NCBI RefSeq assembly: GCF_046105845.1
Contig: NZ_CP151004.1
Length of the DNA stretch: 64,000 nucleotides
From: Escherichia coli
GTDB taxonomy: Bacteria; Pseudomonadota; Gammaproteobacteria; Enterobacterales; Enterobacteriaceae
Strand: one strand, 5' to 3'
The notes under the pieces are model-generated. The model was not told where the DNA came from. It did not search any database and saw only the letters and a list, made by a program, of their open reading frames with translations. Positions within the stretch are counted from its first letter, which is position 1. Each line of letters begins with the position of its first letter. Shown one piece after another: positions 1 to 64,000 of this stretch. The position numbers and the translations under genes were made by a program.

Positions 1-8903: not shown

Positions 8904-9569
8904 TTAACGCAGGCTTTGCGGCAGCAGTTCATCTACCAGTACATTCAGCCAGTGGTGTAGCCCCCACCAGACGCCCGCCAGTAGCAGCGCCAGTGTTACC
9001 AGCCAGAAAAACGGCGAATGCAGCAAAGGGTGCTGACGGGTGGATAACGGCACGTTCAGTACCGCCGTTTCCGGCAGCACGCCAAATGGCGCGACCTGCC
9101 CGTTGAGCGTCGAAATAAGCTGGTCGCGCTCCGGGGCCACCGGATCCTGATAACGCCCGCGAAATCCCAGCAGCAGGACACGGTGAAAGCAGGTCAGCAC
9201 AGCCTGTGCAGGTGCGGGCTCCTGCAACACCTGCTTCATCCGTTCGTACAGCAGCTCGCCTGCCTGCAGGGTGTTGAAGAAATGCGACTGGAGTGGATCC
9301 TTCATCCAGATGGCCTGACCGTCGTCCATGCCGCCACGGCTCAGGACCGTTTCGTCCAGCAGGGCGCACTGTGCGTAAGTTATGTGCTCCACGCTCTCCC
9401 GGCTGAACCCGGCATCTTTCAGGCGTTCGCGGACCCCTTCCACCTGCCGCTGGCAGTGGCGATACAGCTCCATACCGTGACGCACGGTGGTTCCCTGACG
9501 CAGTTCCACCACCGTCAGAAACGTGTCGCGCAGCAGCGCGTCGATATTGATATCCGTCTCTTTTTTCAT
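8904..9569 (-). CDS. tssL: T6SS membrane-complex protein TssL (DotU family)
   Basis: 221-aa ORF with a DotU-like cytoplasmic domain and a C-terminal transmembrane segment (FFWLVTLALLLAGVWWGL). Start overlaps the tssK stop by 4 bp. Confidence 0.85.
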   Translation of the reverse strand: MKKETDINIDALLRDTFLTVVELRQGTTVRHGMELYRHCQRQVEGVRERLKDAGFSRESVEHITYAQCALLDETVLSRGGMDDGQAIWMKDPLQSHFFNTLQAGELLYERMKQVLQEPAPAQAVLTCFHRVLLLGFRGRYQDPVAPERDQLISTLNGQVAPFGVLPETAVLNVPLSTRQHPLLHSPFFWLVTLALLLAGVWWGLHHWLNVLVDELLPQSLR

Positions 9570-10903
9570 GTGCGCAGCACCGCAAACAGTTCAGGTTTCA
9601 GGTCGCCCATGGTTCCCGGCGCATAAATCATGCAGCACCCGGACTCCAGCATCGATTTGGCCGCGTCACTGTGCATATCCAGCGCAAAATACTGGTTCTC
9701 CAGTCGCAGCGGCAGCGCCGCCGGAACTGAGGTCAGTGGCACCAGTGAAACACCGTTCAGCGCCACATTGATAAGCAGCGTGACGTCATCAGGCGCACCG
9801 ATTTTGCAGACCAGCGGTAGCTGGTGCAGTACCTGATGTGCCGGCAGAGAGGAACGAACGGACAGGTAAAAATCGGCCTCTTCCCGCAGGCGCGGATCGT
9901 GCAGGTCTGCTTTCCAGCGGTTGCCCGGCAGGGACGCCAGCTCCAGTGCGATCACCCGTGACGGCAGGCTGGCTTCCAGCAGTTCGCTGAGCAGGGAGAA
10001 CAGTGGCGGAAAGACGGTGGACGGCGATTCGTGGACATAGGGCGGAACGGCGCTGACGTTATGTTCAAGGGAAAACGTCAGCAGCGCTCCGGCAAGCCTC
10101 GCCAGCTCCCGCCAGACCAGTTCGGGATGAACTGCCGGGTAGCGCAGGAAATCTCTCAGTACCGGCTCAGCAGAATTCAGCGCGTTAAGCAGCCAGAACA
10201 GGGAGACATCGGCGATGGCGAAGTCCGCCATACGCTGGTTGCTTTCCCGGCGCATCGCCATCAGACGCTGACATTTGGCCCGTAGCTGCAACAGCAGCGT
10301 GTCCAGACGCTGTACCAGTCCGTCATGGGCGTTAAACGCCAGTAACGGTGGAATGTAATCGCCGTCCTGCGTCCAGTTGCCCTGAACATCCCGCACCAGA
10401 CGCGCCAGTGGGCAGGTGATGTAATCCTGATTGTTATCATGGACAAAGCGCAGGGACAGCGCATGACGCTCAACGGCCATATCTTCACTGTCACTGCCGT
10501 AGATATCCTGCACCTTTTGCCATTCCTGACGATAGCGTAGCGGTCTTTCAGTCTGCTCACCCTGACCGAGATTACCGCCGTTACCATGGGCAAGCGGCAG
10601 CGCCAGCAGAACAACCGCGCTGTCGTTCGTCAGCGCGTGCAGATCGCAGGCGAGAGGCAGAACATCGCTCACATCTGAATCGATCAGCGTGCCATCAGCA
10701 AAACGCAGGCGTACTGCCTGCGTTTTCAGCTTTCCGGACGTCAGGGCATCGCGGTCAAAGAGCACATTCGCGATCCCCCACGGATGACGAATACAAAGTT
10801 GCGCAATGCTGTCATTGCTGAACGCTTCCCAGCGGGCCTGCTGCTGAAACTGCTGAGAGGACAGGAATGTCCCCTCAGCCCACAGTGGTCGATGAATTTT
10901 CAT
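9566..10903 (-). CDS. tssK: T6SS baseplate protein TssK
   Basis: 445-aa ORF with a typical TssK N-terminus (MKIHRPLWAEGTFLSSQQFQQQ), positioned between tssC and tssL. Confidence 0.85.
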   Translation of the reverse strand: MKIHRPLWAEGTFLSSQQFQQQARWEAFSNDSIAQLCIRHPWGIANVLFDRDALTSGKLKTQAVRLRFADGTLIDSDVSDVLPLACDLHALTNDSAVVLLALPLAHGNGGNLGQGEQTERPLRYRQEWQKVQDIYGSDSEDMAVERHALSLRFVHDNNQDYITCPLARLVRDVQGNWTQDGDYIPPLLAFNAHDGLVQRLDTLLLQLRAKCQRLMAMRRESNQRMADFAIADVSLFWLLNALNSAEPVLRDFLRYPAVHPELVWRELARLAGALLTFSLEHNVSAVPPYVHESPSTVFPPLFSLLSELLEASLPSRVIALELASLPGNRWKADLHDPRLREEADFYLSVRSSLPAHQVLHQLPLVCKIGAPDDVTLLINVALNGVSLVPLTSVPAALPLRLENQYFALDMHSDAAKSMLESGCCMIYAPGTMGDLKPELFAVLRT

Positions 10904-10920
10904 ATCACACCACTTCCCGG

Positions 10921-12459
10921 TCAGGCTTTCGCTTTCGGCATCTGGGAAACCAGTGACAGGTTGATATCCATCCCTTCAATCTGGAAATGCGGCACGGCAA
11001 AGAGTCTGACGCGGAAGAAGCCCGGATTGTCCTCAATATCTTCCACGATAACCTTGCCGTCGCGCAGCGGGTGAGACGCCTGCAGTTCATCACCCGGATC
11101 GGTCATCTCCGTCACCAGTGTGCGGATCCAGGTGTTCAGTTCCAGTTCCAGTACGCGGCGGTCTTTGGTGGTACCGATATTCTCGCGCTGGATGATTTTC
11201 AGGTAATGCGCAATGCGGGACAGCAGGAAGATATAGGGTAAACGGGCGTTAATACGGCTGTTGGCAGTGGCATCAGCGGTATCATACAACGCCGGTTTCT
11301 GGGCAGAGTTTGCCGAGAAGAAGCAGGCGTAATCGCGATTCTTATAATAAGAGAGCGGAATAAAGCCAAGGTTGGCAAATTCAAATTCGCGGGTTTCCGG
11401 GATCATCACTTCGGACGGAATTTTGACCTGATTGCCGGTGCCGAGATCGTAAAGATGGATGGGCAGATCGGTCACTGCGCCACCTGCCTGTGGACCACGG
11501 ATCTGCACACACCAGCCATTATTCACAAAGCTCTTCACCATATTGGCGGCAAAAGCGAACGAGGCGTTTGTCCACAGGTACTTTTCGTGATCCGGACCTT
11601 TGACTTCTTCCACATAGTTAAAGCTGCGTACCGGCACCGTGTCCGGCCCGTACGGCAGACGCCCCAGTACGCGCGGCATCACTAATCCCACATAGCGACT
11701 GTCATCCGTATCGCGGAACGATTTCCATTTAATATATTCTGCGCGGTCAAAGTAGTTGCCGATATCTTTAATCGCGGCGACTTCTTCCATCGAATTTTTA
11801 AGGAAGAATTTCGGCCCGACAGAACCTATAAATGGCATATGGGAAGCGGCAGACACTCTGGAAATATTGCGCAGCAGGGCAATATCCTGCGGGCTGTTAT
11901 CAAATTCATAGCTGGAAATTAATGAGGCAACAGGTTCGCCACCCGGCGTATCGTACTCCTGAATGTATGTATGACGATATAAACCGCTCTGAATGATTTC
12001 CGGGGAGTCGTCGAAATCCTGACGCAGATGCTCTTTGCTGATATCCAGCAATTCAATTCTGACATTTTTGCGAAAATCAGTGCGCTGTACGACGAACCAT
12101 GTGCCGCGCCACAGCGACTCGACTTTCTGGAATTCAGGATGGTGCATTACCGCATCAAGCTGCTTACTGATTTTCTGATCCAAATCGTCGATATGAAAAT
12201 CCAGCAGGCTCTTGTCGAGCTTGACCACGTTCTCGCCTGATTTCGCCAGACAGGAAAGCAGAACGTGAATCGCCGCTGTCACGCGCTCATCGGGTGAGGC
12301 ATCCGCCAGTGTTTCGCTGTTTTGCCATAAATCTATTTCCTGAATGGAAGACACCGGGGTTAAATTAATTTTATCAAACAGGGACTGATAAACGCCGCCG
12401 GACTCAGTGGTGGTCAGTGTTGCAGTTTCAGAGGTGGCATGTTCTTGTTGTACAGACAT
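10921..12459 (-). CDS. tssC: T6SS contractile sheath large subunit TssC (VipB)
   Basis: ORF of 512-514 aa with TssC-like sequence. I place the start at the third Met (12459) because AAGGAA sits 6 nt upstream; the ORF track starts at 12465. Confidence 0.9.
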   Translation of the reverse strand: MSVQQEHATSETATLTTTESGGVYQSLFDKINLTPVSSIQEIDLWQNSETLADASPDERVTAAIHVLLSCLAKSGENVVKLDKSLLDFHIDDLDQKISKQLDAVMHHPEFQKVESLWRGTWFVVQRTDFRKNVRIELLDISKEHLRQDFDDSPEIIQSGLYRHTYIQEYDTPGGEPVASLISSYEFDNSPQDIALLRNISRVSAASHMPFIGSVGPKFFLKNSMEEVAAIKDIGNYFDRAEYIKWKSFRDTDDSRYVGLVMPRVLGRLPYGPDTVPVRSFNYVEEVKGPDHEKYLWTNASFAFAANMVKSFVNNGWCVQIRGPQAGGAVTDLPIHLYDLGTGNQVKIPSEVMIPETREFEFANLGFIPLSYYKNRDYACFFSANSAQKPALYDTADATANSRINARLPYIFLLSRIAHYLKIIQRENIGTTKDRRVLELELNTWIRTLVTEMTDPGDELQASHPLRDGKVIVEDIEDNPGFFRVRLFAVPHFQIEGMDINLSLVSQMPKAKA

Positions 12460-12517
12460 CAGCATTTCCTTTTCAGTGATCCTTTCTTCTCCGGTTTAAC
12501 CTGAATATCACTTCGGG

Positions 12518-13018
12518 TTAAACGTTCTCCTGCGGCGCAATTTTCGCCAGTTCATCACGCAGTTCTGAACTGAGCGTTGGGTCTTTCAGGATATTTTCCA
12601 GTTCACGGCGAAACGTTGCGTTATCCAGCAGATTGGATTTGAGGTCACGTAATAAATTGCGCATAGCGAGTAATACACGAAGCTGTGGGATATTTTTTGC
12701 TACCTGTTCGGGTTCAAAATCTTTCAGGCTTTTAAATTCAAGCGCGATATTTTGTTCATTACCGCTTCCGCTTAGTGTGTCTTCTACTGTTAAATTAACC
12801 GCAGGCGAAAACTCAGCCATGACACTGTTGAAGTTGTTTTTATTGATATCAATCTTGTCCCGTTCGGACAGCGGACGTTGCTCTTTTCCGTTACTGTAAT
12901 CGCCAACAGCAAGAAGCTTGAGGGGGAGTTCAACTTTCTTTTTAGCATTGCCTGTATGCAGGTCAAGCTTGATATTTACACGAGCGGCGGGAACTTCATT
13001 CTGGAAACTGTCGGCCAT
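12518..13018 (-). CDS. tssB: T6SS contractile sheath small subunit TssB (VipA)
   Basis: TssB-like sequence (ARVNIKLDLHTG...ELPLKLLAVGDY). I place the start at the internal Met (MADSFQ) preceded by GAGGAAAAGG; the ORF track extends to 13045, which remains possible. Confidence 0.85.
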   Translation of the reverse strand: MADSFQNEVPAARVNIKLDLHTGNAKKKVELPLKLLAVGDYSNGKEQRPLSERDKIDINKNNFNSVMAEFSPAVNLTVEDTLSGSGNEQNIALEFKSLKDFEPEQVAKNIPQLRVLLAMRNLLRDLKSNLLDNATFRRELENILKDPTLSSELRDELAKIAPQENV

Positions 13019-13045
13019 ATCCTTTTCCTCATCATCCACTTTCAT

Positions 13046-13657
13046 CAGGAGTGCGAGATAATCACGCGTGTGACTATCCCATAAGGATTATGACTATATA
13101 AAGATAAAAAACAAGAACAAATATAGAGACAGAAATATCATTTATAATTGCTGTGAATAATTATACGTCTATCTCGAAATTATATTATTTGAGAACATCA
13201 TCCCATTTTTAGGCGTTTTAGCTGTTAAGCAGACGGTTAAACCTATACATGTGTATACATGCATGAAAATACTGAAAAACAACAAGATCCACATCACAAA
13301 AATTTATTTTTCAGAATGACGGAATTCATGTTTTTTTCGCAAATTATTCACCATGCAAATATTTAATTTTTTTCATGCTTAATAAAATATGATGTTTACT
13401 CATATGCCAACTATGCTACCTGTTGACGCCACACACCAATACACAAAACAAATGCAACAATCACAAACCATAAAAATAAAATATGATTTAGCTATAGTTA
13501 TCAACAAAATAACATCACCACCATTTATAATTTTACTATTGATAAAAAATAGAAACTACGATAAATAATAAAGCATTACTTACCAATCATTCTTTTAAAT
13601 GATTCTGGAATGCAGTCTCCACTGCATAATTGGGCTGTGTTTTTTAAGGAGCAAGTA
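13046..13657. promoter_or_regulatory. 612-bp strongly AT-rich divergent intergenic region upstream of tssB (minus) and an unknown gene (plus); presumed T6SS operon promoter region
   Basis: Unusually long, AT-rich non-coding stretch between divergent genes. One GATC (13286-13289). A GATAATCAC element at 13066-13074 resembles half a Fur box. No promoter hexamers could be assigned with confidence. Confidence 0.5.
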
Positions 13658-14599
13658 ATGCATACCATTCCTTATTATAGCAATAACACCTCTATGCCTG
13701 TCTGGGTTACTGTTAGCGAAGCAACTGATATTATCAATAAGTATACTAACAGCCATATTAAAGATTGTGACTTATGGCGTTATGCACTTTATGGTCACTT
13801 ACCTCTTTCAATTTATTTCCAGTCACAAATAAAGCTTAGAAAAATTTGCCTGAGCGGCGATGAAATCATGCTGGATAACATCGAAGAAAGCATTATTGAG
13901 AAGATAGCTCAGTTAAGTGATACGTGCATATACAATGGGAAAAATAAAATAATAAAGACAGAAGGTGACTATATTTCCCCAGAGCATCATATTATTGATA
14001 CACCATTAATTGGTCATGAATATATTGTATTACAAAGATTACTTGCTCACTCATTAAAAATACCAAAACCTATTACAGGACAGTATAATTCTCATTATGG
14101 TGTTGTCGTCCGTGAAAATGGAATAATTTATCAGGTCTTCGAATCAACTACACTGGAAAACAGAATAACCCAGCGCCTTCGCCATCTTTCAATCCCCGTT
14201 GCAACATACTTTTACGAATCAACAAAATCCCAGGATCTCAAACAGGCAGGAACCCGGTATTTCCCGGTTTATCATTTTCCTGACGATGCCTGGTTCGTTA
14301 TCAAACGCACTGCTCTTGAGCAATTCATAAATACTTTTCTCCCTCCCACTCATAAAAATACCCCTAAAAATGGAACCCGCATTTCTACACCGCTATCACG
14401 ATTTCTCTGGCTAGCGTGTAAGCACAATCATGATATTAGCGCACTGATGGGGCACCCCTACAAACTCCTCTCCGTGTTCGAAGAATGGGCCCGCTCCGAC
14501 GGTATCACTGAACGACTAAATGGAGATACGCTGAAAACCGCACTGGAACGCGGTTCTCCGGTTTTAGCCTACCGTAACTCCGAATTAATGAAATCCTAA
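13658..14599 (+). CDS. hypothetical protein (313 aa), function unknown
   Basis: Long ORF. ATG at 13658 is preceded by AAGGAG at good spacing; the ORF track begins further upstream at 13610. I do not recognise a family. Transcribed divergently from the T6SS operon. Confidence 0.6.
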   Translation: MHTIPYYSNNTSMPVWVTVSEATDIINKYTNSHIKDCDLWRYALYGHLPLSIYFQSQIKLRKICLSGDEIMLDNIEESIIEKIAQLSDTCIYNGKNKIIKTEGDYISPEHHIIDTPLIGHEYIVLQRLLAHSLKIPKPITGQYNSHYGVVVRENGIIYQVFESTTLENRITQRLRHLSIPVATYFYESTKSQDLKQAGTRYFPVYHFPDDAWFVIKRTALEQFINTFLPPTHKNTPKNGTRISTPLSRFLWLACKHNHDISALMGHPYKLLSVFEEWARSDGITERLNGDTLKTALERGSPVLAYRNSELMKS

Positions 14600-14699
14600 C
14601 TTAGAGTCCAGAAATCCTTACTTAGAGGTCTGCTGCTTTCCTTCGGTAGGTCTGATGATGTTGAATTGACTAGCACATCATCAACTACCGGAGGATAAA

Positions 14700-14885
14700 A
14701 TGACGTCACAACGATTTCTGCGGCTGGCACAGGTTATGGATAAAACCGGACTGAAACGCTCACAGGTCTATGCTTATATGAAAACAGGGGATTTCCCAAA
14801 ATCCGTCAAAATTGGCCCGTCCAGCGTAGCATGGCTGGAATCGGAAATTGACGAATGGATCAATACAAAAATAAATAACCGCTAA
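14700..14885 (+). CDS. AlpA-family phage/island transcriptional regulator
   Basis: 61-aa ORF (MTSQRFLRLAQVMDKTGLKRSQVYAYMKTGDFPKSVKIGPSSVAWLESEIDEWI) matching the small AlpA/MerR-like HTH family. GGAGG SD. Confidence 0.8.
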   Translation: MTSQRFLRLAQVMDKTGLKRSQVYAYMKTGDFPKSVKIGPSSVAWLESEIDEWINTKINNR

Positions 14886-14924
14886 TGTAGTATTCTCATT
14901 ATTAGTTTGTTTGAGGTCATTAAT

Positions 14925-15719
14925 ATGAACGATGATCACGGTATTCTTATGCCTGTCGCACTAAATCAGCTACGGGCATTTGATTTAAATCCACGCCTTA
15001 CCAAAAATCCAGAATATGATGAAATTAAAGAATCGATTCGCAACCGCGGGCTGGATTATCCGCCACAAATAACACAACGTCCGGGAGAATCTTTTTATAT
15101 TATTGCCAATGGAGGTAATACCCGGCTGGCAATACTCAACGAGTTATGGCTGGAAACTCACGATAAAAAATACTGGAATATTGTCTGTCATTTCTGGAAG
15201 TGGCATACAGACTGGAGCATTGAAGAAGGTAATTTACACTGCCTGCTTGGTCATCTCGTAGAAAATGATAAACGCGGTTCACTGACATTTATTGAACGGG
15301 CATTAGGGGTTCAAAGTGCAATAAACCTGTATCAAAGTATCCGGGGAAGCTCACAAAGAGATCTGGTACAAATGCTCTGTCAGGCGGGATATCCAGTATC
15401 CACCACGAAACTAAGTATTATGTCCGCGACTATCACATTTCTTTTACCCTATATTCCGGAAGCACTTTACGGTGGTCTGTCGAGACGTATTATCGATAAA
15501 TTGCTGGCACTTCGTTCCAATACGCTAAAATTCTGGGACAACTTCTGCCAGACGTTGCCTCCCGAAAAGGAACAGCAACTCCCTCTATTTGACGATATTT
15601 TTGCTATGGCCCTGACTCCCTTTAATGAACCGATGACAGGTTTTTCACTGGAGCATATTCAGGATGAGCTGACAGGGATTATCAGCAAGACACTTAATGT
15701 GGACTCTGCCCAGCGATAA
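14925..15719 (+). CDS. ParB/sulfiredoxin-like N-terminal domain protein (putative)
   Basis: N-terminal region (LNQLRAFDLNPRLTKNPEYDEIKESIRNRGLDYPPQI...IIANGGNTRLAIL) resembles the ParB N-terminal domain pattern. Start taken at ATG 14925 (GAGG 8 nt upstream); the track ORF starts at 14907. Confidence 0.5.
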   Translation: MNDDHGILMPVALNQLRAFDLNPRLTKNPEYDEIKESIRNRGLDYPPQITQRPGESFYIIANGGNTRLAILNELWLETHDKKYWNIVCHFWKWHTDWSIEEGNLHCLLGHLVENDKRGSLTFIERALGVQSAINLYQSIRGSSQRDLVQMLCQAGYPVSTTKLSIMSATITFLLPYIPEALYGGLSRRIIDKLLALRSNTLKFWDNFCQTLPPEKEQQLPLFDDIFAMALTPFNEPMTGFSLEHIQDELTGIISKTLNVDSAQR

Positions 15720-15916
15720 CGGGATGGCCAGATTTGCGCCGGTGATATATTCAATGCCTCCGCAATCAACCGCTCACCTTTCGGCCAGTGGCTCCTGAGT
15801 GCATTTGCCAGCGTACCGGAGGCCAGCCCGGCTTTGCGGGAAACCGCTGCCAGCGACGTTCCCTGTTTTTTCAGTGCCGCGATAATATCTGCGGGGTGCC
15901 AGTCCTGCTGCATCAT
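15659..15916 (-). CDS. Ner/Nlp-family small DNA-binding protein
   Basis: Sequence from the internal Met (MMQQDWHPADIIAALKKQGTSLAAVSRKAGLASGTLANALRSHWPKGERLIAEALNISPAQIWPSRY) resembles Ner/Nlp (SfsB-like) regulators. ATGA overlap with the integrase stop; GGGAGGG SD. Confidence 0.7.
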   Translation of the reverse strand: MMQQDWHPADIIAALKKQGTSLAAVSRKAGLASGTLANALRSHWPKGERLIAEALNISPAQIWPSRYRWAESTLSVLLIIPVSSS

Positions 15917-17137
15917 ACTGCCCTCCCACAAACCAGCCGTTCGGACGGGATACCACATACACGCTGGCTCCACCACGCCATCACGTCGGTTCTCTGCTCA
16001 AGATAGGTCGAGCGGTTATAAGCGGCGCGCGTCTGATTAGTATCCGCATGAGCCAGTACAGCTTCTATCACATCAGGGGAAAATCCGGCCTCATTCAGCG
16101 TGGTGCTACCCAGCGCCCGGAAACCATGTGACACCAGCTCCCCGCAATACCCCATACGCCGTAGTGCCTTATTGACCGTTTCGCTATTCATTGGTTGCGA
16201 GGGCTTAACCCGACCCGGAAACAGGAACGGCGAGTGTCCACTTATCGGTTTAAGTTGCTCCAGTATCCACAGCATTTCATCAGTCAGGGGCACCAGATGC
16301 TCACGGCGTTTTTTCATACGCTCAGCCGGAATAGTCCATAGCTTTTTCTCCGTATCAATCTCACGCCACATGGTGCCTGACGCTTCTCCGGGGCGCACCA
16401 GCGTCAGCAACTGCCACTTAATCAGATAACGAGTCATCAGCGATAGATTGGTGGTTTCAATCCGCTGTACCAGCTCCGGCAGGCGTTCCGGGCGGATAGA
16501 CGCCATATGCTGTTTTTTCGGCTTCTCAAAGACCTTACCGATGGTCGAGGCTGGATTCGCATCAAGCAGGCCGGAATTGACAGCAAATACCATCACTTCG
16601 TTGATACGCTGGGTTAGACGACGCAGGGTTTCCAGCGCACCTCGTGCCCGGACCGGCTCAAGGGCGGCAATCAGAGTATGTGCTTTCAATTCAGCTACCG
16701 GCATCTGTCCGATTGACGGAAGAACATCCCGTTCCATCGAACGCCAGATATCATCTGCATGCACTTCTGAAATGCCACTGGTCTTTTTAATAGCAAACCA
16801 TCTTGTCGCCACATTGATAAACAGGCTGTCGATTGCTTTCTTTTCCTGTTCTGCGGCTTCCTGCTCCAGCTTTTTCGGATCTACACCCTGAGCCAGCAGA
16901 CCAAGATATTCATCATGTACTGCGGGCAGCAGCAAGAGTTACAGCAGGATAATAACCCAGCGTGATATTGGTACGGGCAGTGGAGTTTGGACGCTGGTAA
17001 CGAAAACGCCAGATTTTCTTCCCGGAAGTACGAACAGAAAGCGTCAGACCATGCCCGTCAGGCAGGTCGTAATCTTTATCGGCGGGTTTTGCTTTTTGTA
17101 CTGCGGCAGCAGTCAGCAGGCGGCGGGTAATGGTCAT
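15913..17137 (-). pseudogene. int: P4-type tyrosine integrase interrupted by a frameshift (N-terminal 74-aa ORF plus 340-aa C-terminal ORF in another frame)
   Basis: ORF 16913-17137 encodes a typical P4-integrase N-terminus (AVQKAKPADKDYDLPDGHGLTL...GYYPAVTLAAAR). ORF 15913-16935 encodes the rest, including the catalytic region (HGFRALGSTTL...LAHADTNQT...Y). The frames overlap at 16913-16935 next to a GGG run (16924-16926). Could also be a homopolymer sequencing error. Confidence 0.75.
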
Positions 17138-17220
17138 GATTTACTCCTCAGTTATCGTCAATGTTAAGCGACGAGGCTGACGTAATATCCTGTTCCACCA
17201 CCACTTTTTCAGCCATAAAC

Positions 17221-17280
17221 TCAGAAATGGCCTACGAAATTTGTCCTCTGGTCGCATAGGCCATTTCATGGGCCATTTTG
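17221..17280. repeat. cluster of short repeats AAATGGCCYA (one direct, two inverted) between integrase and aspV
   Basis: AAATGGCCTA at 17224-17233; TAGGCCATTT at 17256-17265; GGGCCATTTT at 17268-17277. Adjacent palindromes GGATACAGGAGTATCC (17285-17300) and AATTTGTCCT/AGGACAAATT (17236-17245 / 17304-17313). Confidence 0.45.
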
Positions 17281-17319
17281 CACCGGATACAGGAGTATCC
17301 AGCAGGACAAATTCAGACG

Positions 17320-17357
17320 AAAAAAAACCGTATCACCTTGATAGCGATACGGTTTTC
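17320..17357 (-). terminator. rho-independent terminator downstream of aspV
   Basis: On the minus strand: CCGTATC-loop-GATACGG hairpin followed by a run of eight T. Confidence 0.65.
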
Positions 17358-17398
17358 TTACTTCACAGGATGTATAAAAACACCCTGAAATTTGTAAG

Positions 17399-17475
17399 TG
17401 GCGGAACGGACGGGACTCGAACCCGCGACCCCCTGCGTGACAGGCAGGTATTCTAACCGACTGAACTACCGCTCC
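17399..17475 (-). tRNA. aspV: tRNA-Asp (GUC)
   Basis: Reverse complement matches E. coli tRNA-Asp (GGAGCGGTAGTTCAGTCGGTTAGAATACCTGCCTGTCACGCAGGGGGTCGCGGGTTCGAGTCCCGTCCGTTCCGCCA). Position next to dnaQ identifies it as aspV. Confidence 0.97.
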
Positions 17476-17503
17476 GCGTTGTGTTCCGTTGGGAACGAGG
17501 CGA

Positions 17504-17532
17504 ATATTACGGATTGCCTCGTCCTTCGTCAA
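17504..17532 (-). promoter_or_regulatory. putative aspV promoter (-35 TTGACG, 17-bp spacer, -10 TAATAT)
   Basis: On the minus strand TTGACG (17527-17532) and TAATAT (17504-17509), about 30 nt upstream of the tRNA 5' end, with an A/T-rich stretch further upstream. Confidence 0.55.
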
Positions 17533-17607
17533 CGATTTTTCTCATCTTTTGAATCGTTTGCTGCAAAAATCGCCCAAGTCGCTATTTTTAGCGCCTTTTA
17601 CATGTAT

Positions 17608-18339
17608 TTATGCCCGCCAGAGGCAGCTTCCGCCCTTCTTCTGCACCAGATCAAGACGGGCTTCATGAGCTGCAAGCTCTTCATCTGTCGCAAAAACAAC
17701 GCGTAACTTACTTGCCTGACGTACAATGCGCTGAATTGTTGCTTCACCTTGTTGCTGCTGTGTCTCTCCTTCCATCGCAAAAGCCATCGACGTTTGACCA
17801 CCGGTCATCGCCAGATAAACTTCCGCAAGGATCTGGGCATCGAGTAATGCCCCGTGCAGCGTTCGTTTACTGTTATCTATTTCGTAGCGGGCACATAACG
17901 CATCGAGGCTGTTGCGTTTACCGGGAAACATTTTCCTCGCCACCGCAAGGCTATCGGTGACCTTACAGAAGGTATTGGTCTTCGGAATATCGCGCTTAAG
18001 CAACGAAAACTCGTAGTCCATAAAGCCGATATCGAACGCTGCGTTATGGATCACCAGCTCCGCGCCGCGGATATAGTCCATGAACTCATCGGCTACCTCT
18101 GCAAACGTGGGCTTATCGAGCAAAAATTCATCGGCAATACCATGTACGCCAAAGGCTTCCGGATCCACCAGCCGATCGGGTTTGAGATAAACATGGAAGT
18201 TATTGCCCGTCAGGCGACGGTTCACCACTTCAACGGCACCAATCTCAATGATCTTGTGGCCTTCATAGTGCGCACCAATCTGGTTCATACCGGTGGTTTC
18301 GGTATCGAGAACGATCTGGCGTGTAATTGCAGTGCTCAT
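17608..18339 (-). CDS. dnaQ: DNA polymerase III epsilon subunit (3'-5' proofreading exonuclease)
   Basis: Translation matches E. coli DnaQ as I recall it ([20 protein letters not shown]...). Start trimmed to the known Met; the track ORF begins 3 codons upstream. Confidence 0.96.
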
Positions 18340-18403
18340 AGCGGTCATTTATGTCAGACTTGTCGTTTTACAGTTCGATTCAATTACAGGAAGTCTACCA
18401 GAG

Positions 18404-18871
18404 ATGCTTAAACAGGTAGAAATTTTCACCGATGGTTCGTGTCTGGGTAATCCTGGACCTGGGGGTTACGGTGCTATTTTACGCTATCGTGGACGCGAAA
18501 AAACTTTTAGCGCTGGCTACACCCGCACCACCAACAACCGTATGGAGTTGATGGCCGCTATTGTCGCGCTGGAAGCGTTAAAAGAACACTGTGAAGTCAT
18601 TCTGAGTACCGACAGCCAGTATGTCCGCCAGGGGATCACCCAGTGGATCCATAACTGGAAAAAACGTGGCTGGAAAACAGCAGACAAAAAACCAGTAAAA
18701 AATGTCGATCTCTGGCAACGTCTTGATGCTGCGTTGGGGCAGCATCAAATCAAATGGGAATGGGTTAAAGGCCATGCCGGTCATCCAGAAAACGAACGTT
18801 GCGATGAGCTGGCTCGTGCCGCAGCGATGAATCCCACACTGGAAGATACGGGCTATCAAGTCGAAGTTTAA
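18404..18871 (+). CDS. rnhA: ribonuclease HI
   Basis: 155-aa product from [23 protein letters not shown] matches RNase HI. Divergent from dnaQ as in K-12. The track ORF is N-terminally over-extended. Confidence 0.96.
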
Positions 18872-19590
18872 GCCTGTGGTTTACGACATTGCCGGGTGGC
18901 TCCAACCGCCTGGCGAATTCGTGGCTTGTTTTTACTCTGTTTCATCGGATTTAGCGTTAAAGGAATAGTCCGTTTCCGGGCGACAATAAGTTGTAAGCAA
19001 CCAAGCGCAGGAATATGCGCATTCAATAGTTTTCCACCGTGTTTGTTCCACGGGAGAACGTGGAAACGGCTGGCGTGTAGCACTTCAAAATTCAACAAAG
19101 AGAGCCAGTCCAGCTGCCGCATCAGAGTAAACATCCGGCTGTTATAAGGCGAGGTTTTTCGCAATACCGGCACAAGTTTGCGTAATCCCATTAAACTGAT
19201 GGGATTGAAGCCACTAATCACCAGCCAGCCATCATCAATCAATACCCGATCGGCTTCACGCAATAAACGATGCGGATCGGTGCACCACGGCAATGTATGT
19301 GCCAGTAGACAAACATCAACGGATTTATCGGCAAAAGGAAGATGAAGTGGGTCCGCCTGCACCTGGACGGGCAGTCCTTGCGCAGAAACATTCACTTGAT
19401 GAGAAACCGCGCACGCTTCGCAATTGATTTCTGCGCTTAAATTGCCAATCTTAAGCAGATGAAAACCATACATTTTAGTGAACCACGGGTTGAGCTGGCG
19501 CTCCAGCGCCTTGCGATAAAGCTCTCCCCAGGGCAAATCGCCCCAGCAATCAGGAGCCACGACAGTTTGAGGGACTCTTGCCGGTTTCAT
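18868..19590 (-). CDS. yafS: SAM-dependent methyltransferase YafS
   Basis: Sequence and synteny (convergent 4-bp overlap with rnhA). Start placed at MKPARVPQ. Confidence 0.88.
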
Positions 19591-19620
19591 CACAACCTTC
19601 CGTTTCACACTGAGAGGTAA

Positions 19621-20379
<759 letters not shown>

Positions 20380-20450
20380 TAAAACTTTCTTGTCATCGGC
20401 TCCGTTCGCCGTTATGATCGGTCGTCTTTTAAGCAACTATTGACACACAC

Positions 20451-21809
20451 ATGAAGGCAAAAGCGATATTACTCGCCTCTGTCCTGCTCGTGGGTTGCCA
20501 GAGTACCGGCAACGTTCAACAGCACGCACAGAGCCTTTCTGCAGCTGGTCAAGGGGAAGCAGCAAAGTTTACAAGTCAGGCACGATGGATGGACGATGGG
20601 ACGTCTATCGCGCCAGATGGTGACTTGTGGGCTTTCATTGGCGACGAGCTAAAGATGGGAATTCCGGAAAATGACCGGATTCGCGAACAGAAACAGAAAT
20701 ATTTACGCAATAAGAGCTATCTCCACGATGTAACTTTACGGGCAGAGCCGTATATGTACTGGATAGCCGGGCAAGTTAAAAAACGTAACATGCCTATGGA
20801 ACTGGTACTACTACCCATAGTGGAGAGCGCTTTTGATCCTCACGCAACGTCTGGCGCCAATGCAGCAGGCATCTGGCAGATCATTCCGAGCACGGGGCGC
20901 AATTATGGTTTGAAACAGACCCGCAATTATGACGCGCGTCGCGATGTTGTTGCTTCAACAACTGCCGCGCTGAACATGATGCAGCGTCTGAACAAGATGT
21001 TTGACGGCGACTGGCTTCTGACCGTAGCGGCTTATAACAGCGGCGAAGGTCGAGTCATGAAGGCAATTAAAACGAACAAAGCGCGTGGGAAATCCACGGA
21101 CTTCTGGTCGTTACCGTTGCCGCAGGAAACGAAGCAGTACGTGCCTAAAATGCTGGCATTGAGTGATATTCTCAAAAACAGCAAGCGTTATGGCGTACGT
21201 CTGCCAACGACCGATGAAAGCCGTGCTCTGGCGCGTGTGCACCTGAGCAGCCCAGTTGAAATGGCGAAGGTTGCAGATATGGCGGGGATTTCCGTCAGCA
21301 AGCTGAAGACATTCAACGCTGGCGTGAAAGGCTCCACGCTGGGCGCAAGTGGTCCGCAGTACGTGATGGTGCCAAAGAAGCATGCAGATCAACTGCGTGA
21401 ATCTCTGGCTTCGGGCGAAATTGCTGCTGTACAGTCGACGCTGGTTGCCGACAATACGCCGCTTAACAGCCGTGTTTACACCGTACGCTCTGGCGACACG
21501 CTTTCAAGTATCGCTTCACGTCTCGGCGTTAGCACCAAAGATTTGCAGCAGTGGAACAAACTGCGCGGATCTAAGCTGAAGCCAGGCCAAAGCTTGACGA
21601 TTGGCGCAGGTAGTAGCGCACAGCGGTTGGCAAACAACAGCGATAGCATTACGTATCGTGTGCGCAAAGGCGATTCGCTTTCAAGCATTGCTAAACGCCA
21701 CGGCGTGAACATCAAAGATGTGATGCGCTGGAACAGCGATACTGCGAATCTGCAACCAGGCGATAAGCTGACGTTGTTTGTGAAAAACAACAACATGCCA
21801 GATTCCTGA
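20451..21809 (+). CDS. mltD: membrane-bound lytic murein transglycosylase D
   Basis: 452-aa ORF with lipoprotein signal (LLVGC), transglycosylase domain and C-terminal LysM repeats. Confidence 0.95.
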   Translation: MKAKAILLASVLLVGCQSTGNVQQHAQSLSAAGQGEAAKFTSQARWMDDGTSIAPDGDLWAFIGDELKMGIPENDRIREQKQKYLRNKSYLHDVTLRAEPYMYWIAGQVKKRNMPMELVLLPIVESAFDPHATSGANAAGIWQIIPSTGRNYGLKQTRNYDARRDVVASTTAALNMMQRLNKMFDGDWLLTVAAYNSGEGRVMKAIKTNKARGKSTDFWSLPLPQETKQYVPKMLALSDILKNSKRYGVRLPTTDESRALARVHLSSPVEMAKVADMAGISVSKLKTFNAGVKGSTLGASGPQYVMVPKKHADQLRESLASGEIAAVQSTLVADNTPLNSRVYTVRSGDTLSSIASRLGVSTKDLQQWNKLRGSKLKPGQSLTIGAGSSAQRLANNSDSITYRVRKGDSLSSIAKRHGVNIKDVMRWNSDTANLQPGDKLTLFVKNNNMPDS

Positions 21810-21823
21810 CAAACCAGATAATG

Positions 21824-21854
21824 AAAGGCACCGATTCCCCCGGTGCCTTTTTTA
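21824..21854. terminator. bidirectional rho-independent terminator between convergent mltD and yafE
   Basis: AAAGGCACCG-ATTCCCC-CGGTGCCTTT hairpin flanked by A and T runs. Confidence 0.7.
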
Positions 21855-21855
21855 T

Positions 21856-22626
21856 TTATGCTGCTTTATGTGCTTCTACCATGATGATATCACTGGTGAA
21901 AGAGCCATCATTCTGCAAGGCAAAATACGTTTTCACCTCTGTCGATGCGCTCTGTTGGTAAATGCGAATAGCGTCTACTAACGCTTCTGGCGTACGCATT
22001 CTCGCGACCCATGAAGAAAATTCCAGCGGTAACTTATCTGTAATTAAATTATCAACTATCAGATTGGCCTCATTGATTAACGTCAACCACTCACCGCTGG
22101 CGTAGTTTCGTACGTGAGAGGTATCGCGTAATGCTTCTACCGTCTGTAACCAGACGTCGCGCACTGGGTGACCCGGAGACATTACGTCCATCACAATCAG
22201 CCTACCGCCAGGTTTCAATATCCTATTCACTTCTCGCAGTGCTGCACCAACATCATGCCAGTGATGGGCAGAATAACGGCTGATAACAATATCAAATGCG
22301 TTATCGGCAAATGGCAGACTTTCGGCATAACCCTGGCGGGTGGTGATATTTTTCAGTTGCCGGGCTTCGGCAGCTTGTGCCACGACATCCAGCATTTGGG
22401 CAGATAAGTCATACGCCACCACCGCGCTCACGTTCTGCGCAGCGACAAAGCTGGCATGCCCTGCTCCGCAGCCCATATCAAGTACACTTGCATCAGGATA
22501 ATCAGCCAGACGCACCGCCAGGCGCTGTAAATCTCGCCCGGATGCATGTACGGTACTGGTTAAATACTCACTGGCCTGCGAGCTAAACTGCTTTTCTACG
22601 TGGTCATGGTGGGATTGTGTTGTCAT
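21856..22626 (-). CDS. yafE: class I SAM-dependent methyltransferase YafE
   Basis: 256-aa ORF with methyltransferase motif (VLDMGCGAGH). Synteny. Start codon uncertain. Confidence 0.85.
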   Translation of the reverse strand: MTTQSHHDHVEKQFSSQASEYLTSTVHASGRDLQRLAVRLADYPDASVLDMGCGAGHASFVAAQNVSAVVAYDLSAQMLDVVAQAAEARQLKNITTRQGYAESLPFADNAFDIVISRYSAHHWHDVGAALREVNRILKPGGRLIVMDVMSPGHPVRDVWLQTVEALRDTSHVRNYASGEWLTLINEANLIVDNLITDKLPLEFSSWVARMRTPEALVDAIRIYQQSASTEVKTYFALQNDGSFTSDIIMVEAHKAA

Positions 22627-22651
22627 TGCGCTGTCCTTTTATTGTTTGATT

Positions 22652-22683
22652 AAAAAGGGCAGCGCCAAACGTTGGTCTGCCCT
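22652..22683 (-). terminator. putative terminator downstream of yafD
   Basis: GGGCAG...CTGCCC hairpin followed by T-run on the minus strand. Confidence 0.55.
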
Positions 22684-22702
22684 GTGGCAGACCTGACATA
22701 CC

Positions 22703-23554
<852 letters not shown>

Positions 23555-23743
23555 CTACTGTTATAGGGATTTTAGCTCACTCTTTCAACGAGCAATTGTA
23601 TATTGTTATGTAAGCAAGTGCTTACACCGGTCAGAAATTTGCTCATTATTGAGAACATTAAATCGGATGACATATCACGCATCCTGATGGTTTAATGACA
23701 AATAAATTCAAAATATCTCATCTATTTTGCAACAGGAGCAAAA

Positions 23744-24658
23744 ATGAAAGCCACGTCGGAAGAACTCGCCATTTTTGTTTCGGTCGTCGAAAGCGGCAGC
23801 TTTAGCCGGGCAGCGGAACAATTAGGGCAAGCAAACTCAGCGGTAAGCCGGGCGGTGAAGAAGCTGGAGATGAAACTTGGCGTTAGCCTGCTTAATCGGA
23901 CCACGCGGCAACTTAGCCTGACGGAAGAAGGCGAGCGTTATTTTCGTCGCGTACAGTCAATTTTGCAGGAGATGGCAGCGGCAGAATCAGAAATTATGGA
24001 GACGCGTAATACACCGCGTGGACTGTTGCGCATCGATGCCGCAACTCCAGTAGTGCTGCACTTTCTGATGCCGTTGATTAAGCCTTTCCGTGAACGCTAT
24101 CCGGAAGTCACTTTATCACTAGTCTCCTCCGAAACGATTATTAATTTGATCGAAAGAAAAGTGGATGTCGCGATACGCGCCGGTACGTTAACGGATTCCA
24201 GCTTACGTGCCAGGCCGTTATTTAACAGTTATCGAAAAATTATAGCCTCCCCCGATTATATTTCCCGCTATGGGAAGCCAGAAACGATCGACGATTTAAA
24301 GCAACATGTTTGCCTGGGATTCACTGAACCCGCTTCCCTCAATACCTGGCCGATAGCCTGTAGCGATGGACAATTACATGAGGTGAAGTACGGTTTGTCA
24401 TCCAATAGTGGGGAAACACTGAAACAGCTTTGCCTGAGTGGCAACGGGATTGCGTGTTTGTCCGACTACATGATCGACAGAGAAATCGCTCGCGGAGAAT
24501 TGGTGGAGCTAATGGCAGATAAAGTGTTGCCAGTGGAAATGCCATTCAGTGCAGTCTATTACAGCGACCGTGCGGTAAGTACGCGCATCCGGGCTTTTAT
24601 CGATTTCCTTAGCGAGCATGTAAAAACAGCTCCCGGAGGAGCTGTCAGAGAGGCTTAA
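23744..24658 (+). CDS. yafC: LysR-family transcriptional regulator YafC
   Basis: 304-aa ORF with N-terminal LysR HTH ([32 protein letters not shown]). Synteny. Confidence 0.9.
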
Positions 24659-25458
24659 TCCCATTCAGGAGCCAGACCTTCCGGGCTAACCAGGCGGTCG
24701 TTGCAATCCAGTGCGGCGATCGCTTTTTTATCTTCGGCATCAAGCTGTAAATTTTGTGCCTTAAGATTACTTTCCAGGTTTTTACGTTTAGTAGAAGAAG
24801 GAATTACTGAGTAACCTTCCCCCATAGCCCACGCCAGAATCACTTGTGCCGGAGTCGCATTGTGTTTAGCTGCGATACGAGCAATAACCTCATCTTTCAG
24901 GGCCTTACCATACGCCAGCGTCATATAGGAAGTAATATGGATGCCGTGCTGTTTAGCCCAGGCAACCACTTTACGGTTTTGCAGATAAGGAGAGAGTTCA
25001 ATCTGGTTAGTAGCGATGTTTTCAGCACCAACAGCAGCAATCGCTTTTTCCATCAATGGGATCGTGAAGTTGGAAATACCGATCTCACGCGTCAGCCCTT
25101 GTTTTTTGGCTTCCAGCAGCGCCTGCATAAACTCTTCAACAGAGACTTCATCGTTTGGTGACGGCCAGTGGATTAGCGTCAGATCAACATAATCAGTACG
25201 CAATTTTTGCAGGCTCTCTTGCAGACTCGGGATCAATTTGTCTTTGCTGAGATTTTCAATCCAGATTTTAGTGGTGATGTAGAGTTCATGACGTGGCACG
25301 CCACTTTCTGCAATCGCCTGACCTACGGCAGCTTCGTTATCATAGATTTGTGCGGTATCAATTGCGCGATAACCAAGTTCAAGCGCCGTTTTCACAGATG
25401 AAATAACAACGTCGTCTTTGAGACGGAAAGTACCTAAACCAAATGCAGGGATAGCCAT
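24655..25458 (-). CDS. dkgB: 2,5-diketo-D-gluconate reductase B (aldo-keto reductase)
   Basis: 267-aa aldo-keto reductase sequence. Synteny next to the rrnH distal tRNA. Confidence 0.93.
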
Positions 25459-25580
25459 AATATGCCTCTTTTAATGCTATTTTCGTTAACTGAGGTGATT
25501 ATGGGCTTCAGACTGTTGCGGAAAAAGAGCGTAAAATGCAGAGGATTTTTGCGATTCTGGCAATAATAGATATACAGACG

Positions 25581-25610
25581 AAAAAAAACCTCGAGCGTTA
25601 ACTCGAGGCT
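25581..25610 (-). terminator. rrnH operon rho-independent terminator (after aspU)
   Basis: On the minus strand: CCTCGAGTTAACGCTCGAGG hairpin followed by eight T. Confidence 0.8.
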
Positions 25611-25620
25611 TCTTAATAAG

Positions 25621-25697
25621 TGGCGGAACGGACGGGACTCGAACCCGCGACCCCCTGCGTGACAGGCAGGTATTCTAACCGACTGAACTACCGCTCC
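25621..25697 (-). tRNA. aspU: tRNA-Asp (GUC), distal tRNA of rrnH
   Basis: Identical in sequence to the aspV copy. Lies 3' of the 5S rRNA. Confidence 0.97.
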
Positions 25698-25742
25698 ACC
25701 GAATTCTTTTACAACCACCGGTTTTATGACCGGCTTACTGCT

Positions 25743-25901
25743 TAATTTGATGCCTGGCAGTTTATGAATCACTTCGTGATTCACCCTTCGGGCCGTCGCT
25801 TCGCAACGTTCAAAAGCTTTCGCTTTTGTCCTACTCTCTTATCGAGTAGTGAACTGCCTCAAAGGTCAGTGCCATTCTTCGTAATTTGATGCCTGGCAGT
25901 T
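25743..25901. repeat. 20-bp direct repeat (TAATTTGATGCCTGGCAGTT) flanking a 119-bp segment between the 5S rRNA 3' end and aspU
   Basis: Copies at 25743-25762 and 25882-25901. The second copy includes the last 13 nt of the 5S gene. The intervening segment contains a GAATCAC-TTC-GTGATTC hairpin. Confidence 0.8.
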
Positions 25902-26008
25902 CCCTACTCTCGCATGGGGATACCCCACACTACCATCGGCGCTACGGCGTTTCACTTCTGAGTTCGGCATGGGGTCAGGTGGGACCACCGCGCTACGGCC
26001 GCCAGGCA
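25889..26008 (-). rRNA. rrfH: 5S ribosomal RNA
   Basis: Reverse complement matches E. coli 5S rRNA end to end (TGCCTGGCGGC...CTGCCAGGCAT). Confidence 0.95.
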
Positions 26009-26101
26009 AATTCTGTTTCATCAGACCGCTTCTGCGTTCTGAGTTAATCTGTATCAGGCTGAAAATCTTCTCTCAATCCGCCAAAACATCTTCGGCGTTG
26101 T

Positions 26102-29006
<2,905 letters not shown>

Positions 29007-29200
29007 TCACAACCCGAAGATGTTTCTTTCGACTCATCATCGTGTTGCGAAAATTTGAGAGACTCACGAACAACTTTCGTTGTTCAGTGTTTCAATTTTC
29101 AGCTTGATCCAGATTTTTAAAGAGCAAAACTTCGCAGTGAACCTTTGCAGGTACACTCTGAAGTATTTTTTATTTAATCACTACAGATGATGGTGGAGCT

Positions 29201-29276
29201 ATGCGGGATCGAACCGCAGACCTCCTGCGTGCAAAGCAGGCGCTCTCCCAGCTGAGCTATAGCCCCATAACATGTA
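29201..29276 (-). tRNA. alaV: tRNA-Ala (UGC), 16S-23S spacer
   Basis: Reverse complement matches GGGGCTATAGCTCAGCTGGGAGAGCGCCTGCTTTGCACGCAGGAGGTCTGCGGTTCGATCCCGCATAGCTCCACCA. Confidence 0.97.
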
Positions 29277-29309
29277 GTTAAAACCTCTTCAAATTTGCCG
29301 TGCAAATTT

Positions 29310-29386
<77 letters not shown>

Positions 29387-29453
29387 TAGAGGTTTTACTG
29401 CTCATTTTCATCAGACAATCTGTGTGAGCACTGCAAAGTACGCTTCTTTAAGG

Positions 29454-30995
<1,542 letters not shown>

Positions 30996-31126
30996 AAAAG
31001 TTTGATGCTCAAAGAATTAAACTTCGTAATGAATTACGTGTTCACTCTTGAGACTTGGTATTCATTTTTCGTCTTGCGACGTTAAGAATCCGTATCTTCG
31101 AGTGCCCACACAGATTGTCTGATAAA

Positions 31127-31325
31127 TTGTTAAAGAGCAGTTGCGACGCGGCTTTCAGCTCACTGTCGCGAGGTGGCGTATACTACGCTTTCCTCTTTCA
31201 GAGTCAACCCTGAATTTCAGGATTTTTTCTCTTCAACCGAACCGGCTGTTTGTGTGAAGTGATTCACATCCGCCGTGTCGATGGAGGCGCATTATAGGGA
31301 GTCGGCTCAGGAAGACAAGCGGAAA
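31127..31325 (-). promoter_or_regulatory. rrnH promoter-leader region: P1 (-35 TTGTCT 31313-31318, 16-bp spacer, -10 TATAAT 31291-31296), A/T-rich UP-like sequence upstream, leader boxA (GCTCTTTAACAA, 31127-31138)
   Basis: Minus-strand sequence CTTGTCTTCCTGAGCCGACTCCCTATAATGCGCC is close to the canonical rrn P1. boxA antitermination motif in the leader. A P2 is expected about 120 bp downstream but is not confidently assigned. Confidence 0.7.
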
Positions 31326-31361
31326 AATGCATTTTTATTTCAACCGCTCATCTTTTAATCA

Positions 31362-31934
31362 TCACGCCGGTTTTTGCTGCTTTTTTATCGCTTGCGGCAG
31401 GTCTGCCAGGCTATTTAACACCCAATCCGCCGCGTTTTCTGCTTCAGGCGTAACAGGTTTACCCGTACGCACCAGCACTTTTGTTCCCACGTTCGCCGCA
31501 GCTGCTGCCTGCATATCTTCTAATTTATCGCCCACCATATAAGAAGCGGCCATATCAATATGCAAATAATCGCGTGCTGACAAAAGCATCCCCGTATGTG
31601 GTTTGCGGCAGTCGCAGACCTGGCGAAACTCTTCAACACTACCCTGCGGATGATGCGGGCAATAATAGATACCATCCAGATCGACATCGCGGTCCGCCAG
31701 CGACCAGTCCATCCACTCGGTCAGCGTTTCAAACTGTGCTTCAGTAAATTTACCGCGAGCAATGCCAGACTGGTTGGTTACTACCACCAGCGCAAAGCCC
31801 ATTTTTTTTAGCTCGCGCATGGCGTCAATAACACCGTCGATAAATTCAAAGTTGTCGATCTCATGGACATAGCCGTGATCGACATTAATGGTGCCATCAC
31901 GATCAAGAAAAATTGCGGGTACGCTCTTCGCCAC
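31362..31934 (-). CDS. gmhB: D-glycero-beta-D-manno-heptose-1,7-bisphosphate 7-phosphatase
   Basis: 190-aa HAD-family sequence (FLDRDGTIN...VVVTNQSG). Synteny immediately upstream of rrnH. Confidence 0.94.
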
Positions 31935-32015
31935 CTTTTATAGCTCCTTAATAAGGCATGTGACGCTAGTATCGCATGTTTCGACCAGCAAGAAAGTGCT
32001 CTTCGCATAAACCTG

Positions 32016-32039
32016 ATTGATTTAGACGTCTGGATGCCT
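32016..32039 (+). promoter_or_regulatory. putative MetJ operator (tandem met boxes) upstream of metN
   Basis: AGACGTCT (32024-32031) followed by GGATGCCT, in 8-bp register, inside the gmhB-metN divergent intergenic region. Confidence 0.5.
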
Positions 32040-32121
32040 TAACATCCATTTCATTGACGGCGTTGCCCGTTTCAGGCATTCGAGATGCCACGACTAACTT
32101 AATGACGATAATAAATAATCA

Positions 32122-33153
32122 ATGATAAAACTTTCGAATATCACCAAAGTGTTCCACCAGGGCACCCGCACCATCCAGGCGTTGAACAACGTCAGCCTGC
32201 ATGTGCCAGCTGGACAAATTTATGGCGTTATCGGTGCCTCAGGCGCGGGTAAGAGTACGCTTATACGTTGTGTAAACCTGCTGGAGCGCCCAACCGAGGG
32301 TAGCGTGCTGGTCGATGGCCAGGAACTGACCACGCTGTCAGAATCCGAGTTGACCAAAGCTCGCCGCCAGATTGGTATGATTTTCCAGCATTTTAACCTG
32401 CTCTCTTCACGTACTGTTTTTGGCAACGTGGCTCTGCCGCTGGAGCTGGACAACACACCGAAAGATGAGATCAAACGTCGCGTGACGGAATTGCTGTCAT
32501 TGGTTGGTCTTGGCGATAAGCATGATAGCTACCCGTCGAATCTTTCCGGTGGGCAGAAACAACGTGTGGCGATTGCCCGTGCATTAGCCAGCAATCCCAA
32601 AGTATTGCTGTGTGATGAAGCCACCAGCGCGCTGGACCCGGCAACGACACGTTCTATTCTCGAACTGCTGAAAGACATTAACCGCCGTCTGGGTTTGACG
32701 ATTCTGTTGATCACCCACGAAATGGACGTTGTGAAGCGCATTTGTGATTGCGTGGCTGTTATCAGTAATGGCGAACTGATCGAGCAGGACACGGTAAGTG
32801 AAGTGTTCTCGCATCCGAAAACGCCGCTGGCGCAGAAGTTTATTCAGTCGACCCTGCATCTGGATATCCCGGAAGATTATCAGGAGCGTCTGCAAGCGGA
32901 GCCATTCACTGACTGCGTGCCGATGCTGCGTCTGGAGTTTACCGGTCAATCGGTCGATGCCCCACTGCTTTCTGAAACCGCGCGTCGTTTCAACGTCAAC
33001 AACAACATTATTAGCGCGCAGATGGATTACGCCGGTGGCGTTAAGTTCGGCATCATGCTGACTGAAATGCACGGCACACAACAAGATACGCAAGCCGCCA
33101 TTGCCTGGCTGCAGGAACACCATGTAAAAGTAGAGGTACTGGGTTATGTCTGA
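32122..33153 (+). CDS. metN: methionine ABC transporter ATP-binding protein
   Basis: 343-aa ORF with Walker A (GASGAGKST), ABC signature (LSGGQKQR) and a C-terminal regulatory domain. Synteny. Confidence 0.95.
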
Positions 33154-33799
33154 GCCGATGATGTGGCTGCTGGTTCGTGGCGTATGGGAAACGCTGGCAA
33201 TGACCTTCGTATCCGGATTTTTTGGGTTTGTGATTGGTCTGCCGGTCGGCGTCCTGCTTTATGTTACGCGCCCGGGGCAAATTATTGCTAACGCGAAGCT
33301 GTATCGTACCGTTTCTGCGATTGTGAACATTTTCCGTTCTATCCCGTTCATTATCTTGCTGGTATGGATGATTCCGTTTACCCGCGTTATTGTCGGTACA
33401 TCGATTGGTTTGCAGGCAGCGATTGTTCCGTTAACCGTTGGTGCAGCACCGTTTATTGCCCGTATGGTCGAGAACGCTCTGCTGGAGATCCCAACCGGGT
33501 TAATTGAAGCTTCCCGCGCAATGGGTGCCACGCCAATGCAGATCGTCCGTAAAGTGCTGTTACCGGAAGCGTTGCCGGGTCTGGTGAATGCGGCAACTAT
33601 CACCCTGATTACCCTGGTCGGTTATTCCGCGATGGGTGGTGCAGTCGGTGCCGGTGGTTTAGGTCAGATTGGCTATCAGTATGGCTACATCGGCTACAAC
33701 GCGACGGTGATGAATACGGTACTGGTATTGCTGGTCATTCTGGTTTATTTAATTCAGTTCGCAGGCGACCGCATCGTCCGGGCTGTCACTCGCAAGTAA
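33146..33799 (+). CDS. metI: methionine ABC transporter permease
   Basis: 217-aa hydrophobic ORF overlapping the metN stop. Synteny. Confidence 0.95.
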
Positions 33800-33838
33800 C
33801 GTTCAACACAACATAAATAATTGAAGAAGGAATAAGGT

Positions 33839-34654
33839 ATGGCGTTCAAATTCAAAACCTTTGCGGCAGTGGGAGCCCTGATTGGATCACTGGCACTGGT
33901 AGGCTGCGGTCAGGATGAAAAAGATCCAAACCACATTAAAGTCGGCGTGATTGTTGGTGCCGAACAGCAGGTTGCAGAAGTCGCGCAGAAAGTTGCGAAA
34001 GACAAATATGGCCTGGACGTTGAGCTGGTAACCTTCAACGACTATGTTCTGCCAAACGAAGCATTGAGCAAAGGCGATATCGACGCCAACGCCTTCCAGC
34101 ATAAACCGTACCTTGATCAGCAACTGAAAGATCGTGGCTACAAACTGGTCGCAGTAGGCAACACTTTTGTTTATCCGATTGCAGGTTACTCCAAGAAAAT
34201 CAAATCACTGGATGAACTGCAGGATGGTTCGCAGGTTGCCGTGCCAAACGACCCAACTAACCTTGGTCGTTCACTGCTGCTGCTGCAAAAAGTGGGCTTG
34301 ATCAAACTGAAAGATGGCGTTGGCCTGCTGCCGACCGTTCTTGATGTTGTTGAGAACCCAAAAAATCTGAAAATTGTTGAGCTGGAAGCACCGCAGCTGC
34401 CTCGCTCTCTGGACGACGCGCAAATCGCTCTGGCAGTTATCAATACCACCTATGCCAGCCAGATTGGCCTGACTCCGGCGAAAGACGGTATCTTTGTCGA
34501 AGATAAAGACTCCCCGTACGTAAACCTGATCGTGACGCGTGAAGATAACAAAGACGCCGAGAACGTGAAGAAATTCGTCCAGGCTTATCAGTCTGACGAA
34601 GTTTACGAAGCAGCAAACAAAGTGTTTAACGGCGGCGCTGTTAAAGGCTGGTAA
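33839..34654 (+). CDS. metQ: methionine ABC transporter substrate-binding lipoprotein
   Basis: 271-aa ORF with lipobox (LVGC). Synteny. Confidence 0.95.
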   Translation: MAFKFKTFAAVGALIGSLALVGCGQDEKDPNHIKVGVIVGAEQQVAEVAQKVAKDKYGLDVELVTFNDYVLPNEALSKGDIDANAFQHKPYLDQQLKDRGYKLVAVGNTFVYPIAGYSKKIKSLDELQDGSQVAVPNDPTNLGRSLLLLQKVGLIKLKDGVGLLPTVLDVVENPKNLKIVELEAPQLPRSLDDAQIALAVINTTYASQIGLTPAKDGIFVEDKDSPYVNLIVTREDNKDAENVKKFVQAYQSDEVYEAANKVFNGGAVKGW

Positions 34655-34691
34655 TTTTTAGGCTGTTTCCACAATTTGTAATATCATTCAG

Positions 34692-34720
34692 GACGGGCGC
34701 TTGCCCGTCTTGTCATTTTT
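34692..34720 (+). terminator. rho-independent terminator after metQ
   Basis: GACGGGC-GCTT-GCCCGTC hairpin followed by a T-rich tract. Confidence 0.7.
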
Positions 34721-34771
34721 ACAAGCTCCTGATTCAATATTGACGTTTTGATCATACATTGAGGAAATACT

Positions 34772-35176
34772 ATGCGTGCTTTACCGATCTGTTTAGTAGC
34801 ACTCATGCTAAGCGGCTGTTCCATGTTAAGCAGATCCCCTGTCGAACCCGTTCAAAGCACTGCACCCCAGCCGAAAGCGGAGCCTGCAAAACCGAAAGCG
34901 CCGCGCGCCACGCCGGTCCGAATTTATACCAATGCAGAAGAATTAGTCGGCAAACCGTTCCGCGATCTCGGTGAAGTCAGTGGCGACTCTTGCCAGGCCT
35001 CTAATCAGGACTCTCCGCCGAGCATTCCAACCGCACGTAAGCGGATGCAAATCAACGCCTCTAAAATGAAAGCCAATGCGGTATTACTGCATAGCTGCGA
35101 AGTCACCAGCGGTACGCCAGGTTGCTATCGTCAGGCTGTATGTATCGGTTCTGCGCTTAACATCACGGCGAAATGA
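34772..35176 (+). CDS. rcsF: outer-membrane lipoprotein RcsF (Rcs envelope-stress sensor)
   Basis: 134-aa ORF with lipobox (LSGC) and a sequence I recognise as RcsF. Confidence 0.95.
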   Translation: MRALPICLVALMLSGCSMLSRSPVEPVQSTAPQPKAEPAKPKAPRATPVRIYTNAEELVGKPFRDLGEVSGDSCQASNQDSPPSIPTARKRMQINASKMKANAVLLHSCEVTSGTPGCYRQAVCIGSALNITAK

Positions 35177-35880
35177 GCAGTTTCCAATTCGAGCAAATAG
35201 GCGTTATTCGCTCGCCCTATAAAGAAAAATTCGCCGTTCCGCGCCAGCCAGGTCTGGTAAAAAGCGCCAACGGCGAACTGCATCTCATTGCTCCCTACAA
35301 CCAGGCCGACGCCGTTCGCGGCCTGGAAGCGTTCAGCCATTTATGGATCCTTTTCGTCTTTCATCAAACGATGGAAGGCGGCTGGCGTCCGACTGTGCGT
35401 CCACCGCGCCTCGGCGGTAATACCAGAATGGGTGTTTTCGCTACGCGCTCCACTTTCCGCCCTAACCCGATTGGTATGTCGCTGGTAGAGCTGAAAGAGG
35501 TTGTTTGCCATAAAGACAGCGTGATTCTGAAGCTCGGCAGTCTGGATCTGGTAGATGGGACGCCGGTGGTGGATATCAAACCGTATCTCCCCTTTGCCGA
35601 ATCGCTTCCCGATGCCAGTGCCAGCTATGCGCAAAGTGCGCCAGCTGCAGAGATGGCGGTGAGTTTTACCGCAGAGGTCGAAAAGCAGCTTTTGACGCTG
35701 GAGAAGCGTTATCCGCAGTTAACGCTGTTTATCCGCGAAGTACTGGCGCAGGACCCGCGCCCGGCCTATCGTAAAGGTGAGGAAACGGGCAAAACCTATG
35801 CCGTCTGGCTGCATGATTTTAACGTTCGCTGGCGCGTCACCGACGCAGGTTTTGAAGTCTTTGCGCTGGAACCGCGTTAA
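35173..35880 (+). CDS. tsaA: tRNA (adenine37-N6)-methyltransferase TsaA (YaeB)
   Basis: 235-aa ORF overlapping the rcsF stop. Synteny. Confidence 0.9.
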   Translation: MSSFQFEQIGVIRSPYKEKFAVPRQPGLVKSANGELHLIAPYNQADAVRGLEAFSHLWILFVFHQTMEGGWRPTVRPPRLGGNTRMGVFATRSTFRPNPIGMSLVELKEVVCHKDSVILKLGSLDLVDGTPVVDIKPYLPFAESLPDASASYAQSAPAAEMAVSFTAEVEKQLLTLEKRYPQLTLFIREVLAQDPRPAYRKGEETGKTYAVWLHDFNVRWRVTDAGFEVFALEPR

Positions 35881-35990
35881 ATTCACGCCCTTCTCTTTTG
35901 ACATTTCTTTTGCACTGGTAAACTAAATCACTTTTTTTGTCCCAGGCTCACCTTGAGCCTGTTCTACCTTCCAACTGGAACCGTAACAAC

Positions 35991-37709
35991 ATGCGTACTA
36001 GCCAATACCTGCTCTCCACTCTCAAGGAGACACCTGCCGACGCCGAGGTGATCAGCCATCAGCTGATGCTGCGCGCCGGGATGATCCGCAAGCTGGCCTC
36101 CGGGTTATATACCTGGCTGCCGACCGGCGTGCGCGTTCTGAAAAAAGTCGAAAACATCGTGCGTGAAGAGATGAACAACGCCGGTGCGATCGAGGTGTCG
36201 ATGCCGGTGGTTCAGCCAGCCGATTTGTGGCAAGAGAGTGGTCGTTGGGAACAGTACGGTCCGGAACTGCTGCGTTTTGTTGACCGTGGCGAGCGTCCGT
36301 TCGTACTCGGCCCAACTCATGAAGAAGTTATTACAGACCTGATTCGTAACGAGCTGAGCTCTTACAAACAGCTGCCGCTGAACTTCTATCAGATCCAGAC
36401 CAAGTTCCGCGACGAAGTGCGTCCGCGTTTCGGCGTCATGCGTTCCCGCGAATTCCTGATGAAAGATGCTTACTCTTTCCATACTTCTCAGGAATCCTTA
36501 CAGGAAACCTACGATGCAATGTATGCGGCCTACAGCAAAATCTTCAGCCGCATGGGGCTGGATTTCCGCGCCGTACAGGCCGACACTGGTTCTATCGGCG
36601 GCAGCGCCTCTCATGAATTCCAGGTGCTGGCGCAGAGCGGTGAAGACGATGTGGTCTTCTCCGACACCTCTGACTATGCAGCGAACATTGAGCTGGCAGA
36701 AGCTATCGCGCCGAAAGAACCGCGCGCTGCTGCTACCCAGGAAATGACGCTGGTTGATACGCCGAACGCGAAGACCATCGCGGAACTGGTTGAACAGTTC
36801 AATCTGCCGATTGAGAAAACGGTTAAGACTCTGCTGGTTAAAGCGGTTGAAGGCAGTAGCTTCCCGCTGGTTGCGCTGCTGGTGCGCGGTGATCACGAGC
36901 TGAACGAAGTTAAAGCAGAAAAACTGCCGCAGGTTGCAAGCCCGCTGACTTTCGCGACCGAAGAAGAAATTCGTGCCGTGGTTAAAGCCGGTCCGGGTTC
37001 ACTGGGTCCGGTAAACATGCCGATTCCGGTGGTGATTGACCGTACCGTTGCGGCGATGAGTGATTTCGCTGCTGGTGCTAACATCGATGGTAAACACTAC
37101 TTCGGTATCAACTGGGATCGCGATGTCGCTACCCCGGAAATTGCTGATATCCGCAACGTGGTGGCTGGCGATCCAAGCCCGGATGGCCAGGGTACGCTGC
37201 TGATCAAACGTGGTATCGAAGTCGGTCACATCTTCCAGCTGGGTACCAAGTACTCCGAAGCACTGAAAGCCTCCGTTCAGGGTGAAGATGGCCGTAATCA
37301 AATCCTGACGATGGGTTGCTACGGTATCGGGGTAACGCGCGTTGTGGCTGCGGCAATTGAGCAGAACTATGACGAACGCGGCATCGTATGGCCTGACGCT
37401 ATCGCGCCGTTCCAGGTGGCGATTCTGCCGATGAACATGCACAAATCCTTCCGCGTACAGGAGCTGGCCGAGAAACTGTACAGCGAACTGCGTGCACAAG
37501 GTATCGAAGTGCTGCTGGATGACCGCAAAGAGCGTCCGGGCGTGATGTTTGCTGATATGGAACTGATCGGTATTCCGCACACTATTGTGCTGGGCGACCG
37601 TAACCTCGACAACGACGATATCGAATATAAATATCGTCGCAACGGCGAGAAACAGTTAATTAAGACTGGTGACATCGTCGAATATCTGGTGAAACAGATT
37701 AAAGGCTGA
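35991..37709 (+). CDS. proS: proline--tRNA ligase
   Basis: 572-aa product from [20 protein letters not shown]. The track ORF is extended 18 codons upstream. Confidence 0.96.
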
Positions 37710-37716
37710 TGCCAGA

Positions 37717-37746
37717 AAGGGTCCTGAATTTCAGGGCCCTTTTTTA
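37717..37746 (+). terminator. rho-independent terminator after proS
   Basis: GGGTCCTGAA/TTCAGGGCCC hairpin followed by a T-run. Confidence 0.8.
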
Positions 37747-37761
37747 CATGGACTGTATAAA

Positions 37762-38586
37762 ATGGATAAACCAAAGGCGCATTGCCGCCTGCTTCTCCCC
37801 TGCTTTCTTTTCCTTTCGGCCTGTACCGTAGATATCAGCCAGCCGGACTCATCAGCCACAGCGGTAGATGCCGGGGCGAAAACATGGGCAGTCAAATTCC
37901 AGCATCAAAGCTCTTTTACCGAACAATCAATAAAAGAAATAACGGAACCTGATCTCAAACCCGGCGATTTGCTGTTCTCCTCAAGCCTTGGGGTAACCTC
38001 ATTTGGAATCCGCGTCTTCAGCACTTCCTCTGTGAGTCACGTTGCAATCTATCTGGGTGAAAATAACGTTGCAGAAGCGACAGGCGCTGGCGTCCAGATT
38101 GTTTCCCTCAAAAAAGCGATGAAGCATAGCGATAAGCTTTTCGTCTTACGAGTCCCGGATCTTACCCCGCAACAAGCCACAGAAATCACCGCGTTCGCCA
38201 ACAAAATTAAAGATAGCGGTTACAACTATCGCGGCATTGTCGAATTTATTCCCTTTATGGTAACTCGCCAGATGTGCTCACTGAATCCGTTCTCCGAGGA
38301 TTTTCGTCAACAGTGCGTCAGCGGCCTGGCGAAAGCGCAGTTAAGCAGTGTGGGCGAAGGAGACAAAAAGTCGTGGTTTTGTTCGGAATTTGTCACTGAT
38401 GCATTTGCCAAAGCCGGGCATCCGCTTACCCTGGCGCAATCGGGCTGGATTAGTCCTGCCGACCTGATGCATATGCGTGTTGGTGATGTCTCTGCGTTTA
38501 AGCCAGAAACGCAGTTACAGTATGTTGGGCACCTGAAGCCAGGGATTTATATCAAGGCGGGTCGCTTTGTTGGGCTGACTCAGTGA
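37762..38586 (+). CDS. yaeF: putative lipoprotein YaeF (permuted papain-like/NlpC-P60-like family)
   Basis: 274-aa ORF with signal peptide and lipobox (LSAC). Synteny. Confidence 0.88.
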   Translation: MDKPKAHCRLLLPCFLFLSACTVDISQPDSSATAVDAGAKTWAVKFQHQSSFTEQSIKEITEPDLKPGDLLFSSSLGVTSFGIRVFSTSSVSHVAIYLGENNVAEATGAGVQIVSLKKAMKHSDKLFVLRVPDLTPQQATEITAFANKIKDSGYNYRGIVEFIPFMVTRQMCSLNPFSEDFRQQCVSGLAKAQLSSVGEGDKKSWFCSEFVTDAFAKAGHPLTLAQSGWISPADLMHMRVGDVSAFKPETQLQYVGHLKPGIYIKAGRFVGLTQ

Positions 38587-38588
38587 TG

Positions 38589-38613
38589 AAAGCCGGAGAA
38601 TGCTCCGGCTTTC
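38589..38613. terminator. bidirectional terminator between convergent yaeF and nlpE
   Basis: AAAGCCGGAG-AATG-CTCCGGCTTT hairpin. Confidence 0.7.
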
Positions 38614-38615
38614 AA

Positions 38616-39326
38616 TTACTGCCCCAAACTACTGCAATCCTGGTTCGGGTAAAATTTACCTGCCGTATCGGGCGCTAATACTTTGGTTGGCGCACCGGTA
38701 TCCGGATTAGCCTCAAGCGTAAAGTGACCTTCTACTGACAGTAACATCGGTTTTTCACTATGACCGCGCGCAGCCAGGTAGCTACGCTCCAGCTCTGCAT
38801 TATTCGCTACCATGAAACGTTTTCCGGTCGCGCAATCAGTGAAGGTCGCCGCATCAGCCATATAAAAATACATGCCCCGCAGGGTCATCGGCGTCATGGG
38901 TAAACTGGATTGTGCCGGTTCCAGCGTATAGTTGAACTGCGATTCAATCGGATTACCTTCACGATCGAGCATCTCCAGCGCATCTCCTTTCGCCCGATAA
39001 TATGACTTTTCACCTTTGCTGTCGGTTAATACCAGCTTGTCAGCGGTTCGCGCCCATGTACCGTAGGAAGCGAAAGAGGAAGGCTCTTCACGCGCACCAA
39101 GATAGCGTTCATTCATCACCCAGGTTCCATCTTTTTCGAGGAACAAAGAGGTTTCGATCCCTTCGCAATCGGCACACGGCAGCACGCCGCGCCAACTTTG
39201 CGGCATCGGTTTCAGTTCGGCAGCCTGCGCCGGAGAAAGCGTGTCGACTTCGGCCCGATTATTACATCCCATCAGAGTAAAGAGGCTGATTACAGCCATC
39301 GCTGTCACTATCGCTTTTTTCACCAT
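38616..39326 (-). CDS. nlpE: outer-membrane lipoprotein NlpE (CutF), Cpx-pathway activator
   Basis: 236-aa ORF with lipobox (LMGC) and CxxC motif. Synteny. Confidence 0.94.
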   Translation of the reverse strand: MVKKAIVTAMAVISLFTLMGCNNRAEVDTLSPAQAAELKPMPQSWRGVLPCADCEGIETSLFLEKDGTWVMNERYLGAREEPSSFASYGTWARTADKLVLTDSKGEKSYYRAKGDALEMLDREGNPIESQFNYTLEPAQSSLPMTPMTLRGMYFYMADAATFTDCATGKRFMVANNAELERSYLAARGHSEKPMLLSVEGHFTLEANPDTGAPTKVLAPDTAGKFYPNQDCSSLGQ

Positions 39327-39339
39327 CCATTCCTTCTTT

Positions 39340-39762
39340 TTATTCCCGACCGCTGCGCACTTTGCCGCGCATCGCCTTCACGCTTGATTTTTGTGCTTTC
39401 GATGCCAGCCTGCGCTCTTTTGATGCGCGGGTGGGCCGCGTGGGTCGTCGGGCTTTTTGTTCTGTTGTTAAATCTTTAATCACTGCCACCAGCCGGGCCA
39501 GCGCCGCTTCGCGGTTGAGCTCCTGACTGCGGTATTCCTGTGCCTTAATGACAATCACCCCATCACTGCTGATCAAGTGATGGCTGGCGGCGAGCAGACG
39601 TTCTTTGTAATACTCTGGCAGGCTGGACGCCCGAATGTCAAAACGCAGATGAATAGCCGTTGAGGTCTTATTAACATGCTGCCCGCCCGCGCCCTGCGCA
39701 CGAATGGCGGTGATCTCAAGCTCACCATCGGGGATAGCAACATGTCGGGAAATCACAATCAT
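39340..39762 (-). CDS. arfB: peptidyl-tRNA hydrolase ArfB (YaeJ), ribosome rescue factor
   Basis: 140-aa ORF with GGQ motif and a basic C-terminal tail. Confidence 0.94.
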
Positions 39763-40304
39763 GAAGGTTGTTGCCAGACAGTTAAGTTCACTTCCAGATT
39801 ATTCTTATCATCCGATAACCAGATCACGCCATCCTGAATCGTTGCCTGCAGCGTCATGGTACGATCGGCAAAGGCGCTTACTTTCGCCAGTTGTTCATCG
39901 TCCAGATACCAGATGGAAAGATTGGCAAACTGCGCACATTTGCTCTGATTTTGCTGCCACCAGATTTGCGCCGCCCGACTATTATAGGCAAACAGTGCCA
40001 CTTCTGCGGCCTGGGTGCAGGCTTTCTTAATCCGCCGCTCATCCGGCAGCCCCAGCTCGATCCACAAATCAATGCCCAAATGATCGTTACGCAGCCACGC
40101 TTCCGGCTCATCATCGGCACACAAACCACGGGTAAATTGCAGACGTTCATCAGCATATTTCAGCCACGCCAGCAGGCGCAGCATCATGCGCTCCTGGGTT
40201 TCTGAAGGGTGGCGCGCCAGCGTCAGAGAGGCATCGAGAAACTGGTTGCGGTCGAGATCGGCCACATTAACCGTCGCTTTATAAATTGTCGCTTTAAGCG
40301 CCAT
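39759..40304 (-). CDS. yaeQ: YaeQ family protein
   Basis: 181-aa ORF. Sequence and synteny. Start overlaps the arfB stop by 4 bp. Confidence 0.9.
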
Positions 40305-40469
40305 AAGAAAACTCCTTTCGAATCAGGAGGCCATTGTAACGGAATACGTGCAGATGCGGCGCTGATATTGCAGAAATGAGTGTGGTATAGTCACCTTGCG
40401 AAACAGAGTTTATCTTCGTAGGCTTAGACTTGCATCCACGGTTAAGTCAGAGTGCTGACAGGAGGGCAT

Positions 40470-40670
40470 GTGGAAAAATATTGTGAGTTAATACGCAAGC
40501 GGTACGCGGAAATCGCCAGCGGAGACTTAGGATACGTTCCGGACGCGCTGGGCTGCGTTTTGAAAGTGCTGAATGAAATGGCTGCCGACGACGCCCTTTC
40601 TGAGGCTGTCAGGGAAAAAGCAGCATACGCTGCGGCAAACTTACTGGTGAGCGATTATGTCAATGAATGA
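40470..40670 (+). CDS. yaeP: YaeP (UPF0253 family small protein)
   Basis: 66-aa product ([27 protein letters not shown]...) from a GTG start preceded by AGGAGGG. The track ORF starts 6 codons upstream. Confidence 0.85.
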
Positions 40671-40917
40671 TACGTATCAACCAATCAATTGTGATGATTA
40701 CGATAATCTTGAGCTCGCCTGCCAGCATCATTTAATGCTGACACTTGAGCTGAAAGATGGCGAAAAATTGCAGGCGAAGGCCAGCGATTTAGTCTCCCGC
40801 AAAAATGTGGAGTATCTGGTCGTCGAGGCCGCTGGTACAACCCGCGAGCTGCGTCTGGATAAAATTACCAGCTTTAGCCACCCGGAAATCGGTACGGTGG
40901 TGGTGAGCGAGTCCTGA
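40663..40917 (+). CDS. rof: Rho-binding antiterminator Rof (YaeO)
   Basis: 84-aa product [43 protein letters not shown]. Overlaps the yaeP stop. Confidence 0.93.
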
Positions 40918-40926
40918 TTGACTTTT

Positions 40927-40957
40927 GCCGGATGCGACGTTTGATGCGTATCCGGCC
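40927..40957. repeat. REP (repetitive extragenic palindromic) element
   Basis: GCCGGATGCGACGTTTGATGCGTATCCGGCC is close to the REP consensus. Lies between rof and tilS. Confidence 0.75.
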
Positions 40958-40965
40958 TTCACTGA

Positions 40966-42261
40966 CTAACCATTTCTCTGCCAGACAAAACTGACGCCAT
41001 TCTCACCTTCAGCCACACCTTCTTGCGTCACAAATACCCCTGCCGCCGCAATCAACGTTTCGCCATAAAACAGCAGTGGCGTGGTGTCACGTAGCCACGG
41101 CGGCACACCCAGCTCTTGCCAGATTTTCTTCAGCTTACGTCCGCCGTTGCGCCCGATAATATGCAGCAATCCTGGCGCTTTGAAACGCACGCTGACCGCT
41201 TCGTCTGCACGCGGAGGGCGAATATCGCCTCCCGCAGTAAGCTGTACACTTCCCAGTCCCGCCGGTAATTCCAGCGGTTGTAGCCACGTCTGCCACGGCA
41301 CAATGGTTTCGCTTTGCCCGGCAACGGATTTAATCCACCACAGTTGCGACTGATAGCGGCGGATTTCAAACGCGCCCAGACGTAAACAGGGGGAAGCATC
41401 TTCCCGCGCCAGCGCCACTTCCTGCCAGATCCTCACCAACGCGTCGCGGGAAGGCATCGGTGCATTCTTCCCTGCCAGCCAGCGGCGGATAATCGCCGCG
41501 CGGCGGGCATCACTCATCGCCAGCATTGGCGCAATCTGCAGCGTCCCCTGCGGCTTTTGACAGTGCGCTATATCATCCGCCAGCAGTTCATCTAACAGGC
41601 TCTCTTGTTCAGCGCAAAGCGCAGCGCTGCGGGCCGTTGCTTCGGCAAAATGCGGCCAACGCTGCTGCAATAACGGCACCACGCGCAGGCGCAGGAAGTT
41701 ACGATCGTAGCTATCATCCTGATTACTTTCGTCTTCAATCCAGCGTAAATCATACTGACGCGCCCACTGCACCAGTTCTCCCCGCGTGCGGGCGAGCAAC
41801 GGGCGGATAAGCCGTGTTCCGGCAAACTCCGAAACTTCCCCCATAGCCGAAAGCCCGGCAGGGCCGCTACCGCGTTTTAGCGCCAGCAGAAAGGTTTCGC
41901 ATTGATCGTCGAGATGTTGCGCGGTGACCAGCACTTCACCGGGCAACAAGGTGCGGGCAAATGCCTGATAACGCGCCTGCCGCGCCTGGGCCTCAATACC
42001 CAGTCCTTCTTGCGCAAGTTGCACGCGCTCGACCACCAGCGGCACCTGCCACTGTTGGCAGATGTTCTCGCAATGCCTAACCCAGGCATCGGCATTGGCA
42101 CTTAAACCGTGATGCACATGGATAGCGCGCAGAGTGACGCCCGGATTTTCCGTCCGCCACTGCACCAACTGATGCAGCATAACGGTGGAGTCAAGCCCGC
42201 CGCTAAAGGCCACCAGAATCTGGCGTGAGGAGAGAAGTTGTCTATTGAGCGTGAGTGTCAT
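40966..42261 (-). CDS. tilS: tRNA(Ile)-lysidine synthetase
   Basis: 431-aa ORF with PP-loop motif SGGLDS near the N-terminus. Synteny. Confidence 0.94.
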
Positions 42262-42325
42262 GATGATGCGATTTTACAGTAGCAATGCCCGGCACGTTAC
42301 CGGGCAAATGCGGCGATGACAAGCC

Positions 42326-42715
42326 TTACTGCTCATACAGTTCCAACGGCAGCCCGTCCGGATCGTTAAAGAACGTGAAGCGTTTTTGCGTGTATGGATC
42401 GACACGGATGGCTTCACACTTCACGTTATGGCTTTCAAGGTGCGCCACTGCCGCATCGATATCATCAACGCTAAAAGCCAGATGACGCAGGCCGCAAGCT
42501 TCCGGTCGGCTGGGGCGCTCCGGCGGGAACGGAAATGAGAAAAGCTCAATCACATATTGCCCATTAAGCGCCAAATCCCCTTTCCACGAGTCGCGCGCTT
42601 CGCGATAGACTTCGCTTTGCAGCGTGAAACCAAGAATATCGCAGTAGAAAGCTTTGCTCACCGCATAATCCGTCGCAATAATCGCAATATGGTGAACCTG
42701 TTTTAAACCCAGCAT
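42326..42715 (-). CDS. yaeR: VOC/glyoxalase-family protein YaeR
   Basis: 129-aa product from MLGLKQVHHIAIIATDY. The track ORF is extended 9 codons upstream. Confidence 0.88.
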   Translation of the reverse strand: MLGLKQVHHIAIIATDYAVSKAFYCDILGFTLQSEVYREARDSWKGDLALNGQYVIELFSFPFPPERPSRPEACGLRHLAFSVDDIDAAVAHLESHNVKCEAIRVDPYTQKRFTFFNDPDGLPLELYEQ

Positions 42716-42771
42716 AACGTCTCCTTTATTTGTTAACAGCACGTTACTCGCCCGGAAGCCGCTCTGGCAAG

Positions 42772-44913
42772 TTATCCCGCCATTTTTAGGACTCGTACGC
42801 GGTAAACGCCGTCTTCGTCCTGTTTCGCGCCGTGAATATCCGTTTCAAAACCGGGGTAATGTTGCCCTACGGAACAAAGCATCAGTAGAAAATCGAGTAC
42901 TGTGCAGCTCTCTTTGGTCAGCATTTCTCCTGGCATCAGCAGCGGTACGCCCGGTGGATAAGGCAGGATCATATTTGCCGACACCCTACCAACCAGTTGT
43001 TCTAGCGCAATGGTTTCTACTTCGCCTTTAATCTGCCTCTGCCATGCCTGATGTGGCGTCATGATCATCTCCGGCAAGGTATCGAATGCCCGCAACATCA
43101 AACCGGGAAGATCGTGTTTACGAATCAGCTTATGGATCCCTTGCGCCAGATCCTGAATACGCATATTGCGGTAGAAATCGGGATCTTCTGCATAGAGATC
43201 GGGTAGCATATTTTTGATCCGCAGGTTGAGATCGTAAGAGCGTTTGAATTCCGTCAACCCACGCAATAATCCCATTGCCTTGGTTTTATCGATGCCAATA
43301 CTAAAAAGAAACAGCAGGTTATACGGGCCGGTTTTCTCTACTACGATCCCACGTTCGTCGAGGAATTTTGCCACCAGCGCCGCCGGGATCCCCTCCTCGC
43401 TCATATTGCCCTGCTCGTCCATCCCCGGTGTCAAAATAGTGACTTTAACCGGATCGAGAAACATATGATCGGCATCCGCATCGTTAAAGCCGTGCCACCG
43501 TTCGCCTGGCGCAACGGGCCAGCATTCGGCTTCATCCACCTGCGGCGGTTGCCAGATATCAAAAAACCAGCCGTCAGACTCTTCCCGCAGCCGCTGGACC
43601 TCTTTGCGAAAATGCAGCGCTCGTTCTACTGAACGGTTAATCAGCCGTTTGCCCGGATTACCACGCAGCATCGCCGCCGCCGTCTCAACCGAAGCAACAA
43701 TGGGATAACTGGGCGAGGTGGTGGTATGCATCATAAAGGCTTCGTTAAACGCCTCTTCGTCGTACTCACCTTTAATGTGGATCAGCGAAGCCTGGGACAA
43801 CGCCGCCAGCATTTTGTGGGTCGATTGCGTTTCGAAGATCACTTTTCCCGCAACACGCTCGCCGCTCATACCACTTTTCCCCTGGTAGATCGGATGAAAA
43901 TGGGTGTACGGCACCCAGGCGGAATCGAAGTGGATCGACGGGACATCCAGCGTCTGTTTGATCCAGTCGGTGTTGTAGAGCAAGCCATCATAGGTTGAGT
44001 TGGTGATCACCGCATGAACCGGCCATTGTGCCTGCGTGGTGGCAGCGACTTTCTCTTCGATGCTGTCGCGAGTAAATTCACGGCGCGGGATCCCACCAAG
44101 AATCCCCAACGCATTACGCGTCGGTTTCAGCCAGACTGGCACTACATCGTTCATCATCAACAGATGCGCCAGCGATTTATGACAATTGCGGTCGATCAAC
44201 AGCGTACTGCCGGATGGCGCGGCGTACATACCCACAATTTTGTTAGACGTCGATGTTCCGTTGGTAACGATATAACTCTGTTCCGCGCCAAAAGTCCGGG
44301 CGATGTACTCTTCCGCTTCCAGGTGTGGCCCGGTGTGGTCGAGCAACGAACCAAGCTCGGTAACCGAAATAGAGACATCAGCCTTAAGAGTATTCCCGCC
44401 GAAAAAATCATAAAACAGACAGCCAACCGGGCTTTTTTGATATGCGGTGCCGCCCATATGACCCGGCGTACAAAAGGTGTACTTCCGCTCTTTGACGTAG
44501 GTAAACAAGGCTTTCGTGAACGGCGGTGTAATGTTATCAAGATATTCGTTGGTGTACTGACGAATACGAATGGCGATATCTTCCGCCTGCCCCAGCGCAT
44601 ATTCAAAAAACCAGAGCGCCATCCGCATATCCTGCACGCTGACATCCATCGTCGAGTGGGTGTTGATGAAGGCATAAAGCGGGAGATATTCATTAAGCTG
44701 ATTGATATCGCTACATAAATCGAGACTGTACTCATCCCAGTCAAAAATCACGCCGCAAATTCGTGGGTTATGTTCGATAAACTTCAGCAAATCAACGCTG
44801 TTCTGTGGCCAGATAACCTGAAAGCCTTGCGCCACCAGCGCCGACTCCAGTTCTTTGATGGGCTCATCTTTATAAAAGACGCCATGCGGTCCCATAATGG
44901 CAATGATGTTCAT
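42772..44913 (-). CDS. ldcC: constitutive lysine decarboxylase
   Basis: 713-aa Orn/Lys/Arg decarboxylase sequence. Synteny upstream of accA. Confidence 0.95.
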   Translation of the reverse strand: MNIIAIMGPHGVFYKDEPIKELESALVAQGFQVIWPQNSVDLLKFIEHNPRICGVIFDWDEYSLDLCSDINQLNEYLPLYAFINTHSTMDVSVQDMRMALWFFEYALGQAEDIAIRIRQYTNEYLDNITPPFTKALFTYVKERKYTFCTPGHMGGTAYQKSPVGCLFYDFFGGNTLKADVSISVTELGSLLDHTGPHLEAEEYIARTFGAEQSYIVTNGTSTSNKIVGMYAAPSGSTLLIDRNCHKSLAHLLMMNDVVPVWLKPTRNALGILGGIPRREFTRDSIEEKVAATTQAQWPVHAVITNSTYDGLLYNTDWIKQTLDVPSIHFDSAWVPYTHFHPIYQGKSGMSGERVAGKVIFETQSTHKMLAALSQASLIHIKGEYDEEAFNEAFMMHTTTSPSYPIVASVETAAAMLRGNPGKRLINRSVERALHFRKEVQRLREESDGWFFDIWQPPQVDEAECWPVAPGERWHGFNDADADHMFLDPVKVTILTPGMDEQGNMSEEGIPAALVAKFLDERGIVVEKTGPYNLLFLFSIGIDKTKAMGLLRGLTEFKRSYDLNLRIKNMLPDLYAEDPDFYRNMRIQDLAQGIHKLIRKHDLPGLMLRAFDTLPEMIMTPHQAWQRQIKGEVETIALEQLVGRVSANMILPYPPGVPLLMPGEMLTKESCTVLDFLLMLCSVGQHYPGFETDIHGAKQDEDGVYRVRVLKMAG

Positions 44914-44967
44914 GTGTTCCTCCTGGAAAATCCTTCCTTAATCATAGCCTGCTCAAACCGTGGCGAT

Positions 44968-44996
44968 AAAAAAGGGCCACCGAAGTGACCCCTTTT
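44968..44996 (-). terminator. putative terminator downstream of accA
   Basis: On the minus strand an imperfect hairpin (GGGTCAC...GTGGCCC) followed by six T. Confidence 0.5.
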
Positions 44997-45011
44997 CAGA
45001 ACATTTGCGAA

Positions 45012-45971
45012 TTACGCGTAACCGTAGCTCATCAGGCGCTGATAACGACGATTTTTTAAATCTTCAGTGCTTAACACGTCGAGATCGGCCAGATCCGCCA
45101 GCAGCTGCGCTTTCAGAGACGCAGCCATCGCTTCCGGGTTACGGTGAGCACCACCCAGCGGTTCCGGGATGATGGAGTCGATCAGTTTCAGTTCTTTCAA
45201 ACGCGGAGCGATGATACCCATCGCTTCAGCCGCCAGCGGCGCTTTGTCGGCGCTCTTCCACAGAATGGACGCACAACCTTCCGGCGAGATAACGGAATAG
45301 GTGCTGTATTGCAGCATATTCACTTTATCGCCCACGCCAATCGCCAGCGCGCCGCCAGAACCACCTTCACCGATAACGGTACAAATAGTCGGTACGCTAA
45401 GGCGAGACATTTCACGCAGGTTGCGTGCAATGGCTTCAGACTGACCGCGCTCTTCTGCGCCCACGCCCGGATAAGCCCCCGGGGTGTCGATAAAGGTGAT
45501 GATTGGCATCTTAAAGCGTTCAGCCATTTGCATCAGACGCAGTGCTTTGCGATAACCTTCTGGCGCTGGCATGCCAAAGTTACGGCGAATTTTTTCTTTG
45601 GTTTCACGACCTTTTTGATGACCAATGATCATCACCGGACGACCATCGAGACGGGCGATACCACCGACGATAGCTTTATCGTCTGCATACGCGCGGTCGC
45701 CAGCCAGTTCGTCAAATTCATCAAATGCCAGGCGAACGTAATCCAGGGTATAAGGACGCTGTGGATGGCGTGCCAGTTGCGCAATCTGCCATGCACCGAG
45801 ATCGGCGAAGATTTTACGCGTCAGTTCTACGCTTTTTTCACGCAGACGATGCACTTCTTCATCGATGTTAATATCCAGTTTCTCATCCTGACGGCTAACC
45901 GCAGTCAGAGAATCGATTTTCGCTTCCAGCTCTGCAATCGGCTGTTCAAAATCAAGGAAATTCAGACTCAT
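45012..45971 (-). CDS. accA: acetyl-CoA carboxylase carboxyltransferase subunit alpha
   Basis: 319-aa ORF; sequence recognised as AccA. Synteny. Confidence 0.96.
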
Positions 45972-45983
45972 AGTATTCCTGTA

Positions 45984-48900
45984 TTAGTCAAACTCCAGTT
46001 CCACCTGCTCCGAACCAATGAGGCCACGGAGATCGTTTAATAAACGATCGCTCGGAGAGACACGCCACGTCGCGCCAAAACGCAACCGCGCGCGTGCATC
46101 CGCCCTCTGATAGTAGAGATGTACTGGAATTGTCCCAGAGCGGTGGGGTTCCAGAGACTGACGGAGTCGGTTTAAAAGCTGGTCATCAATTTGCCTGTCC
46201 GTCAGCGAGATAGCAAGCCCGCGAGCATATTTTTCCCGGGCTTCGTCAATATCCATCACTTCGCGAGCGGTCATTTTAAGCCCACCGCTGAAGTCATCAA
46301 AGCTGACCTGTCCGCTGACGATAAGTATGCGGTCTTTTTCCAGCAATTGCTGGTATTTATCCAGGGCGTCAGTAAACAACATCACTTCCAGCCGCCCGGA
46401 ACGGTCATCCAGCGTGCAGATACCGATACGATTACCGCGCTTGGTGACCATAACCCGCGCGGCAACAACGAGCCCCGCAGCCGTGATGACTTTACCACGT
46501 TCTGTCGGGTGCATGTCTTTCAGCCTTACGCCTCCGACATAACGCTCAATCTCTTTTAAATACTGGTTGATAGGGTGTCCCGTCAGGTACAGACCTAACG
46601 TTTCACGTTCCCCATCTAATACCACCTGCTCCGGCCACGGTTGGCAGCTGGCGTAGGATTGTTCAATTTGTTCCGGCTCTTCGGCCAGCACACCGAACAT
46701 ATCGGCCTGACCGATAGCTTCCGCTTTCGCGTGTTGATCTGCCGCTTTTAACGCATCGCCCAGCGAGTTCATCAGCGCCGCGCGGTGTGGCCCAAGACGG
46801 TCAAACGCCCCGGACATGATCAGTTTTTCCAGTACCCGCCGGTTTAACTTTTTGGTGTCGGTACGGGCGCAGAGATCAAACAGTTCGCGGAAGTAGCCGC
46901 CTTTATTACGGGCTTCGATGATCGCCTCAATCGGACCTTCACCGACCCCTTTGATCGCGCCAATACCATACACGATTTCGCCGTCGTCGTTGACGTGGAA
47001 ATGGTAAAGACCGGAGTTTATATCCGGCGGCAGGATTTTCAGCCCCATCCGCCAGCACTCATCCACCAGGCCCACCACCTTCTCGGTATTGTCCATATCG
47101 GCGGTCATTACCGCCGCCATAAACTCCGCCGGATAGTGCGCTTTCAGCCATAACGTTTGATATGACACCAAAGCATAGGCCGCAGAGTGCGATTTGTTAA
47201 ATCCGTAACCAGCGAATTTCTCCACCAGGTCGAAGATTTTCATCGCCAGTTCGGCGTTGATTCCGTTCTTTTCTGCACCTTCAGCAAATACAGAACGCTG
47301 CTTAGCCATCTCTTCCGGCTTTTTCTTACCCATCGCACGACGCAGCATATCCGCGCCACCGAGGGTATAACCAGAAAGCACCTGGGCAATCTGCATGACC
47401 TGTTCCTGATACAGGATGATGCCGTAGGTTGGCTCCAGTACCGGTTTCAGGCTTTCATGCTGCCACTGCACGTCCGGATAGGAGATCTCTTCGCGACCAT
47501 GTTTACGGTCGATAAAGTTATCCACCATCCCTGATTGCAACGGACCGGGGCGGAACAGTGCCACCAGTGCGATCATATCTTCGAAGCAGTCAGGTTGCAG
47601 ACGCTTGATCAGGTCCTTCATGCCGCGCGATTCAAGCTGGAATACCGCAGTGGTTTCCGAGCGTTGCAGCATGTCGAAGCTTTTCTTGTCATCCAGCGGG
47701 ATCGCGGCGATATCCAGAGGCGGCTCGCCATTCTTCGCCCGCCGCTTGTTGATCATCTCCAGCGCCCAGTTGATGATGGTGAGCGTACGCAAACCAAGGA
47801 AGTCGAACTTCACCAGTCCGGCGTATTCAACGTCGCTTTTATCAAACTGGGTGACCGGATGTTTGCCCTCTTCATCGCAGTAAAGCGGCGCAAAATCAGT
47901 AATTTTGGTCGGTGCGATAACCACCCCACCGGCGTGCTTACCGGCGTTACGGGTGACCCCTTCCAGTTTGCGCGCCATGTCGATTAGCGCCTTAACTTCT
48001 TCATCCGCTTCGTAGATTTCCGGCAGCTGCGGCTCGGCTTCAAACGCTTTCGCCAGCGTCATCCCCGGATCGGACGGGATCAGTTTCGAGATACGATCGA
48101 CAAAGCCGTACGGATGCCCCAGCACGCGACCTACGTCGCGGATCACCGCTTTCGCCGCCATCGTACCGAAGGTGATGATCTGCGATACCGCATCACGACC
48201 GTACATGTCCGCTACGTGCTCGATAACCTGGTCGCGTTTCTCCATACAGAAGTCAACGTCGAAGTCAGGCATGGAGACACGTTCCGGGTTAAGGAAACGT
48301 TCGAACAGCAGGTCAAATTCCAGCGGATCGAGGTCGGTGATTTTCAGCGCGTAGGCCACCAGTGAACCCGCACCGGAGCCACGGCCTGGCCCTACCGGTA
48401 CGCCGTTATCTTTCGACCACTGGATAAATTCCATAACGATGAGGAAGTAGCCCGGGAAGCCCATCTGGTTGATAACCTGAAGTTCAGTCTCCAGACGTTC
48501 GTCATATTCCGGGCGGCGCTTAACACGTTCTTCCTCGTCAGGGAATAAAAAGGCCAGACGCTCTTCCAGCCCCTCTTTTGCACGCTTGACCAGATAATCT
48601 TCGGTGCTCATGTCCCCGGTCGGGAACTGCGGCAGGAAGTATTCACCAAGACGCACGGTTACGTTACAACGTTTGGCGATCTCAACGGTGTTGGCAAGAG
48701 CTTCGGGGATGTCGGCAAACAGCTCGCACATCTCCTCTTCGCTACGCATATATTGCTGCGGCGAATAGTTACGCGGGCGTTTAGGATCGTCGAGGGTAAA
48801 GCCGTCGTGGATCGCGACGCGGATTTCGTGTGCGTCAAAGTCGCTGCTGTCGATAAAGCGCACGTCGTTGGTCGCCACGACGGGCAAACCGCGCGCTTCC

Positions 48901-49466
48901 GCCAGTTCCACCGCCGCGTGCAGATAGCTTTCTTCGTCCGGCCTGCCGGTGCGGATCAGCTCGAGAAAATAGCGATCCGGGAAGTGTTCTTCATAAAACG
49001 CGACACACTCATCTACCAGCGCGCTGTTACCACGCAAAAGACTGCGTCCGACGTCGCCCATGCGCCCGCCGGAAAGAAGGATCAACCCTTCGTTTAATTC
49101 GATAAGCCAGTCGCGATCGATGATCGGCCCGGCGGCACCGTACCCGCGCTGATACGCTTTTGAGATCAGCAACGTCAGATTCTGATAGCCGGTATTGTTC
49201 GCCGCCAGCACCGTCAGGTGGGTTAACTCATCACCCAGCAGGTCGCACTGGACATTAAAATCTGCCCCGACGATAGGCTTAATCCCTGCGCCATGTCCCG
49301 CTCCGTAGAACTTCACCAGACCGCAAAGGTTGGTGAAATCGGTGATCGCCAGTGCTGGCATCCCTAACGCCGCCGCCTTTTTTACCAGCGGCGCGGTTTT
49401 GGCCAGGCCATCGATCATCGAGTAGTCGCTGTGCACCCGCAGGTGTACGAAACGTGGTTCAGACAT
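45984..49466 (-). CDS. dnaE: DNA polymerase III alpha subunit
   Basis: 1160-aa ORF with N-terminal PHP domain ([20 protein letters not shown]). Synteny. Confidence 0.97.
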
Positions 49467-49502
49467 CTTCAGATTCCGGTTTACTTAATCTCGACACAAG
49501 AA

Positions 49503-50099
49503 TCAGGACGCAAGTCCCAGTGCGCGTTTGACAGGCCCAAAGCTGCGACGATGATGTTCAGTCGCGCCATATTCAGCCAGTTTTTCCAGATGAAAAGCAG
49601 TTGGATACCCTTTGTGTTGGGCAAAACCATATTGCGGGAAAACAATATCCAGCGCCGCCATTTCGGCGTCACGCGTCACTTTCGCCAGGATAGACGCAGC
49701 ACTGATTTCCGGTACGCGGCTATCGCCTTTCACCACTGCCATCGAAGGTATCGGTAATTTCGGGCAGCGGTTACCATCAATCAACACATATTCCGGCGCA
49801 ATATGCAGCCCAGCGACGGCACGCTGCATCGCCAGCATGGTCGCGTGTAAAATATTCAGTTCGTCGATTTCGTGGGGTTCCGCGCGGCCCAGACTCCAGC
49901 TCAACGCTTTCTCTTTGATCTCTTCACAGAGCGCCAGACGGCGTTTTTCGCTCAGCTTTTTGGAATCATTCAGCCCGGCAATCGGGCGCGACGGGTCAAG
50001 GATCACCGCAGCGGTGACGACCGCGCCAACTAACGGCCCGCGTCCGACTTCATCCACACCCGCAACCAGCTGCGTGTGCGGATAAACAAATTCGATCAT
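49503..50099 (-). CDS. rnhB: ribonuclease HII
   Basis: 198-aa ORF with motif [11 protein letters not shown]. Synteny. Confidence 0.96.
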
Positions 50100-51244
50100 T
50101 GTGCTAACTCCAGAACGGCTTGTGCCGCCTGCTCATCGGCATTGCAGCGGATCTGCTGATGCAGTTCACGGAAGGTATCGTGCATCGCGTGGCTGGTTTT
50201 CCCGTTCGCCAACAGCGGTAACAGCGCCGCAGCCAGTTTTTGCGGCTCACACTCTTCCTGCAATAACTCTTTGACTAACTCTCTGCCCGCCAGCAAATTG
50301 GGTAGAGAGACATAATCAGTTTTCACCAGTCGCTTCGCCAGCCAGAAGGTAAAAGGCTTCATGCGATATCCCACTACCATCGGGCATTTCGCCAGCATGC
50401 ACTCCAGTGCTGCCGTCCCCGACGCCAGTAGTGCCGCATCACTGGCGACCATCGCCTCACGGCCCAACCCATCCAGCATATGAACCGACAGGTCTGGCGC
50501 AACTTCAGCTTTGATGCGTTCAAACTGCTCGCGGCGTTTGGCATTCACCAGCGGCACCACGATTTCGAGATCCGGATATGTCTGGCGCAAAAGCTGGGCC
50601 GTTTTCAGGAAATCGGCACTAAGCATTTCGACTTCTGCACCACGGCTGCCCGGCAACAATGCCAGACAGTGGGCATCGTGAGGGATCCCCAGTACATCAC
50701 GGGCACCATTTTTATCTGGATCTAACGGCATGGCATCAGCCATGGTATGACCGATAAAGCGGCACGGTACGTTGTATTTGTCATAAAACGCTTTTTCGAA
50801 AGGCAGAAATGCGAGCACCAGATCGGTGGCTCTGCCTATTTTGAAAACGCGTTTCTGTCGCCACGCCCAGACGGACGGACTGACGTAATGAATGGTTTTG
50901 ATACCCTGCTTTTTGAGGTTACCTTCAAGAGTAATATTGAAGTCAGGCGCATCAATACCGACAAAAACATCTGGCTTCAGTTCGCCAAAACGCTTTGTCA
51001 GATCGGCACGAATATGCAGTAAGCGACGCAGACGCCCGAGCACTTCAACAATGCCCATCACCGCCAGCTCTTCCATTTCGTACCAGGCTTCGCAGCCTTC
51101 AGCCTGCATTCGTGGCCCGGCAACACCAACAAAGCGGGCGTTGGGCACACGTTCTTTCAGAGCGCGGATTAAACCGGCCCCCAGGATATCGCCGGAGGTT
51201 TCTCCGGCGACCAGGGCAATCGTTAATGGACGCTGTTCAGTCAT
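50096..51244 (-). CDS. lpxB: lipid-A-disaccharide synthase
   Basis: 382-aa ORF; sequence and synteny. Confidence 0.96.
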
Positions 51245-52032
51245 TAACGAATCAGACCGCGCGTTGAGCGTGCAAAGAAATCGGTAAAGGCTTTCACTTC
51301 CGGATATGTTTCCGCCAGTTCAGCAATTTCCGGTTTCACTTCATCGAGCGTTTTACCGCTACGATAAATCAGCTTATACGCATTGCGGATAGCGGTAATC
51401 GCCTCACGGCTGAATCCGCGGCGCTTCAGCCCTTCGATATTGACACCGAACGGCGTTGCGTGGTTACCCTGCGCAATGACATAAGGAGGGACGTCCTGCG
51501 CCACACCGGAGCAGCCGCCAACCATCACATGCGCACCAATGATGCAGAACTGATGGACTGCGGTCATGCCGCCGATGATCGCGAAGTCGTCAACCGATAC
51601 GTGACCCGCCAGCGTTGCGTTGTTGGCGAGGATGCAGCGGTTACCTACCGTACAATCGTGCGCAATGTGCGCGTTGATCATCAGTAAGTTGTCGCTGCCC
51701 ACCTTCGTCAATCCACCGCCCTGGACTGTGCCACGATGAATGGTGACGCTTTCGCGAATGCGGTTACGATCGCCGATTTCCACGCGGGTCGGTTCGCCAG
51801 CATATTTCAGATCCTGGTTAACTTCGCCGATGGAGGCGAACTGATAAATCTCATTATCGCGGCCAATTTTAGTATGACCATTCACGACAACGTGAGATTT
51901 CAGTACGGTACCCTCACCAATTTCGACATGGGGTCCAACGATACAAAAAGGACCAATGTGAGCGTTCGCGCCAATCGACGCGCCCTCTTCCACAATGGCG
52001 GTTGGATGCACAAAGGCGGATTTATCAATCAC
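51244..52032 (-). CDS. lpxA: UDP-N-acetylglucosamine O-acyltransferase
   Basis: 262-aa ORF with hexapeptide repeats. Synteny. Confidence 0.96.
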
Positions 52033-52035
52033 GTA

Positions 52036-52491
52036 TCAGGCCTCCCGGCTACGAGCACACATCATCGTTGCTTCGCAAACTACTTTACCGTCGACCAGAG
52101 CAACCCCTTTAAAACGGGTCAGGCCGCGGCGCGTTTTTTCGAAAGTGACTTCCATGATCATTTGATCGCCAGGCACGACCGGGCGCTTGAAGCGCGCTTC
52201 GTCAATACCAGCGAAGTAGTACAGCTCACCCGGTTCCAGTTTTCCTACGCTTTTAAACGCCAGAATACCTGTTGCCTGTGCCATTGCTTCCAGAATCAGC
52301 ACACCCGGGAAAATCGGTTTTCCAGGGAAATGGCCCTGGAAGAATGGCTCATTGACAGAGACATTTTTTACTGCGCGCAGAAAACGACCTTCTTCAAAAT
52401 CCAGCACGCGATCCACCAGTAAGAACGGGAAACGGTGCGGCAGAAGTTCTAAAATCTCTTCAATCTGCAGAGTATGAGTGTTAGTAGTCAA
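52036..52491 (-). CDS. fabZ: 3-hydroxyacyl-ACP dehydratase FabZ
   Basis: 151-aa product ([28 protein letters not shown]...) from a TTG start, which I recall is the known fabZ start. The track ORF is extended to an upstream in-frame ATG. Confidence 0.9.
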
Positions 52492-52595
52492 GATACTCTT
52501 CCTGTCAAAATATAAGAAACGACAATAATAACACGGCCTGCCGCAATCGTAAGAATGAGACAGGCCGTAAAGTTTGGCGAACAAAAGATGGAACG

Positions 52596-53621
52596 TTAGT
52601 CTTGTTGATTAACCTTGCGCTCAAGCGATTTCAGACGCTTGCTCATGTCATCAATGTTCATCACCAGTGCAGCGGTTTTGCGCCAGACTTTGTTGGGTTG
52701 CAGCGGAATGCCTGAGGAATAGACGCCTGGTTCAGTGATGGGACGCATCACCATACCCATGCCCGTAACCGTCACTTTGTCGCATATTTCCATATGCCCG
52801 TTGATTACGCTGGCTCCGCCGATCATGCAGTAACGACCAATTTTCAGGCTGCCCGCCATAATGACGCCACCGGCAACCGCCGTATTGTCGCCAATCACGA
52901 CGTTATGTGCAATCTGGCACTGGTTATCAATGATCACGCCATTGCCAATAACAGTGTCATCCAGCGCGCCGCGATCGATGGTAGTACATGCGCCGATCTC
53001 CACGCGATCGCCAATAATTACGCGACCAATCTGCGGGATCTTCACCCAGTTACCACGATCGTTGGCATAACCAAAGCCGTCTGCACCTACCACTGTTCCG
53101 GACTGGATCAGGCAATTCTGACCGATCTGGATCTCATGGTAAATGGTTACGTTCGCCCAGAGACGCGAACCTGCACCGATTTTGCTGTTTTTACCTACGA
53201 AGCAACCGGCACCGATAATCACGTTATCGCCCAGTTCAACGCCGGACTCAATCACCGCGTTAGCGCCAATCGATACGTTGTTACCCAGCTTCGCCGTCGC
53301 GTCGATCACCGCACTGGGTGCAATGTTCTGCGCGGGCTGCGGCGTGGTATCTAAAATTTGCGCCATGCGCGCGTAAGTCAGGTAGGGATTCTTCACTACC
53401 AGTGCGGCACTTTTCGCGAAAGGAAGATCGTCCTGGGTCATGACAACCGCGGACGCCTGGCACAAGCCTAAATGCTCACGGTATTTTGGGTTAACCATGA
53501 ACGTGATGTGACCTGTTTGTGCAGATTGCATGGACGCAACGCCGGTGATGACGATATCGCCATCACCGTGTAGTTCTGCATCCAACTGCTGCGCTAAATC
53601 AGCCAGTCGAATTGAAGGCAT
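52596..53621 (-). CDS. lpxD: UDP-3-O-(3-hydroxymyristoyl)glucosamine N-acyltransferase
   Basis: 341-aa ORF with hexapeptide-repeat acyltransferase sequence. Synteny. Confidence 0.96.
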
Positions 53622-53624
53622 TAC

Positions 53625-54110
53625 TTATTTAACCTGTTTCAGTACGTCGGCAGTGATGTCTTTTACATCGCTGCTGTTGTAAGCAACGGCGTTTGCATCA
53701 ACAACCAGATCGATATCCTGGCTGTTGGCAACGGATTTCACAGCAGTCTGGATACGAGTAACCAGTTTGCCGCGTTCTTCGTTGGAACGACGTGCGCGAT
53801 CCTGCTCAAAAGCCTGCGCTTTCTGAGCAAAAGTCTGGCGCTGAGCCATCACGTCTTTTTCCAGTTTGGTGCGATCGCTGCCCGCTTTCATGGACTGCAG
53901 CTTTTTCATTTTAGCCTGCAGATCGGTTTCCATACGCTGCAGTTCGCTGGCACGGCCTTTGAACTCATTTTCCAGCGTGTTAGAAACACCGGTTTTCTGC
54001 GCTACCTGCTGGAACAGACTGCCCATATTGACGATTGCAATTTTGTCAGCCGCCTGAGCAGAAGTTGCCAGTGCTAAACCGAGACCTGCAGCTAATAACC
54101 ACTTTTTCAC
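53625..54110 (-). CDS. skp: periplasmic chaperone Skp (OmpH)
   Basis: 161-aa ORF with signal peptide and coiled-coil-rich sequence. Synteny. Confidence 0.95.
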
Positions 54111-54231
54111 AATAAACTCCTTACCATCCCATTTGCACCGGAGGGTGCAGTTCTTTGCGTGGCCCGGCGATCTTATATTGATCGCCTAAAGTCATCGCTA
54201 CACTACCACTACATTCCTTTGTGGAGAACAC

Positions 54232-56682
<2,451 letters not shown>

Positions 56683-56693
56683 CTAACTAACTC

Positions 56694-58046
56694 TCATAAC
56701 CGAGAGAAATCATTGAAAAGTGCAAGCCCCATTAACAGCACCAGCAGAATCGAGCCAATGCGATAACAAAAGTCTTGAACCCGCTCGGATACCGGTCCGC
56801 CCTTGATCTTTTCGATCGCAAGGAACAGCAGATGCCCCCCGTCAAGTACGGGCAACGGAAACAGGTTAATTATCCCTAAGTTCACGCTAATAAGCGCAAG
56901 AAACGGCAGGTAATAAACAACCCCGAGTTCCGCTGTCATCCCAGCCCCCTTGGCGATAGAGATCGGCCCACTGAGGTTGTTCAGTTTCACATCACCGGTG
57001 ATCAATTTTCCCAGCATACTGACCGTCAGCTTCATCAGCTGCCACGTTTTGTCCGTGGCTTCGACGATGGCGTTGAACGGCCCATACTGGCGTACAACTT
57101 TATACTCATCTGGCAAAGGAATGACTTTCGGCTCAATACCGACAAAACCAATCGCTTTACCATTACCCGGTTTACTCTCCGGGATTAATGTCAAAGACAA
57201 GGGACTCCCCTGCCTTTCGATTTCTAACGCTAAGGATTTACCCGGGTTATCCCGGACAAGCATCACAAAGGTCACCCACTGCGTTAAGGGCTGACCATCG
57301 ACTTTAACGATCCTGTCGCCTGCTTGCAAACCTGCCTTGCTTGCCGCCGAGTTTGGCTGCACATTTTCCAGTACAGGTTCAATTTGCGGCCCACGAGGAC
57401 GAATCCCCAGCGAAGATACCGGATCTTCTTTATCAGGCTCAAACGCCCAGTGACGTAAATCGAGCTTTACATCCCGCCGTTGGTCGCTGCCAAATGGCGC
57501 TACCGTAATGGTGGTGCTTTCATCGCCAATTTTATCGACCAACTGCAAACGCACGGCATCCCAATCAGGCGTTTCGATACCATCTACGGCTTTTAGTTCC
57601 GTACCTGGTGCAATTTGTGCTTCCGCAGCTATCGAATTGGCTGCTATTTCGCCAACCACCGGACGTACGCCAGGCACACCAATAATAAAAACCAGCCAGT
57701 AGGCAAAGATAGCAAAAATGAAGTTTGCAACCGGACCTGCGGCAATAATCGCCGCTCGTTGGCCGACAGATTTATTATTGAAGGCATGGTGGCGGAGTTC
57801 CGGAACGACCGGTTCTGCGCGCTCATCCAGCATTTTGACATAACCGCCCAACGGGATCAGGGCGATAACATATTCGGTGCCTAACTTATCAGTTCGCCGC
57901 CAGAGCGCCTTACCAAACCCTATAGAGAAACGCTCAACGCGAACACCACAACGCCGGGCAACCCAGAAATGACCAAATTCATGCACGGTGATAAGTACAC
58001 CCAGTGCAACGATGAACGAAGCCAAATCCCAGAGAAAACTCAGCAT
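56694..58046 (-). CDS. rseP: regulator of sigma-E protease RseP (site-2 protease)
   Basis: 450-aa product from [11 protein letters not shown] with HEFGH zinc motif and PDZ region. The track ORF is extended 15 codons upstream. Confidence 0.95.
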
Positions 58047-58057
58047 ATTACCTTCCG

Positions 58058-58915
58058 TTAAAGCGTCCTGAATACCAGTAACAACAAGCAAGCAAAGACC
58101 GGTACCGCAGCCGTCAGGCTATCAATACGATCTAAAATACCACCGTGTCCTGGAATTAAATGACCGCTGTCCTTAATTCCTGCTTCACGCTTAAACATAC
58201 TCTCGGTCAGATCGCCGAGCACTGAGGCTAACGCTGCGACAATAGAGCAAATGAGTAAGGTGACGGGAGCGACGTCGAGATTCGCCCACATGCCATAACC
58301 CCATGAGATTACCGCTGCAGTCGCGAGTCCACCGATAAAGCCTTGCCAGGTTTTACCCGGAGAAACCTTCGGTGCCAGCTTATGTTTACCAAACAATTTG
58401 CCAAACATATATGCGCCAGAGTCAGCGCCCCATACCAGGATCATGACATAGAGCAGCCATATTGCGCCACTGTAATGATTCTCGTCGTAGTGCCAGGCCC
58501 GTAACGCCAGCATGCCCCAGAAGAAAGGAACAATGGTTAGCACGCCAAAAATAATGCGCAATGTTTTAGAGTTACGCCAGATTGCTGCGGAACCTGGGTA
58601 AAACAGCACCAGCAATAGCGCGACAATCCACCAACCCAGCGAAGCCCAAAGTGAGATTTCAACCAGCGGTTGATGAATATTTCGGTGATATTCCGGCAAC
58701 AGAAAAAGCATCAGCGCCAACAATAACCCGCATAACACCGCCAACCATACTCGCTGCGAGCGAGTGGTAAAACCGCTAAGCTGTCCCCATTCCCACGCTG
58801 CCAGCATACAGACCACCAGCGTTACAATGGCGAACCCCACCGGCGGCAACAGAAACAACGCCGCGATGACGACGGGTATTAACACAAAAGCAGATATCAG
58901 GCGATACTTCAGCAA
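58058..58915 (-). CDS. cdsA: phosphatidate cytidylyltransferase (CDP-diglyceride synthase)
   Basis: 285-aa polytopic membrane protein. Synteny. Confidence 0.94.
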
Positions 58916-58927
58916 AAGCGACCCCCA

Positions 58928-59689
58928 TCAGGCTGTTTCATCACCGGGCTCGGTGCCGCCGAAACGACGCTCTCGATTAGCAAAGGCATTTAACGCCCCT
59001 TCAAAGTCTTGTTCATCGAAATCGGGCCAGAGAACATCTGTAAAGTAAAGTTCGGCATAGGCAATTTGCCAAAGCAAAAAGTTACTAATGCGATGCTCCC
59101 CCCCAGTCCTAATTACTAAATCTACAGGGGCCAGTTCATGCATACAGACATGCTGGTTTAGCATCTCTTCATCTATCTGATCTGGTTGCAGGTTTCCTTG
59201 CTGCACCTTTTCAGCCAGTTGCCTGACTCCCTGGACTATATCCCAACGTCCACCGTAGTTCGCCGCAATATTCAGCGTCAGACCGGTATTCCCGGCTGTT
59301 AGCGCTTCAGATTTACGAATACGTTCTTGCAAACGCGAGTTAAAGCGACTGGTATCGCCAATAATACGCAGACGCACGTTATGTCGGTGCAGACTCTTTA
59401 CTTCGCTATCAAGCGCCCACACAAACAGTTCCATTAACGCACTGACTTCCTGCGCTGGTCGGTTCCAGTTTTCACTACTAAAGGCATACAGAGTTAACGC
59501 CTCAATACCGTTGTTGGCCGCAAAAGAGACAGCCCGGCGGACGGATTTTGCCCCGGCTTTATGCCCAAAGGCACGAATCTTCCCTTGCTTTTTTGCCCAG
59601 CGACCATTGCCGTCCATAATGATCGCAACATGACGACAGCCATGCGCTGGCAATTTTTCGCTAAGTGGTTGAGTAGCAGACAACATCAC
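58928..59689 (-). CDS. uppS: undecaprenyl-diphosphate synthase
   Basis: 253-aa ORF with motif HVAIIMDGNGRWA. Confidence 0.96.
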   Translation of the reverse strand: MMLSATQPLSEKLPAHGCRHVAIIMDGNGRWAKKQGKIRAFGHKAGAKSVRRAVSFAANNGIEALTLYAFSSENWNRPAQEVSALMELFVWALDSEVKSLHRHNVRLRIIGDTSRFNSRLQERIRKSEALTAGNTGLTLNIAANYGGRWDIVQGVRQLAEKVQQGNLQPDQIDEEMLNQHVCMHELAPVDLVIRTGGEHRISNFLLWQIAYAELYFTDVLWPDFDEQDFEGALNAFANRERRFGGTEPGDETA

Positions 59690-59874
59690 GCGTTTTTTAT
59701 TCCCTGACAGGGTTTACGGTACTCAGGAATACTGAAGCCTATACAAAAAAAAGCCGTGTAAAACCACGGCATACCTGACCTTATAAAGCCAACTACTTAC
59801 GATCAGATGGCGCAGACTATATCACTGAAGCCCTACGCTAACAAATAGCGCGACTCTCTGTAGCCGGATTATCC

Positions 59875-61071
59875 TCAGCTTGCGAGACGCATCACCTCTT
59901 TTCTGGCGACTTCACGCGCGTTCGCATCAACAGATAACACATCGTCCACACATTGTGGTTCGCGCATATCCATTTTTTCCAGTACGGATAAATTCAACGC
60001 GGCGATATCCGTAAAGCGGATTTGTTGCGCAAGAAAAGCAGCAACGGTGATTTCGTTTGCGGCATTCAATGCTGTCGTCGCTGCCTGGCCTTGTTCGAAC
60101 GCCTCCATCGCCAGTTTCAGGCATGGATAACGATCATAATCCGGTGCGGCAAATGTCAACGCACTTAGTTTGCAAAAATCGAGCGGCTTCACGCCAGAGT
60201 TCACGCGATTCGGCCATGCCATGGTGTGGGCAATTGGCGTACGCATATCCGGTTCCCCCAGCTGCGCCAGAACACTGCCGTCCTGATAGCGCACCATTGA
60301 GTGAATCACTGACTGCGGGTGAATCAGCACTTCCATCTGGCTGGCGCTGGCGTTAAACAGCCAACGCGCTTCAATGTATTCCAGACCTTTGTTCATCATG
60401 GTAGCCGAATCGACAGAAATTTTACGCCCCATCGACCAGTTCGGATGACGGCAGGCTTGATCCGGCGTCATTGTTGCCAAATCGCGCAATGGCGTCTCAC
60501 GGAAAGGGCCACCAGACCCGGTAAGTAAAATGGACACCACGCCATTTTGCTCAAGGTCAGCGTATCCCAGATTATGCTGGATAGGTTGCGGTAAACTCTG
60601 AAAAATGGCGTTATGTTCGCTATCGACCGGTAACAATTGCGCTTTGCTCTGCTTTACGGCGTCCATAAACAGACGTCCGCAGGTAACCAGTGATTCTTTA
60701 TTGGCCAGCAAAATGGTTTTACCCGCGCGGATCGCAGCAAGCGTAGGTAACAGCCCAGCAGCGCCAACAATGGCTGCCATCACCTGATCAACATCCTCAA
60801 GCGCTGCCATATCGCAAGCGGCTTGTTGCCCACTTAAGACTTCGGTGCGGCTACCCTGTTGCTGTAGCATCGTTTTAAGAAGTTTCGCACTCGCTTCATC
60901 GTCCATTACGGCATAGCGGGGAGAGAATTCCAGGCACTGTTCTACCATGCGAGTGACATTTTTGCCTGCCACCAGCGCAACTACGCGGAAGTGTTCGGGA
61001 TTATGGCGCACCACGTCCAGCGTGCTGCAACCAATCGAGCCGGTCGAGCCCAGAATGGTGAGTTGCTTCAT
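59875..61071 (-). CDS. dxr: 1-deoxy-D-xylulose 5-phosphate reductoisomerase
   Basis: 398-aa ORF starting [14 protein letters not shown] (NADPH-binding). Synteny. Confidence 0.96.
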
Positions 61072-61103
61072 GAAACATCCAGAGTTGAGACAGAATAAAA
61101 AGC

Positions 61104-61150
61104 AAAACGCCGCCAGCCGATCCGCAAGGATCTACTGAGCGGCGTTTTTG
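61104..61150 (-). terminator. rho-independent terminator downstream of frr
   Basis: AAAACGCCGC...GCGGCGTTTT extended hairpin with T-run, between frr and dxr. Confidence 0.7.
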
Positions 61151-61162
61151 TCGTTCAAGAAA

Positions 61163-64000: not shown

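What the first reader, a model, noticed from the sequence alone, without database searches (positions are those of the whole stretch)
17221..17314. Dense set of short direct and inverted repeats between the integrase start and aspV: possible recombinase or regulator binding sites
Three copies of AAATGGCCYA (one direct, two inverted) lie within 55 bp, flanked by two further palindromes (GGATACAGGAGTATCC and AATTTGTCCT/AGGACAAATT). This is the expected location of arm-type integrase-binding sites and the integrase promoter-operator of a tRNA-integrated element.
Basis: seen in the sequence. Interest (0 to 1): 0.35.

Follow-up and report, generated by a model that had tools for sequence, protein, structure and literature searches.

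The report
Integrase arm-binding repeats beside aspV
The three AAATGGCCYA repeats are almost certainly the docking sites for the N-terminal "arm" domain of the neighbouring P4-type integrase; this layout is already annotated in phage P4, so the finding is real but ordinary.

Summary
The repeats are in the sequence exactly as described. AAATGGCCYA occurs three times in the 64-kb window, all within 54 bp, against 0.34 expected by chance.

They lie 121 nt past the 3' end of aspV and 88 nt upstream of a P4-type integrase gene. That gene carries an Arm-DNA-binding domain and is frameshifted in this window.

Every relative with at least 70% identical integrase keeps the same layout, at tRNA-Asp or tRNA-Lys: two direct copies 12 bp apart, an 18-19-nt variable spacer, then one inverted copy. 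The motif is AAATGGCC in one sub-clade and AATGGGCC in the other, and it follows the integrase N-domain in a natural mosaic.

More distant P4-like integrases at ssrA, and phage P4 itself, have the same geometry with other motifs. The P4 record labels its copies "attP arm sequence repeat". In P4 and in an E. coli ssrA element the doubled motif also sits on the other side of the core.

I conclude these are the P'1-P'3 arm-type integrase sites of attL, and probably also part of int control.

Neither flanking palindrome has a supported role; only one arm of each overlaps a sequence block conserved in relatives. The far-end (P arm) copies could not be found for this clade, and binding by AlpA is not excluded.

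This is a new member of a known kind, of low interest.

The parts
17267..17278 (-). P'1: the tRNA-proximal direct copy of the arm-type repeat. It reads AAATGGCCCATG in int orientation and starts 121 nt after the aspV 3' end.
   Evidence: It is conserved in 11 of 11 clade members.
17255..17266 (-). P'2: the second direct copy (AAATGGCCTATG), exactly 12 bp after P'1.
   Evidence: The 12-bp period is the same in P4, the two ssrA-linked elements and the lysV clade.
17224..17236 (+). P'3: the inverted copy (GAAATGGCCTACG on the + strand). It lies 18 nt beyond P'2 and 88 nt before the int ATG.
   Evidence: The flank AAATTTCGTAGGCC is nearly invariant in relatives.
17238..17254 (.). Variable spacer between P'2 and P'3.
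   Evidence: The sequence is not conserved in relatives. Complementarity with 17304-17313 is kept in only 59% of cells.
17283..17290 (-). Conserved block GTATCCGG (int orientation), just upstream of P'1. It overlaps one arm of the window-specific palindrome GGATAC/GTATCC (17285-17300). Its role is unknown.
   Evidence: ATCCGG also occurs at the same place in P4 and the ssrA clade. The other arm is not conserved.
17304..17319 (-). Conserved block CGTCTG-nnnn-TGTCC (int orientation), directly after the terminator T-run. It contains the AGGACAAATT arm of the 10-bp inverted repeat. Its role is unknown.
   Evidence: CGTCT is invariant in the clade, and TTGTCC recurs in P4 and the ssrA clade.
17320..17357 (-). 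Intrinsic terminator for aspV carried by the island: AAAACCGTATC...GATACGGTTTT stem followed by a T8 run.
   Evidence: a 12-bp stem kept in all relatives, with a compensating change in Citrobacter. The native tRNA terminator sits beyond attR in L091.
17399..17475 (-). aspV tRNA-Asp(GTC). By analogy with P4-type elements, its 3' end holds the attL core.
   Evidence: In most E. coli genomes similarity stops at the tRNA 3' end.
17184..17212 (-). Candidate weak int promoter: -35 CTGAAA (17212-17207), 17-nt spacer, -10 GATATT (17189-17184).
   Evidence: The same site is found at the same place in 10 of 11 clade members, plus a one-base -35 variant in Intestinirhabdus L050, with 7-8 of 12 matches. 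Consensus match only. It was not reported by the stricter scan.
15913..17137 (-). P4-type tyrosine integrase gene, a pseudogene here. A 2-bp deletion just after 16920 splits it into a 74-aa Arm-DNA-binding ORF and a 340-aa ORF.
   Evidence: The gene is intact (408 aa) in E. coli SC418.
14700..14885 (+). AlpA-family gene, a candidate recombination directionality factor of the same element.
   Evidence: Pfam Phage_AlpA, E = 8.6e-26. It is homologous to the AlpA at the far end of the Salmonella ICE.

Best explanation
The three AAATGGCCYA copies are the P'-arm arm-type binding sites (P'1 and P'2 direct, P'3 inverted) of the attL junction of a P4-family integrative element inserted in aspV.

The proposed mechanism is as follows. 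The integrase's N-terminal Arm-DNA-binding domain docks on these sites. Its C-terminal domains bind the core at the tRNA 3' end about 120-170 bp away. This bridging builds the intasome needed for excision and, in the attP form, for integration.

Because the sites lie just upstream of int, bound integrase probably also tunes int transcription, as shown for P4 Int, KplE1 IntS and PAI-I536 IntI.

What is shown here is position, conservation, geometry, motif/N-domain co-variation and homology to the annotated P4 arm repeats. Binding, intasome formation and autoregulation are inferred.

In this window the system is probably a relic. The int gene is frameshifted, the element is internally deleted, and no attR is found.
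For: 1. The motif is non-random and unique to this spot in 64 kb.

2. The adjacent gene is a tyrosine integrase with Arm-DNA-bind_3, Phage_int_M and Phage_integrase domains. It lies in the tRNA-then-int orientation.

3. All relatives with at least 70% identical integrases keep the layout. These are Citrobacter, Affinibrenneria, Morganella, Lonsdalea, Salmonella, Intestinirhabdus, E. coli lysV and three tRNA-Lys loci, plus five metagenome contigs. Each has two direct copies at a 12-bp period and one inverted copy 18-19 nt later, about 120 nt from the tRNA end. The spacer sequences diverge.

4. All three copies change together between sub-clades, from AAATGGCC to AATGGGCC. This is independent of the target tRNA.

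5. In the mosaic integrase of L050 the motif follows the N-terminal arm domain. That domain is 83-84% identical to the lysV type. The target tRNA-Asp goes with residues 206-288, which are 93% identical to the aspV type.

6. The ~58%-identical ssrA clade, a second ssrA-linked element with a P4-like N-terminus and phage P4 show the same geometry with other motifs: TTGGTAYACG, TTAGGCACCT and TTGGGGGCA. The period is 12, the DR2-IR gap is 16-20 nt, and the distance from the tRNA end to DR1 is 112-133 nt.

7. The P4 GenBank record annotates exactly these 12-mers as 'attP arm sequence repeat'. It also annotates a second tandem pair on the other side of the core.

8. In E. coli H240 the ssrA element's motif pair recurs 58 nt upstream of the degenerate tmRNA 3'-end copy at its attR. 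The motif is therefore on both arms there.

9. The literature reports P4 Int repressing Pint by direct DNA binding near the start site, and attL/int-promoter overlap as a general paradigm for tRNA-then-int loci (PMC2951348; PMC7286903).
Against: - No P-arm copies were found for this clade itself. The window, E. coli CP076709 and the ~50-kb Salmonella ICE all lack a recognisable attR or a second motif cluster. Two collection scans found only attL-type members.
- Nothing here shows which protein binds. An AlpA gene is present, and recombination directionality factors also use direct repeats about one helical turn apart (abstract of PMC7498355, listed).
- In this clade the repeats do not overlap a recognisable promoter. 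The -10 position used in P4 and the ssrA clade reads CGACCA here.
- Motif/N-domain co-variation is confounded by physical linkage of the sites to the 5' end of int.
Confidence: 0.8

Rival explanations
1. The tandem direct repeats, with or without the inverted copy, are binding sites for the element's AlpA-family protein. AlpA would act as an excisionase (recombination directionality factor) and/or as a transcriptional activator of int.
For: - An AlpA gene belongs to the same element.
- RDF sites are typically direct repeats about one helical turn apart (abstract of PMC7498355, listed).
- P4 Vis binds the attP region (PMC2603039).
- For a doubled motif flanking attP in PICI integrases, the authors left integrase arm domains and AlpA both open (PMC10111431).
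Against: - The same repeats in P4 are annotated as attP arm repeats.
- A 2+3 distribution over both arms with an inverted third copy resembles the lambda-type integrase arm-site pattern (my own knowledge).
- The motif follows the Int N-domain in the L050 mosaic.
- No doubled motif occurs anywhere else in the 50-kb Salmonella ICE, including upstream of alpA. A transcription factor with several targets might be expected to have one there.
Confidence: 0.12
2. P'2 and P'3 matter as a stem-loop rather than as protein sites. The stem-loop could be an RNA attenuator or terminator upstream of int, or a DNA cruciform.
For: - The 11-bp complementarity is kept in 97.5% of cells, and 3 pairs change on both sides.
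- One of these is an apparently independent change in Citrobacter that affects P'2 and P'3 but not P'1.
- A T-rich tract follows the stem.
Against: - P'1 cannot pair in this stem, yet it changes in concert with the other two copies between sub-clades.
- The loop is 18-19 nt, and the fold is only marginally better than shuffles (z = -1.76).
- The terminator scan does not report it, and there is no Rfam match.
- P4 and the ssrA element carry further copies on the other arm, where no such stem can form.
- Any inverted protein site gives the same complementarity.
Confidence: 0.05
3. The repeats are a chance cluster or a remnant of an unrelated repeat element such as a REP or MITE.
For: None beyond the short length of the motif.
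Against: - The expected count in 64 kb is 0.34, against 3 observed within 54 bp.
- The arrangement is conserved across at least seven genera.
- The region matches only 3 of 5426 E. coli genomes, always at aspV.
Confidence: 0.01

Closest known systems
Phage P4 attP arm sequence repeats (annotated in NC_001609.1; Pierson & Kahn 1987 is cited from my own knowledge and via PMC7286903)
   Same: - A tandem pair of 12-mers and one inverted copy lie between the tRNA-derived core and int. The period is 12 bp, the DR2-IR gap is 16 nt versus 18 nt here, and the distance from the tRNA end to DR1 is 112 nt versus 121 nt here.
- The flanking T-run/CGTC/TTGTCC/ATCCGG blocks are shared.
- Both integrases have the Arm-DNA-bind_3 architecture.
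   Different: - The motif differs: TTGGGGGCA in P4 against AAATGGCC here.
- The integrases are only 32-45% identical by segment.
- In P4 the inverted copy abuts the int ATG and the repeats overlap promoter-like hexamers. Here the inverted copy is 88 nt upstream of the ATG.
- P-arm copies are seen in P4 but were not found for this clade.
KplE1 (CPS-53) attL / PintS, with IntS and TorI (Panis et al. 2010, PMC2951348)
   Same: - The order is tRNA then int, with the intergenic region serving as attL.
- Int arm-type P' sites lie in the int upstream region.
- Negative autoregulation is predicted for all loci of this shape.
   Different: - The integrase clade and the motif are different.
- In KplE1 the arm sites overlap the mapped -10 box and RDF sites are mapped. 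Nothing is mapped here.
E. coli 536 PAI I intI promoter (Chittò et al. 2020, PMC7286903)
   Same: A P4-like island integrase that represses its own promoter, with regulation located in the tRNA-int intergenic region.
   Different: That work concerns IHF. No match to the IHF consensus WATCAANNNNTTR occurs in this intergenic region or in its relatives.
Doubled motif flanking attP of helper-embedded PICI integrases (PMC10111431)
   Same: A doubled motif lies about 81 bp upstream and about 132 bp downstream of the attP centre, next to int and alpA. The distance on the int side is comparable here.
   Different: The integrase sub-clade, motif and targets (prophage late genes) all differ. No inverted third copy is mentioned in the passages read.
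Lambda attP arm-type sites P1, P2 / P'1-P'3 (my own knowledge)
   Same: The logic of five sites split two plus three around the core, bound by the Int N-domain.
   Different: The integrase lineage is unrelated beyond the fold, the spacing differs, and lambda int is not preceded by attL.

Membership tests
P4-family attL/attP arm-type integrase sites (P' arm) | The adjacent gene is a tyrosine integrase with an N-terminal arm-DNA-binding domain. | tested here: met
   Pfam Arm-DNA-bind_3 (E = 8.7e-23), Phage_int_M and Phage_integrase on the intact SC418 orthologue. The window's 74-aa fragment still scores 5.3e-17. PDB relatives 3ju0 and 3jtz are N-domains of P4/CP4-like integrases.
P4-family attL/attP arm-type integrase sites (P' arm) | The sites lie between the tRNA-derived core and the int start, with the tRNA preceding int on the same strand. 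| tested here: met
   aspV is at 17399-17475 (-), the repeats at 17224-17278 and the int ATG at 17137 (-).
P4-family attL/attP arm-type integrase sites (P' arm) | P4-like geometry: a tandem pair at a 12-bp period plus an inverted copy 16-20 nt further on, 112-133 nt from the tRNA end. | tested here: met
   The window gives 121 nt / 12 bp / 18 nt. P4 gives 112 / 12 / 16. The ssrA elements give 112 / 12 / 18 and 133 / 12 / 20. The P4 features are annotated in the record.
P4-family attL/attP arm-type integrase sites (P' arm) | The repeats are selectively conserved in orthologous elements, and the motif changes with the integrase clade or N-domain. | tested here: met
   An 11-sequence alignment shows the repeats nearly invariant and the spacer variable. 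AAATGGCC and AATGGGCC separate by sub-clade. The L050 mosaic supports the N-domain link. Other motifs occur in the ssrA clade and P4.
P4-family attL/attP arm-type integrase sites (P' arm) | The same motif is also present on the other (P) arm, next to attR or within attP. | tested here: inconclusive
   No attR or second cluster was found in the window, in E. coli CP076709 or in the Salmonella ICE. The scans found only attL-type loci. The feature is met in the sister ssrA clade and in P4.
P4-family attL/attP arm-type integrase sites (P' arm) | The integrase N-domain physically binds the sites, and they are required for recombination. | not testable with these tools
   This needs EMSA or footprinting and recombination assays.
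Autoregulated int promoter-operator (Panis 2010 paradigm) | The Int sites overlap the RNA polymerase binding site of the int promoter. | tested here: inconclusive
   The best conserved promoter-like site (CTGAAA-17-GATATT, 7-8 of 12 matches) starts 13 nt downstream of P'3. It was not reported by the stricter scan. In the ssrA clade and P4 the hexamers lie inside the repeats.
RDF (AlpA/Xis-type) binding sites | Direct repeats about one helical turn apart, in one arm of att, bound by the element's RDF. | tested here: inconclusive
   The direct repeats have a 12-bp period and an AlpA gene is present. However, there is an inverted third copy, the sister clades have copies on both arms, and no binding data exist.
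Intrinsic terminator / attenuator hairpin | A G+C-rich stem with a short loop, followed by a T run. | tested here: not met
   The loop is 18-19 nt, the scan does not report it, and the fold z-score is -1.76.
Known RNA family (Rfam) | A match to a covariance model. | tested here: not met
   Only the tRNA matches in 16500-18000 at E <= 1.

The most novel reading that the evidence does not exclude
In this aspV/lysV integrase clade the arm sites have moved about 90 nt away from the int start, out of the promoter. They now sit just upstream of a weak promoter. Bound Int could therefore act there as an activator or architectural element rather than as a simple repressor.

A related possibility concerns the frameshifted gene in this window, which still encodes a 74-aa arm-domain-only protein. 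That fragment could occupy the sites as a domesticated regulator or as an inhibitor of recombination.
Probability: 0.07. Interest if true: 0.4.

Novelty: new member of a known kind. Interest (0 to 1): 0.2.

Why it matters
The result assigns a concrete role to a conserved non-coding block next to aspV. It also gives the arm-site motifs (AAATGGCCYAYG and AATGGGCCTAYG) for an integrase clade that carries ICEs, defence islands and T6SS-linked remnants in Enterobacterales.

The shared geometry is two direct copies 12 bp apart plus one inverted copy, about 120 nt from the tRNA end. It gives a simple sequence rule for locating attL arms of P4-like elements and for telling tandem elements apart.

It does not change current understanding of site-specific recombination.

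Tried and rejected
- **attR in the window.** I searched for the aspV 3' end (26-mer with up to 3 mismatches, 14-mer with up to 2) and found only the two tRNA-Asp genes and chance hits.
- **Far end of the E. coli aspV T6SS island (CP076709, 49.5 kb).** There is no tRNA fragment and no second motif cluster.
- **Walk along a Salmonella contig.** I walked about 60 kb to the far end of a ~50-kb ICE that has an 87%-identical integrase. The junction with yafT is AT-rich and holds no tRNA fragment, no motif and no shared 9-mers with attL.
- **E. coli lysV remnant (L091).** It has a 19-bp attR core but no motif in its P arm.
- **Protein searches of phage and plasmid collections.** Nothing exceeded 60% identity.
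- **Motif scans of IMG/VR and JGI metagenomes.** These returned five further attL-type members and many unrelated contexts, but no P arm of this clade. The tRNA-Ser-linked family was followed into one locus and led to an IS, not an integrase.
- **Small ORF 17141-17269 (-), 42 aa.** It is not conserved: a stop appears after 12 codons in Salmonella (read from the sequence), so I rejected it.
- **IHF consensus WATCAANNNNTTR.** No match in any of the 11 homologous regions.
- **The 10-bp inverted repeat AATTTGTCCT/AGGACAAATT.** It is statistically unusual in this sequence but not conserved (59% paired). I treat it as window-specific and leave it unexplained.
- **The P4 papers of Cali 2004 and Piazzolla 2006.** Neither is held in the library.

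Full report
**Observation**

- AAATGGCCYA occurs only three times in the 64-kb window: at 17225-17234 (+), 17257-17266 (-) and 17269-17278 (-).
- The expected number is 0.34, and none of 100 shuffles reached three.
- The two minus-strand copies form a tandem 12-mer, CATAGGCCATTT / CATGGGCCATTT.
- The 10-bp inverted repeat AATTTGTCCT / AGGACAAATT (17238-17247 and 17304-17313) is also present, as is the small palindrome GGATAC-AGGA-GTATCC (17285-17300).
- Perfect inverted repeats of at least 10 bp are far more frequent here than in shuffles: 3 observed against 0.012 expected.
- The 6-bp palindrome on its own is unremarkable, since 40% of shuffles have one.

**Context in the window**

- aspV (tRNA-Asp GTC) lies at 17399-17475 on the minus strand.
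- Downstream of it, on the same strand, comes a strong hairpin with a T8 run at 17320-17357.
- The repeat region follows, and then an integrase gene starting at 17137.
- That gene is a pseudogene. A 2-bp deletion just after 16920 splits it into a 74-aa ORF and a 340-aa ORF.
- The intact 408-aa orthologue in E. coli SC418 has Arm-DNA-bind_3, Phage_int_M and Phage_integrase domains.
- The 74-aa fragment is the arm-binding domain alone.
- Further left lie an HTH_35 gene, a truncated ParB-like gene, an AlpA gene, a 329-aa gene and a type VI secretion cluster.
- The chromosomal flank (dnaQ, rnhA and neighbours) is at most 98.8% identical to 5424 of 5426 complete E. coli genomes.
- The repeat region occurs in only three of those genomes, always next to aspV. 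In two of them ISEc31 has replaced int from position 17212 but left all three repeats.
- In almost all other E. coli genomes similarity stops at the tRNA 3' end. The whole intergenic region therefore belongs to the island.

**What the island is**

- Relatives of the integrase are common in Salmonella and other Enterobacterales.
- In one Salmonella assembly an 87%-identical integrase at aspV heads a ~50-kb integrative conjugative element. It carries TraI_2, ParA, TraG, TraU, TraC, TraD, topoisomerase III and SSB.
- The far end of that element carries a ParB-like gene, AlpA and a 308-aa gene.
- The window's 329-aa, AlpA and ParB-like genes are homologues of those far-end genes: 55% identity for the 329-aa protein, 73% for ParB, and AlpA clearly alike by eye.
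- The window therefore holds both ends of such an element, with the interior deleted.

**Comparative evidence on the repeats**

- I fetched 80 loci encoding relatives of the integrase and further loci by exact protein look-up.
- Every locus with an integrase at least 70% identical keeps the same layout upstream of int. In order, it reads:
  - the tRNA end;
  - a small hairpin;
  - the terminator hairpin and T-run;
  - CGTCTG-nnnn-TGTCC;
  - (G)ATCCGG;
  - two direct motif copies exactly 12 bp apart;
  - an 18-19-nt spacer of variable sequence;
  - an inverted copy embedded in AAATTTCGTAGGCC;
  - about 90 nt to the ATG.
- These loci come from Citrobacter, Affinibrenneria, Lonsdalea, Morganella, Salmonella and Intestinirhabdus at tRNA-Asp. 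They also include E. coli and three loci of one other genome at tRNA-Lys.
- Five metagenome contigs add further examples, one with an integrase identical to SC418.
- The motif is AAATGGCC in one sub-clade and AATGGGCC in the other, and all three copies change together.
- The motif does not follow the target tRNA. Intestinirhabdus L050 sits at tRNA-Asp but has AATGGGCC.
- The L050 integrase is a mosaic. Residues 1-95 are 83-84% identical to the tRNA-Lys type and 66-69% to the aspV type. Residues 206-288 are 93% identical to the aspV type.
- The motif thus travels with the arm-binding domain. Physical linkage of the sites to the 5' end of int weakens this as a proof.

**More distant relatives**

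- The ~58%-identical integrases sit at ssrA and show the same layout with another motif: ATTGGTAYACG, TtAGGTAYACG and an inverted CGTrTACCAAT.
- In the E. coli H240 chromosome this ssrA element is followed by a second ssrA-linked element whose int has a P4-like N-terminus. That element has a third motif, TTAGGCACCT twice and inverted once.
- In the same H240 chromosome the first element's pair TTGGTACACGtttAGGTACACA recurs 10 kb away. It lies 58 nt upstream of a degenerate copy of the tmRNA 3' end, which is that element's attR.
- The motif is therefore on both arms of that att site, two on one side and three on the other.

**The precedent in phage P4**

- The GenBank record of phage P4 annotates 12-mers as "attP arm sequence repeat". 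A tandem pair lies on the far side of the core. A tandem pair and an inverted copy lie between the core and int.
- Read in int orientation, P4 shows TTTTTTCGTCC...GTTGTCCG...ATCCGGATATC, then ATTGGGGGCATA ATTGGGGGCATC, then 16 nt, then ATGTGCCCCCAA ending immediately before the int ATG.
- The measured geometry agrees across all of these:

| Feature | Range |
|---|---|
| Repeat period | 12 bp |
| Gap from the second direct copy to the inverted copy | 16-20 nt |
| tRNA end to first copy | 112-133 nt (121 nt in the window) |

- The repeats of the finding are therefore the counterparts of the P4 P'-arm repeats.

**Mechanism**

- By homology, the integrase N-domain binds these sites while the catalytic domains bind the core at the tRNA end, so assembling the intasome.
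- This part rests on established knowledge of heterobivalent tyrosine integrases (summarised in PMC2951348). It was not tested here.
- A second role in int control is likely:
  - P4 Int represses its promoter by direct DNA binding near the start site (PMC2951348 citing Piazzolla 2006; PMC7286903).
  - IntS of KplE1 and IntI of PAI I536 are autoregulated.
  - Panis et al. predict this for all tRNA-then-int loci whose attL overlaps the promoter.
- In the ssrA clade, -35-like and -10-like hexamers lie inside the repeats: TTGGTA, 17 nt, TATAAT or TATACT. P4 has only a weaker match at the same place, TTGGGG, 17 nt, TTAACT (3 of 6 to TATAAT). Both readings are my own.
- In the aspV/lysV clade the corresponding -10 position is not promoter-like.
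- There, the only conserved promoter-like site is CTGA(A/G)A, 17 nt, GA(T/C)ATT or AATATT. It starts 13 nt downstream of the inverted copy, at 17212-17184 in the window, and matches 7-8 of 12 positions.
- The operator role in this clade is therefore an inference.

**The other elements of the finding**

- The two palindromes are not conserved as palindromes. Complementarity is kept in 59% of cells for the 10-bp pair and 73% for the 6-bp pair. The figure is 97.5% for the pair formed by the second direct copy and the inverted copy.
- One arm of each palindrome overlaps a block conserved across the family (TGTCC; ATCCGG). The function of those blocks is unknown.
- A short palindrome of varying sequence does recur at about the position of the 6-bp one. 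I leave this unexplained.

**Rivals**

- **AlpA binding.** AlpA could bind the tandem repeats, since directionality factors use direct repeats a helical turn apart and AlpA is present. The inverted copy, the two-arm distribution in sister clades, the P4 annotation and the lack of any other doubled motif in the 50-kb ICE argue against this. They do not exclude it.
- **A functional stem-loop.** This is weakly supported by compensatory-looking changes. It fails to explain the concerted change of the first copy. The fold is only marginally stable and is not terminator-like.
- **Chance.** Excluded.

**What could not be shown**

- No attR or second motif cluster exists in any of the places searched:
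  - the window;
  - the complete E. coli island of CP076709;
  - the Salmonella ICE, which I walked to its junction with yafT;
  - the E. coli lysV remnant L091, which has a core repeat but no motif.
- Scans of viral and metagenome collections found no P arm of this clade either.
- The two-arm property is therefore shown only for P4 and the ssrA clade.

**Verdict**

The interpretation as arm-type integrase sites is well supported by homology to a described system. The element in this window is a decayed remnant. The result adds a motif and a clade to a known kind, so interest is low.

Noticed in passing
window 15913-17137 (-): The integrase is a pseudogene. A 2-bp deletion just after 16920, relative to E. 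coli SC418, leaves a 74-aa ORF that is an Arm-DNA-binding domain alone, plus a 340-aa ORF holding the central and catalytic domains.
   Followed up: yes
window 13610-15976: The 329-aa gene, AlpA and a truncated ParB-like gene are homologues of the far-end genes of a ~50-kb aspV ICE seen intact in Salmonella (L084, L095-L101). The window therefore keeps both ends of an internally deleted ICE, placed between aspV and a T6SS cluster. An HTH_35 gene overlaps the end of int.
   Followed up: yes
window 17212; L002 (E. coli CP076709) and E. coli MEW: In two E. coli genomes ISEc31 is inserted at the position equal to window 17212. It replaces int but leaves the three repeats and the terminator intact.
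   Followed up: partly
window 17320-17357: The island supplies a replacement intrinsic terminator for aspV, conserved with a compensating change in relatives. In the lysV remnant L091 the native tRNA terminator sits just beyond the 19-bp attR core at L091 13097-13115.
   Followed up: partly
window 17362-17391: A small hairpin directly after the tRNA 3' end is conserved in all 11 relatives, with changes on both sides of several pairs. Its function is unknown.
   Followed up: no
L094 (E. coli H240, NZ_OL790696; reverse complement 760-11700): Two integrative elements sit in tandem at ssrA, each with its own repeat motif (TTGGTACACG and TTAGGCACCT); the second element's int has a P4-like N-terminus. 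The first element's attR carries the tandem pair 58 nt upstream of a degenerate tmRNA 3' end. The record is filed as a plasmid but is 4.8 Mb long.
   Followed up: partly
L050 (Intestinirhabdus alba) 443-1310: This integrase is a mosaic and is truncated. Its N-domain is of the tRNA-Lys type and residues 206-288 are of the aspV type. It sits at tRNA-Asp with the AATGGGCC motif.
   Followed up: yes
L107 (IMGVR_UViG_3300025890_000012), - strand around 280-790: The sequence looks like a complete attP. A doubled ATTGGCCCACA lies on one side of a tRNA-like core, and a doubled AAATGGCCCACA lies on the other, just before an ORF. That ORF is unrelated to the integrase studied here by tblastn.
   Followed up: no
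L111, L115, L118, L124, L129, L131, L147, L148, L167, L171, L175, L176: Twelve metagenome contigs carry a doubled AAATGGCC(C/T)A motif (mostly AAATGGCCTACA) 44 nt from the 3' end of a tRNA-Ser gene, in the opposite orientation to the arrangement here. The one locus inspected has an IS30-like transposase next to it and no integrase.
   Followed up: partly
L003 (Citrobacter sp. wls619) 208-270: The tRNA-Asp gene next to the island lacks its 3' half. The first 41 nt run straight into island sequence, and ARAGORN finds no tRNA.
   Followed up: no
L087 (Lonsdalea populi) 11689-19587: A CBASS-like operon (patatin, a DncV-like cyclase, E1/E2 and JAB) lies directly after the integrase. About 9 kb away lie a fragment of another arm-binding domain and ssrA/smpB, which suggests a rearrangement between the aspV and ssrA islands. 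L105 has a Kiwa defence pair after its integrase.
   Followed up: no
window 17135-17183: Between the candidate promoter and the Shine-Dalgarno sequence, both sub-clades appear by eye to have a short inverted repeat, of different sequence (GTCG...CGAC against ATCA...TGAT). It could form a 5'-UTR hairpin, but RNAalifold did not predict it.
   Followed up: no

What the first reader, a model, noticed from the sequence alone, without database searches (positions are those of the whole stretch)
25743..25901. Extra 139 bp between the 5S rRNA and aspU, bounded by a 20-bp direct repeat that includes the 5S 3' end
As I recall, K-12 has only 52 bp between rrfH and aspU, and that 52-bp sequence is present here immediately after the first repeat copy (25743-25762). 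The true 5S 3' end is therefore followed by an additional 139-bp unit consisting of 119 bp of unrecognised sequence with a perfect hairpin (GAATCAC-TTC-GTGATTC) plus a second copy of the 20-mer. This looks like a small insertion or duplication in the rrnH distal region.
Basis: partly seen in the sequence, partly recalled or inferred. Interest (0 to 1): 0.4.

Follow-up and report, generated by a model that had tools for sequence, protein, structure and literature searches.

The report
5S-linked "tRNA-linked repeat" in rrnH
The extra 139 bp between the 5S rRNA gene and the aspartate tRNA gene is an unannotated copy of a known enterobacterial repeat family (tRNA-linked repeats, which include the RrA/RrB/RrF small RNAs); it lacks a terminator and sits in an rRNA operon that has no such repeat in E. 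coli K-12, so it is an ordinary but under-described strain polymorphism.

Summary
An exact 20-nt direct repeat (25743-25762 and 25882-25901) brackets 119 extra bp between the 5S gene (25889-26008, minus strand) and tRNA-Asp (25621-25697). K-12 has only the 52-bp spacer.

The sequence is recognisable. It is a member of the tRNA-linked repeat (TLR) family (Egan & Landy 1978; Rudd 1999; Stenum et al. 2021), whose units end in a copy of the 3' end of the upstream stable-RNA gene. It aligns with K-12 rrB, the sRNA gene between terminators T1 and T2 of rrnB. It gives a full-length sub-threshold Rfam RtT match. A covariance model built from it and its orthologues finds rrB, rrF and the tyrT, lysT and arg TLRs.

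It differs from RrA/B/F. It has no T1 terminator, it lies upstream of a tRNA, and it keeps one of RrB's five GGA (CsrA) motifs.

The same unit fills the rrnH site in 559 of 5,426 complete E. coli genomes and the rrfD-thrV site in 10. It occurs after 5S in at least 12 enterobacterial genera. Compensatory changes support a closing helix plus five hairpins.

The likely role, which is inferred, is a co-transcribed spacer RNA excised by RNase E at the duplicated 5S-end site.

Novelty: new member of a known kind. Interest is low to moderate.

The parts
25889..26008 (-). 5S rRNA gene (rrfH homologue), 120 nt. Its last 13 nt (25889-25901) form the first part of repeat copy 1.
   Evidence: Rfam 5S_rRNA 93.4 bits. 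Aligned to K-12 rrfH. Coordinates.
25882..25901 (-). Repeat copy 1: AACTGCCAGGCAT (5S nt 108-120) plus CAAATTA. The CAAATTA contains the site homologous to the RNase E cut mapped 3 nt after 5S in rrnB.
   Evidence: RNase E site by analogy with the RrB 5' end in PMC8144298.
25859..25881 (-). Variable 5' linker of the unit. It takes the place of the T1 terminator found in rrA/B/F and has no terminator hairpin or T-run.
   Evidence: Alignments. Terminator scan and direct reading.
25844..25858 (-). Antisense copy of 5S nt 101-115 (GGCAGTTCACTACTC, 14/15 match). It supplies the 5' strands of closing helix P0 and hairpin P1.
   Evidence: Inverted repeat I1. Local alignment. Consensus structure.
25830..25851 (-). 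Hairpin P1 (CACTACTC-gataaga-GAGTAGG). Its 3' strand, 25830-25838, is a sense copy of 5S nt 98-106 (GAGAGTAGG). The only GGA motif lies within 25828-25834.
25763..25829 (-). Conserved TLR core, about 67 nt, with four hairpins: P2 25812-25827, P3 25794-25808, P4 25783-25793 and P5 25766-25782. It contains the stretch TTTGAACGTTGCGAAGC.ACGGCCCG.AGGGTG shared with K-12 rrB.
   Evidence: Alignments. Covariation: P5 has 6 of 7 pairs with compensatory changes. Matches from the covariance model and Rfam.
25743..25762 (-). Repeat copy 2. AACTGCCAGGCAT (25750-25762) is the 3' strand of closing helix P0 and a copy of the 5S 3' end. CAAATTA (25743-25749) is the duplicated trailer and predicted second RNase E site.
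   Evidence: The RrB 3' end maps 3 nt after the repeat (PMC8144298).
25698..25749 (-). The 52-nt 5S-to-tRNA spacer, identical to K-12, with the hairpin GCCGGT-cataaa-ACCGGT at 25717-25734.
25621..25697 (-). tRNA-Asp(GTC) gene (aspU homologue). It lies downstream of the unit and must be transcribed through it.
   Evidence: ARAGORN and Rfam.
25581..25611 (-). Operon terminator: hairpin CCTCGAG-ttaacg-CTCGAGG followed by T8.
   Evidence: Direct reading. Inverted repeat I2. Terminator-like site.

Best explanation
The 139-bp unit is a 5S-rRNA-linked member of the tRNA-linked repeat (TLR) family, of a terminator-less subtype. Its layout is: an antisense copy of 5S nt 101-115, a loop, a sense copy of 5S nt 98-106, a conserved 67-nt four-hairpin core, then a sense copy of 5S nt 108-120 plus 7 nt of trailer. 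The RNA is predicted to fold into a closing helix (GGCAGUU/AACUGCC) that encloses five hairpins. There is no terminator or promoter between 5S and tRNA-Asp, so I infer that the unit is transcribed in every rrnH transcript. I also infer that it is released as an RNA of about 139 nt (about 25885 to 25747) by RNase E cuts 3 nt after the true 5S end and 3 nt after the duplicated copy. That would leave 5S and the tRNA-Asp precursor with the same ends as in K-12. By analogy with RrA/B/F it would be a short-lived RNA whose level follows rRNA transcription. It has lost 4 of RrB's 5 GGA motifs, including those in the hairpin loops, so it is unlikely to titrate CsrA as RrB does in vitro, and its cellular role remains unknown. 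The presence/absence polymorphism arises by recombination at the 19-20-bp repeat and by exchange between rrn operons. What is shown: homology, family architecture, structural covariation, population and taxonomic distribution, and recombinant mosaics. What is inferred: transcription, the processing sites, lack of CsrA binding, and function.
For: Homology to K-12 rrB, with a shared core and the same terminal 5S-end copy. Rfam RtT full-length match at 26.9 bits, E=0.0037, with the closing helix aligned. A covariance model built only from terminator-less 5S-linked units finds rrB (63.7 bits), rrF (61.3), tyrT TLRs (32-45), lysT-operon TLRs (26-30) and an arg TLR (21.6). The closing helix changes sequence with the host gene: tRNA-Tyr, tRNA-Lys, 5S. 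The split sense copy plus antisense copy of the host 3' end appears in both the 5S unit and the tyrV unit. Covariation: 96.5% of cells are paired, and 8 pairs change on both sides against 1.3 +/- 1.0 in shuffles (0 of 500 reach 8) and 2 or fewer in slid controls. One G-U pair is invariant and several others are scattered, which favours the rRNA-sense strand. The unit is more conserved than the adjacent spacer in all nine cross-lineage comparisons. No terminator or promoter lies between 5S and tRNA-Asp. The window RNA has 1 GGA against 5 in RrB; mutating three GGA motifs abolished CsrA binding of RrB (PMC8144298). RrB ends map 3 nt after 5S and 3 nt after the repeat. Filled and empty sites at rrnH and rrnD obey the same junction rule. 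Reciprocal mosaics occur in AR_0019 and MJ-T.
Against: No expression or processing data exist for this unit. The Rfam RtT score is below the gathering threshold (26.9 against 45). The single-sequence minimum-energy fold pairs the 5' linker differently from the consensus structure, so the closing helix is supported mainly by family-level covariation. Within the 5S-linked set it barely varies. The unit is absent from about 90% of E. coli genomes, so any function is dispensable. The taxonomic survey is biased, because the scan pattern required GAA in P4 and an exact 5S end.
Confidence: 0.8

Rival explanations
1. It is a functional equivalent of RrA/B/F: an Hfq- and CsrA-binding small RNA that couples CsrA activity to rRNA synthesis. 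At this site it would be made at full operon rate, because no T1 terminator precedes it.
For: It is homologous to rrB, with the same position after 5S and the same hairpin layout. The structure is under purifying selection. One GGA motif (GUAGGAC), shared with RrB, is retained.
Against: The loops that read GGGA, GGA and AGGA in rrB read GAAA, GAA and GAA here, leaving 1 GGA against 5. RrB with three GGA motifs mutated no longer bound CsrA. The 19 tRNA-linked TLRs, which have similar GAA-type loops, scored below 0.01 in the CsrA-binder predictor. Even the RrA/B/F phenotypes were modest.
Confidence: 0.12
2. It is a functionless, tolerated passenger. By carrying its own copy of the 5S 3' end and RNase E site, it can sit in an rRNA transcript without disturbing maturation, and it drifts in and out by repeat-mediated deletion and rrn-rrn gene conversion.
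For: It is present in only about 10% of E. coli genomes and patchily across genera. Empty sites are precise. Mosaics show frequent exchange between operons. Stenum et al. constructed a K-12 strain deleted for all 22 TLRs (strain list in their supplement), and phenotypes were only modest for the rrA/B/F deletion.
Against: Compensatory substitutions maintain the hairpins across genera, and the unit is better conserved than the neighbouring spacer. A purely neutral sequence should decay. Selection for harmless folding or processing could, however, produce part of this signal.
Confidence: 0.3
3. It is a recent insertion of a small mobile element (MITE-like) that created a 20-bp target-site duplication.
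For: Direct repeats flank the extra DNA and an 'empty site' exists in K-12. The same unit is found at a second site, rrfD-thrV.
Against: The unit ends carry no terminal inverted repeats. The 'duplication' is always the 3' end of the upstream stable-RNA gene and changes with the host gene across the family. Every copy found here follows a 5S gene. Orthologous filled sites in many genera indicate an old feature. Homologous exchange between rrn operons explains the second site and the mosaics.
Confidence: 0.04
4. It is the decayed remnant of a second 5S gene, as in the rrfD-thrV-rrfF arrangement of rrnD.
For: It contains 9-nt and 13-nt sense copies of the 5S 3' end and is about the length of a 5S gene.
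Against: The Rfam 5S model finds only the true 5S, even at E<=10. The 67-nt core is homologous to TLR cores downstream of tRNA genes, not to 5S. An antisense 5S segment is also present, which gene decay does not explain.
Confidence: 0.03

Closest known systems
rrA / rrB / rrF, the 5S-linked TLRs (sRNAs RrA, RrB, RrF) between terminators T1 and T2 of E. coli K-12 rrnA, rrnB and rrnD (Stenum et al. 2021, PMC8144298)
   Same: They lie immediately downstream of a 5S gene in the rRNA transcript. They end in a second copy of AACTGCCAGGCATCAAAT(T). They share the core TTTGAACGTTGCGAAGC.ACGGCCCG.AGGGTG and the same order of hairpins. They recombine with the window type inside that core.
   Different: The window unit has no T1 terminator; a 23-nt linker takes its place. 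It is followed by tRNA-Asp, not T2. Hairpins P2 and P5 have different sequences. The loops read GAA(A) instead of GGA-containing sequences, giving 1 GGA against 5. It retains the antisense segment and hairpin P1, which are degenerate in rrB. BLAST at E<=1e-5 does not connect the two. It is present in only about 10% of E. coli genomes.
RtT RNA / rttR and the tyrT-tyrV distal repeats (Rfam RF00391; Egan & Landy 1978; Bosl & Kersten 1991)
   Same: They share the family architecture: a 5' segment complementary to a 3'-terminal copy of the host gene's end, internal hairpins including CGUUGC...GCAACG and CCCGAAGGG, GAA-type loops, and a position inside a stable-RNA transcript with no terminator before it.
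   Different: Their host is tRNA-Tyr, and the terminal copy is AATCCTTCCCCCACCACCA. The window unit scores only 26.9 bits against a gathering score of 45, while true RtT units score 133-137 bits. The tyrT units are tandemly repeated and one overlaps the tpr ORF.
Other tRNA-linked TLRs of K-12 (lysT-valT-lysW... operon, argQZYV, serX, proK; Rudd 1999, as cited in PMC8144298)
   Same: They are intercalated between genes of a stable-RNA operon. Each ends in a copy of the upstream gene's 3' end. They share the P3-P4-P5 core.
   Different: The lysT-operon units lack P1 and P2 (about 37 nt shorter). Their hosts are tRNAs. The serX units were not detected by my model.

Membership tests
tRNA-linked repeats (TLR; Rudd 1999; Stenum et al. 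2021) | Located immediately downstream of a tRNA or rRNA gene, inside the same operon | tested here: met
   The unit starts right after the 5S 3' end (25888) and lies upstream of tRNA-Asp, with no promoter or terminator between them.
tRNA-linked repeats (TLR; Rudd 1999; Stenum et al. 2021) | The 3' end of the unit is identical over about 18-19 bp to the sequence at the 3' end of the upstream gene | tested here: met
   The 20-nt exact repeat AACTGCCAGGCATCAAATTA comprises 13 nt of mature 5S plus 7 nt of trailer. The definition is quoted from PMC8144298.
tRNA-linked repeats (TLR; Rudd 1999; Stenum et al. 2021) | Sequence and structure homology of the core to other TLRs | tested here: met
   Alignment with rrB. 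Rfam RtT full-length match, E=0.0037. Model R1 finds rrB, rrF and the tyrT, lysT-operon and arg TLRs at E from 1e-17 to 3e-4.
tRNA-linked repeats (TLR; Rudd 1999; Stenum et al. 2021) | Closing helix between a 5' segment and the terminal host-end copy (the structure in Rfam RF00391) | tested here: met
   GGCAGUU/AACUGCC is 98% paired in 15 sequences. The equivalent helix uses host-specific sequences in the tyrT and lysT units.
RrA/B/F sRNAs (5S-linked TLRs of K-12) | Lies between two terminators (T1 and T2) at the end of an rrn operon, and is expressed by T1 read-through | tested here: not met
   There is no T1 hairpin or T-run, and the unit is followed by the 52-nt spacer and tRNA-Asp.
RrA/B/F sRNAs (5S-linked TLRs of K-12) | Near-identity (>98%) to rrA/rrB/rrF | tested here: not met
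   Only the core is shared, and P2 and P5 are replaced. blastn at E<=1e-5 finds no K-12 match. R1 scores rrB at 63.7 bits against 168 bits for the window unit.
RrA/B/F sRNAs (5S-linked TLRs of K-12) | Five GGA motifs, some in single-stranded regions or loops, that mediate CsrA binding | tested here: not met
   One GGA against five, and the loops read GAAA, GAA and GAA (alignments). The motif requirement comes from PMC8144298. Binding itself is not testable here.
RrA/B/F sRNAs (5S-linked TLRs of K-12) | Processed to discrete short-lived RNAs with ends at RNase E sites; binds Hfq | not testable with these tools
   This needs Northern blots, RACE and EMSA in a carrier strain. Only the sequence of both predicted sites (GCAUCAA|AUUA) is conserved.
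Rfam RtT (RF00391) | Score at or above the family gathering threshold (45 bits) | tested here: not met
   26.9 bits for the window, 34.1 bits for the AR_0019 mosaic, and 133-137 bits for the true tyrT units. It is a distant relative, not a member of the family as Rfam delimits it.
5S rRNA gene or pseudogene | Match to the 5S covariance model | tested here: not met
   Only the true 5S (93.4 bits) is found at E<=10 in 25560-26020.
Transposable element (MITE or IS) with target-site duplication | Terminal inverted repeats, and copies at unrelated genomic sites | tested here: not met
   The unit ends have no terminal inverted repeats. Of 584 places in E. coli, 559 are at rrnH and 10 at rrfD-thrV. 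The 3 other places I inspected, and every copy found in other genera, also follow a 5S gene.

The most novel reading that the evidence does not exclude
TLRs may be a propagating class of element rather than static leftovers. On this reading, a conserved core of about 65 nt sits inside a fold-back (antisense plus sense) copy of the last 23-28 nt of whichever stable-RNA gene precedes it. It would spread between stable-RNA operons and re-tailor its arms to each new host, for example by template switching or fold-back synthesis on the precursor or its DNA. The filled/empty polymorphisms at rrnH and rrfD-thrV, the three downstream contexts across genera, and the reciprocal mosaics would then be traces of ongoing movement. 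They would give natural material to solve the origin of a repeat family that has been unexplained since 1978.
Probability: 0.12. Interest if true: 0.7.

Novelty: new member of a known kind. Interest (0 to 1): 0.3.

Why it matters
It replaces an 'unknown insertion' with a named family. It also shows that K-12 under-represents that family: a terminator-less 5S-linked TLR occupies the 5S-tRNA spacers of about 10% of E. coli genomes and many other Enterobacterales, and none of the listed records annotates it. Strains with and without the unit at the same site, plus natural chimeras with rrB (AR_0019, MJ-T), are ready-made material. They could be used to test what TLR RNAs do, whether GGA loops are what makes RrA/B/F bind CsrA, and whether the duplicated 5S end is an RNase E processing signal. 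On the practical side, the 139-bp length polymorphism affects alignment and assembly of rrn-distal regions.

Tried and rejected
1. Assembly artefact or chance repeat. Rejected: hundreds of independent complete genomes and other genera carry the unit.

2. Second 5S pseudogene. Rejected: no 5S model match, and the core is TLR-like.

3. Terminator or attenuator between 5S and tRNA-Asp. Rejected: no hairpin with a T-run.

4. Internal promoter for aspU. None found.

5. Small protein. A 14-codon ORF (MALTFEAVHYSIRE, 25831-25875, minus strand) exists. It is frameshifted or absent in other genera, and the E. coli alleles differ by non-synonymous changes, so I rejected it.

6. Donor copy elsewhere in E. 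coli. blastn in 'distant' mode found nothing beyond the same 574 genomes.

7. The mobilome preprint that mentions rtT. It attributes the signal to RNA/DNA heteroduplex artefacts and says nothing on mobility.

8. Literature search for an earlier description of a TLR at rrnH. Only Stenum et al. 2021 and an editorial mention TLRs in the held library. Rudd 1999 is not held, so earlier description cannot be excluded.

9. K-12 serX TLRs were not detected by my model. I did not pursue this.

Full report
**Observation**

The rRNA operon lies on the minus strand. 23S is at 26102-29006, 5S at 25889-26008 and tRNA-Asp(GTC) at 25621-25697. An intrinsic terminator follows at 25581-25611, then dkgB.

The repeat finder gives a direct repeat with 139-bp spacing. 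It is exact over 20 nt (25743-25762 and 25882-25901) and 25 nt long with two mismatches. The promoter-proximal copy consists of the last 13 nt of 5S plus 7 nt of trailer.

K-12 MG1655 has exactly 52 bp between rrfH and aspU. The alignment shows that the window equals K-12 plus one 139-bp unit.

**What it is**

The 119 'unrecognised' bases align with the K-12 rrnB region between terminators T1 and T2. The two share the block TTTGAACGTTGCGAAGC.ACGGCCCG.AGGGTG. rrnB also ends this region in a second copy of AAACTGCCAGGCATCAAATTAAGCAG.

Rfam gives a full-length but sub-threshold match to RtT RNA, the tyrT distal repeat: 26.9 bits, E=0.0037, against a gathering score of 45.

The literature names the family. 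tRNA-linked repeats (TLRs) number 22 units at 10 loci in K-12. Each ends in 18-19 bp identical to the 3' end of the upstream tRNA or rRNA gene. The three 5S-linked ones (rrA, rrB, rrF) give short-lived sRNAs that bind Hfq and CsrA in vitro. Their 5' end lies at the RNase E site 3 nt after 5S, and their 3' end lies 3 nt after the repeated copy (PMC8144298).

As a reciprocal test I built a covariance model from 15 terminator-less 5S-linked units only. It finds the following:
- K-12 rrB at 63.7 bits and rrF at 61.3 bits
- the four tyrT units at 32-45 bits
- three lysT-operon units at 26-30 bits
- an arg-operon unit at 21.6 bits

Membership of the TLR family is thus well supported. Membership of the narrower RrA/B/F group, or of Rfam RtT as delimited, is not.

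**Anatomy**

Read 5' to 3' on the minus strand, the unit has these parts:

| Part | Window coordinates |
|---|---|
| Variable linker, 23 nt | 25859-25881 |
| Antisense copy of 5S nt 101-115 (14/15 match) | 25844-25858 |
| Loop | between the antisense and sense copies |
| Sense copy of 5S nt 98-106 | 25830-25838 |
| Core, 67 nt | 25763-25829 |
| Sense copy of 5S nt 108-120 | 25750-25762 |
| Trailer CAAATTA | 25743-25749 |

So the last 23 nt of 5S are present as a copy split by the core. The tyrV unit has the same layout, with the core splitting a copy of the tRNA-Tyr 3' end inside the T loop and an antisense copy upstream.

The consensus fold of 15 units from at least 10 genera is a closing helix (GGCAGUU/AACUGCC) around five hairpins. 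In total, 96.5% of cells are paired. Eight pairs carry changes on both sides, against 1.3 +/- 1.0 in shuffles (0 of 500 reach 8) and 2 or fewer in the slid controls.

One G-U pair is invariant and several others are scattered through the structure. These favour the rRNA-sense strand, which points to selection on the RNA.

Across the family, the closing helix changes sequence with the host gene:
- tRNA-Tyr: GGGGAAGG/CCUUCCCC
- tRNA-Lys: CGUG.AGG/CCUGCACG
- 5S: GGCAGUU/AACUGCC

**Differences from RrA/B/F**

- There is no T1 hairpin or T-run, and no promoter, between 5S and tRNA-Asp. The unit should therefore be transcribed in every rrnH transcript rather than by about 13% read-through. That figure follows from the 87% T1 termination efficiency cited in PMC8144298.
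- Hairpins P2 and P5 have unrelated sequences.
- The loops read GAAA, GAA and GAA where rrB has GGGA, GGA and AGGA.
- The predicted RNA has one GGA against five in RrB. Mutating three GGA motifs abolished CsrA binding of RrB, and the tRNA-linked TLRs scored below 0.01 in a CsrA-binder predictor.

**Distribution**

Within E. coli:
- The 119 bp occur in 574 of 5,426 complete genomes (584 places), and no listed hit has an annotated feature under the match.
- 559 genomes have the unit in the rrf-unit-tRNA-Asp-dkgB context.
- 10 genomes have the same E. coli-type unit between rrfD and thrV, with the same junction rule.

Two genomes are reciprocal chimeras, with the crossover in the shared core:
- AR_0019 has an rrB-like 5' half with T1, plus a window-type 3' half, upstream of tRNA-Asp.
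- MJ-T has a window-type 5' half without T1, plus an rrB-type 3' half with T2, at rrnB next to murB.

One scan of species-representative genomes returned 27 loci in at least 12 genera. The pattern required GAA in P4 and the 5S end. The terminator-less unit of 137-140 nt always follows a 5S gene. It precedes one of three things:
- tRNA-Asp: Siccibacter, Raoultella, Kluyvera, two unnamed Enterobacteriaceae, Rouxiella, Serratia sp. and E. coli E69
- tRNA-Thr: Pseudocitrobacter, Escherichia whittamii, Brenneria and one unnamed Enterobacteriaceae
- a final terminator: Siccibacter, Phytobacter, Raoultella sp. and a divergent E. coli

All seven T1-containing units in the sample are followed by a T2-like terminator and none by a tRNA.

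In all nine cross-lineage comparisons the unit is more conserved than the adjacent spacer. For example, the figures are 91.6% against 70% for Kluyvera and 73.6% against 40.5% for Rouxiella.

**Mechanism**

Shown:
- family membership and architecture
- selection on the RNA structure
- recombination between rrn operons

Inferred:
- Co-transcription with 5S and tRNA-Asp.
- Excision by RNase E at the two identical GCAUCAA|AUUA sites. This would leave 5S and pre-tRNA-Asp as in K-12 and release an RNA of about 139 nt.
- A short half-life, as for RrA/B/F.
- No efficient CsrA titration.

The biological role is unknown. Absence from about 90% of E. coli genomes shows that the unit is dispensable.

The direction of the polymorphism is open. 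Orthologous filled sites in distant genera, and in a divergent Escherichia lineage (E69, 99.2% identical), favour an old unit with repeat-mediated losses. Import by recombination through the conserved 5S and tRNA flanks is not excluded.

**Comparison and verdict**

This is a new, unannotated member of a known family, the TLRs. It belongs to a terminator-less 5S-linked subtype that K-12 lacks. A specialist would not be very surprised.

The useful points are three: the natural filled, empty and chimeric alleles; the GGA-less contrast to RrB; and the fold-back, split-copy architecture. I could not check whether Rudd (1999) already described that architecture, because the paper is not in the held library.

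**Limits**

- There are no expression data for the unit.
- Only one biased genome scan was possible.
- The model's E-values are rough.

Noticed in passing
window 25921 (minus strand; 5S position 88): The window's 5S gene reads GGGGTATCCCC where K-12 rrfH and rrfB and all other compared E. coli 5S genes read GGGGTCTCCCC. This is a C-to-A change in a hairpin loop.
   Followed up: partly
window 17000-25600: The single-copy flank (aspV to dkgB) is at most 99.1% identical to any of 5,426 complete E. coli genomes. An Rfam hit to the Shigella sRNA CssrA lies at 63798-63907. The source may be a Shigella or a lineage not in the E. coli collection.
   Followed up: no
L004 (E. coli AR_0019) 521-735; L040 (E. 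coli MJ-T) about 444-640: These are reciprocal chimeras between the rrB-type and window-type units, with the crossover inside the conserved core. AR_0019 thereby places a T1 terminator upstream of tRNA-Asp, and MJ-T removes T1 from rrnB.
   Followed up: yes
L035 (E. coli EC42405) 516-668: The same unit lies between rrfD and thrV in 10 E. coli genomes. At least two of them (WL297 and N96) have it only there and not at rrnH.
   Followed up: partly
window 25831-25875 (minus strand): A 14-codon ATG ORF (MALTFEAVHYSIRE) lies inside the unit. It is not conserved across genera and shows non-synonymous differences among E. coli alleles.
   Followed up: yes
L030 (Serratia nevei) 1-345; L022 (Rouxiella silvae), downstream of the T2-like terminator: Serratia nevei has a longer 5S-distal region with extra GC-rich hairpins before the TLR core, and a variant 5S 3' end (GTAGGACACTGCC). 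Rouxiella L022 shows what looks like another TLR-like unit beginning after the terminator.
   Followed up: no
L038 (K-12 serX locus): The four serX-linked TLRs listed in the Stenum et al. supplement were not detected by my 5S-TLR covariance model at E<=1. Either they are much more divergent or the fetched range missed them.
   Followed up: no
window 29014-29122 (minus strand) and 17402-17475 (minus strand): There is an Rfam StyR-44 match just upstream of 23S and a second tRNA-Asp gene (the aspV homologue). Both are expected for this E. coli region.
   Followed up: no
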